Shown here: positions 1-64,000 of the stretch, one piece after another
Numbering within the stretch: the stretch's first letter is position 1
Layout of the letters: each line of letters begins with the position of its first letter
DNA from: Candidatus Eiseniibacteriota bacterium
GTDB lineage: Bacteria; Eisenbacteria; RBG-16-71-46; CAZAMP01
Direction of reading: 5' to 3'
NCBI GenBank assembly: GCA_965224245.1
Contig: OZ245046.1
Coordinates: 2,848,001 to 2,912,000 of the forward strand
Length of the DNA: 64,000 nucleotides
Made by a program: the position numbers and the translations under genes
Notes under the pieces: model-generated
Told to the model about the DNA's origin: nothing
The model's input: only the letters and a program-made list of their open reading frames with translations
Databases searched by the model: none

Positions 1-2
1 AG

Positions 3-3000
3 ATCGGCGCCGAGGATCCGTTCCGCGTGGAGATCACCTACACGATCGAGAACTTCGGCAACGTCCCCCTCGAGTTCATCGAGCTGGCCGACGAGCTGGA
101 CCTCACGTTCGGGATGGGCAACTGGTCGATCGCGTCGGGCCCCACGGTGCCGGGCGGGTCGGGTCTGGTGGCAAACCCGTTCTACGACGGAATCAGCGAT
201 CCCGACATCCTGGATCCCTTCTCCTCGGTGCTGGACCCCGGCGAGGTGGGAACCGTCTCGCTCGAGGTGCTGATCTCCTCCGAGGGTACGTACACGAACC
301 AGGTGGCGGTCTTTGCCGAGGATCTCGACGGCAATCCGACCGTCGACGTCTCGGTGGCGGGCCTGGAGCCCGATCCGAACGGTGACGACGTGCCCGACGA
401 GGAGTCGATCACGTCGATCACGCTGACGACGCCGGCTCCGGCGATCGGGATCGCGCTGGACATGGCGGAGATCGGCGAGGCCGATCCGTTCCGGGTCGGG
501 CTGACCTACACGCTGGAGAACTTCGGCAACGTCGAGCTCCTCGCCGTCACGCTGGAGAACGACCTCGACGTGGTGTTCGGCCTCGGGAACTGGTCGCTCG
601 TGGGACCGCCCAGCGTTCCCGGCGGCTCGGGGCTCGTGCCCAATCCCGGGTTCGACGGCTCGTCCGACCCCGCGCTCCTCGATCCGGTCGGATCGGTGCT
701 GGCCGTCGGCGAGCAGACGACGGTGTCGGTGCTCGTGGACGTGATCGCCGAAGGAACGTACGAGAACCAGGTCACCGCGTTCGCCGAGGATCTCGTGCCC
801 ACGCTGGTCTCGGACCTCTCGGTGGCGGGGCTCGAGCCCGATCCCGACGGTGACGACGTTCCCGACGAGGCGGGTATCACGTCGCTCGTGCTCTTCCGAT
901 CGGTGCCGGTGATCGGCGCCGCGCTCCAGATGGTCGACGACGGCCCCGCGATTCCGTTCCGCGTCACCCTCACGGTCACGCTGGAGAACTTCGGCAACGG
1001 CGGGCTGGAGCAGGTCTCGGCCCCGAGTGACCTCGACGACGTCTTCGGTCCCGGGAACTGGACCCTCGCCGTACCGCCCGCGACCGGCGGCGGCTCGGGG
1101 CTCGTGGCGAACGGCGCCTACACCGGTGTCGGGTCCGGCTCCGAGCTCCTGGATCCGAGCTCGGTCCTGGCCATCGGCGAGAGCGACACGATCACGCTCG
1201 GGGTCGACGTGAACGACGCCGGCACCTACACCAGCCAGATCGTCGCCGCCGCCACGGATGCCGAGGGGACGCCGACCCTGGACGCGTCGACCAGCGGGCT
1301 CGACCCCGATCCGAACGGCGACGACGTTCCCGACGAGGCCGTGATCTCGTCGGTCACGCTCGTGGCGCCCGCGCCCGTGATCGGCGTCGCGTTCGAGATG
1401 ATCGAGGTCGACGCCTTCCGCGTATCGGTGGCGGCCACGCTGGAGAACTTCGGCAACGTCGATCTCCTCGGCATCTCGCTGCCGATCGATCTCGACGCCG
1501 TCTTCGGAGCGGAGAACTGGTCGTTCGCCACCTCGCCGGAGGTGTCGGGAACCGAGGCGCTGGTTCTCGACCCCGGCTTCGACGGCTCGGGCGCCACCGA
1601 GCTCCTCGACCCCGCCTCGACGCTGCCGATCGGAGATGCGGGCACGATCGCGTTCGACGTGCTCCTGGGCGCCGAGGGCACGTACCAGGGCCAGCTCGTC
1701 GCGGCCGCCGAGGACGCGTTCGCCCAGCCGACGGCGGATCTGTCGGTCGCGGGACTCGACCCGGACCCGAACGGCGACGGCGTGCCCGACGAGGCCTCGG
1801 TCACGACCGTGATCCTGTTCTACTCCGCGCCCGTGATCGGCGCCGCGCTGGAGATGGTGGACGCCGGCCCGGCGATCCCCTTCCGCGTCACGCTCACCTA
1901 CACGCTGGAGAACTTCGGGAACGTCGCGCTCGAGCAGATCTCGATGGGCAACGACCTCGATGCGGTCTTCGGCGCCGGCAACTGGGCGCTCGCCGGCCCT
2001 CCCGCCGACGACGGGGTCTCGACGCTGGTGGCGAACGCCGGGTTCACGGGAGCCGGCGGCGGCGCCGAGCTGCTCGATCCGAGCTCGGTGCTGGACGTCG
2101 GCGCGAGCGGCGCGATCACGCTCGAGGTGGACGTCACGAGCGCCGGACCCTACGCCAACCAGGTCAACGTCTCCGCCGAGGACGCCGAGGCGACACAGAC
2201 CACCGATTTCTCCACCGCCGGGCTGGATCCGGACCCGAACGGCGACGACGTGCCCGACGAATCGATCGTCTCGACGCTGAACCTGGTGGCACCCGACCCG
2301 GTCGTCGGGGTCGCGTTCGACCTGTCCGAGGTCGGGTCGCTCGACCCGTTCCGGGTCGCGATCACGCTGAACCTGGAGAGCTTCGGCAACGTCGACCTCC
2401 AGGCGGTGTCGCTTCCGGTCAACCTCGACGCGATCTTCGGGGCCGGGAACTGGTCGTTCGCGACCTCGCCGCTGGTGACGGGCACCGACGCGCTCGACGT
2501 GAACCCCGCATACGACGGGTCGACGGTCACCGACGTCCTCTCCCCGACGTCGACGCTCCCCATCGGAGACGCCGGCACCATCGACTTCGACGTGACCGTC
2601 ACCGCCGACGGCACGTACCAGGGCCAGCTCACCGCATCGGCCGAGGACGCCTTCGGTCAGCCGACCACCGACAGCTCGGTCGCGGGCTTCGATCCCGATC
2701 CGGACGGCAACGGCTCTCCCGACGAGGCGTCCATCACGAGCGTCGTGCTGTTCCGCCCGGAGCCGGCGATCGGCGTCGCACTGGAGATGATCGAGGAGGG
2801 CGACGAGTTCCCGTATCGCGTTGCGCTCACGTACACGCTGGAGAACCTCGGCAACGTGCCGCTGTCCGCGCTCTCGCTGTCGAACGTGCTGGACGACGTG
2901 TTCCCTCCGGGCAGCTGGGCGATCGTGGAGGCGCCGACGGTGCCCATCGGCTCGGGGCTCGTTCCGAACCCCGACTTCGACGGCACGCTGGCCCGCGCGA

Positions 3001-6000
3001 ATCTGCTGGACTCGGCCTCCTCGGTGCTCGCGATCGGGGAGCGCACGAGCGTGCGCCTGGTCCTCGGCGTCGACGTGGACGGCACGTTTCAGAACCAGGT
3101 GTCCGTCTTCGCCGAGGATCCCGACGCGACCGTCGTGTCCGACGTCTCGGTGGACGGGCTCGAGCCCGACCCCGACGGCGACGGCGTCGCCGACGAGGCG
3201 TCGGTCTCGGAGATCACGCTGTTCCGCTCGATCCCCGGCCTCGGCGCCGCGCTGGAGATGCTCGACGGCGGCGTGACCGGCCCGTTCCTGGTCACGCTGG
3301 TCTACACGCTGGAGAACTTCGGGAACGCCGGCCTCACCGAGGTCACGGTGGCCGACAGCCTCGACACGGTGTTCGGCGCCGGCAACTGGGCGCTCGAGAC
3401 GTCTCCGGAGACCTCGCCCGGCTCGGGGCTGGTCGCGAACCCCGCGTTCACCGGCTCGGGGACGGACGTCGATCTGATCGATCCCGTGGCCTCCACGCTG
3501 GCGATCGGAGAGCTCGCGACGGTGTCGATCACGGTCGCGGTCACCGCGGACGGGGCGTACGACGATCAGGTCACCGCCGGCGGTCGCGATCCCAAGGGCA
3601 CGCTGGTCATGGACGCGTCCACGTCGGGATCCGACCCCGATCCCGACGGCAACGGCATCCCGGACGAGAGCGAGGTCACCTCGATCGTCCTGTTCCTGCC
3701 CGGCCCGATCATCGGGGCCGCGCTCGACATGGAGGTCCTCGAGATCACCGATCCCTTCCGCGTGCTCGTGACCTACACGCTCGAGAACTTCGGCAACACC
3801 GATCTCCTGGACGTCGGGCTCTCCAACGATCTGGACGCGGTGTTCGGCGCCGGCAGCTGGGCGCTCGCCTCTCCGCCGTCGACGCCCTTCGGATCCAGCC
3901 TGACCGTGAACCCGGCGTTCGACGGGACCCCGACCGGCGCCGAGCTTCTCGACGCGGGCGCGTCGACGCTCCCGATCGAGGCGGTGGAGACGATCACGCT
4001 CGAGGTCTCGGTCACGCCCGAGGGCACCTTCACGAACCAGGTGACCGCGTCCGCGTTCGATGCGTTCGAGAACTTCGTGTCCGACGTGTCCACGCGCGGT
4101 CTCGACCCCGACCCGAACGGTGACGGGGCGCCCGGCGAGGCGGCCGTGACGCCGGTCACCCTCTTCCGACCCGCGCCCGGCATCGGCGTCGCGCTCTCGA
4201 TGATCGAGGACCTGGCGGCGCCGCCGTTCGAGATCGACGTCCGGTACACGCTCGAGAACTTCGGCAACGTCGCGCTCGAGAGCGTGGCGCTGTCGAACGA
4301 CCTGGACGCCGTGTTCGGGCCGGCCAACTGGACGCTCATCGCGTTCCCCAGCGCCCAGCTCGGCTCGGGTCTCGTCGTCGACACCGGCTTCGACGGCACG
4401 ACCGAGGGGGCGGCGCTCCTGGATCCGGCGTCGACGCTGGCCGTCGGCGAGTCGGCCACGGTGACGATGGGAATCCGCGTGCTCGGCGCCGGCACCTACC
4501 TGAATCAGGTGAGCGCCGCCGCCGTCGACGCGGCGGAGACGCCCGTCACCGATCTGTCCACCGATGGGCTCGATCCCGACCCCGATGGTGATGGCGTGCC
4601 CGACGAGTCGGTGACGACGACGCTCGTTCTCTTCCGTGAGATGGCCGTCCTCGGGGCGGCACTCGACATGCGTGAGAACGTCGACGCTCCGCCTTTCCGG
4701 GTCGACCTCACGGTCACGCTGGAGAACTTCGGGAACGTGGCGCTGGCCGAGGTCTCGGCACCGAACGACCTGGACGCCGTATTCGGCGTGGCCAACTGGT
4801 CGATCGTGTCGCCGCCGTTCGCCTCGGGGGGCGATCTGGTCGCCAACGCGGACTTCACCGGTCGCGGCGCGTCGGTCGACCTCCTGGATCCGGCGTCGTC
4901 GCTCGACATCGGGGCCCGCGGCACCGTCACGCTGTCGCTCGACGTGTTCGCGCCGGGAACGTATGCGAACCGGATCGCCGCCAGCGGACTGGCGCCGTCC
5001 GGAGCGCTCGCGACCGATCTCTCCACCGAAGGACTCGAGCCCGACCCCGACGGGGACGACGTGCCCGACGAGGAGGCCGAGACCGCGATCACGCTCTTCC
5101 TGACCGACGCCCGCGTGGGCGCTGCGCTCGACCTCGGCCGGGACGGAAACGCGGTCGATCCGTTCCGCGTGACCGCGACCGTCACGCTGGAGAACTTCGG
5201 CAACGTGGAGCTGTCCGGGGTGGCGCTCGACGCCGACCTGGATGCCGTGTTCGGGGCCGGCAACTGGGCGCTCCTCGAGCCACCGTCGCTCTCCGCTCCC
5301 TCGAGCCTGGTGCTCGCCGCCGGCTACGACGGCACGTCGAGTGCACCGGCGCTCCTCGACCCGATCGAGTCCCGTCTCGCCATCGGCGAGGTGTCCACCA
5401 TCGGTCTCGTGCTGTCGGTGACCGACGACGGCACCTATTCGGGTCAGCTCAGGGTGGACGCCACCGACCCCGACGCCATCGCGCTGTTCGACGACTCCAC
5501 TGCGGGGCTCGATCCGGACCCCGACGGCGACGGCGACCCGAGCGAAGCGGTCACGACGACGCTCACGCTGTCCAGCACCGAGGCGCGGGTCGGCGCCGCG
5601 CTCGACATGGAGCGCGTCGGCTCGTCTCAGAATCCGTTCGACGTGCGGGTCGTGATCACGCTCGAGAACCTCGGCAACGTGGCGCTGGACGCGGTGTCGG
5701 TCGCCTCCGGCTTCGACGACGTGTTCGGCGGCGGGGCGTGGGCGCTCGTGGGCGCGCCCACGTTCGGCGGCGCCCCGGGGCTCGTTTCCAACGCGGGCTA
5801 CGATGGACGCACGGACACCGAGATTCTCGACCCCGCGTCGACGCTCGCGGTGGGCGCGATCTCCCAGATCCTGCTCGACCTGACCGTCACCCCGGACGGC
5901 ATCTTCACCCATGAGGTCACGGTCGAGGCCGACGGCGCGGGCGTGCTCGTGAGCGACGCGTCGGTGGCGGGCAGCGATCCCGACCCGAACGGAGACGGCA

Positions 6001-7835
6001 TCCCCGACGAGGCGGGCGAGACGACGCTGTTCCTCGAGCTGGTGAGCCCGACCGTGGGCATCGCGCTCGACATGACGTCGGTGACCGCGCGGCGCGGCGG
6101 CTTCGGCGCGACGATCGTCTACACGATCGAGAACCTGGGCGAGATCGACGTCACGAACGTCGCGGTGTCGAACGATCTGGACGAGGTGTTCGGAACGGGC
6201 AACTGGACGATGACCGAGCCGCCGAGCGCCTCGGGCACGATGCTGACGGTGGCCGAGGACTTCGATGGCACGGCCGGACGCGACGCGCTGCTGGATCCGA
6301 CGAGCTCGGTCCTCGACACCGGCCAGAGCGCGACCATCACCCTCGCCGTCGTCATCCTGACCGGCGGCGTGTACGACAATCAGGTGACCGTGTTCGCCAG
6401 CGGCGCGGGCGTCGAGACGTCCGATCTCTCCACCGCCGGCCGGGATCCCGATCCGAACGGAGACGGACGACCGGCCGAGTTCGAGGTCACGCTGCTCGTC
6501 CTCACCGACACGGTGCCGGTGCTCGACGTGCCCTCGTTCCCGCTGGGCCGCTACACGCTGTTCTCGATCCCGCTGAACCTGCTGGAGCCCGATGCCGGCA
6601 CGCCGCCGTCGGTCGCGGTACTCCTGACCGATCTCTTCGAGCGACCGCGCTCGGAGACGACGTGGCTGGCCTACGGCCTGGCCGGCGAGGTCGAATCCGA
6701 TCCGGCGCTGGCGCTCGGTCGCGCCTACTGGGTCAGCACGCGGTTCCCGATGCCGGCCGCGCGCACCATACGCGGCACGATCACGAGGCCGGTCGACGTC
6801 GACCTCGTTCGGGGATGGAACGCGATCGGCTGTCCCTCTCCGACGCCGATGCCGCTGGGCAACCTGTCGGTGCGTACCCTCGACGCACCGGGCGAGCGGC
6901 TGTCGCTGGCCGAGGCCAACGACCGCGGCCTCATCGGGAGCACGCTGTACCGGTACGTCGACTCGTCACCCGACCTCATCAACAACGGGGTCTGGGTGCC
7001 GGAGTCGGTTCGAAACACGAGCGCGACGCTGGCGCCGTTCGCGGGCCGCATCCTGGAGGCGTTCGTCCCGCTCACGCTGACGTACGGCGTCGTCACGCGC
7101 GATTCGGAGCCGCTGGTGGAGACTCGCGACTGGGAGCTCACGGTCACCGCGAGCGCCGGAGGGGCGACCCGGCGGGTCGCCCTGGCGGCACTGGAGGGAG
7201 CCAGCGCCTCCTGGGACGTGTACGACGTCTCGGCCCCCCCGGACTGGACGACGGGACTTCGTGCCGAGCTCGTGCACGACGACTGGGGCATTCACGCCGG
7301 CCGCTTCGTGCGCTCGGCGGTACCGTCCGGGACGCGATCGAGCCGGTGCCGTCTCGCGCTGGTCAGCCCCGCACCGGTCGCGGTCACGTGGGACGTCGGC
7401 CGGCTGCGCCCGGGCCAGTACGCGTACCTGGTGCTCGAGTCCGGTGCCGCGATCGATCTGGTCGCGGAGACCCGCACGACGCTGCCCGCGGGCACACGTG
7501 ACGTGATGCTGCTCGTGGACGATCGGCCCTGGACCGGACCCCTCGTCTCGAGTGCGGTGGGCGGGGTGCGCGCGGTCACGCCATCGGTGGCGGGCGCCGG
7601 TGGCGTCGAGGTCATCTACGAGATCGCGTCGAGGATCACCTCGGCCCACGTACGCGTCTTCGACGTCCGCGGCCGCCTGGTCACCCGGGCCGACCTGTCA
7701 CCGGCCGTGGGAACGCATCGCTGGCGATGGGACGGCACCCACGACAACGGCACCGCAGCGGGGGCCGGACGCTATTTCGTCGACGTCGAGCTGGACGGGC
7801 ACCGAGATCGTCGGGCGGTGACGATCGTCCGATGA
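3..7835 (+). CDS. Giant acidic repetitive surface/secreted protein (5'-truncated by window): at least 14 Ig-like repeats of ~156 aa plus C-terminal FlgD-Ig/T9SS-like domain
   Basis: Frame is open from nt 3. Motifs 'YTLENFGN' and 'DPDPNGDxxPDE' recur every ~468 nt (14 copies). C-terminus reads 'RVFDVRGRLV...WRWDGTHDNGTAAGAGRYFV'. Confidence 0.9.
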   Translation: MGAEDPFRVEITYTIENFGNVPLEFIELADELDLTFGMGNWSIASGPTVPGGSGLVANPFYDGISDPDILDPFSSVLDPGEVGTVSLEVLISSEGTYTNQVAVFAEDLDGNPTVDVSVAGLEPDPNGDDVPDEESITSITLTTPAPAIGIALDMAEIGEADPFRVGLTYTLENFGNVELLAVTLENDLDVVFGLGNWSLVGPPSVPGGSGLVPNPGFDGSSDPALLDPVGSVLAVGEQTTVSVLVDVIAEGTYENQVTAFAEDLVPTLVSDLSVAGLEPDPDGDDVPDEAGITSLVLFRSVPVIGAALQMVDDGPAIPFRVTLTVTLENFGNGGLEQVSAPSDLDDVFGPGNWTLAVPPATGGGSGLVANGAYTGVGSGSELLDPSSVLAIGESDTITLGVDVNDAGTYTSQIVAAATDAEGTPTLDASTSGLDPDPNGDDVPDEAVISSVTLVAPAPVIGVAFEMIEVDAFRVSVAATLENFGNVDLLGISLPIDLDAVFGAENWSFATSPEVSGTEALVLDPGFDGSGATELLDPASTLPIGDAGTIAFDVLLGAEGTYQGQLVAAAEDAFAQPTADLSVAGLDPDPNGDGVPDEASVTTVILFYSAPVIGAALEMVDAGPAIPFRVTLTYTLENFGNVALEQISMGNDLDAVFGAGNWALAGPPADDGVSTLVANAGFTGAGGGAELLDPSSVLDVGASGAITLEVDVTSAGPYANQVNVSAEDAEATQTTDFSTAGLDPDPNGDDVPDESIVSTLNLVAPDPVVGVAFDLSEVGSLDPFRVAITLNLESFGNVDLQAVSLPVNLDAIFGAGNWSFATSPLVTGTDALDVNPAYDGSTVTDVLSPTSTLPIGDAGTIDFDVTVTADGTYQGQLTASAEDAFGQPTTDSSVAGFDPDPDGNGSPDEASITSVVLFRPEPAIGVALEMIEEGDEFPYRVALTYTLENLGNVPLSALSLSNVLDDVFPPGSWAIVEAPTVPIGSGLVPNPDFDGTLARANLLDSASSVLAIGERTSVRLVLGVDVDGTFQNQVSVFAEDPDATVVSDVSVDGLEPDPDGDGVADEASVSEITLFRSIPGLGAALEMLDGGVTGPFLVTLVYTLENFGNAGLTEVTVADSLDTVFGAGNWALETSPETSPGSGLVANPAFTGSGTDVDLIDPVASTLAIGELATVSITVAVTADGAYDDQVTAGGRDPKGTLVMDASTSGSDPDPDGNGIPDESEVTSIVLFLPGPIIGAALDMEVLEITDPFRVLVTYTLENFGNTDLLDVGLSNDLDAVFGAGSWALASPPSTPFGSSLTVNPAFDGTPTGAELLDAGASTLPIEAVETITLEVSVTPEGTFTNQVTASAFDAFENFVSDVSTRGLDPDPNGDGAPGEAAVTPVTLFRPAPGIGVALSMIEDLAAPPFEIDVRYTLENFGNVALESVALSNDLDAVFGPANWTLIAFPSAQLGSGLVVDTGFDGTTEGAALLDPASTLAVGESATVTMGIRVLGAGTYLNQVSAAAVDAAETPVTDLSTDGLDPDPDGDGVPDESVTTTLVLFREMAVLGAALDMRENVDAPPFRVDLTVTLENFGNVALAEVSAPNDLDAVFGVANWSIVSPPFASGGDLVANADFTGRGASVDLLDPASSLDIGARGTVTLSLDVFAPGTYANRIAASGLAPSGALATDLSTEGLEPDPDGDDVPDEEAETAITLFLTDARVGAALDLGRDGNAVDPFRVTATVTLENFGNVELSGVALDADLDAVFGAGNWALLEPPSLSAPSSLVLAAGYDGTSSAPALLDPIESRLAIGEVSTIGLVLSVTDDGTYSGQLRVDATDPDAIALFDDSTAGLDPDPDGDGDPSEAVTTTLTLSSTEARVGAALDMERVGSSQNPFDVRVVITLENLGNVALDAVSVASGFDDVFGGGAWALVGAPTFGGAPGLVSNAGYDGRTDTEILDPASTLAVGAISQILLDLTVTPDGIFTHEVTVEADGAGVLVSDASVAGSDPDPNGDGIPDEAGETTLFLELVSPTVGIALDMTSVTARRGGFGATIVYTIENLGEIDVTNVAVSNDLDEVFGTGNWTMTEPPSASGTMLTVAEDFDGTAGRDALLDPTSSVLDTGQSATITLAVVILTGGVYDNQVTVFASGAGVETSDLSTAGRDPDPNGDGRPAEFEVTLLVLTDTVPVLDVPSFPLGRYTLFSIPLNLLEPDAGTPPSVAVLLTDLFERPRSETTWLAYGLAGEVESDPALALGRAYWVSTRFPMPAARTIRGTITRPVDVDLVRGWNAIGCPSPTPMPLGNLSVRTLDAPGERLSLAEANDRGLIGSTLYRYVDSSPDLINNGVWVPESVRNTSATLAPFAGRILEAFVPLTLTYGVVTRDSEPLVETRDWELTVTASAGGATRRVALAALEGASASWDVYDVSAPPDWTTGLRAELVHDDWGIHAGRFVRSAVPSGTRSSRCRLALVSPAPVAVTWDVGRLRPGQYAYLVLESGAAIDLVAETRTTLPAGTRDVMLLVDDRPWTGPLVSSAVGGVRAVTPSVAGAGGVEVIYEIASRITSAHVRVFDVRGRLVTRADLSPAVGTHRWRWDGTHDNGTAAGAGRYFVDVELDGHRDRRAVTIVR

Positions 7836-7888
7836 AGGGCTCGGAGCGCGGAGACGGGTGATCCCGCCGATCGAGGGCTGAACGCCGA

Positions 7889-9973
7889 TCACTCCGGAGA
7901 CGAGGGCACGTCCGAGACGTCGCCATCGTTCCCGAGTCGATCCAGGAGCGCCTGTCGCCCCCGGACGAGCCGCGGGTTCCCCGGTTCCAGCTCCAGCGCG
8001 TGATCGAAGCGCGCGATCGCCGCCGCCGAGTCGCCTCGGGCGGCCGCGACCCGCGCCAGGTTGGACCAGGCGTATGCGTACGTGCTGTCGTCCGCCAGTA
8101 TCGAGCGGAACGCCGCCTCGGCGGCGTCGAGATCCCCAAGCTTGTACGCACACAGCCCGACGTTGTTGAGCGCCCGGATCGCGTCGCCGAGGCGCCCCGT
8201 CTCGACGTGGGCCCGGTGCACGCGCCGGAACGCCGCGAGCGCCTCGGCGTAGCGACCGTCCTGGTACAGGGTGGCCGCCTCCAGCGTCCAGGTGTCGACC
8301 GGCGCCGCCGCGGTGCCCGGCCGCCCGCCCCGAGGCGACGGGTCTACCCGACGCGCGGCATCCCTCAGGCGCGCCGCCTCGCTCCGGTGCCGCCGTGCGC
8401 CGTCCAGGTCGCCCTGCTGCGCGGCCACCTCGGCCAGGCCGGCGTGCGCGAGCGGGTAGCCGGGGTCGATCTCCAGCGACCGGGTCAGCATGCGACGGGC
8501 CTCGTCGAGGTCGCCCCGCTGGCGGTACAGGGTGCCGAAGTTCAGATAGTCCACACGCTTCAGCGACTGCGCCTCGAGGAGCGGCGTACGGTGAAATGCC
8601 AGGACGGACATCACGATCGTGATGGTGGCCGTTACCGCGATCTCGCCTCGCGACCAGGTGCGTGCCCGCCGCGCCGTCTCCACCCCCGCGGCCACGCCGG
8701 CCACCGCGTACACGATCACGACCGGCACCAGGGGAAGGCGATACTCGGCGGACACGAAGAACACCAGGCACGTCACGACGGGCACCGCCCCCACCGCCAG
8801 CAACGCGAGCTGCGCACGCCACCGCCGGCGATGGGCGACGACGCCGACTCCCACCAGCGGCACCAGCCATCCGAGGTGCGGCAGCCACCGCAGGATCGGC
8901 GAGAAGTCCGACGTGAAGTAGTAGCTCAGGTTCGTCGGCGATTCGGTGCGGTTCCAGACGTAGTGGAGCTTCACCAGCGTGAGTCGCAGCTCGTCCCACG
9001 GATGTGTGCCGAGGTAGCGGAGCCCCTCGCGGAAGAGGTACTGCGAGCTCTCCGCCAGCGTGACCTCACGCCCGAGCCGCTTCGAGACGACATCTCGTGT
9101 TCCCTCCACCTCGCCCTCGAAGCTCGCGCTCTCGGTGAAGCTCGGCATCGCGTAGAGACCGGTGGCACCGGGGTTGTGACCGATGTAGAACGCGGCGTAG
9201 TTGGCCGCGATCGGCACGAAGCGACCCTCGACCGCGTAGTTTCGCGCGATCACGACCCCGGTCAGCGAGAGGCAGGTCAGCGAGGTCGCGAGCGCGGCCG
9301 GCCCGGCGCGCCGCCAAGAACCGGTCTGCACCCGGTACACGATCGGGGCGGCGAAGAGGATCAGGATCGCGTTTCCGCGCATGAGCGCCGCGAGCCCGAA
9401 GCCCACCCCGGCCAGGGCCGCCCATCCGAGCGCGGCCCGATCCTCACCGTGCGGGGTGCTCGCGTGGCCGGTCTCCCGGGAGCGGCCGGGGCTCCCGACG
9501 CGCATCATCGCGAACAGCCCGATCAGCGTGAACGTACCGATGAACGTGGGCGTCAAGAGCGTCCCCGCGTAGAACACGAGCGGCCCGTACACCGCGGCCA
9601 CGATCCCGGCCCAGAGGCCGACGCGCCGGTCGAACGCACGAGCTCCGATCGCCGCGACCAGCGCGCACGCGATCGTGTCCACGAGCGATTGGGTCACGAG
9701 CACCGGATGCACACCCGGACTGAAGACGCGCTGGATCGACGCCAGCACGTACGGGTAGAGCACGTTCAGGGAGTAGACGTCCTCGCCCCGGAACGTGCCG
9801 TCGAGGATCCGGGCCGCGAATCGCTGGTAGGTGTCCGAATCGATCAGGAGCACCTCGGTGATCGGCGAGCGCCAGATGAACGCGAGGTGGACCGCACGCA
9901 CCGCGATCGCCACCAGAATCACGATGAGCACGTCGCGTGCCGTGAGTCCACGCCCGTCACCCGCGGCGTTCAT
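7889..9973 (-). CDS. GT-C (ArnT/PMT, GT39/83-like) membrane glycosyltransferase with C-terminal TPRs
   Basis: Multiple TM segments, early 'IDSDTY' acidic loop, 'EYRLPLVP', TPR consensus 'ALNNVGLCAYKLGD' and 'ALELEPGN'. Start overlaps the ppc stop (ATGA). Confidence 0.8.
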   Translation of the reverse strand: MNAAGDGRGLTARDVLIVILVAIAVRAVHLAFIWRSPITEVLLIDSDTYQRFAARILDGTFRGEDVYSLNVLYPYVLASIQRVFSPGVHPVLVTQSLVDTIACALVAAIGARAFDRRVGLWAGIVAAVYGPLVFYAGTLLTPTFIGTFTLIGLFAMMRVGSPGRSRETGHASTPHGEDRAALGWAALAGVGFGLAALMRGNAILILFAAPIVYRVQTGSWRRAGPAALATSLTCLSLTGVVIARNYAVEGRFVPIAANYAAFYIGHNPGATGLYAMPSFTESASFEGEVEGTRDVVSKRLGREVTLAESSQYLFREGLRYLGTHPWDELRLTLVKLHYVWNRTESPTNLSYYFTSDFSPILRWLPHLGWLVPLVGVGVVAHRRRWRAQLALLAVGAVPVVTCLVFFVSAEYRLPLVPVVIVYAVAGVAAGVETARRARTWSRGEIAVTATITIVMSVLAFHRTPLLEAQSLKRVDYLNFGTLYRQRGDLDEARRMLTRSLEIDPGYPLAHAGLAEVAAQQGDLDGARRHRSEAARLRDAARRVDPSPRGGRPGTAAAPVDTWTLEAATLYQDGRYAEALAAFRRVHRAHVETGRLGDAIRALNNVGLCAYKLGDLDAAEAAFRSILADDSTYAYAWSNLARVAAARGDSAAAIARFDHALELEPGNPRLVRGRQALLDRLGNDGDVSDVPSSPE

Positions 9974-12648
9974 CCGGTGTTTCGCATCCCGGCCGCGATG
10001 CCGTTCGCGGTCACGACGAACGCCGCGGCGAGCGTCTCACGAGCGCGCGGATCGTCGCCGGCGCGCAGCCGGCGCAGCACCTCGACCTGCACGAGGTTGA
10101 TCGGATCCACGTAGGGATTGCGCACGCCGATGGACCGGGTCAGGACCGCGCTGTCCTGGAGAAGCGCGTCCCGCCGGCGACAGGACAGGACCGCGCGCCG
10201 CGTTCGCTCGAACGCCTCGTGCAGGTCCCGTCCGATCGGTCGGAGCGCCTCGTCCACGAGGACGGACTGGTAGTGAGCGCTGATCCGTGTCTCCACCTTG
10301 GCCAGCACCATCTCGACGAGATCCAGGGTCGTGGCGAAGAACGGCCACTCGCGAGCCATCTCGCCCAGGTCGGAGGCGCCGCTCACCGCGTCGCGCGGCG
10401 AGTCTTCACCGCCGTGCCCCGCGGCCGCGAGTGCCCGATCGGTTCCCAGCCAGCCCGGAAGCAGGAGCCGCATCTGCATCCACGCGAACACCCACGGGAT
10501 CGCGCGCAGCGACTCGAGATCGTCGGTGGGCGCGCGGCGGGCCGGCCGACTCCCGATGTTGATCAGACCCAGCTCGGGCTCCGGCGTCGCCTGCCGGAAG
10601 AAGCGAACGAAGCCCGGTCGCGCCAGGGTCTCGCGATACGCCCCTGCCCCGGCGGCCGCGATCTCGTCCATGCACGCGCGCCACGTGGGCTTCGGGGCCG
10701 CCGGCGGAATCAGCGTCGCCTCCAGCGTCGCGGTCACGTAGAGCTCGAGCGTCCGGAGCGCGATGTCCGTGAGCCCGAACTTGCCCTGTATGGCCTCGCC
10801 CTGCTCCGTGACGCGAAGCCGCCCCGCCACCGTCCCCGGCGGCTGGGATCGGATCGCGTGATGCGTCGGTCCTCCGCCGCGGCCGATCGAGCCTCCCCGA
10901 CCGTGGAACAGGGTCAGCCGCACGCCGGCACTCCCGGCCACCGAGAGGAGCGACTCCTGGGCGCCGTAGAGCGCCCAGGCCGCGGCGAGCCGCCCGCAGT
11001 CCTTGGCCGAGTCCGAGTAGCCCAGCATCACCTCGATCCGATCCCCGATGCGGGTGCGTGCCTCGTCGATCCCGAGGAGATCGGTCATCGTGACCGGAGC
11101 GGCATCGAGGTCGTCCAGCGTCTCGAACAGCGGGACGATGCGGAGCGGAGACGTCACGCGCGCGGCATGCTGAAGTGCCATCACCGCCAGCACGTCGGAC
11201 GTCGCCGCCGCGTGCGAGATGACGTACGCCCCGAACGACTCGGGCTCCTGGGCGGCGATCATCGCGAACGTGTCGAGCACCTCGCGCACGTCCTCGCCGG
11301 CGTTCCCGGCCTCCAGCGTCAACGGACGCCGATCCGACAGCACGTCCACGAGGTAGGCCCGGCGGCCGGCCTCGTCGAGCGACCCGTAGTCCCCGTGCCC
11401 CTGCGCTCGCGCGAGCGCGGCTATCGCCGCGTGGTGGCGCGAGGCATCCTGGCGCACGTCGAGCCGCGCCAGGACCAGCCCGAAGGCCTCGAGCCTCCAG
11501 AGGAGGTCACGGAGCCGGCCGTGCGCCAAGACACCGGCGCCACGCGCGTGGAGCGAACGCCAGCACGCGTCGAGCGGCTCGCGCAGCTCGTTCGCTTCGC
11601 GGTAGATCGGGCCGGGTGGTGGCTCGACTCCCCGGTAGCGCGCGTCGCACCACGCGATCGTTCGCTCCAGTCGGTCCTGGACCTCGCGCAGGATCACCCG
11701 GTAGGGCTCGCGCGCACCGCCGGCCCGCGTGATCACCTCGGGGGTGGCGCGATCCAGCGAGAGCTCCATGCGAAGCGCCGCGACCTCGTCCCGGTACAGC
11801 GAGGCCGCCATCCAGCGCGTGAGAAAGCAGGTGCGCCGCGTCACCTCGGCGGTGACGTTGGGATTGCCGTCGCGGTCTCCGCCCATCCACGAGCCGAACG
11901 TGACCGGGACCGCGTCGAGCTCCAGCGGCTCCGCCCCGTGTGCGACCAGCACGCGATTCAGCAGCGCGAGCAGCTTCGGCACCGTGGCCCAGAGCGATTG
12001 CTCGAAGACCAGAAGGCCCGACCGCGCCTCGTCGAGCGGATCCGGTCGTTCGTGCCGTACCTCGTCGGTGCACCATATCGACGTGATGACGCGCTCGAGC
12101 GACTCGCGAACGGCGTCTCGCTCCTCGGGCAGGAGATCGGAGCGATCACGCTCGGCCAGGAGCCGGCCGATCTCCGCGTACTGCTGCAGCAGCGTGCGCC
12201 GGTTGATCTCCGTCGGGTGTGCGGTCAGGACCAGTTCGACCCGCATCGAGCGGATCGTCTCTCGCACGACGTCGATCTCGATGCCGGCATCGATGAGCCG
12301 GCGCACGGACTCCTCGATCGAGCCGCGCTGGGGTCGCCCGTCGGATGCCAGCCGATAGTCTCGGCGGCGGCGAATGCGATGATGCTGCTCGGCGATGTTG
12401 GCCAGCGACAGGAAGTGGGAGAACGCACGAGCAATCGGCACGGTCTCGCCGATCGGAAGCGCCGCCATGAAGTCGCGAAGCCGCTCCCAGGCTCGGTCAT
12501 CCCCGGTGGCCGCGGTCTTCGAGAGCTCCCGCACCCGTTCCACGGTCTCGAGGAGCATGTCTCCGCCATGCGCGCGCAACGTCTCGCCCAGGATGACGCC
12601 GAGCATGCGCACGTCGTCGCGAAGTGGCGCGTGAGGGTCATTCGTCAC
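9970..12648 (-). CDS. ppc: Phosphoenolpyruvate carboxylase
   Basis: Signature motifs VLTAHPTE, SWMGGDRDGNP, VMLGYSDSAKD, FHGRGGSIGRGG, LRAIPWVFAW and C-terminal GIAAGMRNTG. GTG start at 12648 follows an AAGGAAG RBS. Confidence 0.97.
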   Translation of the reverse strand: MTNDPHAPLRDDVRMLGVILGETLRAHGGDMLLETVERVRELSKTAATGDDRAWERLRDFMAALPIGETVPIARAFSHFLSLANIAEQHHRIRRRRDYRLASDGRPQRGSIEESVRRLIDAGIEIDVVRETIRSMRVELVLTAHPTEINRRTLLQQYAEIGRLLAERDRSDLLPEERDAVRESLERVITSIWCTDEVRHERPDPLDEARSGLLVFEQSLWATVPKLLALLNRVLVAHGAEPLELDAVPVTFGSWMGGDRDGNPNVTAEVTRRTCFLTRWMAASLYRDEVAALRMELSLDRATPEVITRAGGAREPYRVILREVQDRLERTIAWCDARYRGVEPPPGPIYREANELREPLDACWRSLHARGAGVLAHGRLRDLLWRLEAFGLVLARLDVRQDASRHHAAIAALARAQGHGDYGSLDEAGRRAYLVDVLSDRRPLTLEAGNAGEDVREVLDTFAMIAAQEPESFGAYVISHAAATSDVLAVMALQHAARVTSPLRIVPLFETLDDLDAAPVTMTDLLGIDEARTRIGDRIEVMLGYSDSAKDCGRLAAAWALYGAQESLLSVAGSAGVRLTLFHGRGGSIGRGGGPTHHAIRSQPPGTVAGRLRVTEQGEAIQGKFGLTDIALRTLELYVTATLEATLIPPAAPKPTWRACMDEIAAAGAGAYRETLARPGFVRFFRQATPEPELGLINIGSRPARRAPTDDLESLRAIPWVFAWMQMRLLLPGWLGTDRALAAAGHGGEDSPRDAVSGASDLGEMAREWPFFATTLDLVEMVLAKVETRISAHYQSVLVDEALRPIGRDLHEAFERTRRAVLSCRRRDALLQDSAVLTRSIGVRNPYVDPINLVQVEVLRRLRAGDDPRARETLAAAFVVTANGIAAGMRNTG

Positions 12649-12754
12649 GTGGGCTTCCTTCGGGCTCCGACTCCTCGCCGGGCCTGGCACGGCTGCCTCC
12701 TCGCCCCTGATTGCAAACGAATGTATCACAAGCCCTTAGACACACCTAGACGCG

Positions 12755-12805
12755 CGTCGCTCCGGCGGCGTCGCTCCGGCGGCGTCGCTCCGGCTGACGG
12801 CGTGG
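12755..12805. repeat. Short tandem repeat CGTCGCTCCGGC(GG) x3; last copy duplicates 12841-12863
   Basis: Read directly: cgtcgctccggcgg cgtcgctccggcgg cgtcgctccggctgacggcgtgg. Confidence 0.85.
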
Positions 12806-12817
12806 GGTTCCAGTGCC

Positions 12818-12960
12818 GGGTCGACGAGGGTGGGGCGCTCCGTCGCTCCGGCTGACGGCGTGGCCGTGAGATCGGGTGGGGGCATCACTTCGTGTCGGAG
12901 CGGCTTTGCGAGACACCGGTGTCGCACGAGTCGCGACTCCGGCCCCACCCTCGCCGACCC
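12818..12960 (-). repeat. Solo, inverted, diverged copy of the 144-bp hairpin element (19-bp terminal inverted repeat)
   Basis: Core gtgagatcgggtgggggcatcacttcgtgtcggagcggc is the reverse complement of the array core. Arms 12818-12836 and 12942-12960 pair at 18/19 positions. Confidence 0.85.
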
Positions 12961-13270
12961 TACGTCGGGGGCCCGGGGCCGAGCGGCCATCGCACGGGGT
13001 CGGTCACGCCTGACGCCGGCATCGACCGCGGCGGTCCGGCTCAGCGGGTGACGTCACCACGCATGGCTGCGGCGGACGCACGATGCGCGGTCGTGACCGC
13101 TCACCGCTGGACACCGTGCGACCCGTGGCCCGCCAGCGGAGCACGTGTACCCGAGTACACGGCGACCGAAAGCCGACTGGACGGGGCGATCTCCGTGCCC
13201 CTCACATCGTCGGATGCGCAACTCCGGCGTACCTGTCACCCGCCGCAGAAACCGATGCGAGCCGAACGCC

Positions 13271-14126
13271 CCCCCGGCGCTCCCGACACGCGCCCCCGCC
13301 GTCGGGAACACCCGGGTGCAACACCCCACGAGGACCCCCGCACCCAATCGGCACCCCCGACGCCGACCCCGGAAAACACTCCCGAGACCCCCACCGCGTG
13401 AGGGAGCGACGGGGGTGGTGTCGCCGGAGCGACTGATGCGACCCCCACGTCCCCCGGAGCCCCTCCGACACGAAATGATGCCCCCACCCGATCTCACGCC
13501 CACACCGCCAGCCGGAGCGCAGGCGACACCACCCCCGACGCTCCCGACACGCGCCCCCGCCGTCGGGAACACCCGGGTGCAACACGCCACGAGCACCCCC
13601 GCGGCCAATCGGCACCCCCGACGCACCCCCCGGAAACACTCCCGAGACCCCCCCCGCGTGAGGGAGCGGCGGGGGTGGTGTCGCCGGAGCGACTGATGCG
13701 ACCCCACGTCCCCCCGGAGCCGCTCCGACACGAAATGATGCCCCCAACCGATCTCACGCCCACACCGCCAGCCGGAGCGCAGGCGACACCACCCCCGTCG
13801 CTCCCGACACGCGCCCCCGCCGTCGGGAACACCCGGGTGCAACACGCCACGAGCACCCCCGCGGCCAATCGGCACCCCCGACGCACCCCCCGGAAAACAC
13901 TCCCGAGACCCCCCCCCGCGTGAGGGAGCGGCGGGGGTGGTGTCGCCGGAGCGACTGATGCGACCCCCACGTCCCCCCGGAGCCGCTCCGACACGAAATG
14001 ATGCCCCCACCCGATCTCACGCCCACACCGCCAGCCGGAGCGCAGGCGACACCACCCCCGACGCTCCCGACACGCGCCCCCGAGGGAACGCTGGCGACAC
14101 CACCCCCGGCGCTCCCGACACGCGCC
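13271..14126 (+). repeat. Tandem array of three ~261-bp units plus partial arms; each unit has a 144-bp element with 24-bp terminal inverted repeats (REPIN/BIME/MITE-like)
   Basis: Units at about 13271-13531, 13532-13791 and 13792-14054. Arms gggagcgRcgggggtggtgtcgcc / ggcgacaccacccccgWcgctccc (e.g. 13402-13425 with 13522-13545). Confidence 0.9.
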
Positions 14127-14222
14127 ACGGACACGCGCCCCCGACCACGCTTGCGGCGCGGAACCATCGCCGTTTAGACTCGCGGTCCATCCATGTCGTT
14201 TCGCTCATGAGGAGGTCTCGCC

Positions 14223-14393
14223 ATGCCAGGACGCCGCATGGCCCGGAGCGACGCTCCGTACGTCGTGCCATCGGATCCCAACGGCGAGATCATCGGTCGG
14301 AGCGAGATGTACTCGTCGAAGTCGGTGTGCGAGAAGGGAACCTCTTCGGTCAAACGCAACGCCCGTGGCGCCCGCATCGAAGATCTCACGTGA
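14223..14393 (+). CDS. YegP/DUF1508-family small protein (56 aa; not in ORF track; N-terminus looks degenerate)
   Basis: GAGGAGG RBS, then MPGRRMARSDAPYVVPSDPNGEIIGRSEMYSSKSVCEKGTSSVKRNARGARIEDLT*. Matches the DUF1508 pattern NGEII.xSE.Y.SK...E.GI.SVK.NA. Confidence 0.75.
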   Translation: MPGRRMARSDAPYVVPSDPNGEIIGRSEMYSSKSVCEKGTSSVKRNARGARIEDLT

Positions 14394-14485
14394 TCGATCC
14401 GGGGCGACAGTCGCTCTCGCCCGGCGATCCGACGATCCCGGGGATCGTCATGCTCGCGTCAACATCCACCCCGTGAGAGACGTCC

Positions 14486-16018
14486 ATGTCCCGTGTCCTC
14501 GGCCCTCACCCCCTTCGCACCCTCGCGTCGCTCGCACGCGGATCGGCGGGAATCTCGGTGCCACCCCCGTGTCGTGACGCGGTCGACGCGTCGCGCCGGC
14601 TCGTCGAGGAGATCCTGACCGAGGATGTCGCCGTCTACGGCGTGAACACCGGGTTCGGCAAGCTCGCCGACCGCTCGATCTCGCGCGACGAGCTGGAGAC
14701 GCTCCAGCGAAACCTGGTCCTCTCGCATGCCTCCGGCGTCGGCGCCCCGCTCGGCGCGCGCACGGTCCGGCTGGTCCTGGCGCTGAAGCTATCGAGTCTC
14801 GCGCGAGGCGCATCGGGGGTCCGCTGGGAGATCCTGGAGCTTCTCGAGGCCATGCTCGAGCGGGACGTCGTTCCCGTCGTGCCGTCGCAGGGCTCGGTGG
14901 GCGCGTCGGGCGATCTGGCGCCGCTCGCCCATCTGGCGTCGGTGCTGATCGGACACGGCGAGGCCGAGGTGGCGGGCCGTCGGCTTCCCGCCCGTGAGGC
15001 CCTGGCTTCGGTCGGCCTCGAGCCCGTGACCCTCCACCCGAAGGAAGGCCTCGCTCTCATCAACGGGACGCAGGTCTCCACCGCGCTGGCCATCGAGGCG
15101 CTCGTCGACACCGAACGGCTGTTTCACACCGCGCTCGTCACCGGCGCTCTCAGCATCGACGCCGCACTCGGCTCGGACGGGCCGTTCGGTCCTACAGTTC
15201 ATCGCCTGCGAGGCCATCGGGGCCAGATCGACGTGGCCGCCGCGCTCACCCGGCTGATCGCGGGGAGCCAGATTCGAGAGTCCCATCGTGCGTGCACGCG
15301 CGTGCAGGATCCCTACTCGCTTCGCTGCATGCCGCAGGTGATGGGCGCGTGTCTCGACCAGCTGCGACACGCGGCCTCGGTGCTGGCGATCGAGTCCACC
15401 GCCGTGACCGACAACCCGCTCGTCCTCGTCGAGGATCGCGCGATCGTATCCGGCGGCAACTTCCACGCCGAGCCCGTCGCGCTCGTGGCCGATCAGATGG
15501 CGATTGCGATCGCGGAGATCGGCTCACTCTCCGAGCGGCGCGTGGCCCTCCTCGTGGATCCGGCGCTGAGCGGGCTGCCTCCGTTCCTGACGCCGGACGC
15601 CGGCGTCAACTCCGGCTACATGATCGCGCAGGTGACCGCGGCGGCCCTCGTGTCCGAGAACAGACAACGCAGCCACCCCGCGTCGGTGGACAGCATTCCG
15701 ACCAGCGCCAACCAGGAGGACCACGTGTCGATGGCCACGCACGGGGCTCGCCGGCTGCTCGACATGGTGGCGAACCTCCGGAGCGTGCTGGCCGTCGAGC
15801 TCCTGGTCGCCGCACAGGGCGTGCACCTTCGCGCACCGCTGGTCACGAGCGCGCCGCTGGCGTCGGTCCTGGCCGTACTCCGTGAGCGTGTTCCGCCGCT
15901 CGACTCCGATCGCCTGATGGCTCCCGACATCGACGCGGCGGCCGCGCTGATTGAATCGGGGACGATCACGGCCGCCGTGGGATCGGTCTCGATGCCCGAC
16001 ATCCTCGAGCCGGTCTGA
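14486..16018 (+). CDS. hutH: Histidine ammonia-lyase
   Basis: [19 protein letters not shown]-forming [48 protein letters not shown]. Confidence 0.95.
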
Positions 16019-16027
16019 GCCGGTCGA

Positions 16028-17782
16028 TCACCGGAGAACCGTGAGCCGCCGCGTCGACGCGCCGTCGGGCGTCGTCAATCGAACACCGTAGATCCCCGGC
16101 GGCAGACCCGACGTATCCACGAGGATCTCGTTCGCTCCCGGGGGCGCCGGTCGGGCCGCGATGGTCCGGACCTCGCGCCCCCGGGCGTCGAAGAGCGCCA
16201 GTCGGACCTCACCCGCGCGCGCCAGCGTGAACCCGAGTCGGGACACGCCGCGCGACGGGTTCGGGGCCGGCGGTGCCAGACGAGGCCCGGGCCACGACGC
16301 CGGCGTCGAAACCGCCAGGACGTCTCCCTCGACGATCGTCAGGTGCTGGCGCACCGGCAGGTTCGTGTACGTCTCCTCGAGCCCGGACGGCCAGCGAACC
16401 GAGAGGCTCGTGACCACCGAGGCATCACCCAGTCCGAAGTCGGCCGCAAGCGAGCTCTGCGCGTTGTACCCGGTCTGACCGGACACCTCGCGCATCTGCG
16501 TGCGCGACGTGCCCCCGATCGTCGCCTCGACCTCGACCCGCGTCCCGATGGCGGACGGGTTCGACACGGTGCCGACGCAGGTGACCGAGAGCCAGGCGTT
16601 CGCGGGACCGAGGTCGTTTCGGTAGAGATAGTTGCTCTGTGCGACGGGCTGATCGCCGTTGGTGACGAAGAGATCCAGATCGCCGTCCGCGTCCACGTCA
16701 CACCAGGTGGATCCATTCGATCGCCCGCCGTCGCCCACCGGCGGGCCCGACACGACCGCCGTGAAACCGCCGGATCCGTCGTTCAGGAAGAACGCGTTGC
16801 TCTCGTTCAGATCTCGTGAGACGAAGAGGTCGAGATCGCCGTCGTTGTCGCTGTCGCCGAACGCCCCGCAGACCGACGCGCCACCGGACGTGACCACCGG
16901 ACCCGTGACGATCCGGACGAAGACGCCGGCGCCCTCGTTCCGGTACAGGAAGTCGTTCTCGCCGGAGTAGTTCGTCACGAAGAGATCGAGATCCAGATCT
17001 CCGTCGAGGTCCCCCCAGCTTCCGCCGACCGAGTTGCCGCCGTCGGTGGTGACGGGTGTGCCGACGACGGCGACGAGCGAGCCTCCGTCGTTTCGATAGA
17101 GGAAGTTGTTCGCCCCGGCGCCGAAGTTCGCGTTGGCCACGAAGAGATCCGGATCCCCGTCGTCGTCGTAGTCCCCGAAGGCCGAGCCGAGCGACGCGCC
17201 GCCGGCGGTGACGGCGTCACCGGCGAGGATCTTCTCGAAGACCCCGCCGCCCAGGTTCCGGTAGAGCGCGTTGTTCTGGCCGAAGTTGGCCACGAAGAGA
17301 TCCAGATGCCCGTCGCCGTCCACGTCGGCCGGGCAGGCGCTCCAGGATCCGGCGGCGTCGGTCACGAGCACGCCGGTGGTCACGCGCTCGAGGATGCCCG
17401 CGCCGTCGTTCACGTAGAAGAAGTTCGGCACGACGAGGCTGCCGCCACCGTTCACGACCACCAGATCGGGCCATCCATCCCCGGTGAAGTCGGCGAACGA
17501 GCCTCCGTACGAGAAGCCGCCATCCACCACCGGATCCCCGGACAGCTCCTGGGTGAACGATCCCGCGCCGTCGTTCAGATAGAGGAGGTTGTTCTGCGAG
17601 ATGATGTTCGTGACCGCGAGGTCGGGCGAGCCGTCACCGTCCACGTCGTTCCAGAGACAGCCCTCGGAGTAGCGCCCGTCGGTGACGAGAGGGCCGGTGA
17701 CGATGCGGACGAACGGCTGCGCGTCCGCGATGGAGCCGATCGCGAGCGCCAGCGCCGCCGCCAGCGAGAGTCGATGGGTCAT
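16028..17782 (-). CDS. Secreted FG-GAP repeat / ASPIC-UnbV (CRTAC1-like) protein with T9SS/FlgD-like CTD
   Basis: Signal peptide, repeated DxDGDGDxDLFV.N...N.LYRN, 'AIGTRVEV...FGLG...VRWPSG', C-terminal 'PNPSRG...LFDARGREV...PGIY'. Confidence 0.9.
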   Translation of the reverse strand: MTHRLSLAAALALAIGSIADAQPFVRIVTGPLVTDGRYSEGCLWNDVDGDGSPDLAVTNIISQNNLLYLNDGAGSFTQELSGDPVVDGGFSYGGSFADFTGDGWPDLVVVNGGGSLVVPNFFYVNDGAGILERVTTGVLVTDAAGSWSACPADVDGDGHLDLFVANFGQNNALYRNLGGGVFEKILAGDAVTAGGASLGSAFGDYDDDGDPDLFVANANFGAGANNFLYRNDGGSLVAVVGTPVTTDGGNSVGGSWGDLDGDLDLDLFVTNYSGENDFLYRNEGAGVFVRIVTGPVVTSGGASVCGAFGDSDNDGDLDLFVSRDLNESNAFFLNDGSGGFTAVVSGPPVGDGGRSNGSTWCDVDADGDLDLFVTNGDQPVAQSNYLYRNDLGPANAWLSVTCVGTVSNPSAIGTRVEVEATIGGTSRTQMREVSGQTGYNAQSSLAADFGLGDASVVTSLSVRWPSGLEETYTNLPVRQHLTIVEGDVLAVSTPASWPGPRLAPPAPNPSRGVSRLGFTLARAGEVRLALFDARGREVRTIAARPAPPGANEILVDTSGLPPGIYGVRLTTPDGASTRRLTVLR

Positions 17783-17900
17783 GTGGAGTCCGTTTCGTCG
17801 GAGGTTCGTCCGGTATGAACGGCGGCAGCGACGGTCAGTCTACCATCGAGGTGTAGCCGCGCGCGGCGCCGTGCGCGGCACGGGGGCGTGTATTCAGAGG

Positions 17901-19050
17901 TCAGAAACGGTCGGGACGACTCAGCGACCAGAGCTCCGCGAGGTCACGCGGCCCGCCGCCGGCCAGGAGCGCACCGGGCTCGACCGGGGGATAGATCTCG
18001 TCGAACCGCCGGATCGCCTCGTGTTGCACTTCGCGGCCTGGATGCACCCGAGCGCGAGCATCGTGCCGCGTGCCGAGTTGCAGAGATCGGCGCCCAGGGC
18101 CAGCTGGCGCACGATGTGAAACCCCGTGGTGATCTTCCCCGCGGAGATCACGCGGACCCGATCGCGGAGCCCGGTGCCCACGAGCGCGTTGTGCACGAAC
18201 GACAGCCCCTCGGTCAGGAGCGCCCCCACCGAGTTGGAGAACTCGAGCGGCGCCGCCCCCGTTCCGCCCTCGGCGCCATGCCGCCGTGACCGGGCTTCGC
18301 GCCCTGCGAGAGCTCGAGCTCGATCATCCGCACACTCTCGCGACGCGCGTTCTCGGTGAAGCTATCGGCGTCGAAGTCGCCGCTCTCGCTTCGACAGCCG
18401 ACGTACCCGGTGCCGACCGGCCACACGAGACCCCCGGCCTCCAAGTGGTAGGGGCTGATGCCGCCCTCACCGGTGTCGTGATGGAAGCCGCCCTTCCCCG
18501 CCCCGCGGTTCGAGGCCCGGATGGCGCTCGGACTCAGGGATCCGAAGCTCATCGCCGAGACGTTCAGGATCGACGCCTCATCGGGCTTCGTGACGCCGAC
18601 GCTGCCGATCCGCGCGCGCTCCTCGTCGTGGGACGGGACCCGGGCTGCCAGGGAGTGACCGATCCACTCGTAGCCCGGCGCGTTGACGTCGTGCCGTGTC
18701 CCGAACGGGAGCGAGTCCAGCTGGTCCTTCGAGCGCCGGTAGACGATCGTGCGCCGCTCGCGGCTGAGCGGCGTCTCCTCGGAATCGGACTCGATGAAGT
18801 ACTGGCGGATCTCGGGCCGGATGGACTCCAGCATGAAGCGAACGTCGCCGATCACCGGGAAGTCTGGTCGGACGCTCTGGCGGGTCTGCGGCATGTCCCG
18901 GACGCCGATCGTCGCGTAGGACAGGAACACCACCAGCGTCATCGCCCACCACCACGAGACGAGCGCGACGAGTGCGGAGGTGGCGATCGCCCCCACGATC
19001 ACGCTCCACGTGAACGTATCGTGGAATACTCGGGTAATGCATGGTGCCAT
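17901..19050 (-). pseudogene. FMN-binding glutamate synthase family (GltB2-like) pseudogene with two internal deletions/frameshifts
   Basis: Three fragments in different frames: ...IRPEIRQYFIE...SAMSFGSLS...DTGEGG...SQGAKPGHGG | GAEGGTGAAPLEFSN...GCIQAAKCNT | ...FDEIYPPVEPGALL...W...PDRF*. Confidence 0.85.
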
Positions 19051-19288
19051 GGCCTCGGGGTCCATCCAACAGTGCGAAGCAAGCGGGAGGTCGGTCAGCC
19101 ATCTCATCCGCTGACGCGAATCGTGTGCTCCAGCCTCGGCCGGAGATCCTGGGGACGACACGCCGGGTCGGCGGTACACGCGTGGCACCACGCGATCGAC
19201 GGCGTGCCTCGCGGAGGATCGGAGGACACCCATACCGCCCGTCGACGCACGCCCTGGCTCCCGACGCGCGTGGACCCCGTGCGCGACT

Positions 19289-19945
19289 TCAGTCGGTGTA
19301 GGCTGCCTTGACGCGGCCCCAGCTCATCTCCTCGACCGGGATGACCGCGCAGTAGTCACTCGAGCACTCGACGTCGATCCCGCTCGCGAGATCGTACTCC
19401 TCGAGCGCGCCGGCACAGATCTCGAAGAGCGCGGCATCGCAGTCCGCGTACACGGCCTCTTCGATCCGTGGATCCCCGGTGAACCGGAGGTAGCCGGCAT
19501 CGCCGGTCGTCAGCGAAAGGAATCCGACGCGCGCGTGTTCACCGGGTGAGACGAAGCACCCGTCCGCCCACGTCATCGCGTTGCCGGTCCCGGAATCGGG
19601 CCATAAATCCTCGGGGATCTCCGAGCCCCCGGTGCAGAGCGCCCAGCCCAGTCCCGAGCCGAGATCGTGCTCGATCCCGAACTGCGTGCCCCCGATGCCG
19701 TTCGGGAAGCCACCGGTTCGGACCACCGTGAACCACAGAAAGCTCGGGCCGGCGATCGACGCGCTGCCGAGTGGACCGCAGTCGGCGGCGTCGATGAAGT
19801 CGAACGCGGGATCCGTGCAGCCGGCGTACGACGGCCCCGTGAGCACCGGGTGCAGCGTCGTCGCCTCGTCGATCTGGGCCGACGCCAGGCTGGTGACGGT
19901 CACTGCCACGACGAACGTCGTGGTGAGGACGGTGCTGAAACGCAT
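19289..19945 (-). CDS. Secreted Cys-rich hypothetical protein with C-terminal 'SWGRVKAAY' motif
   Basis: Signal peptide (ASA/Q), several Cys, ends VIPVEEMSWGRVKAAYTD. Confidence 0.8.
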   Translation of the reverse strand: MRFSTVLTTTFVVAVTVTSLASAQIDEATTLHPVLTGPSYAGCTDPAFDFIDAADCGPLGSASIAGPSFLWFTVVRTGGFPNGIGGTQFGIEHDLGSGLGWALCTGGSEIPEDLWPDSGTGNAMTWADGCFVSPGEHARVGFLSLTTGDAGYLRFTGDPRIEEAVYADCDAALFEICAGALEEYDLASGIDVECSSDYCAVIPVEEMSWGRVKAAYTD

Positions 19946-20035
19946 GGGATGAAGCTCCAGAACGAGAAGCTGGCAGACACAATGCCTTGGACCGGAATTC
20001 TCTCATCCCGCCCTCGGGGACGCAACCGGCACCCG

Positions 20036-21922
20036 TCACGGTGCCTCGGGCGCCTCGAGCCGCGTCAACGGCACCCCTCTCTCGAATGCGCGGCGCTCGA
20101 ACGCAATTCGGTCGAGGAGGTCGGTCAGCCCCTCCTCCGTCGCGCGAGATCGGGCGGCGTCCAGAAGCTCGATCGCCCGCTCGAAGTGCTCGAGCTCCCC
20201 CTCGGCGACGGCCAGCGCTCGTAGCGACGCCGCGCGCGCGGGGCGCGTGACCGAGACCGCGCGCTCGGCGAGCGAGCGGGCCAGCTCGGGTCGGCGCACG
20301 TCGGGATCGACGCTGGTCGCGCGGATCCAGGCGAGCCGCGTGAGCAGATCGACGTCATCGGGACGCCCCAGGAGCGCGACCTCGAACGCCCGGGCGGCGG
20401 CCGCCTGATCACCGTCGTACCAGGACGCCTCACCGGCGATGAACGCACTCGTCGCATCCCCGGGGAACCACGCCAGCAGCGACCGGGCCACGGCGCCCGC
20501 GGGGGAGCGGTCCCCGCTTCGGTGGAGCGCGATCGCGTGGTCGCGCTGATGCTGGCCGTCGTAGCCGAGCGCGACCCGCACCGAGTCGAGCGGGACGAGG
20601 GCCGCGGCACGCCCGAAGTGCGCCGCCCCGCGGGCGGCGTCGCCATCGCGCATCGCGAGGCGGGCCAGCGCCTGCTCGACCCGGCAGGCCACCACCCCCG
20701 CATCCCGCGCCGACTCCCAGAGCGCACGGTCGGAGCGCCAGTCTCGAAGGCGGGTCGTGGAGCGGGCCGCCCCGAGAATCACGAGCGCCCCGACCACGAC
20801 GATCGTGGCTCGGCGGAAGCCCCGCCCACCGTGTCGAGCCGACGCGTGCACGGCCCACGCGACCGCGAGCGCGACCCCGAACGAGGCGACGTACAGGTAT
20901 CGCTCGGCGAAGTAGAAGTGCGTCAGCGGGATCAGGTTCGCGTACGGCACGGGCATCACGAGACACCACAGGAGCGCGAACCCCGCGAGCGGGGCCCGGC
21001 GGTACGCCCACGCGGCGATTGCGAGCCCGGCGGCGAGGAGCGCGATGCCGCCCAGGGCGGCCGGACTCGAGAGGGCGAGGGTGCGATCCAGCCCACGGTC
21101 GACCACGAGCGTGGTCGGGAACACCAGCACCTCGATCGTCCGCGGCACCGCAGCCGCCGCGTGCGCGAGCACCTGGCGATACGACACGAGCTGATACGCG
21201 TGCGTCTCGGCCACCCGCGCCGGCGAGAAGGGATCGATCAGGCCCAGCGACCAGATCGCGCCCGCGCCGACGAGCACCACGGCCCCAACCGCGATGGAGA
21301 TGCGCAGCCGCCGGGACGCAGCTCCCGGGCGCAGACCGGCCGGCAACAGCACGAGGGCGATCGGGAACGCCGCGGCGGAGGTCTCCTTGCTCCAGAGCGC
21401 GAGCCCGAGGCACAGCGTCAGGATCACCACGCCCCACCGTGACCGACCGGCCCGCATCCACGCGAGAAGGCCGGCCACGAGCCACCCGAGCGGCAGGATG
21501 TCCTTGCGGTGCACGAACGACGCGACCGCGTCCACGTGCACGGGATGGACGGCGAACACGAGCCCGCCCATCAGCGCCGCGACCGCGCCGAGCCCGGTCC
21601 GAAGGAGCAGGAGCCCGACCAGCCCCACCACGGCGGTGTGCAGCATGACGTTCGTCAGGTGATAGCCGACCGCCTGATCGCCCCAGAGGCGATGATCGAG
21701 CCAGTAGCTGAGCCATGTCAGGCCGCGATAGGCACGGAGCACCGGCGCGCCGGAATCCAGCTCGGCGATCGTTTGCGTGTCGTCGTAGACGAACCCATGG
21801 CCGAGCGACGGCAGGTGGAGTGCCAGGGCAACGCACGCGGGAACGAGCACCGCCAGCACGACGTCACGCGCCGACCGGCCGCGTCGCGGGTCGTCGGCGT
21901 CGTTCACGGTCGGAGATTCCAC
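20036..21922 (-). CDS. TMTC-like GT-C membrane glycosyltransferase with degenerate C-terminal TPRs
   Basis: GFVYDD, 'GYHLTNVMLH', 'FAVHPVHVDAV', 'SKETS', 'FAERYLY', 'DWRSDRALW' are TMTC/DUF1736-type motifs. Confidence 0.85.
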   Translation of the reverse strand: MESPTVNDADDPRRGRSARDVVLAVLVPACVALALHLPSLGHGFVYDDTQTIAELDSGAPVLRAYRGLTWLSYWLDHRLWGDQAVGYHLTNVMLHTAVVGLVGLLLLRTGLGAVAALMGGLVFAVHPVHVDAVASFVHRKDILPLGWLVAGLLAWMRAGRSRWGVVILTLCLGLALWSKETSAAAFPIALVLLPAGLRPGAASRRLRISIAVGAVVLVGAGAIWSLGLIDPFSPARVAETHAYQLVSYRQVLAHAAAAVPRTIEVLVFPTTLVVDRGLDRTLALSSPAALGGIALLAAGLAIAAWAYRRAPLAGFALLWCLVMPVPYANLIPLTHFYFAERYLYVASFGVALAVAWAVHASARHGGRGFRRATIVVVGALVILGAARSTTRLRDWRSDRALWESARDAGVVACRVEQALARLAMRDGDAARGAAHFGRAAALVPLDSVRVALGYDGQHQRDHAIALHRSGDRSPAGAVARSLLAWFPGDATSAFIAGEASWYDGDQAAAARAFEVALLGRPDDVDLLTRLAWIRATSVDPDVRRPELARSLAERAVSVTRPARAASLRALAVAEGELEHFERAIELLDAARSRATEEGLTDLLDRIAFERRAFERGVPLTRLEAPEAP

Positions 21923-21932
21923 ACGGAACGGC

Positions 21933-22322
21933 TCAGGCGTTTCCGAGGTCTTCCAGGTCGATCTCGTCGCGCGCGAGGACGAGCACGGCCGAGTTCGGCA
22001 CGATCAGGTAGTGCGAGCCCTCGAACGTGAACTCGACGGCGCCGCTGCGCAGAAAGAGGACATAGTCCCCCTCCTGGGCCTGGAGCGGGACGTAGCGCGC
22101 GCCGCGATCGTGGCGCGGCTTCCACGGCTCGTCGTCCACGTCTGTCGGATCGGCCACGGGATACCCGGGACCGACCGCGACCACGGTACCGCCACGGACC
22201 GACCGGGCGCTCACGGCGGACTGCGGCACGTAGAGGCCGGCTCCGGTCTTCTCCTCGCCCGACTCGGGCCGCACGACGATCCGGTCGCCGACCACGATCA
22301 GACGCTTCGCGAATCTCGCCAT
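21933..22322 (-). CDS. Co-chaperone GroES-family protein (orphan, with insertion)
   Basis: VGDRIVVRP..EEKTGAGLYVP...GTVVAVGPG...EGDYVLF...Y LIV. Confidence 0.85.
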   Translation of the reverse strand: MARFAKRLIVVGDRIVVRPESGEEKTGAGLYVPQSAVSARSVRGGTVVAVGPGYPVADPTDVDDEPWKPRHDRGARYVPLQAQEGDYVLFLRSGAVEFTFEGSHYLIVPNSAVLVLARDEIDLEDLGNA

Positions 22323-22331
22323 CGCCCTCGC

Positions 22332-22778
22332 TCATGCTCGACTCGCGCCGGGAAGAAACGACGCGATGTGTGACAGATACCAGCCCGGGAACCGGTGCTC
22401 GCGGGCCGCGCCGAGGATCCGATCCACGTACGCGGGATCCGGATCGCCCGGCGCCAGATCGTGCGCGACGTACGACAGCGCGGGAACGTGCGTGCCGTCG
22501 AGCCGCCGCGTCAGGACGGCTTCGGGCACGTACACGCCGCCCAGGACGTCGCGCGCGTGCGCGTACAGGCGATCGAGCTCGCCGTGGGTGAGGGCGGTCA
22601 CGATGCCGTAGGTCGTGCCCCGGTCGAGCGGTACGAGATTGGCGAGTGGCCGCACGGTCAGGGCGTATCCCGGCAGCACCGCGACGTGAAACGGCTCCGG
22701 ATGGATGTCGACACCGGTCAGAACCTCGAGGTTGATGTACGAGCCGTAGAGGAACACGGCGACCGCCCGTGCTCGCAT
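22332..22778 (-). CDS. Gamma-glutamylcyclotransferase (GGCT/AIG2-like) family protein
   Basis: N-terminal 'FLYGSYIN', 'LPGYAL', 'P.P.YVDRIL.AAR...FP.WY'. GAGGAGG RBS before ATG 22778. Confidence 0.75.
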   Translation of the reverse strand: MRARAVAVFLYGSYINLEVLTGVDIHPEPFHVAVLPGYALTVRPLANLVPLDRGTTYGIVTALTHGELDRLYAHARDVLGGVYVPEAVLTRRLDGTHVPALSYVAHDLAPGDPDPAYVDRILGAAREHRFPGWYLSHIASFLPGASRA

Positions 22779-22869
22779 GGCACCCTCCTCGCGTCCTCGC
22801 CCGAGGCTCGACCGAGACTCCTCGCTCCGGGCGCCACACATGCCTCATCGAGAAGCGGGGCTGCCGCCG

Positions 22870-22985
22870 CCTCGAGGTTCGGCGAATGACGCCGGGTGCC
22901 CGTAGCCGCGGTCGTCGACGCGCGCCTCGAACGCGACGTCGACGAACGTCCCGTCGTCCTCCGCTGGATGGACGCGGTTCTGATG
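22870..22985 (-). pseudogene. Relic of one FG-GAP repeat
   Basis: Minus-strand frame reads HQNRVHPAEDDGTFVDVAFEARVDDRGYGHPASFAE, resembling NRLYRN.GDGTFVDV...AGV.D.G.G..A.F.D. Confidence 0.45.
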
Positions 22986-22991
22986 GCGATC

Positions 22992-24827
22992 CTAGCGGCC
23001 GGTGTCGCCGACGACGAGCTTTCGAGACACGTTCCAGCGCTCCGACGCCAGCGCGAGCACGTACACCCCGGCCGGCAGCCTCCGGGTGTCGAGAGGAACG
23101 TCGTGCACCCCCGCACCGAGACGGCGGCGCTCGAACAGCGAGCGCACCTCTCGACCCGAGACGTCGAACAGTCGCGCGGTGAGGCGCGACGACGCCTCCA
23201 GCTCGAGCCGGACGTGAGCGGTTTGCCCGGGTGCCGGGTTCGGGGCGAGGACGAGCCCTCGCGGACCGTCGATCGTCGCCGGCGCCTCCAGGAGCTGACC
23301 CGGCTCCCCACCCACGTGCAACACCCAGTCGTCGTTCGTCGGGGGCACGAAGGCCACGGGACCGCCGCCGGCGACCGGGGCGATCGTCGTGTATCCCCCG
23401 ACGCGCGGATCGAACCACTCGGCGATGAGCGTCTCGGTGGGGAGGACCGAGCTGAGGTCGAGCGTGAACTCGGTGTCGTCGGGAACGTAGACGACGAACT
23501 CCGCGCCGTCCTTGGCCAGCGCCAGCCCGTGCGACGTGAGCGCGTTGGCCGGCACCATCTCCCAGTACGGGAGCTGCGTCATGAACTCGTACGCGAGGCG
23601 GTTGTAGTCGAAGTGAAGCGCGGTGGTGTAGTGCTCGCCCCACTTCCATCCCAGCGACGCGCCCTTGTAGTATCCGCCGGCGGTGATGACGCCCCAGATC
23701 CCGGAGATCATGTTCTCGGTGCCCCGCCATCCCTCTATGACGTACTCCTCCATCATGATCGGAATGGGATGACCGGCGTCGATGGTGGCCTCGCGAGCAT
23801 CCAGCACGAGCTGGTTCAGCGAGAAGCCGTCGGTGAAGCTCTGCAGCGCGGTGTGATCGAAGTCGGGGTTTCCCGCGAACGGGTAGGGCCCCTGCAGCTG
23901 GTGCGCGGAGACCAGGTGCTGAAAGACGTCCACCGAGGAGAGGTGCGCCGCGCGGTGGGCGGCCCAGTCGTTGTCGCGGTACTCGTCGTGCTCGAGCGCG
24001 ACGTTCCACGTGACGTTCGAGAACGCGCCGAACCGACCCACGATGTACGTATAGAACTGCTCCTCGTCCTGGCTGTACGCGGGCGCGATCAACGACGTCG
24101 AATCGTCCGAGTACACCCAGAGGTCCGCCACGATCCCGTGATCCAGGAGCTCCTGGATCACCGCGTCCCAGGCGTTCATCTTCGAGAGCTGATAGCGGCT
24201 CTTGTCGTGCGAGGATCGCGTGCCTTCCCACGGAAAGACGTCGTACACGTGGTCGTCCACCAGGGCCATCAGGAAGTTGTTGACGCGGTGCTCGGCCATG
24301 TAGGCGATCGCGTCCGATCGCTCGGCGTCGGTGAACGACTCCGACAGGAAGTTCCACTCGCTGTCGCCGTTCCAGAAGTAACGCTCACCGTTGGCGTACG
24401 TCAGGTGATGCGGATGGTCCGGGTCGATCCCGAGCGGCCCGCGGTTCGTGGCGTAGGTGACGCCGAACACGCCTGATCCCCCCGGGGTGCCGTCGGTCCA
24501 CGAGTACGTGTAACGCCACGTACCGGTCTCGTCGGGCATGAACCACACGCGCCAGACGTTGCCGAGCTGTCCGCCGAGGCCGTCGCCGTCGTACACGCCG
24601 AAGAAGTCGATCTCGCGCCCGCTGGGGGACACGAGGTGAATCCGGAGCTCGATTTCGGTGAAGTCGAAGGGATTCGTGTAGACGCCGTCGTTGGTGACGG
24701 TCAGCTGCCATCGATCGTAGATCCGGACGATGTCGCTCGCCCCGGCGTCGTCGGCGGCGGCGAGCGCCAGCCCGATCAGCCCGGCGAACGCGATCGCGAC
24801 ACGTCGTCGTGACGCGAGAGTGACCAT
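22992..24827 (-). CDS. Secreted DUF5060/DUF4038 (apiosidase-like TIM barrel) glycoside hydrolase with collagen-binding-like domain and T9SS/FlgD-like CTD
   Basis: 'NPFD...SPSG...GVYDG...W...FMPDETGTWRY', 'YIVGRFGAFSNVTW..A.E', 'WFDPRVG', 'DWVL', 'PNP...FDVSGREV...PAGVY'. Confidence 0.8.
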   Translation of the reverse strand: MVTLASRRRVAIAFAGLIGLALAAADDAGASDIVRIYDRWQLTVTNDGVYTNPFDFTEIELRIHLVSPSGREIDFFGVYDGDGLGGQLGNVWRVWFMPDETGTWRYTYSWTDGTPGGSGVFGVTYATNRGPLGIDPDHPHHLTYANGERYFWNGDSEWNFLSESFTDAERSDAIAYMAEHRVNNFLMALVDDHVYDVFPWEGTRSSHDKSRYQLSKMNAWDAVIQELLDHGIVADLWVYSDDSTSLIAPAYSQDEEQFYTYIVGRFGAFSNVTWNVALEHDEYRDNDWAAHRAAHLSSVDVFQHLVSAHQLQGPYPFAGNPDFDHTALQSFTDGFSLNQLVLDAREATIDAGHPIPIMMEEYVIEGWRGTENMISGIWGVITAGGYYKGASLGWKWGEHYTTALHFDYNRLAYEFMTQLPYWEMVPANALTSHGLALAKDGAEFVVYVPDDTEFTLDLSSVLPTETLIAEWFDPRVGGYTTIAPVAGGGPVAFVPPTNDDWVLHVGGEPGQLLEAPATIDGPRGLVLAPNPAPGQTAHVRLELEASSRLTARLFDVSGREVRSLFERRRLGAGVHDVPLDTRRLPAGVYVLALASERWNVSRKLVVGDTGR

Positions 24828-25189
24828 GTCGGCTCCAATCCTTGGTGCAACGCGAGGCGCTGGCAGGTGAACGTCGTGAGGGGGGATGTTAGGTCGCGAG
24901 TGGGAGTGGCACAACGCCGCAAGCCCGGACACCCGCCCCGCGCGCCGAGTCACCTTTCGGTGTCGGCGAGCGCGTCGCGCCTCCTGAGCCCTCTGCACGC
25001 CCCGTCACCCCCGCCAGGATCGGCGTGCGGGGTCGTCCCGGCACGTCGTTGTGCTCGCGATCGTAGCGACTTACGGCGCCGGCCAGCCGCCGACGCGGGT
25101 GGGTGCCGGGTCGCCGCGGTCGGGGGGCTCGTGTCCGGGCGGCTTTCTCGACCACCCATTCACGATTCTCGACCGTGCGCGTGTCGCCG

Positions 25190-25966
25190 CTATGGCCGCC
25201 CCCCCAGCAGATCCACCGCTACGAGCCCGAGGACGAGCACGTCGAGGACGGCGAAGCTCCATCCGACCCGGCGCAGTGCCCGGGGATGGGGACGCCGGGA
25301 CGCGACGCCGATCGACAGGACGCCGGCGACGACGACGCCAACCGAGATCCAGGGGTATGCGCCGAACGCCCCCGACGGCGCAGCGGCGGTCAGCGCGAGC
25401 GTGCCGACCGCCCACACCGCGACGCCCGGCGACGACACCCGGCGGCGCGATTTGACGGCGTGGACGGTCAGCGTCTGGAGCGCGAACACGATCGCCCAGG
25501 CGACCGCGCCGGCGGTGAGGTCGGCGAGCCCCAACGAGCCGGCGATCCCGGTGGGCACCAGCGCGGACGCGAGCGCGGTCGCGATCAGGAGTTCGCCGGC
25601 GAGGGACTTGTCGGCGCGCCGCGCAACCGCGGCGGCCACGGCCACGCCGAGAACGAGGGTCGCACCCGCGGCCGCCCGCTCGGCCGACGAGACCTGGACC
25701 AGCCAGACGATCCAGGCGCCCAGCGCCGCGACCGAGAGGAACACGCCCTGCACGAGCGCGGGCCGCTGGAGCTGTCCCGCGGCCCGCGCGCCGCGTCGCC
25801 CGAGGAGGATCCGCACGGGCTCGCTGGCCGCGAACGCGGCCACGACCCCCAGCGCGAAGACGACGCCGATCCACGACGGCGACACGACGAGCGCCGTGAC
25901 GAGCGGGGCGAGACATTCCACGTACGCGCCGTGCTCTCGCGGCCACAGCCGGGTGCCCCCTCGCAT
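25190..25966 (-). CDS. YwiC-like integral membrane protein
   Basis: N-terminal PREHGA motif, 'EP' after TM2, C-terminal 'LRRVGW', multiple TM segments. Confidence 0.75.
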   Translation of the reverse strand: MRGGTRLWPREHGAYVECLAPLVTALVVSPSWIGVVFALGVVAAFAASEPVRILLGRRGARAAGQLQRPALVQGVFLSVAALGAWIVWLVQVSSAERAAAGATLVLGVAVAAAVARRADKSLAGELLIATALASALVPTGIAGSLGLADLTAGAVAWAIVFALQTLTVHAVKSRRRVSSPGVAVWAVGTLALTAAAPSGAFGAYPWISVGVVVAGVLSIGVASRRPHPRALRRVGWSFAVLDVLVLGLVAVDLLGGRP

Positions 25967-26199
25967 CAGCTCGACCCCTGCGTCGCGCGGGCCCAGGTCG
26001 ACGCGCCGGCCGGCCGCCGGCGCCGGGCGAGCCTCGTGGGGCGGCCGGGCCCTCGGTATTCAGGATTCGATCCGGCGCGCCGGCGGCCGCGGTCCGGCAC
26101 AAACTCGACCTCTGGATTCAAACCCTCGAGCCCTCCCGGTCGTCGAACATCATGGCCCCCGAGCCGCCTTCACGTCCTCGAACCGAAGGAGTGTCCCGC

Positions 26200-26913
26200 A
26201 TGAGCCCCATCTCGAGCTACCTCAACCGGCTGGCGATCGGCGTCGCCGCCGTCGCCATCGTCTCGACCACCGCGTCGGTGGCGGTCGCGGGCGGCTGGCG
26301 GGCGAGCCACGATCGGCATGCCCGCATTCAGGGATCCGGAGACCTCGAGACGCGTGTTCTCGACCTCGAGGGTTTCGACACCATCCGGGTGGACGGGATC
26401 GCCGAGATCGACGTGTCGATCGGGGACGACTTCCGCGTCGAGCTCGAGGCCGAGGACAACGTGATCGACCACGTCGACGCACGGGTCTCTCGCGGTCGGC
26501 TGATCATCGACACCGACGACATCCACGACATCGACACCGACGAGGGCATCCGGTTCACGATCACGATGCCGGCGCTGGTCGAGATTCGCGTGGACGGGGT
26601 CTGCACGCTGACCGCCGAGGGTCTGGACAACGACGAGACGCGCGTCGAGGTCGACGGGGTGGGCGACATCCGGCTCTCGGGTCGGACCCGATCGCTCGAC
26701 GTCGACGCCGGCGGCGTCGGCGAGATCGACCTCGAGGATCTGGTGGCCCAGTATGCCGACGTGAACGTTGGGGGAGTCGGAGACGTCGTCGTGTACGTGG
26801 AGAAGGAGCTGGACGTGGACGTGCACGGAATCGGGTCGGTCACCTATCACGGCGATCCCGAGCGCGTGCGAGACGACGTGGGCTTCTTCGGAGACCTCGT
26901 CGCCGCCGATTGA
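26200..26913 (+). CDS. DUF2807 / head GIN domain secreted protein
   Basis: Signal peptide, 'IQGSGD...F..I.V.G', repeated 'G.G.I.L.G', 'G.GSVTYHGDP'. AAGGAG RBS. Confidence 0.85.
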   Translation: MSPISSYLNRLAIGVAAVAIVSTTASVAVAGGWRASHDRHARIQGSGDLETRVLDLEGFDTIRVDGIAEIDVSIGDDFRVELEAEDNVIDHVDARVSRGRLIIDTDDIHDIDTDEGIRFTITMPALVEIRVDGVCTLTAEGLDNDETRVEVDGVGDIRLSGRTRSLDVDAGGVGEIDLEDLVAQYADVNVGGVGDVVVYVEKELDVDVHGIGSVTYHGDPERVRDDVGFFGDLVAAD

Positions 26914-27090
26914 CCGAGCCGCGGCGGTTCGGGGCTGGCGAGGTCCGGGGATCGGGTCTACTCTCAGCGTGCACGTGACGTGGTCCGGCTCGAGCGGATG
27001 CGGCACCGGAACGGGGCCGCGCCGGGTCGCCGGTCCACCGGCGTCGGGCCCGGTCGGTGCTCGACTCGACCCCCGCCGGGAGTTTCCGAC

Positions 27091-29652
27091 ATGCCGCCAC
27101 GACGGCTTCGCCACGACGGCCGCGCCGCGCTCCTGGCGCTGGCGGCGGGGCTCACCCTGGCCACCGGCATCCCGCGGCCGACGCTGGCCGACGACGACAC
27201 ATCCCTCCGGACCGCACCCGATCGGCCGGACGCGCCCGCGAACGACGACACGCTGCGGGTGACGTCGGTCCTGGTGGCGGCCCGGGGGGCCTCCGGCGGC
27301 CGGTCGCCGGTCTTCACCGACGCGGTGCTGGCGCGGATCGCCGCCGGCGACTTCGTGCCGCCCCGCGAGGGTGACACGTTTCTCACGCCCGAGGGCGAGG
27401 AACGCGTGTGGCGCCGCGTCACCGCAAACGCCGACGGCTGGATCGATGACGACGAATCGGCGGGCGGATACGTGTTCGCCACCCTCGACGTCCCACGCGG
27501 CGGGCGCTACGTGCTCGAGGCCCGGGGCCATCGCTGGGTGATCATCGACGGCGAGCCTCGCGCCGGGGATCCGTACAACCTCGGCTTCCTGGTGACGCCG
27601 GTGCATCTCCGCGCCGGTCGGATCGAGCTCCTGTTCCGGCGGGGTCGCGGCGCCCTCCGGGCGACGTTCGTGCGCCCACCGGCCCCCGTCTTCGTCGATT
27701 CGCGCGACCCGGTCCTGCCCGACGTGGTCGGTGGCGTCCCCGAGACCGTCGCCGGGCTCGTGGTCGTGAACACGACCGACGAGTGGCGCCGCGGTCTCGT
27801 GCTGGTGGCCGACGCTCCTGCGGTCGGGATCTCGTCGAGCGGGTCCTCCCGTCCGTTCACGCTCCCGCCGGCGTCCAGTCGCAAGATCCCGGCGGGCTTC
27901 CGGGTCGACCCGGCGCCAGCCCACACCGATACGGTCCAGCTCGGCGTGCGGCTCCTGGCCGCTCACGGCGACGCCGCCATGCCGCTTCACACCCGGACGT
28001 TCGATCTGCGGGTTCGGGAGCCCGACCAGAAGCACACGCGTACGTTCGTCAGCGCCATCGACGGCGGCGTGCAGCTGTACGGCGTCACGCCGCCGCCCGG
28101 CGCACCGGTCGCCGATCTCGGCCTGGTCATCACCTGTCACGGCGCGGGCGTCTTCGGCCCGCGTCAGGCGAACGTCTACGAGCCGAGGGACTGGGCGTAC
28201 ATCGTGGCGCCGACCAACCGCCGACCCTTCGGGTTCGACTGGGAGGACTGGGGCCGGATGGATGCGCTCGAGGTGCTGGAGATCGCGCGCCGGACGTTCC
28301 GGACCGACCCCTCGCGCACCTGGCTGACGGGCCACTCGATGGGCGGGCACGGAACCTGGCACCTCGGAGCGCTCCTGCCCGATCGCTTCGCCGCGATCGG
28401 GCCCTGCGCCGGCTGGCGGGACTTCTGGTCCTACGGGTCCGGCGCCGAGTGGGACCCCGACGATCCCGTGGCCGACCTCCTCTCGCGGAGCGCCAACGGG
28501 AGCCGGCTCGGGCTCGTGGACGAGAATCTCTCGCACGTCGGCGTCTACGTGTTCCACGGGGACGCCGACGACAACGTGCCGGTCACCGAGGCCCGGGCGA
28601 TGCGCGAGCGGCTCGGGCAGTTCCACCCCAACTTCGCCTACCGCGAGTACCCCGGAGGCAGCCACTGGTGGGGCGACGAGTCCACGGACTGGCCGCCGCT
28701 CCTCGAGTTCCTCAGGGGCAACGTCATCCCCGACCCCGCCGGCGTCCGCGACGTGCGCTTCATCACCGTGAACCCGGGGGTGTCGGCTCGCTGCGACTGG
28801 CTGACGATCGAGGCCCAGGTGCGGTCGCTTCTGCCGAGCCGGGTGGAGGCGGCTCTCGATCCCGATTCGTCGACGCTCGTCCTGACCACCGAGAACGTCC
28901 GCCGGCTCACGGTCGACCTCGCGCACCTCGACGCGCGTCCCAGCGACGATGCCGCGGCGATCGACGTCGTGCTGAACGGAACGTCGCTGGGGGACGTTCC
29001 GTGGATCGAGGACGGTCCGACGCTCCGGATCGACGACGTGGACGACGAGCCGTCGCGCGTCGTGCGCTTCGATCGCGGCGGAAAGTCGCCGGGCCGCAGC
29101 GGCCCCCTCAAGGAGGCGTTCCGCAACGGGATGCTCTTCGTGGTGGGGACCCGGGGAACCGACGAGGAGACGGCCTGGGCGATGGCCAAGGCGCGCTACG
29201 ACGCCGAGACGTTCGCCTATCGGGGCAACGGCGCGATCGAGGTCCTGCTCGACTCCGACTTCGATCCCGACGAGACGCGCGACCGCAACGTCGTGCTCTA
29301 CGGCCACGAGGACGTCAACGGCGCCTGGGACCAGGTGCTCGACGACTGCCCGGTGCGCGTGCGCCGGGGATCGGTCCGGGTCGGCGGCCACCGGGTGAGC
29401 GGCGACGATCTCGCTTGCCTGTTCGTCCGGCCGCGGCGCGACAGCGACGTGGCCAGCGTCGCGGTCGTGGCCGCCACCGGTCTTCCGGGCGCGTGGGCGG
29501 CGACGTTCCTGCCCGTGTTCGTGTCCGGAGTCGGATTCCCGGACTGGATCGTGATCGGCGCCGACATGCTCGAGCGCGGCGTCGCCGGTGTGCGCGGCGC
29601 CGGCTTCTTCACGGCGGACTGGGACGTCGGTGAGGACGCGGCCTGGCGCTGA
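27091..29652 (+). CDS. Secreted alpha/beta hydrolase (prolyl oligopeptidase/esterase-like)
   Basis: Signal peptide, 'CHGAG', nucleophile GHSMGG, 'FHGDADDNVP', 'GSHWW'. Confidence 0.85.
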   Translation: MPPRRLRHDGRAALLALAAGLTLATGIPRPTLADDDTSLRTAPDRPDAPANDDTLRVTSVLVAARGASGGRSPVFTDAVLARIAAGDFVPPREGDTFLTPEGEERVWRRVTANADGWIDDDESAGGYVFATLDVPRGGRYVLEARGHRWVIIDGEPRAGDPYNLGFLVTPVHLRAGRIELLFRRGRGALRATFVRPPAPVFVDSRDPVLPDVVGGVPETVAGLVVVNTTDEWRRGLVLVADAPAVGISSSGSSRPFTLPPASSRKIPAGFRVDPAPAHTDTVQLGVRLLAAHGDAAMPLHTRTFDLRVREPDQKHTRTFVSAIDGGVQLYGVTPPPGAPVADLGLVITCHGAGVFGPRQANVYEPRDWAYIVAPTNRRPFGFDWEDWGRMDALEVLEIARRTFRTDPSRTWLTGHSMGGHGTWHLGALLPDRFAAIGPCAGWRDFWSYGSGAEWDPDDPVADLLSRSANGSRLGLVDENLSHVGVYVFHGDADDNVPVTEARAMRERLGQFHPNFAYREYPGGSHWWGDESTDWPPLLEFLRGNVIPDPAGVRDVRFITVNPGVSARCDWLTIEAQVRSLLPSRVEAALDPDSSTLVLTTENVRRLTVDLAHLDARPSDDAAAIDVVLNGTSLGDVPWIEDGPTLRIDDVDDEPSRVVRFDRGGKSPGRSGPLKEAFRNGMLFVVGTRGTDEETAWAMAKARYDAETFAYRGNGAIEVLLDSDFDPDETRDRNVVLYGHEDVNGAWDQVLDDCPVRVRRGSVRVGGHRVSGDDLACLFVRPRRDSDVASVAVVAATGLPGAWAATFLPVFVSGVGFPDWIVIGADMLERGVAGVRGAGFFTADWDVGEDAAWR

Positions 29653-29688
29653 GCCCTCTCCGACATCGGGTTCGGGGTGCGGCCGCGG

Positions 29689-31218
29689 TCACGCCCCGTC
29701 GATCGGCTCGACCGAGCGCGACGTCCGCGCACGGTGATAGGCCACGATCACCCGGGCGTCCCGTCGGCCGTCGAGATCCTCGCCGTCCGCACTCTCGACG
29801 ACGCCGCGCCGGGCGAGCCAGCGCACGATGCGCACGGCCGCCCCTGACCCGACCAGGAACTCGTCGATCACGTCCGAGGCCCGGAAGGCGTCACCGCGAT
29901 GGGTCCGCAGGAACTCGCGGACGTGCTCCTCGGGGATGCCGAACCGACGGGCCGGCCAGCCGTCGAGACGGTCGGTGAGCGCCGCGTCGCCGAACGGATC
30001 GGCCGGCACCAGCTCCGCCAGCGCGGCCTTGTCCCGCGGGGTGGCCACGAGCGCGCGCGAACCCGGCTCGGGACTGGGTGCATCGACCGGAGGGCGCGCG
30101 AGGTCGTGACCGCGGGTGGTGGGTCGATCCGAGGTCAGATGAGCGAGACGCCGCCGGGCCGGTGCGGACGCGGCGCGGCCGTAGCGGGCGTCGGCCCGGC
30201 TCCTGGCAACGTAGGCGGCGAGCATGTCGCATTCCAGCGCGCGATCTCCGATCGCGCGCGCAACGTTCCATCCGGCGTTGGACGCCGCCACCGACTCCTC
30301 GACGTGGCCGGTGCGCGCACACGCATCGGCGAGCTCGCCGAGGGCGAGCGCCAGCGCGATCCAGCGAGATCCGTCGCGATGGGCGGCAACCGCCATGGCC
30401 AGCGCGCGGCGACGTCGCTCCGGATCGTCGGCGGCCAGGCGAGCGAGCCGGTCGTACGACGCGCCGAGGCGCGTGACGTCGAGGCGGCGCGTACGTTCGG
30501 CGATCACCGCCTCCATCATCTCGACGGCGAGCGCGGGGCTTCGGCGTGCGGCCAGCACCTCGGCCAGTGCCTCGTCCGTCGCGAGGGTGCCGCGCGGATC
30601 CCCGGCATGCGCAAACAGCGACCGCGCCCGCCGGTTCACCGCAAACGCGAACGCGGACTCCCCGGAACGCAGCAGCACCTCCCCCAGCCGCAGCATCGCC
30701 AGCGGCCGGAGGCCCTCCGGGCCGCGGCGTCCGATGGCCGGCAGCAGCATGAGGGCTCGCTCGTGCTGCCCCGTACGTGAGAAGACGTCGGCGAGCACGA
30801 GCTCGATCCTCGCCCGCCACAAGACGCGCGCTCCGACCTGGCGATGGGCGTCCAGGAGAAGCGACTCGGCTCGCTCGACGTCGCCGCGCTCGACCTCGGC
30901 GACGGCCTCCAGGAACTGGAAGCGAGCCGGATCACGCGCCAGTCCGATGTCGAGAAGGGCATCCTGACGGGAGTCCCGGGTGGACGACAGAACGAGATGG
31001 AGTCGCTCGAGAAGCCCCGGGACGGCGCGGATCGGAAACGAGACACCGCCATCGAGCCCTTCCCGCCACGCGTGATCGACCAGTGCGCTGACCTCGAAGC
31101 TGTGTGGAACCGCTCGATCGGTCTCGTCCACGAGGAGCTGTCGGAGCCGGCGACACTGATGGCCCGGCTCGTTCGTACGAAGAAGGTCCACGAACGTCCC
31201 TCGACGCGATGGCCGCAT
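29689..31218 (-). CDS. Hypothetical TPR-like alpha-solenoid protein with possible C-terminal winged helix
   Basis: 509-aa ORF with TPR-like 'LA.....G..E.A' repeats. C-terminal 'FRASDVIDEFLVGSGAAVRIVRWLARRGVVE' resembles a wHTH. Start uncertain. Confidence 0.6.
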   Translation of the reverse strand: MRPSRRGTFVDLLRTNEPGHQCRRLRQLLVDETDRAVPHSFEVSALVDHAWREGLDGGVSFPIRAVPGLLERLHLVLSSTRDSRQDALLDIGLARDPARFQFLEAVAEVERGDVERAESLLLDAHRQVGARVLWRARIELVLADVFSRTGQHERALMLLPAIGRRGPEGLRPLAMLRLGEVLLRSGESAFAFAVNRRARSLFAHAGDPRGTLATDEALAEVLAARRSPALAVEMMEAVIAERTRRLDVTRLGASYDRLARLAADDPERRRRALAMAVAAHRDGSRWIALALALGELADACARTGHVEESVAASNAGWNVARAIGDRALECDMLAAYVARSRADARYGRAASAPARRRLAHLTSDRPTTRGHDLARPPVDAPSPEPGSRALVATPRDKAALAELVPADPFGDAALTDRLDGWPARRFGIPEEHVREFLRTHRGDAFRASDVIDEFLVGSGAAVRIVRWLARRGVVESADGEDLDGRRDARVIVAYHRARTSRSVEPIDGA

Positions 31219-31423
31219 CGCCTGCGGCTACTCGGGTCTCGATGTCGTCGATTCTCTCGGGGAAGGTGGGGCGCCGGGATCGGGCACCAGCCGGGGAGCG
31301 CGACACTATCCGATCCGCATCGATCGCGTCCAGCTCGGCACCCGCCCTCCGGTCGTGCCTCCGGCGCACCCGCCAGCGTCGGCTTCTCGCGACGCTGCGT
31401 GACGTCGTCGCCTGCCCAAATCG

Positions 31424-31449
31424 ATATCGGATTCATTAGTAACCGATAT
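31424..31449. promoter_or_regulatory. AT-rich inverted repeat ATATCGG-N12-CCGATAT, candidate operator
   Basis: Read directly; an AT island in the divergent intergenic region upstream of an XRE regulator. Confidence 0.55.
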
Positions 31450-31561
31450 TGGATGGAGGTTCAAGACCTCACTCCCGGCCGTCGCCCGGCGTCACGCCGG
31501 GATCTGGGCCTGCCGGATGCGCATGAGCCGTCACACCGGATCGAGCCTCTCGCGGGGTGTC

Positions 31562-31590
31562 TTGACGCTGACAGGACCGTCTCCTACCCT
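31562..31590 (+). promoter_or_regulatory. Sigma70-type promoter TTGACG-N17-TACCCT
   Basis: Near-consensus -35 with exact 17-nt spacer, ~46 nt upstream of the XRE gene start. Confidence 0.55.
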
Positions 31591-31636
31591 CGCGGCCGGT
31601 CCGTAACCCCGGCCCCGATCAAACCTGGAGTGTCAC

Positions 31637-32035
31637 GTGCCCACGAGGGATCGCGCATCGAAGTCCCGTCCGACCCGCGGCCAGCGTGTCGAACGGGTCA
31701 TGCGGGAGCGCGGGTACGATCAGTCGTCGCTGTCGAGGGCCACCGGCGTCCCTCAGAGCTTCATCTCGCGCCTCGTCGGCGACAAGAGCGACTCGTTCAA
31801 CCTCGATCACCTCACCGCGATCTCGCGGGAGCTGCGCGAGACCCTCGACTACCTGATCGCGGGCCGCCGGCCCAGCGAGCTGGCCGATCGCATGGATCAC
31901 GTGGCCGAGGAGATCCTGGAGATCCTCGACCAGACCTCCGATGAACGCCGCTCCTGGCTCCTCGAGTCCGCCCGCCTCGCGGCCGGACGCAACCCGGCGG
32001 GACGCGCCCGCAGGCGCCGTCGCCGCCGGCCCTAG
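31637..32035 (+). CDS. XRE/Cro-C1 helix-turn-helix transcriptional regulator
   Basis: 'MRERGYDQSSLSRATGVPQSFISRLVG...L..I...L...LDYLI.G'. GGAG RBS. Confidence 0.85.
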   Translation: MPTRDRASKSRPTRGQRVERVMRERGYDQSSLSRATGVPQSFISRLVGDKSDSFNLDHLTAISRELRETLDYLIAGRRPSELADRMDHVAEEILEILDQTSDERRSWLLESARLAAGRNPAGRARRRRRRRP

Positions 32036-32176
32036 CGACGCCTCGGACCGGCCGTCCGACCCGGACACCGCGCGACGAAACGACGCAATACGGGCAACGC
32101 CCCCGCGACGTCCCTCGTAGTCGGCCTCCATCGAACATGCGTGCGTGCCCCCGGTCCGTTCCGACGCGAGGATTCC

Positions 32177-32956
32177 ATGAACGTGATACCCCGAGACACG
32201 ATCATCTCGACGCTTTCGTCCGCGCTCGAGCCGCTTCCGTACGTACACGCCGCCTGGCTCGGGGGAAGCGCCGCGTCCGGCCGCTCCGACGAGTGGTCCG
32301 ACATCGACCTTCAGGTGGTCGTGGACGACGATCGAATCGAGGACGCGTACGACGCCGTGCATCGGGCGCTGGAGAGCCTGTCACCCATCCGGCACCGGCA
32401 CCGGATGCCGACGCCCACGTGGCACGGCCACGAGCAGGAGCTGGTCGCGCTTCGTGATGCCGATCCGTGTCACTTCCTCGATCTCGTGCTGATCGCACGA
32501 TCGAGCCGGAGCTGGTTCCTGGAGCCTGAGCGCCACGGAGCGGCGGTCGTCCTGTTCGACAAGGCCGAGCTCGTGAAGCCGGCGCCGTTCGACCGCGACG
32601 CGCACTGCGAGAAGATGGCGGCCCGGCTGGAGGTCCTGCGGACCACGTTTCCGCTGCTCCAGAACCTCGTGACGAAGGCCGTCCGCCGGGGAGCGGCCGC
32701 GGATGCCGTTCAGTCGTATCTGAGCTTCACGCTGCGGCCCCTGGTGGAGCTGCTCCGGATGCGCCACGCGCCGGACATGTACGACTTCGGCCTTCGCTAT
32801 CTGGACCGCGACCTGCCGGACGCCCTTCGTGCGGAGATCGAGCGCCTGGCGCTGCCCCCGGCGGTGGACGACGTGGAGACGTTCCGACAGCGTGCCGAAG
32901 CGCTCTTCCAGGCGACTCTCCGGGCACACGACGACGGCACCTGGCGCATCCGCTGA
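32177..32956 (+). CDS. Pol-beta-fold nucleotidyltransferase with helical C-terminal domain
   Basis: 'WLGGSAASGRSDEWSDIDL' (hGS-x-DxD), third Asp in 'FLDLV'. Confidence 0.8.
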   Translation: MNVIPRDTIISTLSSALEPLPYVHAAWLGGSAASGRSDEWSDIDLQVVVDDDRIEDAYDAVHRALESLSPIRHRHRMPTPTWHGHEQELVALRDADPCHFLDLVLIARSSRSWFLEPERHGAAVVLFDKAELVKPAPFDRDAHCEKMAARLEVLRTTFPLLQNLVTKAVRRGAAADAVQSYLSFTLRPLVELLRMRHAPDMYDFGLRYLDRDLPDALRAEIERLALPPAVDDVETFRQRAEALFQATLRAHDDGTWRIR

Positions 32957-32961
32957 CGACG

Positions 32962-34680
32962 CTATCGCACCAGCACGATCCGGCGAGCGGCCCTCGACGG
33001 CCCCGACCGGAGCTCGATCACGTACGTCCCCGACGCGACGGCGCTGCCCGCGTCGTCGACGCCGTCCCACTCCACCGCGTGCTCGCCCCCTCCGATCCAA
33101 CGGTCCTCGGCCAGCACGCGCACCAGGCGCCCGGCCGCGTCGAACACGCGCAGTGACGCCGGTGCGGCCGCCGCCGTCCGGATCGTGATCGTGGTCCGGG
33201 GATTGAACGGGTTCGGGCGGCTCGACAGCGCGACGGCGATGGCGACGGGCGGCGCCGGCACGGCCAGCGGCTCGCCTTCCACGACCGTGATCCGCTGGTT
33301 CGCGGGCAGGTCGACGTGCACGTCGACGATGCCCGACGGCCAGGTCACGATCAGCGAGTCGACTGTCGCCGCCGTGCCGAGGCCGAACGACTGCGTCATG
33401 AAGCTCTGAGACACGTACGAGGTTCCCGGCACGACGTCGCGGATCTGGCTCGTCTCCCCGGTCACCGCCCGGAGGCGTGTCCCCACGCCCGAGCGATTCG
33501 ACACCGTCCCCACGACGTCGACCTGGAGCCAGCCGCCGGTCTCGCCGTCGTTGCGAAAGAGCTTGTTGGGCTGGAGCTCGTTGGCCAGGTACAGGTCGAG
33601 ATCGCCGTCGCCGTCGTAGTCGGCCCAGGCCGCACCTTCGCCCGAGCTCGCGTCGCCCAGGGGTGGCACCGTCACGTCGACGAGCACGCCGTCGTCGTTC
33701 CGGAAGAGCTTGTTGGCGGTCAACAGCGCGTTCGACGAGTACAGGTCGAGATCGCCGTCGTAGTCGAAGTCGCCCCACGCGCCGCTGCGGCTGAGCGCGG
33801 TGTCGGCCAGCGCCGGCGTCGTGATGTCGACGAACACGTCCCCGTCGTTCCGGAAGAAGCGGTTGGCGGCACCGCCGTTGGTCACGTAGAGATCCAGATC
33901 TCCGTCGTTCTCGACGTCGGCCCAGGATCCGCCGTAGCTCGGGGAGGGGTCGTCGATCGGACCGGCGGTGACCTCGACGAAGACGCCGCCGTCGTTGCGA
34001 TGGAGCCGGTTCCCGGCCGATCGGTTGGCGAGGTAGATGTCGAGGTCGCCGTCGTTGTCGTAGTCGGCGATGGCCACGCCGCGCGTCTGCTCGTCGTCGT
34101 CGAGCGGGGGAACGGTGACGTCGACGAAGACGTCGCCGCCCTCGTTGCGGAACAGGTGGTTGATGTCGGGCGATCCGATGTTGCCGAGATAGAAGTCCAC
34201 CCGGCCGTCCCCGTCGTAGTCCAGCCACGAGCCCGAGTACCCGAGCCCGACGTCGTCGAGCGGTGGTGCGGTGACGTCGACGAAGTCGCCGTCGTCATTG
34301 CGGATGAGACGGTTCCCGGGTCCGCGGTTGACGAGGTACACGTCGAGATCACCGTCGTTGTCGATGTCGCACCACGAGGCGACGCGGGTGCGGCCGGTGT
34401 TCCCGAGAGGACCGGTGGTCACGTCCACGAACGTGCCGGCGTCGTTCCGGAACAGGTTGTTGGCCTGGTTGTCGTTGGAGACGTAGAGATCGGGATCTCC
34501 GTCGCCGTCGACGTCCGCCCACGAGACGCCGTAGCTCGCATCGGGTGCGGCCAGGAGAGCCGGCGTCACGTCCACGAAGACCGGGTCGGCGGCATGGGAC
34601 AGCGATGCGCTCACCGTCAGCGTGAGCGCCGCCCGGGCGAGCGAGGACGCATGGTGACGATCGAGCCGCTGCAATCTCAC
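32962..34680 (-). CDS. Secreted FG-GAP repeat / ASPIC-UnbV protein with FlgD-Ig CTD
   Basis: Seven W.D.DGDGD.DLY..N...N.LFRND repeats, 'FGLG...TWPSG', 'PNPFNPRT...FDAAGRLVR...WDGVDDAG..VASGTY'. Confidence 0.9.
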   Translation of the reverse strand: MRLQRLDRHHASSLARAALTLTVSASLSHAADPVFVDVTPALLAAPDASYGVSWADVDGDGDPDLYVSNDNQANNLFRNDAGTFVDVTTGPLGNTGRTRVASWCDIDNDGDLDVYLVNRGPGNRLIRNDDGDFVDVTAPPLDDVGLGYSGSWLDYDGDGRVDFYLGNIGSPDINHLFRNEGGDVFVDVTVPPLDDDEQTRGVAIADYDNDGDLDIYLANRSAGNRLHRNDGGVFVEVTAGPIDDPSPSYGGSWADVENDGDLDLYVTNGGAANRFFRNDGDVFVDITTPALADTALSRSGAWGDFDYDGDLDLYSSNALLTANKLFRNDDGVLVDVTVPPLGDASSGEGAAWADYDGDGDLDLYLANELQPNKLFRNDGETGGWLQVDVVGTVSNRSGVGTRLRAVTGETSQIRDVVPGTSYVSQSFMTQSFGLGTAATVDSLIVTWPSGIVDVHVDLPANQRITVVEGEPLAVPAPPVAIAVALSSRPNPFNPRTTITIRTAAAAPASLRVFDAAGRLVRVLAEDRWIGGGEHAVEWDGVDDAGSAVASGTYVIELRSGPSRAARRIVLVR

Positions 34681-34847
34681 AGGTGGGCCTCGCTTCCTGC
34701 ATCGCGTGATGAGCGTCCCGGCGGTCTCGCACGTCCCGCACGAGCGGCGCTATCCCCTGCCGCGCCCCCGAGAGAGGCGGGCTTGATTATAGCGTTGGTG
34801 TGATAGTTCGGGAAACCGGGGGCATGCGGCGCTCAGCGCCGAGGGCG

Positions 34848-37052
34848 TCAGTTCTCGCTGGGCTCACCGGCGCCGGCCCCGGTGGCCTGACGGATCGCGA
34901 CACCGAGCGCGTCGCGGGCGAACGGCTTGGCCAGGAAGACCGCGTTGGCCCGGCTCGCGTCGGCGGCGTGGCTGGGATCCCCCGAGATGAGCACGGCGGG
35001 AAGTCCCTCCCGCCGCGCCCTCAGCTCCTCGACGAGATCCAGGCCGCTCGACGGCGTCAGCCGCACGTCCGAGATCAGGATGTCGATTCCGTCGATTCCC
35101 TCGTCGGCGATCGCGCGCGCCTGATCCACCGAGCCGGCATCGATCACGTCGTACGACAGGTCGAGCAGAAGACGCCGCGTGATCGATCGGACCACGCGAT
35201 CGTCCTCGACGAGCAGGACGCACTTCCGGGGTCGCGAGACGGTCGGCGCCTCGGCACGGCGGCTCGGGGGCGCGTCGATCTCCGTCGTGGGAAGCGAGAT
35301 CCGGAACGTGGTGCCGGTTCCCGGGTGGCTCGTGACCGTGATGCGACCACCGCTCTGGAGCACGATCCCGTGTACGATCGAGAGCCCGAGACCGGCCCCT
35401 CCGGGCCGGCTGGTGTGGAAGGGCTCGAACACCCGGGCCAGGAGATCCGCCGGAATCCCCTCGCCCGTGTCGGAGACGTCGAGCACGACACGCTCGGCGG
35501 ATCCACGCGAGCGGTCGACGTGCTCGCGGACGACCGCGGTCCGGATCGTGATGGTGCCGCCGTCGGGCATGGCCTCGCCGGCATTGATCACGAGATTCAC
35601 GACCGCATGCGTGAGCTCGCGCCAGTCCCCCGACACGGCCGGCAGCGCGTCGTCCAGCTCGAGCTCGAGACGGCAGTCGTCGGGAACCAGCCGCTTCAGA
35701 ACCGGGCGCGCCTCGCGCACCAGCGCATTCAGATCGATCCGTTCGCGGTGTAGCCGCTGTCGCTGCCCGAACGCCAGCAGCCGCGCCGTCAGCGTTCCCG
35801 CGTTCTCCGCGGCGGCCAGGACGGGCTCGAGGTCCGCGCGCACGTCATCGCCGACGTCGGGACGGCTCAGCGCGAGCTCGGCCCCGCTCCGGATCACCGT
35901 CATCACGTTGCTGAAGTCCTGCGCGACCCCCACCGCCATGCGCCCGAGCGCCTCCATCCGCTGCTTGTCGGCCAGCTGCTGGCTGGACATGAGCACCGCG
36001 ACGCGATCGGAGACCGCCCCCAGGCGGCGCCGGACCGCCGCATCGCGGGCGATCAGAAGGCCCACGAGGGCGAGCACGCCCGCGCACACGACGGCCATCC
36101 CGATCGTGTCCCCCGCGCCCCGGAAGATGCCCAGCGACCAGCTCGCGAGCGCCGCGGCGGGCAGGAGCACGGCGTAGAGGTGCAGCATCCCCGAGCGGAC
36201 GACCCAGGCTTGCGTGTCGTCGAGCTCGCTCCAGGCGTCGGCCGGCGACGGTTCCGGCACCTGGCGGGGCGACGTGGTCGGCACCGACATCAACAGCGCG
36301 AGGTGCGGCACATAGTACGCCAGGTCCAGAAGCGTCCCCCCGGGAAAGCCGATCCCCGTGGCGTACCAGAGACCATCGAGGGCATCCAGCACGCACCAGC
36401 ATGCGGCCGCGGTGCCGATGCCCCGGTACGGTCGAACCCACGCGGGATCGGTCACGCGCCGTCCGAGTCCGATGAAGCGCACGGCGATGATGATGTCCAG
36501 CGCGACGAACGAGGCGAACGCCGGGATGCACAGCTCGTCGGTCCCCGGAGATACGATCGCCGGCACCACCGCGAAGTACCCGATGAGCGAGAACACGAAC
36601 ACGGCCGTTCCCAGACGCCAGTAGCGATGCGACACCGACGTCTCGGTCCAGCCGGGTCGGCCGTGCGGGCGCTCCTCGGGCGCCAGGAGCAGACCCAGGT
36701 AGAACAGCGCGTACAGGCCGTCGCCGAACAGCTTGGAGGGCATCGAGGGACCGCCGTCGATCGCGAACACGATGGACGCCCCCACGAGCGCCACCAGCGC
36801 CCCCAGAACGAGCGCCCAGAACGTGTTGCCCTCGCGGTGCAGCCGCAGCCGTGCCGTCCGGCGCGCGATGACGATGACCACGAACACGGCCACCGGCAGC
36901 TCGAGATAGACCTCCGAGCCCCAGGCCAGCTCGGGGCTCGGCCAGGCGAGCAGGACGATCCCGAGGACGGCCATGTACGCGAGCACGACGAGCACGGCCG
37001 GATCCCGCACGACGCGGCTCCAACGCATCTCGACTCCAGATGGAGCGCTCAC
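34848..37052 (-). CDS. Membrane hybrid sensor kinase/receiver with degenerate H-box (His->Gln)
   Basis: About 10 TM helices, H-box 'GRMAVGVAQDFSN', N-box 'NLVINAGEAMP', 'DTGEGI', 'GLGLS', C-terminal REC 'LLVEDD...ISDV...AKPF'. Confidence 0.85.
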   Translation of the reverse strand: MSAPSGVEMRWSRVVRDPAVLVVLAYMAVLGIVLLAWPSPELAWGSEVYLELPVAVFVVIVIARRTARLRLHREGNTFWALVLGALVALVGASIVFAIDGGPSMPSKLFGDGLYALFYLGLLLAPEERPHGRPGWTETSVSHRYWRLGTAVFVFSLIGYFAVVPAIVSPGTDELCIPAFASFVALDIIIAVRFIGLGRRVTDPAWVRPYRGIGTAAACWCVLDALDGLWYATGIGFPGGTLLDLAYYVPHLALLMSVPTTSPRQVPEPSPADAWSELDDTQAWVVRSGMLHLYAVLLPAAALASWSLGIFRGAGDTIGMAVVCAGVLALVGLLIARDAAVRRRLGAVSDRVAVLMSSQQLADKQRMEALGRMAVGVAQDFSNVMTVIRSGAELALSRPDVGDDVRADLEPVLAAAENAGTLTARLLAFGQRQRLHRERIDLNALVREARPVLKRLVPDDCRLELELDDALPAVSGDWRELTHAVVNLVINAGEAMPDGGTITIRTAVVREHVDRSRGSAERVVLDVSDTGEGIPADLLARVFEPFHTSRPGGAGLGLSIVHGIVLQSGGRITVTSHPGTGTTFRISLPTTEIDAPPSRRAEAPTVSRPRKCVLLVEDDRVVRSITRRLLLDLSYDVIDAGSVDQARAIADEGIDGIDILISDVRLTPSSGLDLVEELRARREGLPAVLISGDPSHAADASRANAVFLAKPFARDALGVAIRQATGAGAGEPSEN

Positions 37053-37152
37053 GCGAGGCGGCGCTCGAGGGTGTTGGGAATGAGGGAGCGACGACGCTCG
37101 GCATTATCCGGGCTGTGCCGAGCGCCGTCAATGCGGGACGGGCGGTCGTGCG

Positions 37153-38274
37153 TCACCGGAGCACGTGGATGTTCTTCGCCGCGCAGATTTCCCGCAGGCG
37201 CTCGGGCCAGATCGTGACACTGACCTCGCCCAGATGGGCCTTGCGCAGGAGCTGCATGTACACGCGCGACTGTCCGATCCCCCCGCCGATGCTGAGCGGG
37301 ATCTCGTCGTTCAGGATCATCTGGTGATACGGCATGTCCAGGAAGTGCATCTGCTCGGTGATCTCGAGCTGCTTTCGCAGCGTCTCCTTGGTGACCCGGA
37401 TGCCCATGGACGTCAGCTCGTGGCGCCGCTTCGTGACCGGGTTCCAGACGAGAATGTCCCCGTTCAGCCCGTGCATCGGGCGTCCGTCGACCGAGCGCGT
37501 CTCGGTGACCCAGTCGTCGTAGTCGGCGGCGCGCATCTCGTGGGGATAGCCGTCGGCGAGCGTCCACCCGATGCCGTAGATGAAGACCGCGGGGTGCTCC
37601 TGCAGGATCGCGGTCTCCCGCTGCTTGCGCGGCAGATCCGGGAATCGCGCGAGGAGATCCTCGGCGTGAATGAACGTGAGCTCCTCGGGAAGCGACGGGA
37701 AGCCGGCCAGCTGGGGGTACATCTCGAGCGCCAGCTTCTCGGCCCCGGTCAGGACGCGCCAGATCGCCTTCACGGTGTCGGTGAGAAAGCCCAGGTTGCG
37801 CTGGTCGGCGGTGATGACCTTCTCCCAGTCCCACTGATCCACGTAGGAGCTGTGATCGTGATCCAGGAAGTAGTCCTTGCGCACCGCGCGCATGTCGGTG
37901 CAGAGGCCCTCGCCGACACCGCATCCGTACTGCTCGAGCGCCCACCGTTTCCACTTCGTGACGGCCTGAACGATCTGGGCGTCGATGCGCCTGTCGAGCC
38001 CCAGGCCGGCCGTGAAGTCGATCGGCGTGCGCGAGCCGTCTCGATCGAGGTAGTCGTTCATGCCACTGTCCCGCTCCACGATCAGCGGGCACTGCACCAT
38101 CATCAGGTTCAGCTCGGCGGACAGGTTCTCCTCGATGTACGACTTGACCGCGTAGAGCGCCCGCATCGTCTCGCGCGGGGTCAGGAGCGCCTCGTAGCTC
38201 GTGGGCAGGATCGCGTCGACGGCCTCGTACGTGCTCACGCCCGGCCCGGCGAGGTCGGCCACCTTGCTCGACAT
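37153..38274 (-). CDS. asnA: Aspartate-ammonia ligase (asparagine synthetase A)
   Basis: 'KWKR', 'GEGLCTDMRAVR', 'HSSYVDQWDWEKVI', 'RAADYDDW', 'LNGDIL', 'SMGIRV', 'SIGGGIGQSR'. GGAGG RBS. Confidence 0.95.
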   Translation of the reverse strand: MSSKVADLAGPGVSTYEAVDAILPTSYEALLTPRETMRALYAVKSYIEENLSAELNLMMVQCPLIVERDSGMNDYLDRDGSRTPIDFTAGLGLDRRIDAQIVQAVTKWKRWALEQYGCGVGEGLCTDMRAVRKDYFLDHDHSSYVDQWDWEKVITADQRNLGFLTDTVKAIWRVLTGAEKLALEMYPQLAGFPSLPEELTFIHAEDLLARFPDLPRKQRETAILQEHPAVFIYGIGWTLADGYPHEMRAADYDDWVTETRSVDGRPMHGLNGDILVWNPVTKRRHELTSMGIRVTKETLRKQLEITEQMHFLDMPYHQMILNDEIPLSIGGGIGQSRVYMQLLRKAHLGEVSVTIWPERLREICAAKNIHVLR

Positions 38275-38417
38275 GTAAACCTCCGGGGATGACCGGGAGG
38301 AGTCCCGCCACGGGCGCGGCGAGCCCCGGCCGGTTTTGGAATCAGCCGATCGAGGCTACGCACGCGTCCAGATCGTGACCATCAGGGATTCCCGAATGGG
38401 ACGGCGGGCGAACGGGA

Positions 38418-38801
38418 TCAGCTCGGCGCGGCCAGTGACTGCGCCAGCATGAACGTGTTCCCATCCGGGTCGAAGAACGTGGCCAGTCGGACCATCTCGG
38501 GGATCGTCATCGTGTCCCCGTCGAACCGGACGTCCTTCGCCTCGAGCGCGCGACGCGTGGCGTCGATGTCGGTCACGCCCCAGGTCAGGGTCGCGCCGCC
38601 CTTCACCTCGGGGGTCTCCACCTGGGAGAGCCCGATCGACACGTCGGCCACCGGGGAGGACAGCTCGCACCAGCCCATCTCGTCGACCGAGTACAGCAGC
38701 GTGAAGCCCAGGACGTTTCGATACCACTCGATCGAACGCTGGAGATCGGCGCACTGCATCGCGCACGTGACGTCGCCCTTGAACCCGAGATCCGCGCTCA
38801 T
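38418..38801 (-). CDS. VOC/glyoxalase family protein
   Basis: 'DLQRSIEWYRNVLGF', 'V.DID.....L...V.F', 'FFDPDGN'. Confidence 0.88.
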   Translation of the reverse strand: MSADLGFKGDVTCAMQCADLQRSIEWYRNVLGFTLLYSVDEMGWCELSSPVADVSIGLSQVETPEVKGGATLTWGVTDIDATRRALEAKDVRFDGDTMTIPEMVRLATFFDPDGNTFMLAQSLAAPS

Positions 38802-38834
38802 CCATGACTCCTTTCGGCACGGTGGAATCGGCCC

Positions 38835-39446
38835 TTGAGACTGAAAGTATACTTGATATACTTACACTCGTCAATCGCCCGTGCCCGTCCACGAGGGGGC
38901 GCTCTGGAGGCGCTGTTCCATCATCGCTGGAGCCTGCCGGTGCTCGCCGCGCTCGCCGCCCGGGGCGGCGGGGCGAAGCTCGTCACGCTCCACAGGTCGC
39001 TCGGCGCGAGCCGCGACGCGATCCGGCGCACGCTGGCCGGACTCGTCGCGATCGGTCTGGTCGCCCCGAATCCCGGTTACGGGCACCCCATGCGCCCCGA
39101 ATACGTGCTGACCCCGGCGGGACGCACGATCGCCCCGGCGGCCGCCGCGCTGGCGAACGTCCTCGCCGACACCGACCTCGAGGACGTCGGTCTCCGGAAG
39201 TGGTCCCTCACGGTGCTCGGGGCGGTCGCAGCGGGACAGCGACGGTTCAATCGGCTGCGCGACGCCCTGCCCCGCGTGAGTCCCCGGGCGCTCGCGACGT
39301 CGCTTCGCGACCTCCAGGACGCGGGACTCCTCGACCGCTACCTCGTCGACGCGGATCCACCCCACACCGAGTACGCGCCGACCGCGACCGCCCGTCGGCT
39401 GCTCCCGCTCCTGGACGCGCTGGACGACGCCTGGCACGCGGCGTGA
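38835..39446 (+). CDS. Tandem HxlR-type winged-helix regulator (start uncertain)
   Basis: Two HxlR units: 'RW.LPVL...R.L..L...GLV...EY.LT..G' and 'KWSLTVL...RRFN.L...L..VSPRAL...LR.L...GL..R...PPHTEY'. Confidence 0.8.
   Translation: MRLKVYLIYLHSSIARARPRGGALEALFHHRWSLPVLAALAARGGGAKLVTLHRSLGASRDAIRRTLAGLVAIGLVAPNPGYGHPMRPEYVLTPAGRTIAPAAAALANVLADTDLEDVGLRKWSLTVLGAVAAGQRRFNRLRDALPRVSPRALATSLRDLQDAGLLDRYLVDADPPHTEYAPTATARRLLPLLDALDDAWHAA
38845..38863. promoter_or_regulatory. Inverted repeat AAGTATA-N5-TATACTT, candidate HxlR operator
   Basis: AT-rich palindrome between the divergent VOC and HxlR genes. Confidence 0.6.
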
Positions 39447-39457
39447 TTCGCGGGGCA

Positions 39458-40654
39458 CTAGAGCCCGGTGGAGAGTCCCAGGGGGAAGAACGGCGTGGCG
39501 TCGAAGCTGAGGCCGACCTGCACGTGCCGGTCGCGATCGAGCGACAGGAAGAAGCCGGGCGAGACGTCCCCGATCGACACGAGCCCCGGGTAGACGTTCA
39601 GGCGCACGTGCGCGTCCTCGCGGCGGGACAGGACCAGAGACGCCAGGAGCGAGTTGTTCCGGTCGTAGAAGAGCCCGGCCGACGGGGCGAGGTCCAGTGA
39701 TCGGATGCCGTCGGTCAGGTCGAAGATGTCCTTGGCCTGCCCGCCGAAGCCGAACGAGAACGCGTCACCGTTCTCCCACCGGCGCGAGAAGCCGAGTTCG
39801 CCGTGCGTCCCGAGATGGTAGAAGATGCTCCAGGAGCGTCCGATCGGGTACTTGAGCGCGAAGTTCTGCCCGTGGTTCTCCAGCGCGTTCGTCCGCGGAT
39901 CGTACGAGGCCTGATACGACCACTCGGCCATGTTCAACGTCCGGCCGAAGAAGCGAGCCACCGGGTCGTGGCTGAACAGGAGGATCCCGAGCGGATCGAA
40001 GATGTAGAGGTCGGCGATCGGGTCGGTCGTCCAGCCCACGTAGTCGTCGTTCTCCACGACCTCGTTCACCCCGTGATAGGCCACCATCGTCAGGACGGAC
40101 AGGGACTTCGAGTGCGGGTACCCGTGGTACCGAAACCACTCCTCGATCAGGCGATAGCTCATGCCTCCGCCGATCACGTGCAGGGTGTAGTTGGGCCAGT
40201 AGTGGGCCTTCTTCGTGCTGACGCTGACGGGCAGGATCTCGCGCTCGACGAAGTCGCCCCACCCGTTCGCCTCGATCGCGGAGATGGGATCGGTCAGGTT
40301 TCGCCAGACGTTCTCCAGCCCCGTCTCGTAGTCGACGGCCGAGAGGCGGTTGTCCCGGTTGTCGAAGCTCGTGATCCCGAAGCCGCCGTTGACGATGATG
40401 CGGAGCGGGTGAACCAGCGACTCGCTTCCATAGGGCCGCGCGTCGTAAAAGAAGTAGGGCTTCTCGCCCGCGGGCGGACGGACCGCCGACACCGGGGACC
40501 CGTCGCCCGGGGCCAGCTCCCGGACGCTGACCCCGGCGTCCTCCGACGCGGCGCCCCCGGGGGCCGGGGCCGGTCCGTCGGTGTCCGCGGTGCTGGCGAG
40601 CGGAAGGCAGAGGAGGGCCAGAGACGCCGGCAGAATCCACTGATGAAGCAACAT
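39458..40654 (-). CDS. Secreted/outer-membrane hypothetical protein
   Basis: Signal peptide, aromatic-rich body, beta-strand-like C-terminal half, typical codon usage. Confidence 0.7.
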   Translation of the reverse strand: MLLHQWILPASLALLCLPLASTADTDGPAPAPGGAASEDAGVSVRELAPGDGSPVSAVRPPAGEKPYFFYDARPYGSESLVHPLRIIVNGGFGITSFDNRDNRLSAVDYETGLENVWRNLTDPISAIEANGWGDFVEREILPVSVSTKKAHYWPNYTLHVIGGGMSYRLIEEWFRYHGYPHSKSLSVLTMVAYHGVNEVVENDDYVGWTTDPIADLYIFDPLGILLFSHDPVARFFGRTLNMAEWSYQASYDPRTNALENHGQNFALKYPIGRSWSIFYHLGTHGELGFSRRWENGDAFSFGFGGQAKDIFDLTDGIRSLDLAPSAGLFYDRNNSLLASLVLSRREDAHVRLNVYPGLVSIGDVSPGFFLSLDRDRHVQVGLSFDATPFFPLGLSTGL

Positions 40655-40717
40655 GCGCGGGACTCTAAGGCCACCCGCCCCGCGCTGTCCTCACAAATCG
40701 CGCGTCACCGGATCGTC

Positions 40718-41218
40718 TCAGTCGCCGGCATCCCGATCCGGGCGAGCGGGCGCGTCGGGCGGTGTGACCTCGAGCGGCCCGGCGTGCACGAGCCACGAGT
40801 CGCCGGCGTCGCTCTGCACACGGAGTCGAAGCCGAAACGCGTCGAACTCGGCCAGCTCCTCCGGCGCGCACGGCGCCATCGGGACCCACGTCGTGTCGCG
40901 GCCACCGGGCGCCAGCCGCGTCGGCAGCACGCGGATGCGCGAGCAGTCGGGCTCCTGGACAGCTCGCCAGGTCTCGCCGCGTCGTCCGTCGACGACGAGA
41001 CCGCACGCGATCGAGTACAGGAGCAGGGTCTCGGAGTCGTTGGCCACGACGACCCTCGCCGAATCGCCATACGCGTAGTGTGTCCGATCGGTCGACATCG
41101 TGACCGCCGCGGGCTCGGGCGACTCCTCGCCGCGCGTCGAGGTCGAGATCGCGATCAGCGAGGCCAGCGCCGCGATCCGCCACCCGCGGGTGATCCCGTG
41201 TGGACGACCATGCTCCAT
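40718..41218 (-). CDS. Small secreted Ig-like hypothetical protein
   Basis: GGAGGAG RBS, signal-like N-terminus, 'TDRTHY..GD...V...N', three Cys. Confidence 0.6.
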   Translation of the reverse strand: MEHGRPHGITRGWRIAALASLIAISTSTRGEESPEPAAVTMSTDRTHYAYGDSARVVVANDSETLLLYSIACGLVVDGRRGETWRAVQEPDCSRIRVLPTRLAPGGRDTTWVPMAPCAPEELAEFDAFRLRLRVQSDAGDSWLVHAGPLEVTPPDAPARPDRDAGD

Positions 41219-41369
41219 GACTCCTCCACGGATTCGTCGGAGATCCATCGAACGGACGTCCGAGGCGATCGCCGACCCGACTGCCCTGACAACCGCGGCC
41301 CCGGCCCTGAGTTCCACCCCACACGCTCGCGGGCGTCGGCTCCCTCCGACGGGACCGCGCCCGGCGCGC

Positions 41370-42734
41370 TCAGCCGACCGACTCGCCGCCCGCCGGCGCG
41401 GGCCGGGCGACCGGAACGAAACGAAAGAACAGCCAGCACAGCGCCGTGAACCCGCTGCCGATCAGGACCAGCGGCGCAAAGGCCCCGGCCGCCCCCAGCG
41501 ACTCGGACCAGGACGCGTACAGGCGACCTCCGACGACGCTCGAGGCCGAGACGCTCAGGTTGATCAGCGACATCAACGCCGCGAACACGGTTCCCGCCGA
41601 GGCCGACGGACAGCTCCGGGCCGCGAGGTCCAGCTGCACCAGCGAGGCGAGCAGGTAGAAGAACCCGTACGCCACGCTGATGACGACCGCCGAGACCGGA
41701 CCCGAGAGCGTGAGGTACACGAGCGACGACGCGATCATCAGCGAGATCGACCCGTGCACGAGGATCCGCAGCGGGATGCGCGGCGCGTAGATGCCGTAGA
41801 GGACGCAGGCCACGATCGATCCCACCGAGCTCAGCGTGTACGTCGTCCCCACGAACTGCTCGCTGTAGCCCAGCGTGCTCGTCATGTGCACGTAGAGCAC
41901 GTCCGCCGAGAACGGATTGAAGTTGATCAGGAACAGAAACCCGGCCACGACGAGCACGGCTCGCGTCCGTGCCGCCTCGCGCAGAGCGCTCAGCGAGCGC
42001 GCGATCCCGTCGCGGCGCACGCGATGCACGGGTGCCTCGCCCACGTGCCGGAACGCGATGTAGAGCGTGCCCACGCTCAGCGCGGCGCAGATCAGAAACC
42101 CCACGCGCTGGAGTCCGTGTTCGCTCAGGAACCCGCCGGCGACCCCGGTCAGGAGACCGGCCGTGTACATCGCCGTCCACTGCGCCGACTGTAGCCGGCC
42201 CGTGATCCCCAGCGGCTGTCCGGTGTCGACCATGTAGGCGTCGGTCACGACGTCGGTGAACGCGATCCCGATGCTCGGGAGCACCAGCAGCAGCGCCAGG
42301 AGCGTGGCCGCGCCCGGCGGCAGCGGCAGGAGCGCGGCGCCGACCAGCCCGAGCAGTGACAGCGTGCTGGCCAGGATGAAGTAGCTCTTGCGGCGGTAGC
42401 CCGCGATGGGCAGGAAGTCGGTCAGGAGACCGAAGAGCGGCTTGACGTTCCACGGCATGGCCACGACGAACATGGTGGCCGCGATCTGGTCGGCACCGTG
42501 CCCCCAGGAGCGAAGGAGCGAGCGAACCGGCTGAGACACGAGTCCGGCCGTCGGCTCCGCGGTACCCTGGATGAAGTAGAGCGCCGCGAAGATGACGATC
42601 AGCGTGCGCTGGCGATCCCCGAGTCCGGGCGCACGTACGGTGGGTCGTGTCAGATACGCCTCCGTCCGCCGGTGCCGGAATCGGCCGCGGCGCGAGAGTC
42701 GAGGAGCCGGGCTCGCGGATGTCGTGTCGCGCAT
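41370..42734 (-). CDS. MFS transporter, folate-biopterin (BT1/FBT)-like
   Basis: 'PWNVKPLFGLLTDFLPIAGYRRKSY', 'AFTDVVTDAYMV', 'LQSAQW', ~12 TM segments. Start uncertain. Confidence 0.85.
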   Translation of the reverse strand: MRDTTSASPAPRLSRRGRFRHRRTEAYLTRPTVRAPGLGDRQRTLIVIFAALYFIQGTAEPTAGLVSQPVRSLLRSWGHGADQIAATMFVVAMPWNVKPLFGLLTDFLPIAGYRRKSYFILASTLSLLGLVGAALLPLPPGAATLLALLLVLPSIGIAFTDVVTDAYMVDTGQPLGITGRLQSAQWTAMYTAGLLTGVAGGFLSEHGLQRVGFLICAALSVGTLYIAFRHVGEAPVHRVRRDGIARSLSALREAARTRAVLVVAGFLFLINFNPFSADVLYVHMTSTLGYSEQFVGTTYTLSSVGSIVACVLYGIYAPRIPLRILVHGSISLMIASSLVYLTLSGPVSAVVISVAYGFFYLLASLVQLDLAARSCPSASAGTVFAALMSLINLSVSASSVVGGRLYASWSESLGAAGAFAPLVLIGSGFTALCWLFFRFVPVARPAPAGGESVG

Positions 42735-42872
42735 TGTAGGCCAATCCGTGCCCGAGGCGGAGCGCCGCGATCCGAACACGCACCGGCCGGCGCCCGCCGC
42801 TCGCGCAACCCGGCGGCCGGCGGTACCGTACCCCGTGGCTGGTCGCGATCCCCAGAGCCGACGCGAGGACGC

Positions 42873-43673
42873 ATGCCCGAGCTCGTCGCCAATCTCATCC
42901 GGTACGAACCCCACGAGCACATGACCCCTCACGTGGATGGGTGCCGGCGCCTCAGCGTCGTGGTCGCGGGCTCGCTCTCCGAGTCGGACTCCGCCCGGGT
43001 CGAGCACGCCACCGTCGGCAGCACCGCACTGAAGGCGCCGGGCTTCGTCCACCACAACCGGTTCGGCCACGAGGGGGCGATCGTCGTGTCCGCCGTGCTT
43101 CCCGACGGTGCGGTCGCGCGGCTCGGACATCGGGCCGGTACCCTGGCGGACTGGCGGTGGCACCACTCCGGCGAGGCCCGGCTCCTGGGGCTCCGGCTCG
43201 CCGCCGCCCTCAGGCTGGGTGACACACGCACCGCCGCCAGCGCGCTCCACGCCGTGCTCTCGACGTTCGCCCGGTCCGCTTCCTCGCCCTCGCCCGCCTC
43301 GGCGCCGGTCCCCGCCGTCGTGCGGCGTGTTCGGGACTCGCTACGCACCGATCCCCTGGCCGCGCCGAGCGTGGCGGAGATGGCGCGGCACGAGGACGTC
43401 CACCCCGTCTCGCTGTGCCGGGCCTTCCACCGTCACGTGGGATGCTCGATCACCCGCTATCGTCAGCGCCGCCGCGTTGCGGCCGCGGCACGCGAGCTGA
43501 TCGCGGGCCGTGCGCTGGTGGACGTCGCGTTCGATCTGGGCTTCTCGGACCTGAGCCATCTGACGCGCGTGTTCCGGCGCGAGCTGGGGTTTCCGCCCGG
43601 CGCCTTCCGCCGCGCGCTGGCCGACGCCGGTCGGTTCGATTCGTTCAAGACCGAGTGGGCGCTCGCGATCTAA
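42873..43673 (+). CDS. AraC-family transcriptional regulator
   Basis: Cupin-like N-terminus and 'VHPVSLCRAFHRHVG...VAFDLGFSDLSHLTRVFRRELGFPPG.FR'. Confidence 0.9.
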   Translation: MPELVANLIRYEPHEHMTPHVDGCRRLSVVVAGSLSESDSARVEHATVGSTALKAPGFVHHNRFGHEGAIVVSAVLPDGAVARLGHRAGTLADWRWHHSGEARLLGLRLAAALRLGDTRTAASALHAVLSTFARSASSPSPASAPVPAVVRRVRDSLRTDPLAAPSVAEMARHEDVHPVSLCRAFHRHVGCSITRYRQRRRVAAAARELIAGRALVDVAFDLGFSDLSHLTRVFRRELGFPPGAFRRALADAGRFDSFKTEWALAI

Positions 43674-43724
43674 GGTATCGCGAGCGTAGGCCAGATCGAA
43701 CCGACCTGAAGCCGGTCTCCATCC

Positions 43725-45302
43725 ATGCGACCCGCGGGGATCTCCATGAACTCGATACCGTCTCCGGCCACCGCGCCCCTTCGTGTGCTCGTCGCCCTTT
43801 GTACCGCGTCGATGCTCGTGACCGCCGCCGCGTCCGGCGCTCACCGACCGCCGTCGGACGCCGCGCGGTTCGCCGCCGATGCGGACGCCTGGATCACCGA
43901 TGCACTGACCCGCCTCGAGGTCGTGCCCGGGCTGGTCCTCGCGGTGGTCGTCGACGACCAGACCGTGCTCGCGCAGGGCTTCGGGCTCGCCGACCTCGAG
44001 CACGATGTCGACGCCACCTCGGACACCGTGTACTACATCGCATCCGCCACGAAGTCGTTCACGGCCCTGGCGGCGGCCATCCTCGACGCGCGCGGCGAGA
44101 TCGACCTCGCGTCGTCGCTGGCGAGCCACCTCGACGGCGTGGAGATGGCTCCCGAGCTCGTCCCGGATCGGGTGACGCTGACCGATCTCCTGACGCACAC
44201 GTCGGGTATCGACAACTCGCCGATCGCGTTCCGGCTCGCGTACACCGGCCAGCACGACCCCGACCTCCTGTGGCGACTCCTGGCGTCCAGCACGCCCACC
44301 GAGGATGCACCGCTGGGGACGTTCCGCTACACGAACGTGGGGTACAACATCCTCGGGATGATCCTCGACCGGGAGACCGGCATGCGCTGGCAGGATCAGC
44401 TGGCGGCGACGATCTTCGAGCCGCTCGGCATGGCGCGCACGACCGCGTACGCATCCCGGCCCGTCGCCGGGGGATGGCCGCGGGCCATGCCCTACGTCGG
44501 CGTCGTTCCCGGGGGGCCGGAACGCATTCCGCTCGAGAAGGCCGACGAGACCATGCAGTCGGCCGGGGGCATGATGACGACGGCCCGGGACCTCGCGCGG
44601 TGGCTCACGTTTCAGATCAACCTCGGTCGGCTCGACGGGCGACCGATCGTCGACGCCGACGTGGTCCGGAGAACCCACGAGCCCCTGGTGGCCACCGGCG
44701 AAGAGGGCCGCCCGCCGTTCGGCCAGACCGCGTACGGGCTGGGCTGGTCACACGGCGCGCTTCACGACCACCGGGTCCTGCACCACTCCGGCGGATTTCC
44801 CGGCTTCCGCTCGCTGGTGTCGTTCATGCCGGACGATCGCGTGGGGGTCGCGGTTCTCGTCAACGAGGGATCCATCGGCTTCCGGCTCGCGGACGTGGTC
44901 GGCGTCTGGGCCTACGAGTGGTGGCTCGACGTACCGGCCGGGGAACGGACGGCGTCCGGCGACGCCGACGCGCTCGTGGCTCGACGTGCCCAGCTCGTCG
45001 AGCGCGTGGCCGCCGATCGAGCCAAGCGGGCCGCGCGTACCTGGGCGCTCTCACGCCCGCTGGGCGACTACGTCGGGCGCTACGCGAACTCGCTGTACGG
45101 GACGGTCGAGATCGGCGAGCACGAGGGTCGCCTGAACGTCCGCCTCGGGAACCTCTCCTGTGTCTCCGAGCCGTACGAGAGGCCCGAGACGATGCGCGTC
45201 GAGCTCGTGCCGGGCAGTGGGCGCGTCCTTCGGTTCGAGCCGGAGACCGGTCCCGTGGAGCGCATCCAGCTCGACGGCGACACGTACGAGCGGGTCGACT
45301 GA
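43725..45302 (+). CDS. Secreted serine hydrolase (AmpC/beta-lactamase family) with DUF3471-like C-terminus
   Basis: SxxK 'IASATKSF', 'LLTHTSG', YxN 'FRYTN', 'HSGG', 'YVGRYANSLYG'. Confidence 0.9.
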   Translation: MRPAGISMNSIPSPATAPLRVLVALCTASMLVTAAASGAHRPPSDAARFAADADAWITDALTRLEVVPGLVLAVVVDDQTVLAQGFGLADLEHDVDATSDTVYYIASATKSFTALAAAILDARGEIDLASSLASHLDGVEMAPELVPDRVTLTDLLTHTSGIDNSPIAFRLAYTGQHDPDLLWRLLASSTPTEDAPLGTFRYTNVGYNILGMILDRETGMRWQDQLAATIFEPLGMARTTAYASRPVAGGWPRAMPYVGVVPGGPERIPLEKADETMQSAGGMMTTARDLARWLTFQINLGRLDGRPIVDADVVRRTHEPLVATGEEGRPPFGQTAYGLGWSHGALHDHRVLHHSGGFPGFRSLVSFMPDDRVGVAVLVNEGSIGFRLADVVGVWAYEWWLDVPAGERTASGDADALVARRAQLVERVAADRAKRAARTWALSRPLGDYVGRYANSLYGTVEIGEHEGRLNVRLGNLSCVSEPYERPETMRVELVPGSGRVLRFEPETGPVERIQLDGDTYERVD

Positions 45303-45344
45303 CGACGGCGTGAAGGAACCGGTGCGAACGGTGGCGCCCGCGCC

Positions 45345-45668
45345 TCACCCCGGCGGCGCGCCGGCCACCACGCGGGTTCCGGGATCGGCGAACTCGGCCA
45401 AGCACGCATGATGGAAGCTGGTCCGGAACTCCACGATCTCCACGCGAGCCGCACCGGCGCGCACGAACGGGTCGAGCGCCATGATCTCCTCCAGCTCGGC
45501 GCGACCGGGGGCCCTGGCGAGGATGACCCCGCCCTCGCGCGGCACGCGTCGCCCGGACGCGACGAATACGCCTCTCCGTTAGCACTCGTGCAGGAACCGC
45601 ACGTGTGCGGGCATCAGCGCATCGATCGTGTCGAGTGGCTCGACGTAGTGCAACAGAACCACGAACAT
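45345..45668 (-). pseudogene. YciI-family gene interrupted by in-frame TAA
   Basis: GAGGAGG RBS; MFVVLLHYVEPLDTIDALMPAHVRFLHEC*RRGVFVASGRRVPREGGVILA...DPF, with TAA at 45579-45581. Confidence 0.8.
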
Positions 45669-45800
45669 GACGCCTCCTCGTGAACGCCCCCGGGCTCGCG
45701 ACTCCAGTCGCGCCGCGACGCCGGTCGCGCCGCCGGCGATGGACTGCTAATGTCGACCGACACCGCCGCGCCGCGACCAACCCGGACCCAGGGGGATCCC

Positions 45801-47060
45801 ATGCGTCCCGACGTCACGCGAGCGCTGGCGCGCTCGACCGGTCTCGTGGCGGCGATCACGCTCGTCGTCGTCACGGCGGCCGCCGACACGATCCTCGTCG
45901 ACCCCGACGGCACCGGAGACCACGCCACCATCCAGGCCGCGATCGACGCCTCGTCCGACGGGGATGTGATCGAGCTGGGCGACGGCGTGTTCTCGGGCCC
46001 CGGCAACCGCGACCTCGACCCCGGTGGCCGGGCGATCACGATCCGCTCCCGCTCCGGGGACGCTGCCGCATGCGTGATCCGCTGCGACGGAACCGCACTC
46101 GAGCCCCATCGCGGCTTTCATGTCCAGAACGCCGAGACCGGCACCACCCGGATCGAGCGGCTCACGATCCGGGGCGGGCACGCGGCCGGGGCCGGCCCCA
46201 CCGGTTCTGGAGGCGCGATCCTGTGCCAGTCCACCTCGCCCGCCATCGCGGGCTGCGTGTTCGACTCGAACCACGGAAACGTCTTCGGAGGTGCACTCTA
46301 TCTCATCGCGTCCCGCTCGACGATCGACGGGTGCACGTTCCGTGACAATCAGGGGGCCGACATGGCCGGCGCGGTCTACTGCTCGTCCGGCTCCGAGGCG
46401 TCGATCCGGGACTGCGTCTTCGAGACCAACACCGCCAACGTGTACGGAGGCGCGATTCGCTGCTCGTCGGAGTCCGGCGCGGTGATCGAGAGATGCGTGT
46501 TCATCGGAAACACCGCGTTCACGTCGGGCGGCGCGCTCTACTGCTCGTCGAGCTCGAGCGTGACCGTTCGCGACTGCGTGTTCGTAAACAACCTCTCCAG
46601 CGAGGGAGGCGCCATCGCGTGCGATGCGTCCTCACCGGCGGTGGAGCGCTCCACGTTCCACCGCAACCGCGCCACCACCGGCGGTGCGATCTTCCTGAGG
46701 TCGGCGTCCTCGCTCACGCTGAACGCGTCGATCATCGTCTCCACGCTCTACGGCGGAGCGGTGGCCTGCGACGACCCGGGGATCAGCCTGCCGGTCCTGA
46801 CCTGCACGGACGTGTTCGACAACGGCGGCGGCGACTGGACCGGCTGTATCGCCGATCAGGCCGCGATCGACGGCAACCGCTCCGAGGATCCGCAGTTCTG
46901 CTCGACCGATCCGGCGGCCGACGGCAACTGGACCCTCCAGGACGATTCCCCGTGCGCGGCCGGCCCGTGCGGCGTCATCGGCGCAGGGGCCGTGGCCTGC
47001 GGCTCGACCCCCGTACGTAGAGCCAGCTGGAGCCGCGTCAAGGACATCGAATGGCGTTGA
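45801..47060 (+). CDS. Secreted right-handed beta-helix (Pmp-like GGA(I/L)/FxxN repeat) protein with C-terminal 'SWSRVK' motif
   Basis: 'DGTGDHATIQAAID', repeated 'C.F..N....GGA..C', 'DPQFC', 'SPC', ends TPVRRASWSRVKDIEWR. Confidence 0.85.
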   Translation: MRPDVTRALARSTGLVAAITLVVVTAAADTILVDPDGTGDHATIQAAIDASSDGDVIELGDGVFSGPGNRDLDPGGRAITIRSRSGDAAACVIRCDGTALEPHRGFHVQNAETGTTRIERLTIRGGHAAGAGPTGSGGAILCQSTSPAIAGCVFDSNHGNVFGGALYLIASRSTIDGCTFRDNQGADMAGAVYCSSGSEASIRDCVFETNTANVYGGAIRCSSESGAVIERCVFIGNTAFTSGGALYCSSSSSVTVRDCVFVNNLSSEGGAIACDASSPAVERSTFHRNRATTGGAIFLRSASSLTLNASIIVSTLYGGAVACDDPGISLPVLTCTDVFDNGGGDWTGCIADQAAIDGNRSEDPQFCSTDPAADGNWTLQDDSPCAAGPCGVIGAGAVACGSTPVRRASWSRVKDIEWR

Positions 47061-47191
47061 ACGAACGCTCGCGTGCCCGGCCGGATCCCCGCGGCACGTC
47101 GGGGGGATGTGCTACGATCGACGGCCGCGCCACCGGCGGGCGGGCGTGTAGCCCCCGCACGAGACGCGACGCCACCGGGGAGTGATCACAC

Positions 47192-48262
47192 GTGAGATAC
47201 GACGGTACCGTTCTCGTGACCGGTGCGGCCGGCTTCATCGGCAGCAACTTCGTCCAGCACCTGGTCGAGCACCATCCGACGTGCACCGTCGTCGCGCTCG
47301 ACAGCCTGACGCCGTATTCCTGCCGTGCGAGCCTCGCCCCGCTCGAGGAGAGCGGCACGATCCGGTTCGTGGAGGCCGACATCACCGATCAGCCCACGGT
47401 CGAGCGCGTGATGTCGGAGCACGCGATCACCGACGTGGTCAACTTCGCGGCCGAATCTCACAACGATCGCGCGCTCCTGGATCCGGGGCTCTTCGCGTGG
47501 ACGAACGCGCTCGGCGCACAGCGGCTGCTCGACGCGTCCCGCAAGCACGGCACGCGGCGCCACGTCCACGTGTCGACGATCGAGGTGTACGGTGAACAGG
47601 CCGAGGGCACCCCTTTCTTCACCGAGGGCAGCGCGCTCAACGCCAAGACCCCGTACTCGGCCGCCAAGGCCGCCGGCGACATGCTCGTGCGCGCGTACAT
47701 GCACACGTACCGTGACATGCAGATCTTCATGACCCACTGCGCGAACAACTACGGTCCTCATCAGTTCCCGGAGAAGCTCATCCCGCTGGCCATCACGAAC
47801 GTGCTTCGCGGACGGCGGGTGCCGCTGTACGGTGACGGCATGCAGCGACGCGACTGGATACACGTGTCCGATCACTGCCGGGCCATCGCAACGCTCCTGA
47901 CGAGCTCGAGGCCCTACTCCATCCCCGACGACGCCGCCACCCGCCCCGAGCTCCTGCCCATCTTCGACGTGTCGGCTCGTGAGGAGCTCTCCAACCGGCA
48001 GGTCATCTCGCACGTTCTGGGCGCGCTGGACAGGCCGTTCGACGACTGGGTCGAGTTCGTCGCCGACCGACCGAACCACGACCGGCGCTACACCATCGAC
48101 CCGACGAAGATCGAGACCGAGCACGGCTTCCGGGCCCGGATCGCGTTCGAGACCGGCATCGTCGACGTCGTGCGCTGGTACGTGGACAATCGCGCCTGGT
48201 GGGAGGCGATCCTCGCGCGCACCGGTGAGCTCGGCATCGACTGGAGCCGGAGGTCGGTCTAG
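47192..48262 (+). CDS. rfbB: dTDP-glucose 4,6-dehydratase-like SDR (RmlB/RfbB family; catalytic Asp substituted)
   Basis: VTGAAGFIGSNF, NFAAESH, STIEVYG, YSAAK, NNYGPHQFPEKLIP, RDWIHV, DRPNHDRRY. Confidence 0.85.
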   Translation: MRYDGTVLVTGAAGFIGSNFVQHLVEHHPTCTVVALDSLTPYSCRASLAPLEESGTIRFVEADITDQPTVERVMSEHAITDVVNFAAESHNDRALLDPGLFAWTNALGAQRLLDASRKHGTRRHVHVSTIEVYGEQAEGTPFFTEGSALNAKTPYSAAKAAGDMLVRAYMHTYRDMQIFMTHCANNYGPHQFPEKLIPLAITNVLRGRRVPLYGDGMQRRDWIHVSDHCRAIATLLTSSRPYSIPDDAATRPELLPIFDVSAREELSNRQVISHVLGALDRPFDDWVEFVADRPNHDRRYTIDPTKIETEHGFRARIAFETGIVDVVRWYVDNRAWWEAILARTGELGIDWSRRSV

Positions 48263-48369
48263 GCCCCCTTCCGGACACCCCCCGGCGTGCCCCGGCGCGT
48301 GACGCGCCCGCCGCAGCCGTGCTTGGTTCCCGGTTCCCCCGGGCCGTATAGTGGTCTGCCGGGTCTCTG

Positions 48370-50526
48370 GTGCTCGCGCGGCGACCGGCCGCCGCCGACC
48401 ACCCGGCCTCATCAGCGAAGGACGGAGCCGTGCTGCAGCACGCCTGGTCGATCCTGTGCGATTCGGCCGTCTTCATACTCGTGGGATTCGCGGTCGCGGG
48501 TCTTCTGCACGTCGTGATCGCCCGCGAGTCGATCCTCGGACCGCTCAGGCGACGCGGCACCCGCTCGGTGTTCGTGGCCACGCTGATCGGGCTGCCTCTC
48601 CCGCTGTGCTCCTGCAGCGTGCTGCCGACCGCGGTCACGCTGCGGCGAAAGGGCGCCAGTGCGGGTGCGGTCAGCTCCTTTCTGATCTCCACTCCCGAGA
48701 CCAGCGTGACGTCGATCCTGTTGACGTACGGGCTCCTGGGTCCGGTGATGGCGATCTTCCGCCCGATCGCGGCGTGCGTGACCGCCATCCTCGCGGGCAT
48801 CGCCACGAACGCGCTCGACCGCACGCCCGACGGTGACGTCGGGGTCACGCCCGCGCCGGCGCCCCCGGCCGGGATCGACCCCGACTGTGGATGCGATGCC
48901 GACGTCGCGACGGCGGAGCCGGTCGATGTCGCGGGGCCGACACCGGCCGCGACCCCCGCGCCCGGCATCCTCGCCCGCGGGCGGGTCGCGCTCCGGTACG
49001 CGTTCGTGGACCTGTTCGACGACATCTTCGGGTGGGTGGTGCTGGGCGTCGTCGCGGCCGCGATCATCCAGACCTGGCTCCCGGCCGACACGTTGACCCG
49101 ACTGACCGGGGGACCGCTGCAGTCGATGCTGATCATGCTGCTCGTCGGGCTGCCGCTCTACGTCTGCGCCGAGGCATCGACCCCGGTGGCGGCGGCCTTC
49201 ATCGCCCAGGGGCTCGGGCCCGGAGCCGCGCTCGTGTTCCTCCTGGTGGGCCCGGCCACCAACGCGGGCTCGATCGGGATCCTGCGCAATCTCCTCGGAC
49301 GGCGGCTCGTGATCGCCTATCTCGCCGCCATCGCCCTCGTGGCGTTGATCATGGGAGCGGCCCTGGACGCGCTGGTCACCTCCACCGGATACGCGATGGA
49401 CGCCCGCGCGCTCGACGCGAGCACCGGTCCGGTGTGGCTCAACCGCCTGGCCGGCGTGGTCTTCCTGGCCCTCGGCATCGGGACCCTCCGCCGCCGACGC
49501 ATGCTGGATCGCCTCGCGGGCTGGCTGAACGCGCGCCTGCCGTTCGACGTCGGCCGCACGCCGACGATGATCGCGCTCGGCGCGGGACTCGTCGCCGCGT
49601 GGCTCACCACCGGGATCGCACGGATCGCGCCCGGTGAGCTGGGCGTGGCGCGCGTGTTCGGCGCGATCGTGGCCGCCGACCTCGGACCGGGCTTGCACGT
49701 CTCGTGGCCACCCCCGATCGGATCGATCGACGTCTTGCCCCGCTCCGAGGTCCGCCGCCTCGTGCTCGGCATCTCCGACGGCGAGAGCCGCCTGCCGGAC
49801 GGTGCCGGACGCTGGCGGGACAACATCGAGGACACGCGGCACCTCGTCGGCGACGAGAACATCGCGAACCTGGTCGTGTCGGTGCACTGGGGGGCCGACG
49901 CGTCACACATCCTCGACTTCGGGTACGGCGTGCGCCAGCCCGAGGTCCTGGTTCGCAACGTGGTACTGGCCACGCTTCGCGAGGTGGTGGCGGGTCGATC
50001 GATCAACGAGCTGTTCACGGTCGCCCGGCACGACGTCGAGAGCACCATCTCCTCGCGGGCCGGCGAGCGGCTCGCGGCGTATCGGAGCGGCATTCGCGTT
50101 CACGACGTCCGTCTCCTGGACGTGCACGCTCCCGCGGCCGTCCACGACGCGTTTCGCGACGTCGCGAGCGCGACCGAGGACCGGGCCACCGTCATCGACC
50201 TGGCGCGCGCGGACGAGGCCGCGATCCTGCCCGGGGCCCGCGCACGGGCCACCGAGATCGAGCTGGAGGCCGCCGCCTACCGGGCCCGGACCGTGGCCGA
50301 GGCGCGCGGAGACGTCGCGGGCTTCCCCGCGCTCTCGGCGGTCGGCCGGCGATGGCCCGACGTGACGCGCCGGCGCCTGCGCCTCGAGGCGCTGGAGAAG
50401 ACGCTTCCACGACTCAAGACGTACCTGACCCCCGCGTCCAAGGCCGGGGACGGATCGCTCGAGATCTGGCTCACCGAGCCGGGCGCCGAGATCCCCGTCC
50501 CGCCGATGGAGGACACCGAACCATGA
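48370..50526 (+). CDS. DUF318/SO_0444-type (ArsP-like) permease fused to an HflK-like SPFH domain
   Basis: 'PLPLCSCSVLP', 'FLISTPE', 'PLYVCAEASTP', 'GPATN', then in the same frame 'PGE.GV...FG...PGLH..WP', 'GDENI', 'V.DAF.DV..A.ED', 'P.ARA.A'. Confidence 0.85.
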   Translation: MLARRPAAADHPASSAKDGAVLQHAWSILCDSAVFILVGFAVAGLLHVVIARESILGPLRRRGTRSVFVATLIGLPLPLCSCSVLPTAVTLRRKGASAGAVSSFLISTPETSVTSILLTYGLLGPVMAIFRPIAACVTAILAGIATNALDRTPDGDVGVTPAPAPPAGIDPDCGCDADVATAEPVDVAGPTPAATPAPGILARGRVALRYAFVDLFDDIFGWVVLGVVAAAIIQTWLPADTLTRLTGGPLQSMLIMLLVGLPLYVCAEASTPVAAAFIAQGLGPGAALVFLLVGPATNAGSIGILRNLLGRRLVIAYLAAIALVALIMGAALDALVTSTGYAMDARALDASTGPVWLNRLAGVVFLALGIGTLRRRRMLDRLAGWLNARLPFDVGRTPTMIALGAGLVAAWLTTGIARIAPGELGVARVFGAIVAADLGPGLHVSWPPPIGSIDVLPRSEVRRLVLGISDGESRLPDGAGRWRDNIEDTRHLVGDENIANLVVSVHWGADASHILDFGYGVRQPEVLVRNVVLATLREVVAGRSINELFTVARHDVESTISSRAGERLAAYRSGIRVHDVRLLDVHAPAAVHDAFRDVASATEDRATVIDLARADEAAILPGARARATEIELEAAAYRARTVAEARGDVAGFPALSAVGRRWPDVTRRRLRLEALEKTLPRLKTYLTPASKAGDGSLEIWLTEPGAEIPVPPMEDTEP

Positions 50527-51503
50527 GCCGACGCCTCCTCCCTGCCATCCTCGCGCTGGTCGCGCTCTGGTGGCTCGGATCCGCGCTCTTCGTCGTGGAT
50601 CGAACCGAGTACGCCGTGCAGCTCCGCTTCGGCGAGCCGGTCGCCATCCATCTGGAGCCGGGCCTCCGGGCGAAGTTCCCGTGGCCGATCGACACGGTTG
50701 CTCGCCTCGACAACCGCCTGATGGTGCTGCAGAACCCCCGAGGCGACGAGCCGGACAAGGAGTACCTGACGCACGACGCGCAGTCGGGCATCGGCAAGAA
50801 CGTCGTCGTGACCGCGTACACGTGCTGGCGCATCCGCCGGGACGAGGCCGCCGTGCTCCGGTTCCTGGAGACGATGCGCGAGCGCGCGGGCGCCGAGGCC
50901 CGCATCGGCGACGTCGTGGTGGCCGAGCTCGGCTCGGCACTGGGGAGCTCCGACTTCACGGTGCTCGTCTCGACCGATCCGGCGGTGCGCCGCTGGTCGG
51001 GATTCATGGACGACCTTCGTGAGCGCTGCGCGTCGCGGCTCGACGACTACGGCATCGACGTCGTCGACGTGCGCATCCAGCGTCTCAACTTCCCCGACCA
51101 GAACCGCCGGAACGTGTTCGACCGCATGCGGGCCGAGCGGCAGACGATCGCCGCGAAGTACCGATCCGAGGGCGAGGAAGAGGCCACCGGGATCCGCGCG
51201 CGTGCGAACCGCCAGCGCGAGGAGATCCTCGCCGCGGCCAACGAGGCGGCCGAACGCACCCGGGGCGAGGCCGACGCCGAGGCGGCACGGATCTACGCCG
51301 AGGCACACGGGCAGGACCCGGAGTTCTATCGCTTCATCCGGACGCTGGACGCCTACGAGAACGCGTTCCAGGACGGATCGGTCGCCATCCTGTCCGGCAG
51401 CGGCGAGTTCCTCGAGCTCCTGAACCCGCCCGCCGGCGCCGACGGCTCGGGCACGCGCTCAGGGGGGTCACCCGCCCCGCGCGCGCGGGAGGACGCGCCG
51501 TGA
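50523..51503 (+). CDS. hflC: HflC-like SPFH protein
   Basis: ATG 50523 overlaps the upstream stop (ATGA). 'FVVD..EYAV..RFG.P', 'PGL..K.PWP', 'VFDRMRAER', 'RSEGEE', 'DPEFYRF.RTL.AY'. Confidence 0.88.
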   Translation: MSRRLLPAILALVALWWLGSALFVVDRTEYAVQLRFGEPVAIHLEPGLRAKFPWPIDTVARLDNRLMVLQNPRGDEPDKEYLTHDAQSGIGKNVVVTAYTCWRIRRDEAAVLRFLETMRERAGAEARIGDVVVAELGSALGSSDFTVLVSTDPAVRRWSGFMDDLRERCASRLDDYGIDVVDVRIQRLNFPDQNRRNVFDRMRAERQTIAAKYRSEGEEEATGIRARANRQREEILAAANEAAERTRGEADAEAARIYAEAHGQDPEFYRFIRTLDAYENAFQDGSVAILSGSGEFLELLNPPAGADGSGTRSGGSPAPRAREDAP

Positions 51504-52456
51504 GCACGCGCCGTTCGCTCCGGCGGCTCCGGCGCTGGGGTCCGTTGCTGGTCGCCGGGATCGTGCTCGCCTACCTGGCCAGCGGGCTCTTCTTCGTGCG
51601 TCCGGACGAGCGTGGGGTCGTGCGCTGGTTCGGACGTCCGGGCCGCGTGGTGCCACCGGGTCTGCACTACGCGCTCCCGCGTCCGTTCTGCCGGGTCGAC
51701 CGGCCCCGCACCGAGGAGCTGCGCCGCGTCCACGCCGGCCTCCCGCCCGCCGACCGCCAGGCGATCACGCGCGGCGACATGGAGGCCATCGTCCGCACGA
51801 GCGGGACGGATCTCCTGACCGGAGACGTGAACATCCTCAAGGCCACGCTGATCGTTCAGTATCACGTGGACGATCCGCGCGCCTACCTGTTCACGACCGA
51901 GGCGCCGGACGCGCTGATCCGGCGAGTCGTCGAGTCGCTCCTGGTCGAGGAGCTAGCCGGACGCCCGGTGGACGAGGCCTTGACCGCGGAGAAGGCGCGG
52001 CTGCAGACCCGGGTGCTCGAGCGCTCGCAGGAGACGCTCGATCGCTTCGGCGCCGGCATCCGTCTGATCTCGGCGAATCTCGATGCCATCGCACCGCCGC
52101 GTGCGATCGTGGACGCGTTCCAGGACGTGGTCAGCGCGCAGAAAGACGCCGAACGACTCGTGGACGAGGCGGTCGCCGACGGAAACCGGAGGGTGGCCGA
52201 GGCGCGTGGACTGGCGGTCGAGAGCGAGGAGGCGGCGCGCGGCTACCGCACCGCCCGCCTCGCCCGCGCCAGAGGCGAGGCCGCGCGGTTCCAGAGCCTC
52301 CTGGCCGAGTACCGGCTCGAGCCCGAGGTCGTGCGCGAACGACTGCTCCTCGAGCGCCTCGAGCGGATCCTCCCCCGGCTCCGCACGGTCATCGTGGACG
52401 ATCCAGACGGGGGCCCCCCAACCGACCTGAAGCTGATCGAGCGCGGAGCCCGCTGA
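51500..52456 (+). CDS. hflK: HflK-like SPFH protein
   Basis: GTGA overlap. 'V.PDERGVV..FG...PGLHY.LP.P', 'LLTGDVNI', 'PP.AI.DAF.DV..A', 'A.GEA.RF...L.EY...P.V.RERL.LE'. Confidence 0.88.
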   Translation: MSTRRSLRRLRRWGPLLVAGIVLAYLASGLFFVRPDERGVVRWFGRPGRVVPPGLHYALPRPFCRVDRPRTEELRRVHAGLPPADRQAITRGDMEAIVRTSGTDLLTGDVNILKATLIVQYHVDDPRAYLFTTEAPDALIRRVVESLLVEELAGRPVDEALTAEKARLQTRVLERSQETLDRFGAGIRLISANLDAIAPPRAIVDAFQDVVSAQKDAERLVDEAVADGNRRVAEARGLAVESEEAARGYRTARLARARGEAARFQSLLAEYRLEPEVVRERLLLERLERILPRLRTVIVDDPDGGPPTDLKLIERGAR

Positions 52457-52766
52457 CGGGCCGGAGCGCCTCGTCACTTAAGCCACTCAGCAGCAATGAC
52501 TTACTCCCCGCGAGCAGTCCCGCGCGCGCACGCCCTCGGTGGCGCGGCGGCCGGTGCGCCCGGGCGCCGCCGGGTCTCGAACCGTGCATCGACCAGGGCC
52601 GACCTCCCGCATGCATACGTCAACATCGCCTTCGCCCGAGACGAAACTGATAGGAACACCCGTGCTGCTCCGGCGCCCACGACGAGCGCCGGGATCGGCG
52701 AGACCGAACGCCGTCCACCGGGGCCGCACCCGACCGAGCTTCCGTCGAGCACAGGAGATCCGCGCG

Positions 52767-54845
52767 TTGGCCGAGCGAATCCTCGTCGTCGACCACGACG
52801 AGTCGATCCGGAGCGTCATCACCGAGGTCCTCAGGGACGACGGGTACGACGTCACCGAAGCCGAACGCGCCGAGCACGCCTGGACGCTCTTCCAGACCGC
52901 GCCCTTCCCCATCGTCGTGACCGGGATCGCCATGCCCGCGATGACCGGTCTCGAGCTCCTGCAATCGGTGATGGCCACGAGCCCCGAGACGCTCGTGATC
53001 ATCCTGACCAGCCACGCGTCGCTGGAGTCGGTCACCGAGGTCCTCCGCCTGGGTGCGTACGACTACCTTCAGATGCCGTTCGACGACCTTGACGTCGTCT
53101 CGGCCACGGTCAAGCGGGCGGTCGAGAAGGTCCGCCTCACCGACGAGAAGCGGCAGCTCACGCTCGACCTGGCGGCCAAGGCGTTCGATCTCGAGCGCGC
53201 GAACCAGCAGCTCGCGCGGGCGAACGAGGCGCTCAAGCTGGCCACGGAGGAGGCACTGGCCGCCAGCCGCTCGAAGGGCGAGTTCGTGGCGAACATGAGC
53301 CACGAGATCCGCACGCCGATGAACGGCGTCCTCGGCATGCTCGATCTCCTGATGGACCTCGGCCTGACCGGTGCCCAGCGCGAGTACGTCGAGACGGCCC
53401 AGCGGTCGGCTCGCGCCCTGCTGGCACTCATCAACGACATCCTCGACTTCTCGAAGATCGAAGCCGGCAAGCTGTCCGTCGATCCTCACCCGTTCGACCT
53501 CGTGGAGCTGATCGAGGACATCGTGGAGACGCTCGCGGTCCAGGGAGACGAACGCGAGCTGGATCTGGTCACCCGGCTGGGCCCCCGGATCCCGCGCCTG
53601 TACGTCGGCGACTCCGGCCGGCTGCGCCAGGTGCTCATCAACCTGACGTCCAACGCGATCAAGTTCACACACGACGGACACGTGTGCATCGACGTCACGC
53701 TCGACGAGCGGCGGACCGACGGCGTTCGCCTGCGGGTCGAGGTGAGCGATACCGGCATCGGCATCGCACCCGATGCCATCGGGCGGCTGTTCGAGCAGTT
53801 CACGCAGGCCGACCCATCGACGACCCGACGATACGGGGGCACCGGGCTCGGACTGACCATCAGCAAGCGACTGGTCGAGCTCATGGGAGGCGCGATCGGT
53901 GTCGAGAGCGAGCCCGGCGTGGGATCCACGTTCTGGTTCACCGTGGAGCTCGGGCTCGACTCGAACCCGGGCGTGGCCTTGTCGTCGGTCGCGCACCTGG
54001 ACGGTCTTCGCGTGCTCGCCGCCATCGACGGGGAGCGGCTCGGCGCCAGCATCGCCGAGACCGCTCGAGCCCTCGGCGTCGGATACGTATCGCGAGTGCC
54101 GCTCGTCGACGCCCTGACGGAGCTCCAGCGCGCGCACCGCCGGGGCGAGCCGTATCATGCGGCGATCCTCGGGGGGAGAAGGCCGAGCGCGACCGCGGTG
54201 ACGGCGACCGAGATCCGATCCACTCCTGCGCTCGAGCCGACGGCACTCATCTCGCTGGGTCGCCTCAGCGACCGCGTGGACTCCGCGCGTCTGGCCGAGC
54301 TCGGGTTCGATGCCGCGCTGACGGTCCCCGTCCGCCAGGCACGCCTGATCGAAGCACTGGAGCAGGCTAACGAGCGGCTGGCCACCCAGACGATCACGCG
54401 CCCGGACACGCCACTCCCGATGCGCCGGCCCCCGATCCCCGACTCGGCCGAGACTCAGGGGGTCCCGCTGGCCGGTGCGCGCGTGCTCCTGGTCGAGGAC
54501 AACGAGATCAACCGGCTGCTCGCGTCCAAGATCCTCCGCGGCTTCGAGTGCGAGATCGACTACGCCTACAACGGACTGGAAGCGGTGGAGAAGGTCCTGG
54601 CCGGGTCGTTCGACGTCGTCCTGATGGACTGTCAGATGCCGCACATGGACGGCTACGAGGCCACCACGAGGATCCGCTCCAACCCGGACTCGCCGCAGCC
54701 CCCGATCATCGCACTGACCGCCAACGCACTCGACGGTGATCGCCAGCGCTGCATGTCGGCCGGCATGAACGAGTACGTGGCCAAGCCGTTCGACCGGCAC
54801 GTGCTGCGCGAGCGGATGTCGCGCTGCTTGAACCCGCGCGTCTGA
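52767..54845 (+). CDS. Cytoplasmic hybrid histidine kinase: pseudo-REC - HisKA/HATPase - degenerate REC - REC
   Basis: '[15 protein letters not shown]', '[16 protein letters not shown]', 'DTGIGI', 'GGTGLGL', final REC 'LLVEDN...[10 protein letters not shown]...AKPF'. TTG start after AGGAG. Confidence 0.92.
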
Positions 54846-54905
54846 CGCGTCTCCGGTCGTCCTCCGACCGTGTTCGCGCCGTGCTTCGGATCTCGAGCCG
54901 CCCGG

Positions 54906-56699
54906 TCACTCCAGCTTGACGACGGTCTTCGCGTACACGATTCCGGCGGTCCGGACGAGGATCCGGTAGACACCTGGCGCCACCGGTCGATCCGCCCGGT
55001 CCCGGCCGTCCCATCGCACCTCCCGGCGCCCCGCTGCCATCGTCTCGTCGGCCAGTCGCCGCACGACCCGGCCCCGAACGTCCACCACGGTGACGGTCAC
55101 GCGATCGGCTCGGCGGAGCTGGAACGAGATGCGGGTCGACCGGAGGAACGGGCTCTCGACCAGTGCCTCCGCCGTGCGGTCGTCGGCGCCGGTCGCGTCA
55201 CCCACGGCGACCCCGGTCGGGGCGTGTGTGAACGCGTACCACGCGGCGGGCTCGGTACGCGGCATGCCCTCGGATCGACCCGAGGCGTCCTCAGCGTGGA
55301 GGTAGTACTCGGTCGTGGTGACCACGGCGGGGGCGGGAATGGTCGCCCGGTAGCGATCGTCGCCGATCGGCACCATCGCGACGTCCTCCCACGGGTCACC
55401 CCCTTGACGGTGGACGAGCTCGACGGACGTGACCGCGGCCCCTGCATGCGCCACCACCGTCGCCTCGATCGGCACGTCACCTCCCGCGGGCGCGACGATC
55501 GGCACGTGCGCGACGCGGAGCATGCCGCGGTCGGCGACGCCCTTCGCACGGCAGTGGAGCGCGTCGTCGGTCAGCCATCCCGTGTGGTCATAGCCCCGGA
55601 CACCGTACCCCGGCGCCGCCGACTGGTAGGCCATGAGCGCGGCCGCGTCCTCGGCCGGGCTCCCGAACGTGGGGACGTAGATCTGATCGTTCAGGATCAG
55701 GCTGTTCGTGTACGAGGCGGGTCGTCCGGATCCGATGTCGTGGCAGTACACGCGCATCACGCGATACGGGCGTCCGGTCGAGGAGTCGAGCGAGGCCAGG
55801 AGCGTGGCGCGTTGCTCCAGATCGTCGTAGGTGTGATGCGAGGGCCACACCTCCTTGACGAGGACGGTCTCCTCGTCCAGGAACTTGCCCCACGTGTCGA
55901 TGTGGTGGATGCCGCCGGCCTCGATGTCCTCCACGACGGCGTACACCGCGATCCCGTAATAGTCCGCCATCAGCTGATCGACCTCGGCGGGCGTCATGCC
56001 GTTCGCGTAAGCGGCTTCGGTGTAGACCAGATCGGTCGACGAGGCGATGTGCTCGCCGTCGGTCATGTAGTTGCCCCCGGTGTGCCACATGTCGTGCCGG
56101 ACCACCGGAATGCCCTGCTGAGCACCGAATCGCACCGGGATCAGGTCGTCGGCCGGACGCGACGGACGGTTGTACACGTGATCGACGATGACGAGCCGGC
56201 CCGCGCCGTCGAAGACGAACCACGGGCCGTAGTCGCGAACCCAGATCGAGTTGTTGGGCTCCACGAGGAACTCCACGCGATCCATGTCGACGCCGTTGGC
56301 CGCGAGGTTCGCCTGAGCCGTGGCCAGGAGGCTGTTGGTGACGATGACGTGCAGCGTGACCTGATCGTCCATGTCGCGAAGGAGTGCGTACGGCAGACCG
56401 AGGGGGAACCGAACCAGGACCCCCGTCATCGGCTCCCACTCGGCGCAGCCACGAATCGGAGACGCCGGGGGTGGATCGGCGGCGACACGGGTGGCCGGAT
56501 CACCACCGAGCCGTCGCCGGGCACCTCGGGCCGAGCGCCACGCGATCTCCTCGCGCGTCTCGTGGTGGGGCAGGAGCTCCTCGATCCCGTCGACGTCCCG
56601 CTCCGCCCTGGCGGGGCCGGGGACGAGCGCGGCGAGGACGATGGTACCGGTGGCCAGCACGATCGTGGCGAGCGCCGGGCAGGGTCGGTGACTGTGCAT
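54906..56699 (-). CDS. Secreted agmatine/peptidylarginine deiminase family protein with FlgD-Ig CTD
   Basis: 'AEWEP', 'WVRDYGP', 'GGN', 'HID', 'YTN', 'LHC', signal peptide, C-terminal 'DVRGRVVR...WDGRD...VAPGVY'. Confidence 0.9.
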   Translation of the reverse strand: MHSHRPCPALATIVLATGTIVLAALVPGPARAERDVDGIEELLPHHETREEIAWRSARGARRRLGGDPATRVAADPPPASPIRGCAEWEPMTGVLVRFPLGLPYALLRDMDDQVTLHVIVTNSLLATAQANLAANGVDMDRVEFLVEPNNSIWVRDYGPWFVFDGAGRLVIVDHVYNRPSRPADDLIPVRFGAQQGIPVVRHDMWHTGGNYMTDGEHIASSTDLVYTEAAYANGMTPAEVDQLMADYYGIAVYAVVEDIEAGGIHHIDTWGKFLDEETVLVKEVWPSHHTYDDLEQRATLLASLDSSTGRPYRVMRVYCHDIGSGRPASYTNSLILNDQIYVPTFGSPAEDAAALMAYQSAAPGYGVRGYDHTGWLTDDALHCRAKGVADRGMLRVAHVPIVAPAGGDVPIEATVVAHAGAAVTSVELVHRQGGDPWEDVAMVPIGDDRYRATIPAPAVVTTTEYYLHAEDASGRSEGMPRTEPAAWYAFTHAPTGVAVGDATGADDRTAEALVESPFLRSTRISFQLRRADRVTVTVVDVRGRVVRRLADETMAAGRREVRWDGRDRADRPVAPGVYRILVRTAGIVYAKTVVKLE

Positions 56700-56767
56700 T
56701 CCCGGGTCTCCTCGGTGACGTCGAGCTCGAGCGAGTCTAGCAGATCGCCCGAGGAGACCGCGACGCG

Positions 56768-57424
56768 TCAGGCGGGCGCCGGCTCGGTCGCGCGCCAGCG
56801 ACGGAGCATCGCGCGAACGTCTGGAAGCACCTCCAGATACCGGGATACCATCGGTCGGTGGCCACCGGTGATCACGCTGCCCTCGTAGGCGGCCTCGACG
56901 GTCCACTCGGTCCCGTCGGTCGTGGGCACCAGACGGTGGCCGACCTCGATCTCGTACGTGCAGGTCACGGGCACCTTCTTGCTCGTGGTGCGCTGTCGGA
57001 GCTGCACGCGCGGGATCGTCCGCTCGAGCTCGCGCTCGCGCGGGTCACTCTCGGGATCGCAGTGCCACCGGCCATCTCGCCGCGCGCGCCGATACTCGGC
57101 CCGACCGGTCATGGGCTCGGGAAGCTGGGTCCGGATCGCGTACGGCGGCTCGACGTCGCCGCGCCCGATGGGAACGATGATCTCGATCGAGCAGCCCTGG
57201 AGCCGAGTCTCGACGAGCAGTAGCTCCTCGGTGTCTCCGTAGCCCGGTCCCGAGAAGAAGCGACGAAACCGGGAGATCGGCTGGGACACGTAGTCGATGA
57301 TCTCGGCCTCGATCGTGGTGCAGCCGAGCTTCTCGAGGTCTTTCACCAGCTTCGTGTACAGCACGCTGAACGCTCGAAGGTGCCTGGACTGCTCGTACTG
57401 CTTCAACGCCGGGTGAATGTGCAT
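56768..57424 (-). CDS. Hypothetical protein
   Basis: 218-aa ORF with non-shadow composition and GGAGG RBS; no family recognised. Confidence 0.65.
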   Translation of the reverse strand: MHIHPALKQYEQSRHLRAFSVLYTKLVKDLEKLGCTTIEAEIIDYVSQPISRFRRFFSGPGYGDTEELLLVETRLQGCSIEIIVPIGRGDVEPPYAIRTQLPEPMTGRAEYRRARRDGRWHCDPESDPRERELERTIPRVQLRQRTTSKKVPVTCTYEIEVGHRLVPTTDGTEWTVEAAYEGSVITGGHRPMVSRYLEVLPDVRAMLRRWRATEPAPA

Positions 57425-57597
57425 GCTCGCCCTCCCACTTCGCAGCTGAGACGCGGTTGGGGATGCCGCGCACGAGCTACTGTAGGGGGTGGATGCACGG
57501 CGGCGGAATGATGCATGCGCATCATCCAGTCGATCGGCGTTCCGGTACGGTCAGGCTCCGCGTTCCGACGTTGCCCGAACCGGCTCGTCTCGATGCA

Positions 57598-57810
57598 TCA
57601 CCCGTCACCGGTCTTCGGCGCGCGCTCCTCGACGGCCCAGGCGCTCCGGTGGTTCGCATCGGGTAGGTGTGCGTCCCAGCAGTCCACCGAGCAGAACCGA
57701 AGACCGGTTCGCTTGCGATTGCACGTGCTCACGTTGCACAGGTAGTAGATCGCGCCGTGAGCGATGGGCTTCTTGCAGATGCTGCACGACCGCCACTTGT
57801 CGTCGGACAC
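57598..57810 (-). CDS. Small Cys/His-rich zinc-finger protein (70 aa)
   Basis: GGAGGAGG RBS plus GTG; CxxC-x12-C-x4-C-x9-C-x3-C-x3-H-x5-H. Confidence 0.8.
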   Translation of the reverse strand: MSDDKWRSCSICKKPIAHGAIYYLCNVSTCNRKRTGLRFCSVDCWDAHLPDANHRSAWAVEERAPKTGDG

Positions 57811-57937
57811 GGGACCTCCTCCGCAATGAGTGACCCGGGAATGATCCCTCATTCGATCGCTTCGAGAAAGAGAGAGGTGAGCCGCGTGCGACGCGTATCG
57901 CCGCCCGCGGGCTCCGGCCGATGGTGCGCTTCCGCGC

Positions 57938-58750
57938 TCAGTGCTTGCGACGCGCGAGCGTGATCAGGTACGGACGCGGCACGAGGATTCCGGCACCGGT
58001 ACGATGACGCTCGTGATACGCCACGAAGTCCTCGCGGAACGCGCCCGCGGTCTCGGGGTCGAGCGACGCGACGAGCGTCTTGGTCGGCCCGTAGCCCGTG
58101 GAGAACGCATCCCAGGCCGCCTCGCCGTCGGCCTCCCGGTAATACGAGACCGCATCCTCGAAGCCGAGATCGAAGTGGTCGCCGAGGAGCTCCTCGATGC
58201 GGGCCCTCCGCCCCCATGCGAAGGGCGACGGCTTCGGAGCGGTCGGCTTCGGCGCGTACTTCTGGATCACGGTGAACATGTCGAACACCCCGCCGGTCTC
58301 CTGCCACGTGGCCAGCGCGACCCGCCCCCCGGGCCTGGTGACGCGGGCCAGCTCGGCAGCCGCCCGCTCGGGGTTCATGCAGAACATCACACCGAAGGTC
58401 GAGGTCACGCCGTCGAACTCGGCATCGTCGAACGGCAGCGCCTCGGCGTCGGCGACGCGGAAGTCGCCGCCGGGGTCGAGCTCACGGGCGGCCGCGATGA
58501 CGTCGGCCGCGAAGTCGGTGCCGATCACCTCGGCGCCGCGCGCGCGAGCCCGGCGCGCCGCCAGGCCGGTGCCGGTCGCCACGTCCAGGATCCTCTGACC
58601 GGGCCGGGGATCGAGCCGATCGACACAGTGCTCGATGGCATCGGCGATCTGACGGGTGATGCGTTCGTAGCGGGCTCCCCCGGCGTTCCAGACGCCGGCG
58701 GCGAGCTCGTTCTCGGGACGGATTCGAAGATCGGTGCGGGTGGTGGACAC
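57938..58750 (-). CDS. Class I SAM-dependent methyltransferase (UbiE-like)
   Basis: 'ILDVATGTG', 'DAEALPF.D..FD', 'STFGVMF', 'ELARV.RPGG'. Confidence 0.92.
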   Translation of the reverse strand: MSTTRTDLRIRPENELAAGVWNAGGARYERITRQIADAIEHCVDRLDPRPGQRILDVATGTGLAARRARARGAEVIGTDFAADVIAAARELDPGGDFRVADAEALPFDDAEFDGVTSTFGVMFCMNPERAAAELARVTRPGGRVALATWQETGGVFDMFTVIQKYAPKPTAPKPSPFAWGRRARIEELLGDHFDLGFEDAVSYYREADGEAAWDAFSTGYGPTKTLVASLDPETAGAFREDFVAYHERHRTGAGILVPRPYLITLARRKH

Positions 58751-59168
58751 GGTTCATTCTCCTCGGGCGGGGGCTCCGCCGGGTCGGACCTCGACGAGGG
58801 GTCACGCCGCGTGCCCCTTTCGCCCGACAGTTCGTGAAACCGTGTCCCAGGCTGCAACGGGACTCGTGAAAAGCGCATGCGCGAACGACGTGCGAAAGAA
58901 TGAAGCGAACGCATCATGGCGGGACCGTCGGGTGATCCGGACAATGAAGCGAGAGGTTCGGACATGTCGATCCGGCAGCGTAGCGAAGTCTCGCGGGCGC
59001 TCCGACGGCGAGATCGGGCGCGGATCGATCGTTCGTCGTGGCTGAGGACCTGCGGCTCGAACGAGTGCCTCTGCGTTCCGCCGGGCTTCCGCTCGGCGGA
59101 ACGCTGACTCGCGGGCATCGGGGTCGCCTGGCGCGACGCGCGGCGATCGCACGTCGCGCCGGCACCGG

Positions 59169-61844
59169 TCACTCGACCAGGAGGACCTTCTCGACCCGGT
59201 GGAACGACGGCGCATCGAGGCGCACGAAGTAGGCGCCCGGCGCCACCCGCTCACCCCGCTGGTCACGACCGTCCCACGACAGGTTCAGATCGCCCGCGTC
59301 GGCCACCCCCTCGAACACGGTCCGCACCAGGCGGCTGGCCGGGTCGTACACGCGGACCCGAGACATCCCCGAACCGGGGAGCGTCAACGCGATCTGGACC
59401 TGCTTCGAGAACGGGTTCGGGCTCGGCACGAAGCGGCGCCCCGGGCGCGGCGCGCCGTCGTCGATGGCCAGGAGACCCAGCGGAATCGTCTCGCTCACCA
59501 TCGCGACCGGAGCCGAGCGTCCGCTGGCCACCCACGCGTCGTACAGATCCTGCCCCGCGTCGTTCGTCGTGTTCTCGTCCCGCAGGAACTCGATGTACTC
59601 GCGCGACGTCGACTGGTAGTACACCGTGACGACGGCGTTCGTGGCCGACGCTGGCATCGGATACAGCACCGTGTCCCAGTGCTGGCCGTCCGCATACGTA
59701 GTGCCGACCGGCGGCGACTGGATCGCCTCGAACGCCGCGTTCGTGAAGCCGCGCGGCGGAATGCGCGTGTCGAGCCAGATCGTGTCGTTCAGCACGAAGT
59801 GGAACGACGGCCCCGCCGGATGCCCGACGACGGGCGACAGCCCGACCGAGATCCCGGGCTCGATCTCGTAGATGCGGAGGTCCTCGTCGTGGGTGAGCGT
59901 TCCGGTCGCGTCGTCGTACGCCCCGGACTCGTAGACGACCTGCTCGAGCTCGTCCGTGGCCACCACGTGGACCCACGCGCGCCGGCCCTCGGGGTAGCCC
60001 GACGGCAGCTTGTGACCGGTCTGGTTGGTGACCGTGACCTCGAGCGCGCGCCCACCCTCGCCGGCCACCTCGGCCAGCGTCAGCGTGGCGGCCAGCTGGA
60101 GCATGGCGGTGGCGCGCGCCTTTCCGTCGGCGAGCTGGACCGGATCCACCTCACCGGGGAAGAACAACGGGAGGATGTCCGGCACGAACGTGTTGCCGCC
60201 GGTCAGGTCGTGCAGGCCGAGATCGGAGCGCGTGGGGGCGCCGGGCTGATTGCACCCCTCCCCGGTGACGTCCCGCATGTGGCAGTCCTGGCACGTGGAT
60301 ACCATCCCGTCCGGCCGGTCACCCGCGAACTCGGGCGCGTACACGCCCGTCGACGCGTACTCGCTGGCCGACCACTCGCTGAACGTGCGCTCCACCGGGA
60401 ACATGTTGGCCGGGTTGCCGTCGGGGTGCGGGGCATCGAACGCCCCGGGCACGTAGTCGCCGGGCGACCCCCCGCCGACGAAGGCCGGGTTGCTCACGTC
60501 GTGGCACGTGCCGCACATGTCCGAGCTGTTGAAGAACGGGGAGTCGATGAAGGCGTGACTGGCCACGGCGTCGGCGTACGGACCCCGGCGGATCGGCGCG
60601 GGATCGATCACGAACTGCCCGTTGGCGTAGTAGTCGGGGATCGCGGCCAGGTCCTCCAGCACGTCCTCGTCCTCGGCCGGGCTCACGCCCTCCTCGTAGT
60701 CCGGATCCACCATGCGGTGGCAGAAGTCGCACTGCACCGAATGGCGGTCCTTGGCGGTCGTCATCGATCCGCTCGTGTCGACGGACCGGCCCTCCAGCCA
60801 TCCCGTCGGCGTGTGACACCGGAGACACAGGTCGCCGGACGAAGGCGCGTCCTGCTCGGCGATCGCCAGCGCGGCCAGGAACAGGGGATCGCGCATTGCG
60901 TGTCCCATCATGCTGCCTTGCCAGTTGGACCAGGGCTCGACGGCGGTGTCGTAGTTGCCGTGGCAGGCGACGCAGGTGACCGAGGGATCGTCGAACGTCC
61001 CCGCCGTCAGCGGCTGGCTTCCCGGGAGGTCGAAGTCCCGGAGCGTGGTCGGGACCGTCCCCGCCGTCAGGGGCTGGATCGTGAAGACCCCGTTGCTGTC
61101 GTCGCTGCCCCGGTTCCCGGCGGCGTCCTGTGCGGTCACGCGGATGAGGTTGCTCCCGCCCGGGCGGTTGGGCACGAACCAGTCATACGGACCCACGGGA
61201 TCCACCCCGAGCGCAACCGGCCGGAACGTCGTGCCGCCGTCGTCGGAGAGGAAGAGGTCCACGAACGAGACCCCGCTGGCATCGGATGCCGTCCAGCTGA
61301 CCGACACCACCGTGTTGGCGGCGACCATCTCTCCCCCGTCCGGGGCGAGCACGGTCACCGTCGGCGGCGTCGTGTCGCTGCCCCCCGAGGGCGTCAGGTG
61401 ACCTTCGATCTCGGAGGTGTCCACGTGGTCCACGCTTCCGAGCGCGGCGGCCGTGAGCCCCGGAAACGTGGGCGTGTTGCCGAAATGCACCGTGTCGGTG
61501 ATCTCGACCTCGTTCGTGAAGCCGTCGCTGTCGGAGTCCAGATCCGCGAGCGAGAGGATCGCCTCGATGTCGTCCGCGTACACGCCGGAGTCCCGCGCGA
61601 CCTCCACCGCGAGCCCGTAGGGGTTGCGCGGACCGCCCCCGTCGAAGTCGTAATGACAAACACCACAATGATTTGCGTTGCTGATCAGATCATCGAGACG
61701 GCTCCCCTCCGCCGACGGGTAGGCGTCGATGAAGGCGCGCTTGATCGTGGGTCGCGCGTCGGCGACGTGGAACGACCCGACGACGAGAACGCCGCCGATC
61801 GCGATCGTGATCGCTCCGGCCGCTCGGTGTAAATGGGATGACAT
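59169..61844 (-). CDS. Secreted multiheme (6 CxxCH) cytochrome c with Ig-like domain and FlgD-Ig/T9SS-like CTD
   Basis: CGVCH, CVACH, CLRCH, CDFCH, CGTCH, CQDCH; 'GHKLPSG.PEGR'; 'PNPF...YD..SRLVR...WDGRDQRG..VAPGAY'. Confidence 0.9.
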   Translation of the reverse strand: MSSHLHRAAGAITIAIGGVLVVGSFHVADARPTIKRAFIDAYPSAEGSRLDDLISNANHCGVCHYDFDGGGPRNPYGLAVEVARDSGVYADDIEAILSLADLDSDSDGFTNEVEITDTVHFGNTPTFPGLTAAALGSVDHVDTSEIEGHLTPSGGSDTTPPTVTVLAPDGGEMVAANTVVSVSWTASDASGVSFVDLFLSDDGGTTFRPVALGVDPVGPYDWFVPNRPGGSNLIRVTAQDAAGNRGSDDSNGVFTIQPLTAGTVPTTLRDFDLPGSQPLTAGTFDDPSVTCVACHGNYDTAVEPWSNWQGSMMGHAMRDPLFLAALAIAEQDAPSSGDLCLRCHTPTGWLEGRSVDTSGSMTTAKDRHSVQCDFCHRMVDPDYEEGVSPAEDEDVLEDLAAIPDYYANGQFVIDPAPIRRGPYADAVASHAFIDSPFFNSSDMCGTCHDVSNPAFVGGGSPGDYVPGAFDAPHPDGNPANMFPVERTFSEWSASEYASTGVYAPEFAGDRPDGMVSTCQDCHMRDVTGEGCNQPGAPTRSDLGLHDLTGGNTFVPDILPLFFPGEVDPVQLADGKARATAMLQLAATLTLAEVAGEGGRALEVTVTNQTGHKLPSGYPEGRRAWVHVVATDELEQVVYESGAYDDATGTLTHDEDLRIYEIEPGISVGLSPVVGHPAGPSFHFVLNDTIWLDTRIPPRGFTNAAFEAIQSPPVGTTYADGQHWDTVLYPMPASATNAVVTVYYQSTSREYIEFLRDENTTNDAGQDLYDAWVASGRSAPVAMVSETIPLGLLAIDDGAPRPGRRFVPSPNPFSKQVQIALTLPGSGMSRVRVYDPASRLVRTVFEGVADAGDLNLSWDGRDQRGERVAPGAYFVRLDAPSFHRVEKVLLVE

Positions 61845-62170
61845 GGGGGCACCGCCGTGGTCCGAGAGTGTGGTCGCGCGGCGCCGGCCGGACTGGAGCC
61901 ACCCCGCGTGCGGCTCCGCCACGCGGTCGGCGTCGTAAAACGAAAATCGACAGCATGCAACACCTGTGATGGTCCCTCACGGGAGCCCGCCGCAACATCC
62001 GCGATTCCCCTGATGGGGTTGCGAGGACTACGTACGCCAGCGGACGACTCGCTCGATCCGAAGTGGCCGCCGCCGCATCCCAGACGTCGTACGTCGGCCC
62101 GATTGGCCGTACGATGCTCGGCTCGACCCGATCTCCGAGTCCTCGTGAGGGAGCCGTCCCGGATGTGCGC

Positions 62171-63853
62171 ATGATCGTCTGGCTCGTCGTCTCGGCGCTC
62201 GTCACCGGCCCGTTCGTGATCTTCGGGCTCTACCGGGTCTGGCTCCTGGTCCGTCTGCTTCGGGCGTCCCGGACCAGCGCCACCGCGCCGGCTCCCGCCG
62301 ACGGAGCGCCGGCGCGCGGGGCGGACACCCTCCCGTCGAGCGGTGCGCCCGGACCGGTGGCTCCGTCGGTCACCGTCCAGCTCCCGATCTACGACGAGCG
62401 TCACGTGGTGCGCCGGCTCCTGAATGCGGTCGCCGCGCTCCGCTACCCCCGGGACCGGCTGGAGATCCAGATCGTCGACGACTCGACCGACGACACGTCG
62501 GCCATCGTTCGTGCCTGGCTGCGCGATCGCCCGGCGGACCTCCACGTCACCCACGTCCGCCGCCCCTCGCGGGCCGGCTACAAGGCCGGGGCACTGGCGC
62601 ACGCCGCCGAGCTCGCGACCGGCGAGCTGCTCGCCGTGTTCGACGCCGACTTCGTCCCGGGGCCGGACTTCCTGGAGCGCGTGGTCCCGCGCTTCGACGA
62701 CCCGCGGATCGGGATGGTGCAGTGCCGGTGGTCGTTCCTGAACGGCGAGGCGTCGGCGCTGACGCGCGCGCAGGCGGTCTCGATCAACGCCCACTTCGGG
62801 ATCGAGCACGTCGTGTACGCCGCCGATGGATCGTTCTTCAACTTCAACGGCACCGCCGGCATCTGGCGACGCGAGGCGATCCGGCTCTCGGGAGGCTGGT
62901 CGGCCGACACGCTCACCGAGGATCTCGACCTCAGCTATCGCGCCCAGCTCGCGGGCTGGCGCTTCCGCTACGCCGACGACGTCCGGGTGCCCTCCGAGGT
63001 GCCGCCGACCATCCGGGCCGTGAAGCTACAGCAGCTCCGCTGGAGCAAGGGGATGTCGCAGGTCGCCCGGAAGCTCCTCCCTCGCGTCCTCCGCGCACCT
63101 CTCCCGCTTCGCGTGAAGATCGACGCCACGTTCCATCTGCTGTCGAACGCGGGCTACGTGTTCGTGTGCGCGATGGCGGTCGTGCTCCATCCGGTGCTGT
63201 TCACGTACTCGTCGTACCTGCGCGCACAGCCCTGGTGGCCGTTCGTCTCGGCCGGCGTGCTGGTCACGAACGTGGCCGCGATCGGGGCGTTCCTGTGCGT
63301 GGGCGAGTACACGGCTCGCACACGGCTCGGGTCGAGCGTCCTCCGCACGATGGTCACGCTGCCCATCAGCGCCGGCATGGCGGTCACGGGGGCGATCGGC
63401 GCGGTGAGCGGCTGGATCGGCGGGTCCTCTCCGTTCGATCGGACCCCGAAGTATGCGCAGGTAGGCACGCGCCCGGTGACCCTCACCGACTACGACTCGG
63501 ACCGGCCACCCTCGGCGTGGGTCGAGCTCGCGCTGTTCGTGTATCACCTGGTGTGGCTCGACGTCGCGCTCGGGCACGGCCGATACGATCTCCTGCTCCT
63601 GAGCGCGGTGTTCCTCCCCGGCTTCGGGTACGTGGCGGGGCTCGAGTTTCTGCCCCTCGTCTCGCGCGCGCTCGTCAATCGGACAGCCGCTCGCAGAGCG
63701 ACGCGGCCGATCGATCGAAGAGCGCTCCGGCGCTCCGAAGCGATCGGCGGTACGCGAGCGCGACCAGGGCGGCCAGGCCCCACTCGACGACAACGGCCGC
63801 GATCGGACTCCACGCGCCGAGAAGCACGTGCAGTCCGATCGGTACCCCGATGA
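62171..63853 (+). CDS. GT2 processive glycosyltransferase (cellulose synthase-like/CslA-like)
   Basis: 'VTVQLPIYDE', 'DDSTD', 'GYKAGAL', 'FDADF', 'TEDLDLS.RAQL.GW', QxxRW 'QQLRW', 'RTPK'. Confidence 0.92.
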   Translation: MIVWLVVSALVTGPFVIFGLYRVWLLVRLLRASRTSATAPAPADGAPARGADTLPSSGAPGPVAPSVTVQLPIYDERHVVRRLLNAVAALRYPRDRLEIQIVDDSTDDTSAIVRAWLRDRPADLHVTHVRRPSRAGYKAGALAHAAELATGELLAVFDADFVPGPDFLERVVPRFDDPRIGMVQCRWSFLNGEASALTRAQAVSINAHFGIEHVVYAADGSFFNFNGTAGIWRREAIRLSGGWSADTLTEDLDLSYRAQLAGWRFRYADDVRVPSEVPPTIRAVKLQQLRWSKGMSQVARKLLPRVLRAPLPLRVKIDATFHLLSNAGYVFVCAMAVVLHPVLFTYSSYLRAQPWWPFVSAGVLVTNVAAIGAFLCVGEYTARTRLGSSVLRTMVTLPISAGMAVTGAIGAVSGWIGGSSPFDRTPKYAQVGTRPVTLTDYDSDRPPSAWVELALFVYHLVWLDVALGHGRYDLLLLSAVFLPGFGYVAGLEFLPLVSRALVNRTAARRATRPIDRRALRRSEAIGGTRARPGRPGPTRRQRPRSDSTRREARAVRSVPR

Positions 63854-64000
63854 TGACCAGGAAGAGCATCGAGAGCGCGAAGCTGCTCGCGTAGCGCTCG
63901 CCGCCGAACGCGCCGAATCGCCGTGGAACCGGGTTGCGAATCGAGAACGCATTGGCGAGGGTCGCGGCGCTCATCAGCATGTAGGCGGCCGTGGCCACGA
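63675..64000 (-). CDS. C-terminal part of a membrane protein (possible ABC-2 type permease), truncated by window end
   Basis: Three hydrophobic segments, frame open to the window edge. Confidence 0.6.
   Translation of the reverse strand, partial: VATAAYMLMSAATLANAFSIRNPVPRRFGAFGGERYASSFALSMLFLVIIGVPIGLHVLLGAWSPIAAVVVEWGLAALVALAYRRSLRSAGALFDRSAASLCERLSD

What the first reader, a model, noticed from the sequence alone, without database searches (positions are those of the whole stretch)
12818..12960. Inverted solo copy of the hairpin element with compensatory arm changes
Seen: a 143-bp copy (144 bp in the array) on the opposite strand. Its arms GGGTCG(A)CGAGGGTGGGGC / GCCCCACCCTCG(C)CGACCC differ from the array arms GGGAGCG(R)CGGGGGTGGTGTCGCC at several positions, yet still pair at 18/19. 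The one mismatch is at the equivalent CG-N-C position where the array stems are also mismatched or wobbled. The central ~40 nt are nearly invariant. Inference: structure is maintained on both arms together, as expected for a structured ncRNA or a REPIN/MITE-like ssDNA element. I do not recognise the family.
Basis: partly seen in the sequence, partly recalled or inferred. Interest (0 to 1): 0.78.

Follow-up and report, generated by a model that had tools for sequence, protein, structure and literature searches.

The report
Large paired REP-like hairpin repeats
The flagged 143-base hairpin is real and belongs to a private family of 22 large palindromic repeats scattered between genes of this one bacterium, most like the "selfish" REP/MITE-type repeats known from other bacteria, though no enzyme that could move them was found.

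Summary
Window 12818-12960 is an inverted copy of the hairpin unit of the 260-nt array at 13271-14082. Its arms differ from the array arms but still pair at 18 of 19 positions.

It is not a true solo. Together with the array it forms a 1.37-kb non-coding composite (12765-14132) found at four loci. The whole genome holds 22 full copies at 8 intergenic loci. They fall into two arm subtypes that nearly always sit as an inverted pair around a variable centre.

The outer stem covaries strongly: 98.8% of cells paired, and 8 of 18 pairs changed on both sides. One stem position is habitually unpaired.

A second family of about 120 nt (8 copies) shares the same unpaired flanks, ...CCCCGACGYA|stem...stem|GGMAC, and the same pair geometry.

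Nothing matched in Rfam, in 190 related genomes, or in two pattern scans of the genome and metagenome collections. The genome has no Y1/RAYT transposase, and no RNA data exist.

Best reading (about 0.55): a lineage-specific, oversized REP/REPIN- or MITE-like palindromic repeat, spread as a tail-to-tail heterodimer and locally amplified in tandem. A structured RNA role is not excluded.

The parts
12765..14132 (.). Whole 1.37-kb non-coding composite repeat: outer short repeats, type-1 hairpin, centre, type-2 hairpin array, extra arm
   Evidence: the same stretch recurs on C1. At 5298828-5297579 it is 99.2% identical on the left and 94.1% over the array. At 3970661-3971883 it is 82.7% and 94.8%. 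At 2578165-2578553 plus 2580021-2580504 it is 98.7% and 96.9%, split by an IS110. The flanks differ at each place. No ORF with coding-type GC3 lies inside.
12754..12795 (+). Three tandem 14-nt units GCGTCGCTCCGGCG on the outer side of the type-1 hairpin; they repeat the loop box CCGGAGCGAC (read on the minus strand)
   Evidence: period 14, 2.9 copies, 100%, D4 and D5 (23-nt duplicate of the loop segment at 12783-12805 and 12841-12863).
12806..12817 (-). Outer unpaired flank GGCACTGGAACC (the 'GGMAC' tail)
   Evidence: ggcac or ggaac follows the 3' arm in all 9 type-1 copies listed, and related tails follow in the type-2 and family-2 copies.
12818..12960 (-). The flagged element: type-1 hairpin, 19-bp arms with one G.T (A.C on the plus strand), 105-nt loop
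   Evidence: (I24). CM R1 hit at 149.2 bits.
12961..12971 (-). Inner unpaired tag: CCCCCGACGTA on the minus strand, directly 5' of the stem (GTAG spans the junction)
   Evidence: the same ccccgacgYa|G flank occurs in the A, B, D and F type-1 copies, as cccccgacaca in the 570-kb copy, and in three family-2 copies. The base before the stem is A in 26 of 27 copies listed.
12961..13270 (.). Centre of the composite, 310 nt, non-coding; holds a small palindrome GTGTAC-CCGA-GTACAC at 13145-13160
   Evidence: 99% identical at locus F, 83% at D. It is unrelated to the centres of loci C, E and G. At locus A an IS110 sits in the small palindrome.
13271..14082 (+). Tandem array, 3.1 units of 260 nt (116-nt spacer plus 144-nt type-2 hairpin)
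   Evidence: 96% matches, score 1503; D1, D2.
13402..13545 (+). Type-2 hairpin 1 (24-bp arms, A.A at the variable position, 96-nt loop)
   Evidence: CM 154 bits.
13662..13805 (+). Type-2 hairpin 2 (G.T at the variable position)
   Evidence: CM 154 bits.
13924..14068 (+). Type-2 hairpin 3 (G.A at the variable position)
   Evidence: CM 151.1 bits.
14093..14116 (+). Extra, arm-only copy of the 3' arm, 48 nt beyond the last hairpin; gives its 5' arm an alternative partner
   Evidence: I14-I16: 24 nt, 96% complementary to each 5' arm; the same +48-nt extra arm follows the arrays at loci A, D and F and both copies at locus C.
13307..13318 (+). AACACCCGGGTG box in each array spacer (also 13568 and 13828), a half-site of the palindrome TTGCACCCGGGTGCAA
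   Evidence: 11 exact copies on contig C1. Seven lie in the array spacers at loci A, B and D. The others are at locus E, at 1.74 Mb, and three in a 21-nt tandem array at C1:873580-873870.

Best explanation
The element is one member of a genome-specific family of large palindromic intergenic repeats. These work like REP/REPIN or MITE-type selfish DNA.

Each unit is a 19-24-bp G+C-rich stem around a 96-105-nt loop. It is bracketed by short unpaired motifs: ...CCCCGACGYA before the stem and GGMAC after it.

The unit that spread is (inferred) a tail-to-tail heterodimer. It has one type-1 and one type-2 hairpin, with the tagged ends facing inward, around a centre of variable content.

In the lineage seen in the window, the type-2 side was then amplified in tandem together with its flank. 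The whole 1.37-kb composite was copied to four places.

Shown:
- the anatomy and copy number;
- the two subtypes and the pair geometry;
- covariation of the stem;
- absence from all other genomes searched;
- absence of coding capacity.

Inferred:
- The stem is kept because a folded single strand is what is recognised or selected. That strand could be DNA during copying, or RNA when read through from neighbouring genes.
- Spread was by transposition-like copying, by an enzyme now lost or unrecognised.
- Later homogenisation came from duplication and gene conversion.
- Today most copies sit just past stop codons and are probably co-transcribed as 3'-UTR hairpins.
For: (1) Dispersed and intergenic. 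There are 22 full copies at 8 loci (BLAST; nhmmer, 22 full plus 11 partial rows; CM, 22 hits at E<=3e-12). The flanks are unrelated housekeeping genes: ppc and hutH in the window, and others such as accA, asnB and an aminopeptidase, named from the look of their translations only.

(2) The composite 12765-14132 recurs at 94-99% identity in different flanks.

(3) Pair rule. At 7 of 8 loci a copy on one strand faces one or more copies on the other strand, always with the tagged end inward. Loci ABDF, E and G each hold one type-1 and one type-2 copy. Type 1 is a supported clade (96/97) and the array copies another (99/99).

(4) Stem covariation.

(5) A second family, unrelated in stem and loop, has 8 copies including 2 pairs. 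It carries the same flanks and the same pair orientation. This mirrors REP classes that share a terminal tag.

(6) Placement. Copies lie 0-65 nt beyond stop codons, mostly between convergent or co-directional genes. The same is described for REPs (PMC3733652, section read).

(7) Tandem clusters of near-identical units, including flanks 'plus an additional REP', are described for REPINs (PMC3116915, passages). Here that corresponds to 3 units plus an extra arm.

(8) Lineage restriction:
- 0 of 40 relatives by BLAST;
- 0 of 40 by CM;
- 0 of 150 genomes of the class by CM;
- 0 matches for two patterns in genome contigs and in metagenome contigs. The looser pattern finds 18 of the 22 own copies with no false hit in the own genome.

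(9) No Rfam family.
Against: - No mobilising enzyme was found. Pfam Y1_Tnp gives 0 hits at E<=0.01; the best is E 0.216 at 14.1 bits on a small contig. The same search rings in 6 of 14 control genomes.
- No target-site duplication is visible at the composite's edges or at single hairpins.
- The two outer tips of the composite are not alike.
- No empty site or polymorphism could be examined.
- Copies at loci C, E, G and H are only 72-84% like the window's copies. Recent mobility is therefore not shown, and the four near-identical composites could stem from segmental duplication or gene conversion. D and F share a 1.95-kb duplication that includes a neighbouring gene.
- Non-Watson-Crick stem pairs are mostly G.T on the strand that carries the tag: 11-12 events against 3 A.C, one-sided binomial 0.029 for 11 of 14. 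That is the strand NOT carried by transcripts running in from neighbouring genes, so the RNA side of the story is not coherent.
- All covariation comes from paralogous copies in one genome, which are not independent. TIR-type elements would show the same pattern without any folded form.
Confidence: 0.55

Rival explanations
1. A family of structured non-coding RNAs, either sRNA genes or cis-acting 3'/5'-UTR elements. Each hairpin would be an RNA module, and the 260-nt array would be a tandem set of promoter-plus-RNA units or a multi-hairpin UTR.
For: - Stem covariation.
- G.T excess on one strand.
- A loop core of about 60 nt that is better conserved than the arms: 0.79 against 0.67-0.75 mean pairwise identity among 9 lineages.
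- Very stable folds.
- Placement next to gene ends.
- Authors of the REP survey read G.T pairing as a sign of RNA function (PMC3733652, section read).
Against: - No sigma-70-like promoter and only one weak terminator-like site in 12500-14500.
- The loop interior has no helix supported by two-sided changes beyond the type-1/type-2 split.
- Nothing in Rfam.
- Not conserved in any of 190 related genomes, unlike most functional RNA families.
- The strand favoured by G.T pairs is antisense to transcripts entering from the adjacent genes.
- The same flanks bracket a second family with an unrelated stem and loop.
Confidence: 0.2
2. DNA-level architectural or regulatory sites. The hairpin arms, the direct CCGGAGCG boxes at both ends of the loop, and the CACCCGGGTG box in the spacers would be binding sites for a nucleoid protein or regulator, as BIMEs bind IHF and gyrase.
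For: - The CCGGAGCG(AC) box recurs inside both loop ends and as 14-nt tandem repeats outside the type-1 copy.
- The spacer box equals the unit of a separate tandem array of about 14 units of 21 nt at C1:873580-873870.
- In the window the composite lies between divergent genes, where promoters lie.
Against: - A dimeric protein site conserves sequence, not just complementarity. Here the arms change in a compensatory way between subtypes and loci.
- Most copies lie between gene 3' ends, not at promoters.
- No cognate protein is identified.
Confidence: 0.1
3. Recombination sites. The inverted pair would bound an invertible or excisable DNA segment acted on by a site-specific recombinase.
For: - Inverted pairs flank a variable centre at 7 family-1 loci and 2 family-2 loci.
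- At locus G the pair brackets a whole gene.
- One stem position is habitually unpaired, as in folded recombination sites such as integron attC (recalled, not tested).
Against: - Partners are only about 77-80% identical.
- The centre has the same orientation relative to type 1 and type 2 in all 4 composite copies.
- No recombinase gene lies next to any locus.
Confidence: 0.05

Closest known systems
REP / REPIN elements and their GTAG- or CGTC-tagged superfamilies (Bertels & Rainey 2011, PMC3116915; Nunvar et al. 2013, PMC3686654; Di Nocera et al. 2013, PMC3733652)
   Same: - Intergenic, G+C-rich palindromes whose two sides change in a compensatory way.
- An unpaired tag directly before the stem. 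Here GTAG or GCAG occurs in 6 of about 15 lineages, and the flank CGACGTAG also contains the complement of CGTC.
- A short conserved tail at the other end.
- Several families with different stems but the same tag in one genome.
- Inverted dimers with tags inside ('TT' dimers) made of unlike partners (heterodimers).
- Tandem clusters that include flanking DNA plus one extra half-unit.
- Placement just downstream of genes between convergent or co-directional ORFs.
- Frequent G.T pairs.
- An IS110-family insertion in the element cluster (IS621 targets REPs; seen only in the reference list of PMC3184786).
   Different: - Size: stems of 19-28 bp and loops of 76-105 nt (120-145 nt in all), against stems of 6-13 bp and 20-40 nt in all for REPs.
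- The arms are not themselves small palindromes.
- The tag is degenerate; only the final AG is constant.
- The element is asymmetric, with the tag on one side only, unlike a symmetric REPIN.
- Pair partners are 275-1676 bp apart, against 20-100 bp.
- Only 22 + 8 copies.
- No RAYT in the genome.
Bacterial MITEs of the Correia/CREE and ERIC type (review by Delihas 2011, PMC3184786, passages read)
   Same: - 100-160-bp non-coding units (Correia about 104-157 bp, ERIC about 127 bp).
- Terminal inverted repeats of about 20-26 bp that fold into one long hairpin.
- Low to moderate copy number.
- Often at gene 3' ends and co-transcribed.
- No transposase known for some of them.
   Different: - No target-site duplication (Correia and ERIC-type have TA).
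- No sequence similarity.
- The obligate inverted pairing of two subtypes and the 260-nt tandem arrays are not features of those families.
BIMEs of E. coli (recalled, and mentioned in PMC3686654 and PMC3184786)
   Same: Higher-order mosaics of palindromic units of two kinds in alternating orientation, some reiterated in tandem.
   Different: BIME units are short REPs a few tens of bases apart. Here the tandem part repeats one orientation only.

Membership tests
REP / REPIN | Conserved unpaired 5' tetranucleotide GT[A/G]G next to the palindrome | tested here: inconclusive
   GTAG occurs in the A/B/D/F type-1 copies and in two family-2 copies. GCAG occurs in three lineages. The rest are ACAG, CCAG, CTAG, TGAG or GGAG. 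The A before the stem is constant (26 of 27). The tag is on one side of the hairpin only.
REP / REPIN | Each REP is itself a short palindrome (stem 6-13 bp); a REPIN is two such REPs in inverted orientation | tested here: not met
   The 19-24-nt arms pair with each other across a 96-105-nt loop, and the arm sequences shown are not self-complementary.
REP / REPIN | A cognate RAYT (Y1 HUH transposase) in the genome, flanked by the repeats | tested here: not met
   Pfam PF01797 searched in six frames over the 97%-complete genome gives no hit at E<=0.01 (best E 0.216, 14.1 bits). The genes next to all 30 hairpins are unrelated. Loss of the RAYT is described for some REP-bearing strains (PMC3733652), so this lowers membership, not analogy.
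MITE | Terminal inverted repeats around a short non-coding core | tested here: met
   (19-28 bp with 0-2 non-pairs). No ORF is conserved across copies; indels break the frames.
MITE | Target-site duplication flanking the element | tested here: not met
   The bases next to the stem are conserved between loci, so they are part of the element. No direct repeat was seen outside them or at the composite's edges.
MITE | An autonomous IS in the same or related genomes with matching ends | tested here: not met
   Searches find the arms only in the 22 copies and in arm fragments. The single IS110 at locus A sits inside the centre and is single-copy.
Any Rfam RNA family | Covariance-model match at or near the gathering score | tested here: not met
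   0 matches at gathering score in the window; over 10 loci at E<=1, the only hit is tfoR at 22.6 bits against a gathering score of 70, and it does not overlap a hairpin.
Integron attC sites | R''/R' core sites (GTTRRRY) at the stem base, same-orientation arrays separating different cassettes, and an intI gene | not tested
   By eye only. The stem ends read GGGTCG.../...CGACCC, the array spacers are identical to one another, and the pairs are inverted. No intI search was run.

The most novel reading that the evidence does not exclude
The two hairpin families are substrates of an as yet unrecognised, non-Y1 single-strand-specific nuclease or recombinase. The enzyme would read a shared unpaired tag (CGACGTA|G ... 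GGMAC) at the foot of very long hairpins and copy them as tail-to-tail heterodimers able to carry cargo. One pair brackets a whole secreted-protein gene. This would be a new kind of hairpin-ended mobile module in a poorly studied lineage.
Probability: 0.12. Interest if true: 0.7.

Novelty: new variant of a known kind. Interest (0 to 1): 0.4.

Why it matters
Palindromic intergenic repeats are well studied mainly in Proteobacteria. There, a dedicated transposase (RAYT) explains the GTAG-tagged ones, while other classes still lack any known mobilising enzyme.

This genome offers a small, tractable system: 30 copies in two families that share the same tag. It has unusually long stems, a strict pairing rule, clear compensatory evolution and no RAYT. 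That makes it a useful test case for two questions: how such repeats persist or move without a known enzyme, and whether the folded form under selection is DNA or RNA.

Practically, the repeats break short-read assemblies at their edges. They also create long spurious ORFs across the array, which annotators should mask.

Tried and rejected
- RNA evidence: no RNA holder is listed for window 11000-16000.
- Laying Logan contigs of 4 DNA runs (one study): the contigs stop at the repeat edges (12794, 14102). The joints seen are contigs of the paralogous loci. Nothing could be learned about inversion, excision or copy-number variation.
- Synteny or empty-site comparison: ppc was not found with this query in the one same-family genome. 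It was found only at 35-44% identity in two genomes of the same class, which is too distant.
- Taxonomy from the protein atlas with the hutH product: uninformative.
- Coding potential: no ORF with coding-type GC3 in the composite or in the centres of loci C and E. The centre of the family-2 pair at 4.84 Mb gave no convincing ORF.
- Shared centre: the centres of loci C, E and G are unrelated to the window's centre by blastn and tblastx. The only matches are two short tblastx hits (23 and 26 aa) between the C and G centres.
- Promoter and terminator scan: 0 promoter-like sites and 1 weak terminator-like site.
- Replication orientation: GC skew puts the origin near 4.95 Mb and the terminus near 1.65 Mb. 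The five single copies split 3:2 between leading and lagging template, so there is no rule. The four composites do share one orientation relative to the fork, 4 of 4, which is weak.
- Further families: a scan for other hairpins with the same flanks found only the known copies plus 8 unrelated hits with no shared sequence. Other long-stem hairpins are single-copy by eye and were not followed.
- Interior RNA helices on either strand: none has two-sided support.
- Literature: searches turned up no description of such elements. A text search cannot find an unnamed sequence family, so this is weak.

Full report
**What is at the coordinates**

Window 12818-12960 has 19-nt arms, GGGTCGACGAGGGTGGGGC and GCCCCACCCTCGCCGACCC. 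They are 18/19 complementary and separated by 105 nt.

The element is the reverse complement of the hairpin part of a 260-nt tandem repeat at 13271-14082 (3.1 units, 96% matches). That repeat's three hairpins (13402-13545, 13662-13805, 13924-14068) have 24-nt arms and 96-97-nt loops.

Against array copy 1, the arms are identical at only 14/21 and 13/21 columns. A loop core of about 63 nt is identical at 57/63 (alignment).

Either strand folds far better than its shuffles:
- as RNA: -91.6 and -79.5 kcal/mol for the flagged copy, -68.5 and -94.6 for array copy 1, z -4.3 to -5.8;
- as DNA: z -4.0 to -4.8.

**Genome-wide picture**

The window is C1:2848001-2912000 of a 6.94-Mb, 69% G+C genome in 27 contigs, 97% complete. 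I did not check that.

BLAST, an nhmmer profile (22 full-length and 11 partial rows) and a covariance model built from 21 copies (search: 22 hits, E 1e-22 to 3e-12) agree on 22 full copies at 8 loci of contig C1.

There are two arm subtypes:
- type 1, like the flagged copy;
- type 2, like the array.

In a maximum-likelihood tree type 1 is a supported clade (96/97) and the eleven array copies another (99/99). The type-2 grouping as a whole is weakly supported.

I call 'sense' the strand with the C-rich loop (the minus strand for the flagged copy). At 7 of 8 loci a sense-minus copy lies to the left of one to three sense-plus copies. The 5' ends of the sense strands therefore face each other across a centre of 275 to 1676 bp.

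Loci A, B (the window), D and F, and also E and G, pair a type 1 with a type 2. Locus C pairs two type-1 copies. The copy at 570 kb is single.

**The composite**

Window 12765-14132 as a block recurs three times:
- locus F: 99.2% over 505 nt and 94.1% over 746 nt;
- locus D: 82.7% and 94.8%;
- locus A: 98.7% over 389 nt and 96.9% over 488 nt. Here there are two array units, and the centre is interrupted by a single-copy IS110-family element (385-aa ORF; Pfam Transposase_20 8e-20, DEDD_Tnp_IS110 3e-14).

The flanks differ between A, B and D/F. D and F share a 1.95-kb duplication that takes in a neighbouring gene for a secreted protein of about 230 aa.

The centres of loci C, E and G are unrelated to the window's centre. 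At G the centre is a 418-aa gene with a weak secretion-tail match.

I found no target-site duplication, and the two outer tips of the composite are not alike.

The last array unit at A, B, D and F, and both copies at C, are followed 48 nt downstream by an extra 3' arm. The outer side of the flagged copy carries a duplicate of a loop segment and three 14-nt repeats of the loop box CCGGAGCGAC.

**Structure conservation**

On the 21-copy alignment (18 distinct rows), the 18-pair outer stem gives these figures:

| Measure | Observed | Control |
|---|---|---|
| Cells paired | 98.8% | 87.1% in column shuffles (0/500 reach it); 46-60% with the partner slid by 1-3 columns |
| Pairs changed on both sides | 8 of 18 | 7 of 500 shuffles reach it |
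| Covariation score | 0.359 | 0.133 (0/500) |

Examples:
- the 570-kb copy pairs perfectly over 20 bp with AGGCG/CGCCT where the array has GGGGG/CCCCC;
- the type-2 copy at locus E pairs perfectly over 24 bp with ACGGT/ACCGT.

These are paralogues in one genome, so the counts overstate independence.

It differs even among the three array units of the window.

Inside the loop I found no helix with two-sided support on either strand. The loop's 3' half is conserved as sequence.

I grouped identical changes in near-identical copies as one event. On that count, non-Watson-Crick stem pairs are G.T on the sense strand 11-12 times and A.C 3 times, families 1 and 2 together (one-sided binomial 0.029 for 11 of 14). 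This is a weak hint that the sense strand is the one that folds.

**A second family with the same flanks**

A scan for long-stem hairpins turned up a family of about 120 nt, with arms GCGAGYCGGGATGGGGGCATG and a nested G+C hairpin in the loop. It has 8 copies. Two pairs among them again have the tagged ends inward: one between genes that look like clpX and lon, and one at 4.84 Mb.

Its stem and loop are unrelated to family 1, but the unpaired flanks are the same:
- ccccgacgta or ccccgacgca directly before the stem. This is identical over 10 nt to the flank of the flagged copy.
- ggaac or ggac after the stem.

Over the 27 copies listed, the base before the stem is A in 26.

A further scan for the same flank-plus-stem arrangement found no third family.

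**Context**

In the window the composite lies between divergent ppc (PEPcase, 6e-299) and a 57-aa ORF followed by hutH (Lyase_aromatic, 5e-188).

Elsewhere the copies mostly follow stop codons closely:
- family 1: gaps of 0, 12, 27, 30, 41, 56 and 111 nt;
- family 2: gaps of -4, -2, 14, 20, 32, 44, 45 and 65 nt.

These sites lie between convergent or co-directional genes. Because of the pair rule, a transcript entering a pair from outside would carry the antisense (G-rich-loop) version. The four single copies with a clear nearest gene end are oriented the same way; a fifth is a tie.

**Where else it occurs**

Nowhere that I could search.

| Search | Result |
|---|---|
| BLAST, 40 relatives (1 of the same family, 39 of the same class) | 0 |
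| Covariance model, the same 40 | 0 |
| Covariance model, 150 genomes drawn across the class | 0 |
| Strict loop pattern, genome contigs and metagenome contigs | 0 and 0 |
| Looser arm-loop-arm pattern, same two collections | 0 and 0 |

The looser pattern hits 18 of the 22 own copies and nothing else in the own genome.

Family 2 gave only 30-48-nt chance matches in relatives.

Rfam gave 0 at gathering score in the window. Over ten loci at E<=1 it gave only an off-target tfoR hit at 22.6 bits against a gathering score of 70.

These absences are limited by exact-pattern matching and by the fact that repeats are often unassembled in draft genomes.

**Mobilising enzyme**

The genome has no Y1/RAYT-type transposase by Pfam PF01797 in six frames. 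The best hit is E 0.216. The controls ring in 6 of 14 known genomes at the default threshold.

No transposase or recombinase gene lies next to any hairpin, other than the IS110 inside locus A's centre.

**Comparison with what is known**

I read the following:
- PMC3686654, passages: a REP is GT[A/G]G plus a palindrome, and RAYT genes are flanked by inverted REPs.
- PMC3184786, passages: the MITE table and features.
- PMC3733652, abstract and sections 5, 6, 14 and 15:
  - GTAG- and CGTC-tagged superfamilies;
  - degenerate tags;
  - conserved tails;
  - HH and TT dimers, homo- and heterodimers;
  - clusters that include flanking DNA;
  - placement downstream of ORFs between convergent and co-directional genes;
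  - G.T pairs read as a sign of RNA function;
  - CGTC repeats lacking a dedicated transposase, and REPtrons missing from some species.
- PMC6006769, search listing only.

The present elements share almost all of these organisational traits. They differ as follows:
- They are four to six times larger.
- Their arms are not themselves palindromes.
- They carry the tag on one side only.
- Pair partners lie hundreds of bases apart.
- They number 30, not hundreds.
- They have no RAYT.

In size and in TIR length they resemble Correia or ERIC-type MITEs, but they lack a target duplication. I therefore do not file them as REPINs or MITEs. They work like them.

**Verdict**

The most likely explanation (about 0.55) is a lineage-specific, oversized REP/MITE-like palindromic repeat that spread as a tail-to-tail heterodimer and was amplified in tandem. 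Its mobilising activity is lost or unrecognised.

A structured-RNA role (about 0.2) is the main rival and cannot be settled without RNA data. DNA-binding architecture (about 0.1) and recombination sites (about 0.05) are less likely.

Novelty is moderate: a new variant of a well-known kind of bacterial repeat.

Noticed in passing
G000:C1 867262-867903, 2248344-2248515, 3281857-3282026, 3702798-3702971, 4487099-4487244, 4838383-4839502 (loci L082-L087): A second hairpin family of about 120 nt with 8 copies, two of them as inverted pairs. Its stem and loop differ from the window's family, but the unpaired flanks (ccccgacgYa|stem|ggaac) are the same. It is absent from Rfam and from 40 relatives.
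   Followed up: partly
G000:C1 873580-873870: A tandem array of about 14 units of 21 nt built on the palindrome TTGCACCCGGGTGCAA. The same GAACACCCGGGTGCAAC box occurs once in every 116-nt spacer of the hairpin arrays and in the centre of locus E. It may be a regulator's binding site.
   Followed up: no
G000:C1 3970733-3970764 (L002 about 817-848): In the type-1 copy of locus D, a 32-nt segment of the loop core is exactly inverted relative to all other copies. It looks like a template-switch event inside the hairpin.
   Followed up: partly
L016 1802-2959 (G000:C1 2578554-2579978); equivalent to window about 13153: A single-copy IS110-family element is inserted in the loop of the small palindrome GTGTAC-CCGA-GTACAC of the composite's centre. 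About 80 nt of the centre are missing there.
   Followed up: partly
window 14224-14394 (+): A 57-aa ORF with a strong GAGGAGG ribosome-binding site just upstream of hutH. It has no Pfam match at E<=0.001. From memory it resembles a single YegP/DUF1508-type unit.
   Followed up: no
window 16028-17782 (-); L012 1883-3139; genes next to loci C, E, H: Several genes beside hairpin loci carry matches to the secretion-system C-terminal sorting domain (Por_Secre_tail), below Pfam's cut-off in both cases tested. The large proteins next to loci C and E are 66% identical paralogues. This may only reflect how common such genes are in this genome.
   Followed up: no
window 13054-14010 (-) and other ORFs over 12736-14476: Long open frames of up to 318 aa run across the repeat array on both strands. 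They are artefacts of the C/G-rich repeats and would be mis-called as genes.
   Followed up: partly
G000 contigs C2-C27: The 26 small contigs (2.8-74 kb) have 57-69% G+C, all but one below the 69% of the 6.45-Mb main contig. None carries a hairpin copy. They may be plasmids, islands or binning contaminants.
   Followed up: no
window 33589-33869: A 150-nt-period tandem repeat (1.9 copies, 78% matches) reported by TRF. It was not examined.
   Followed up: no
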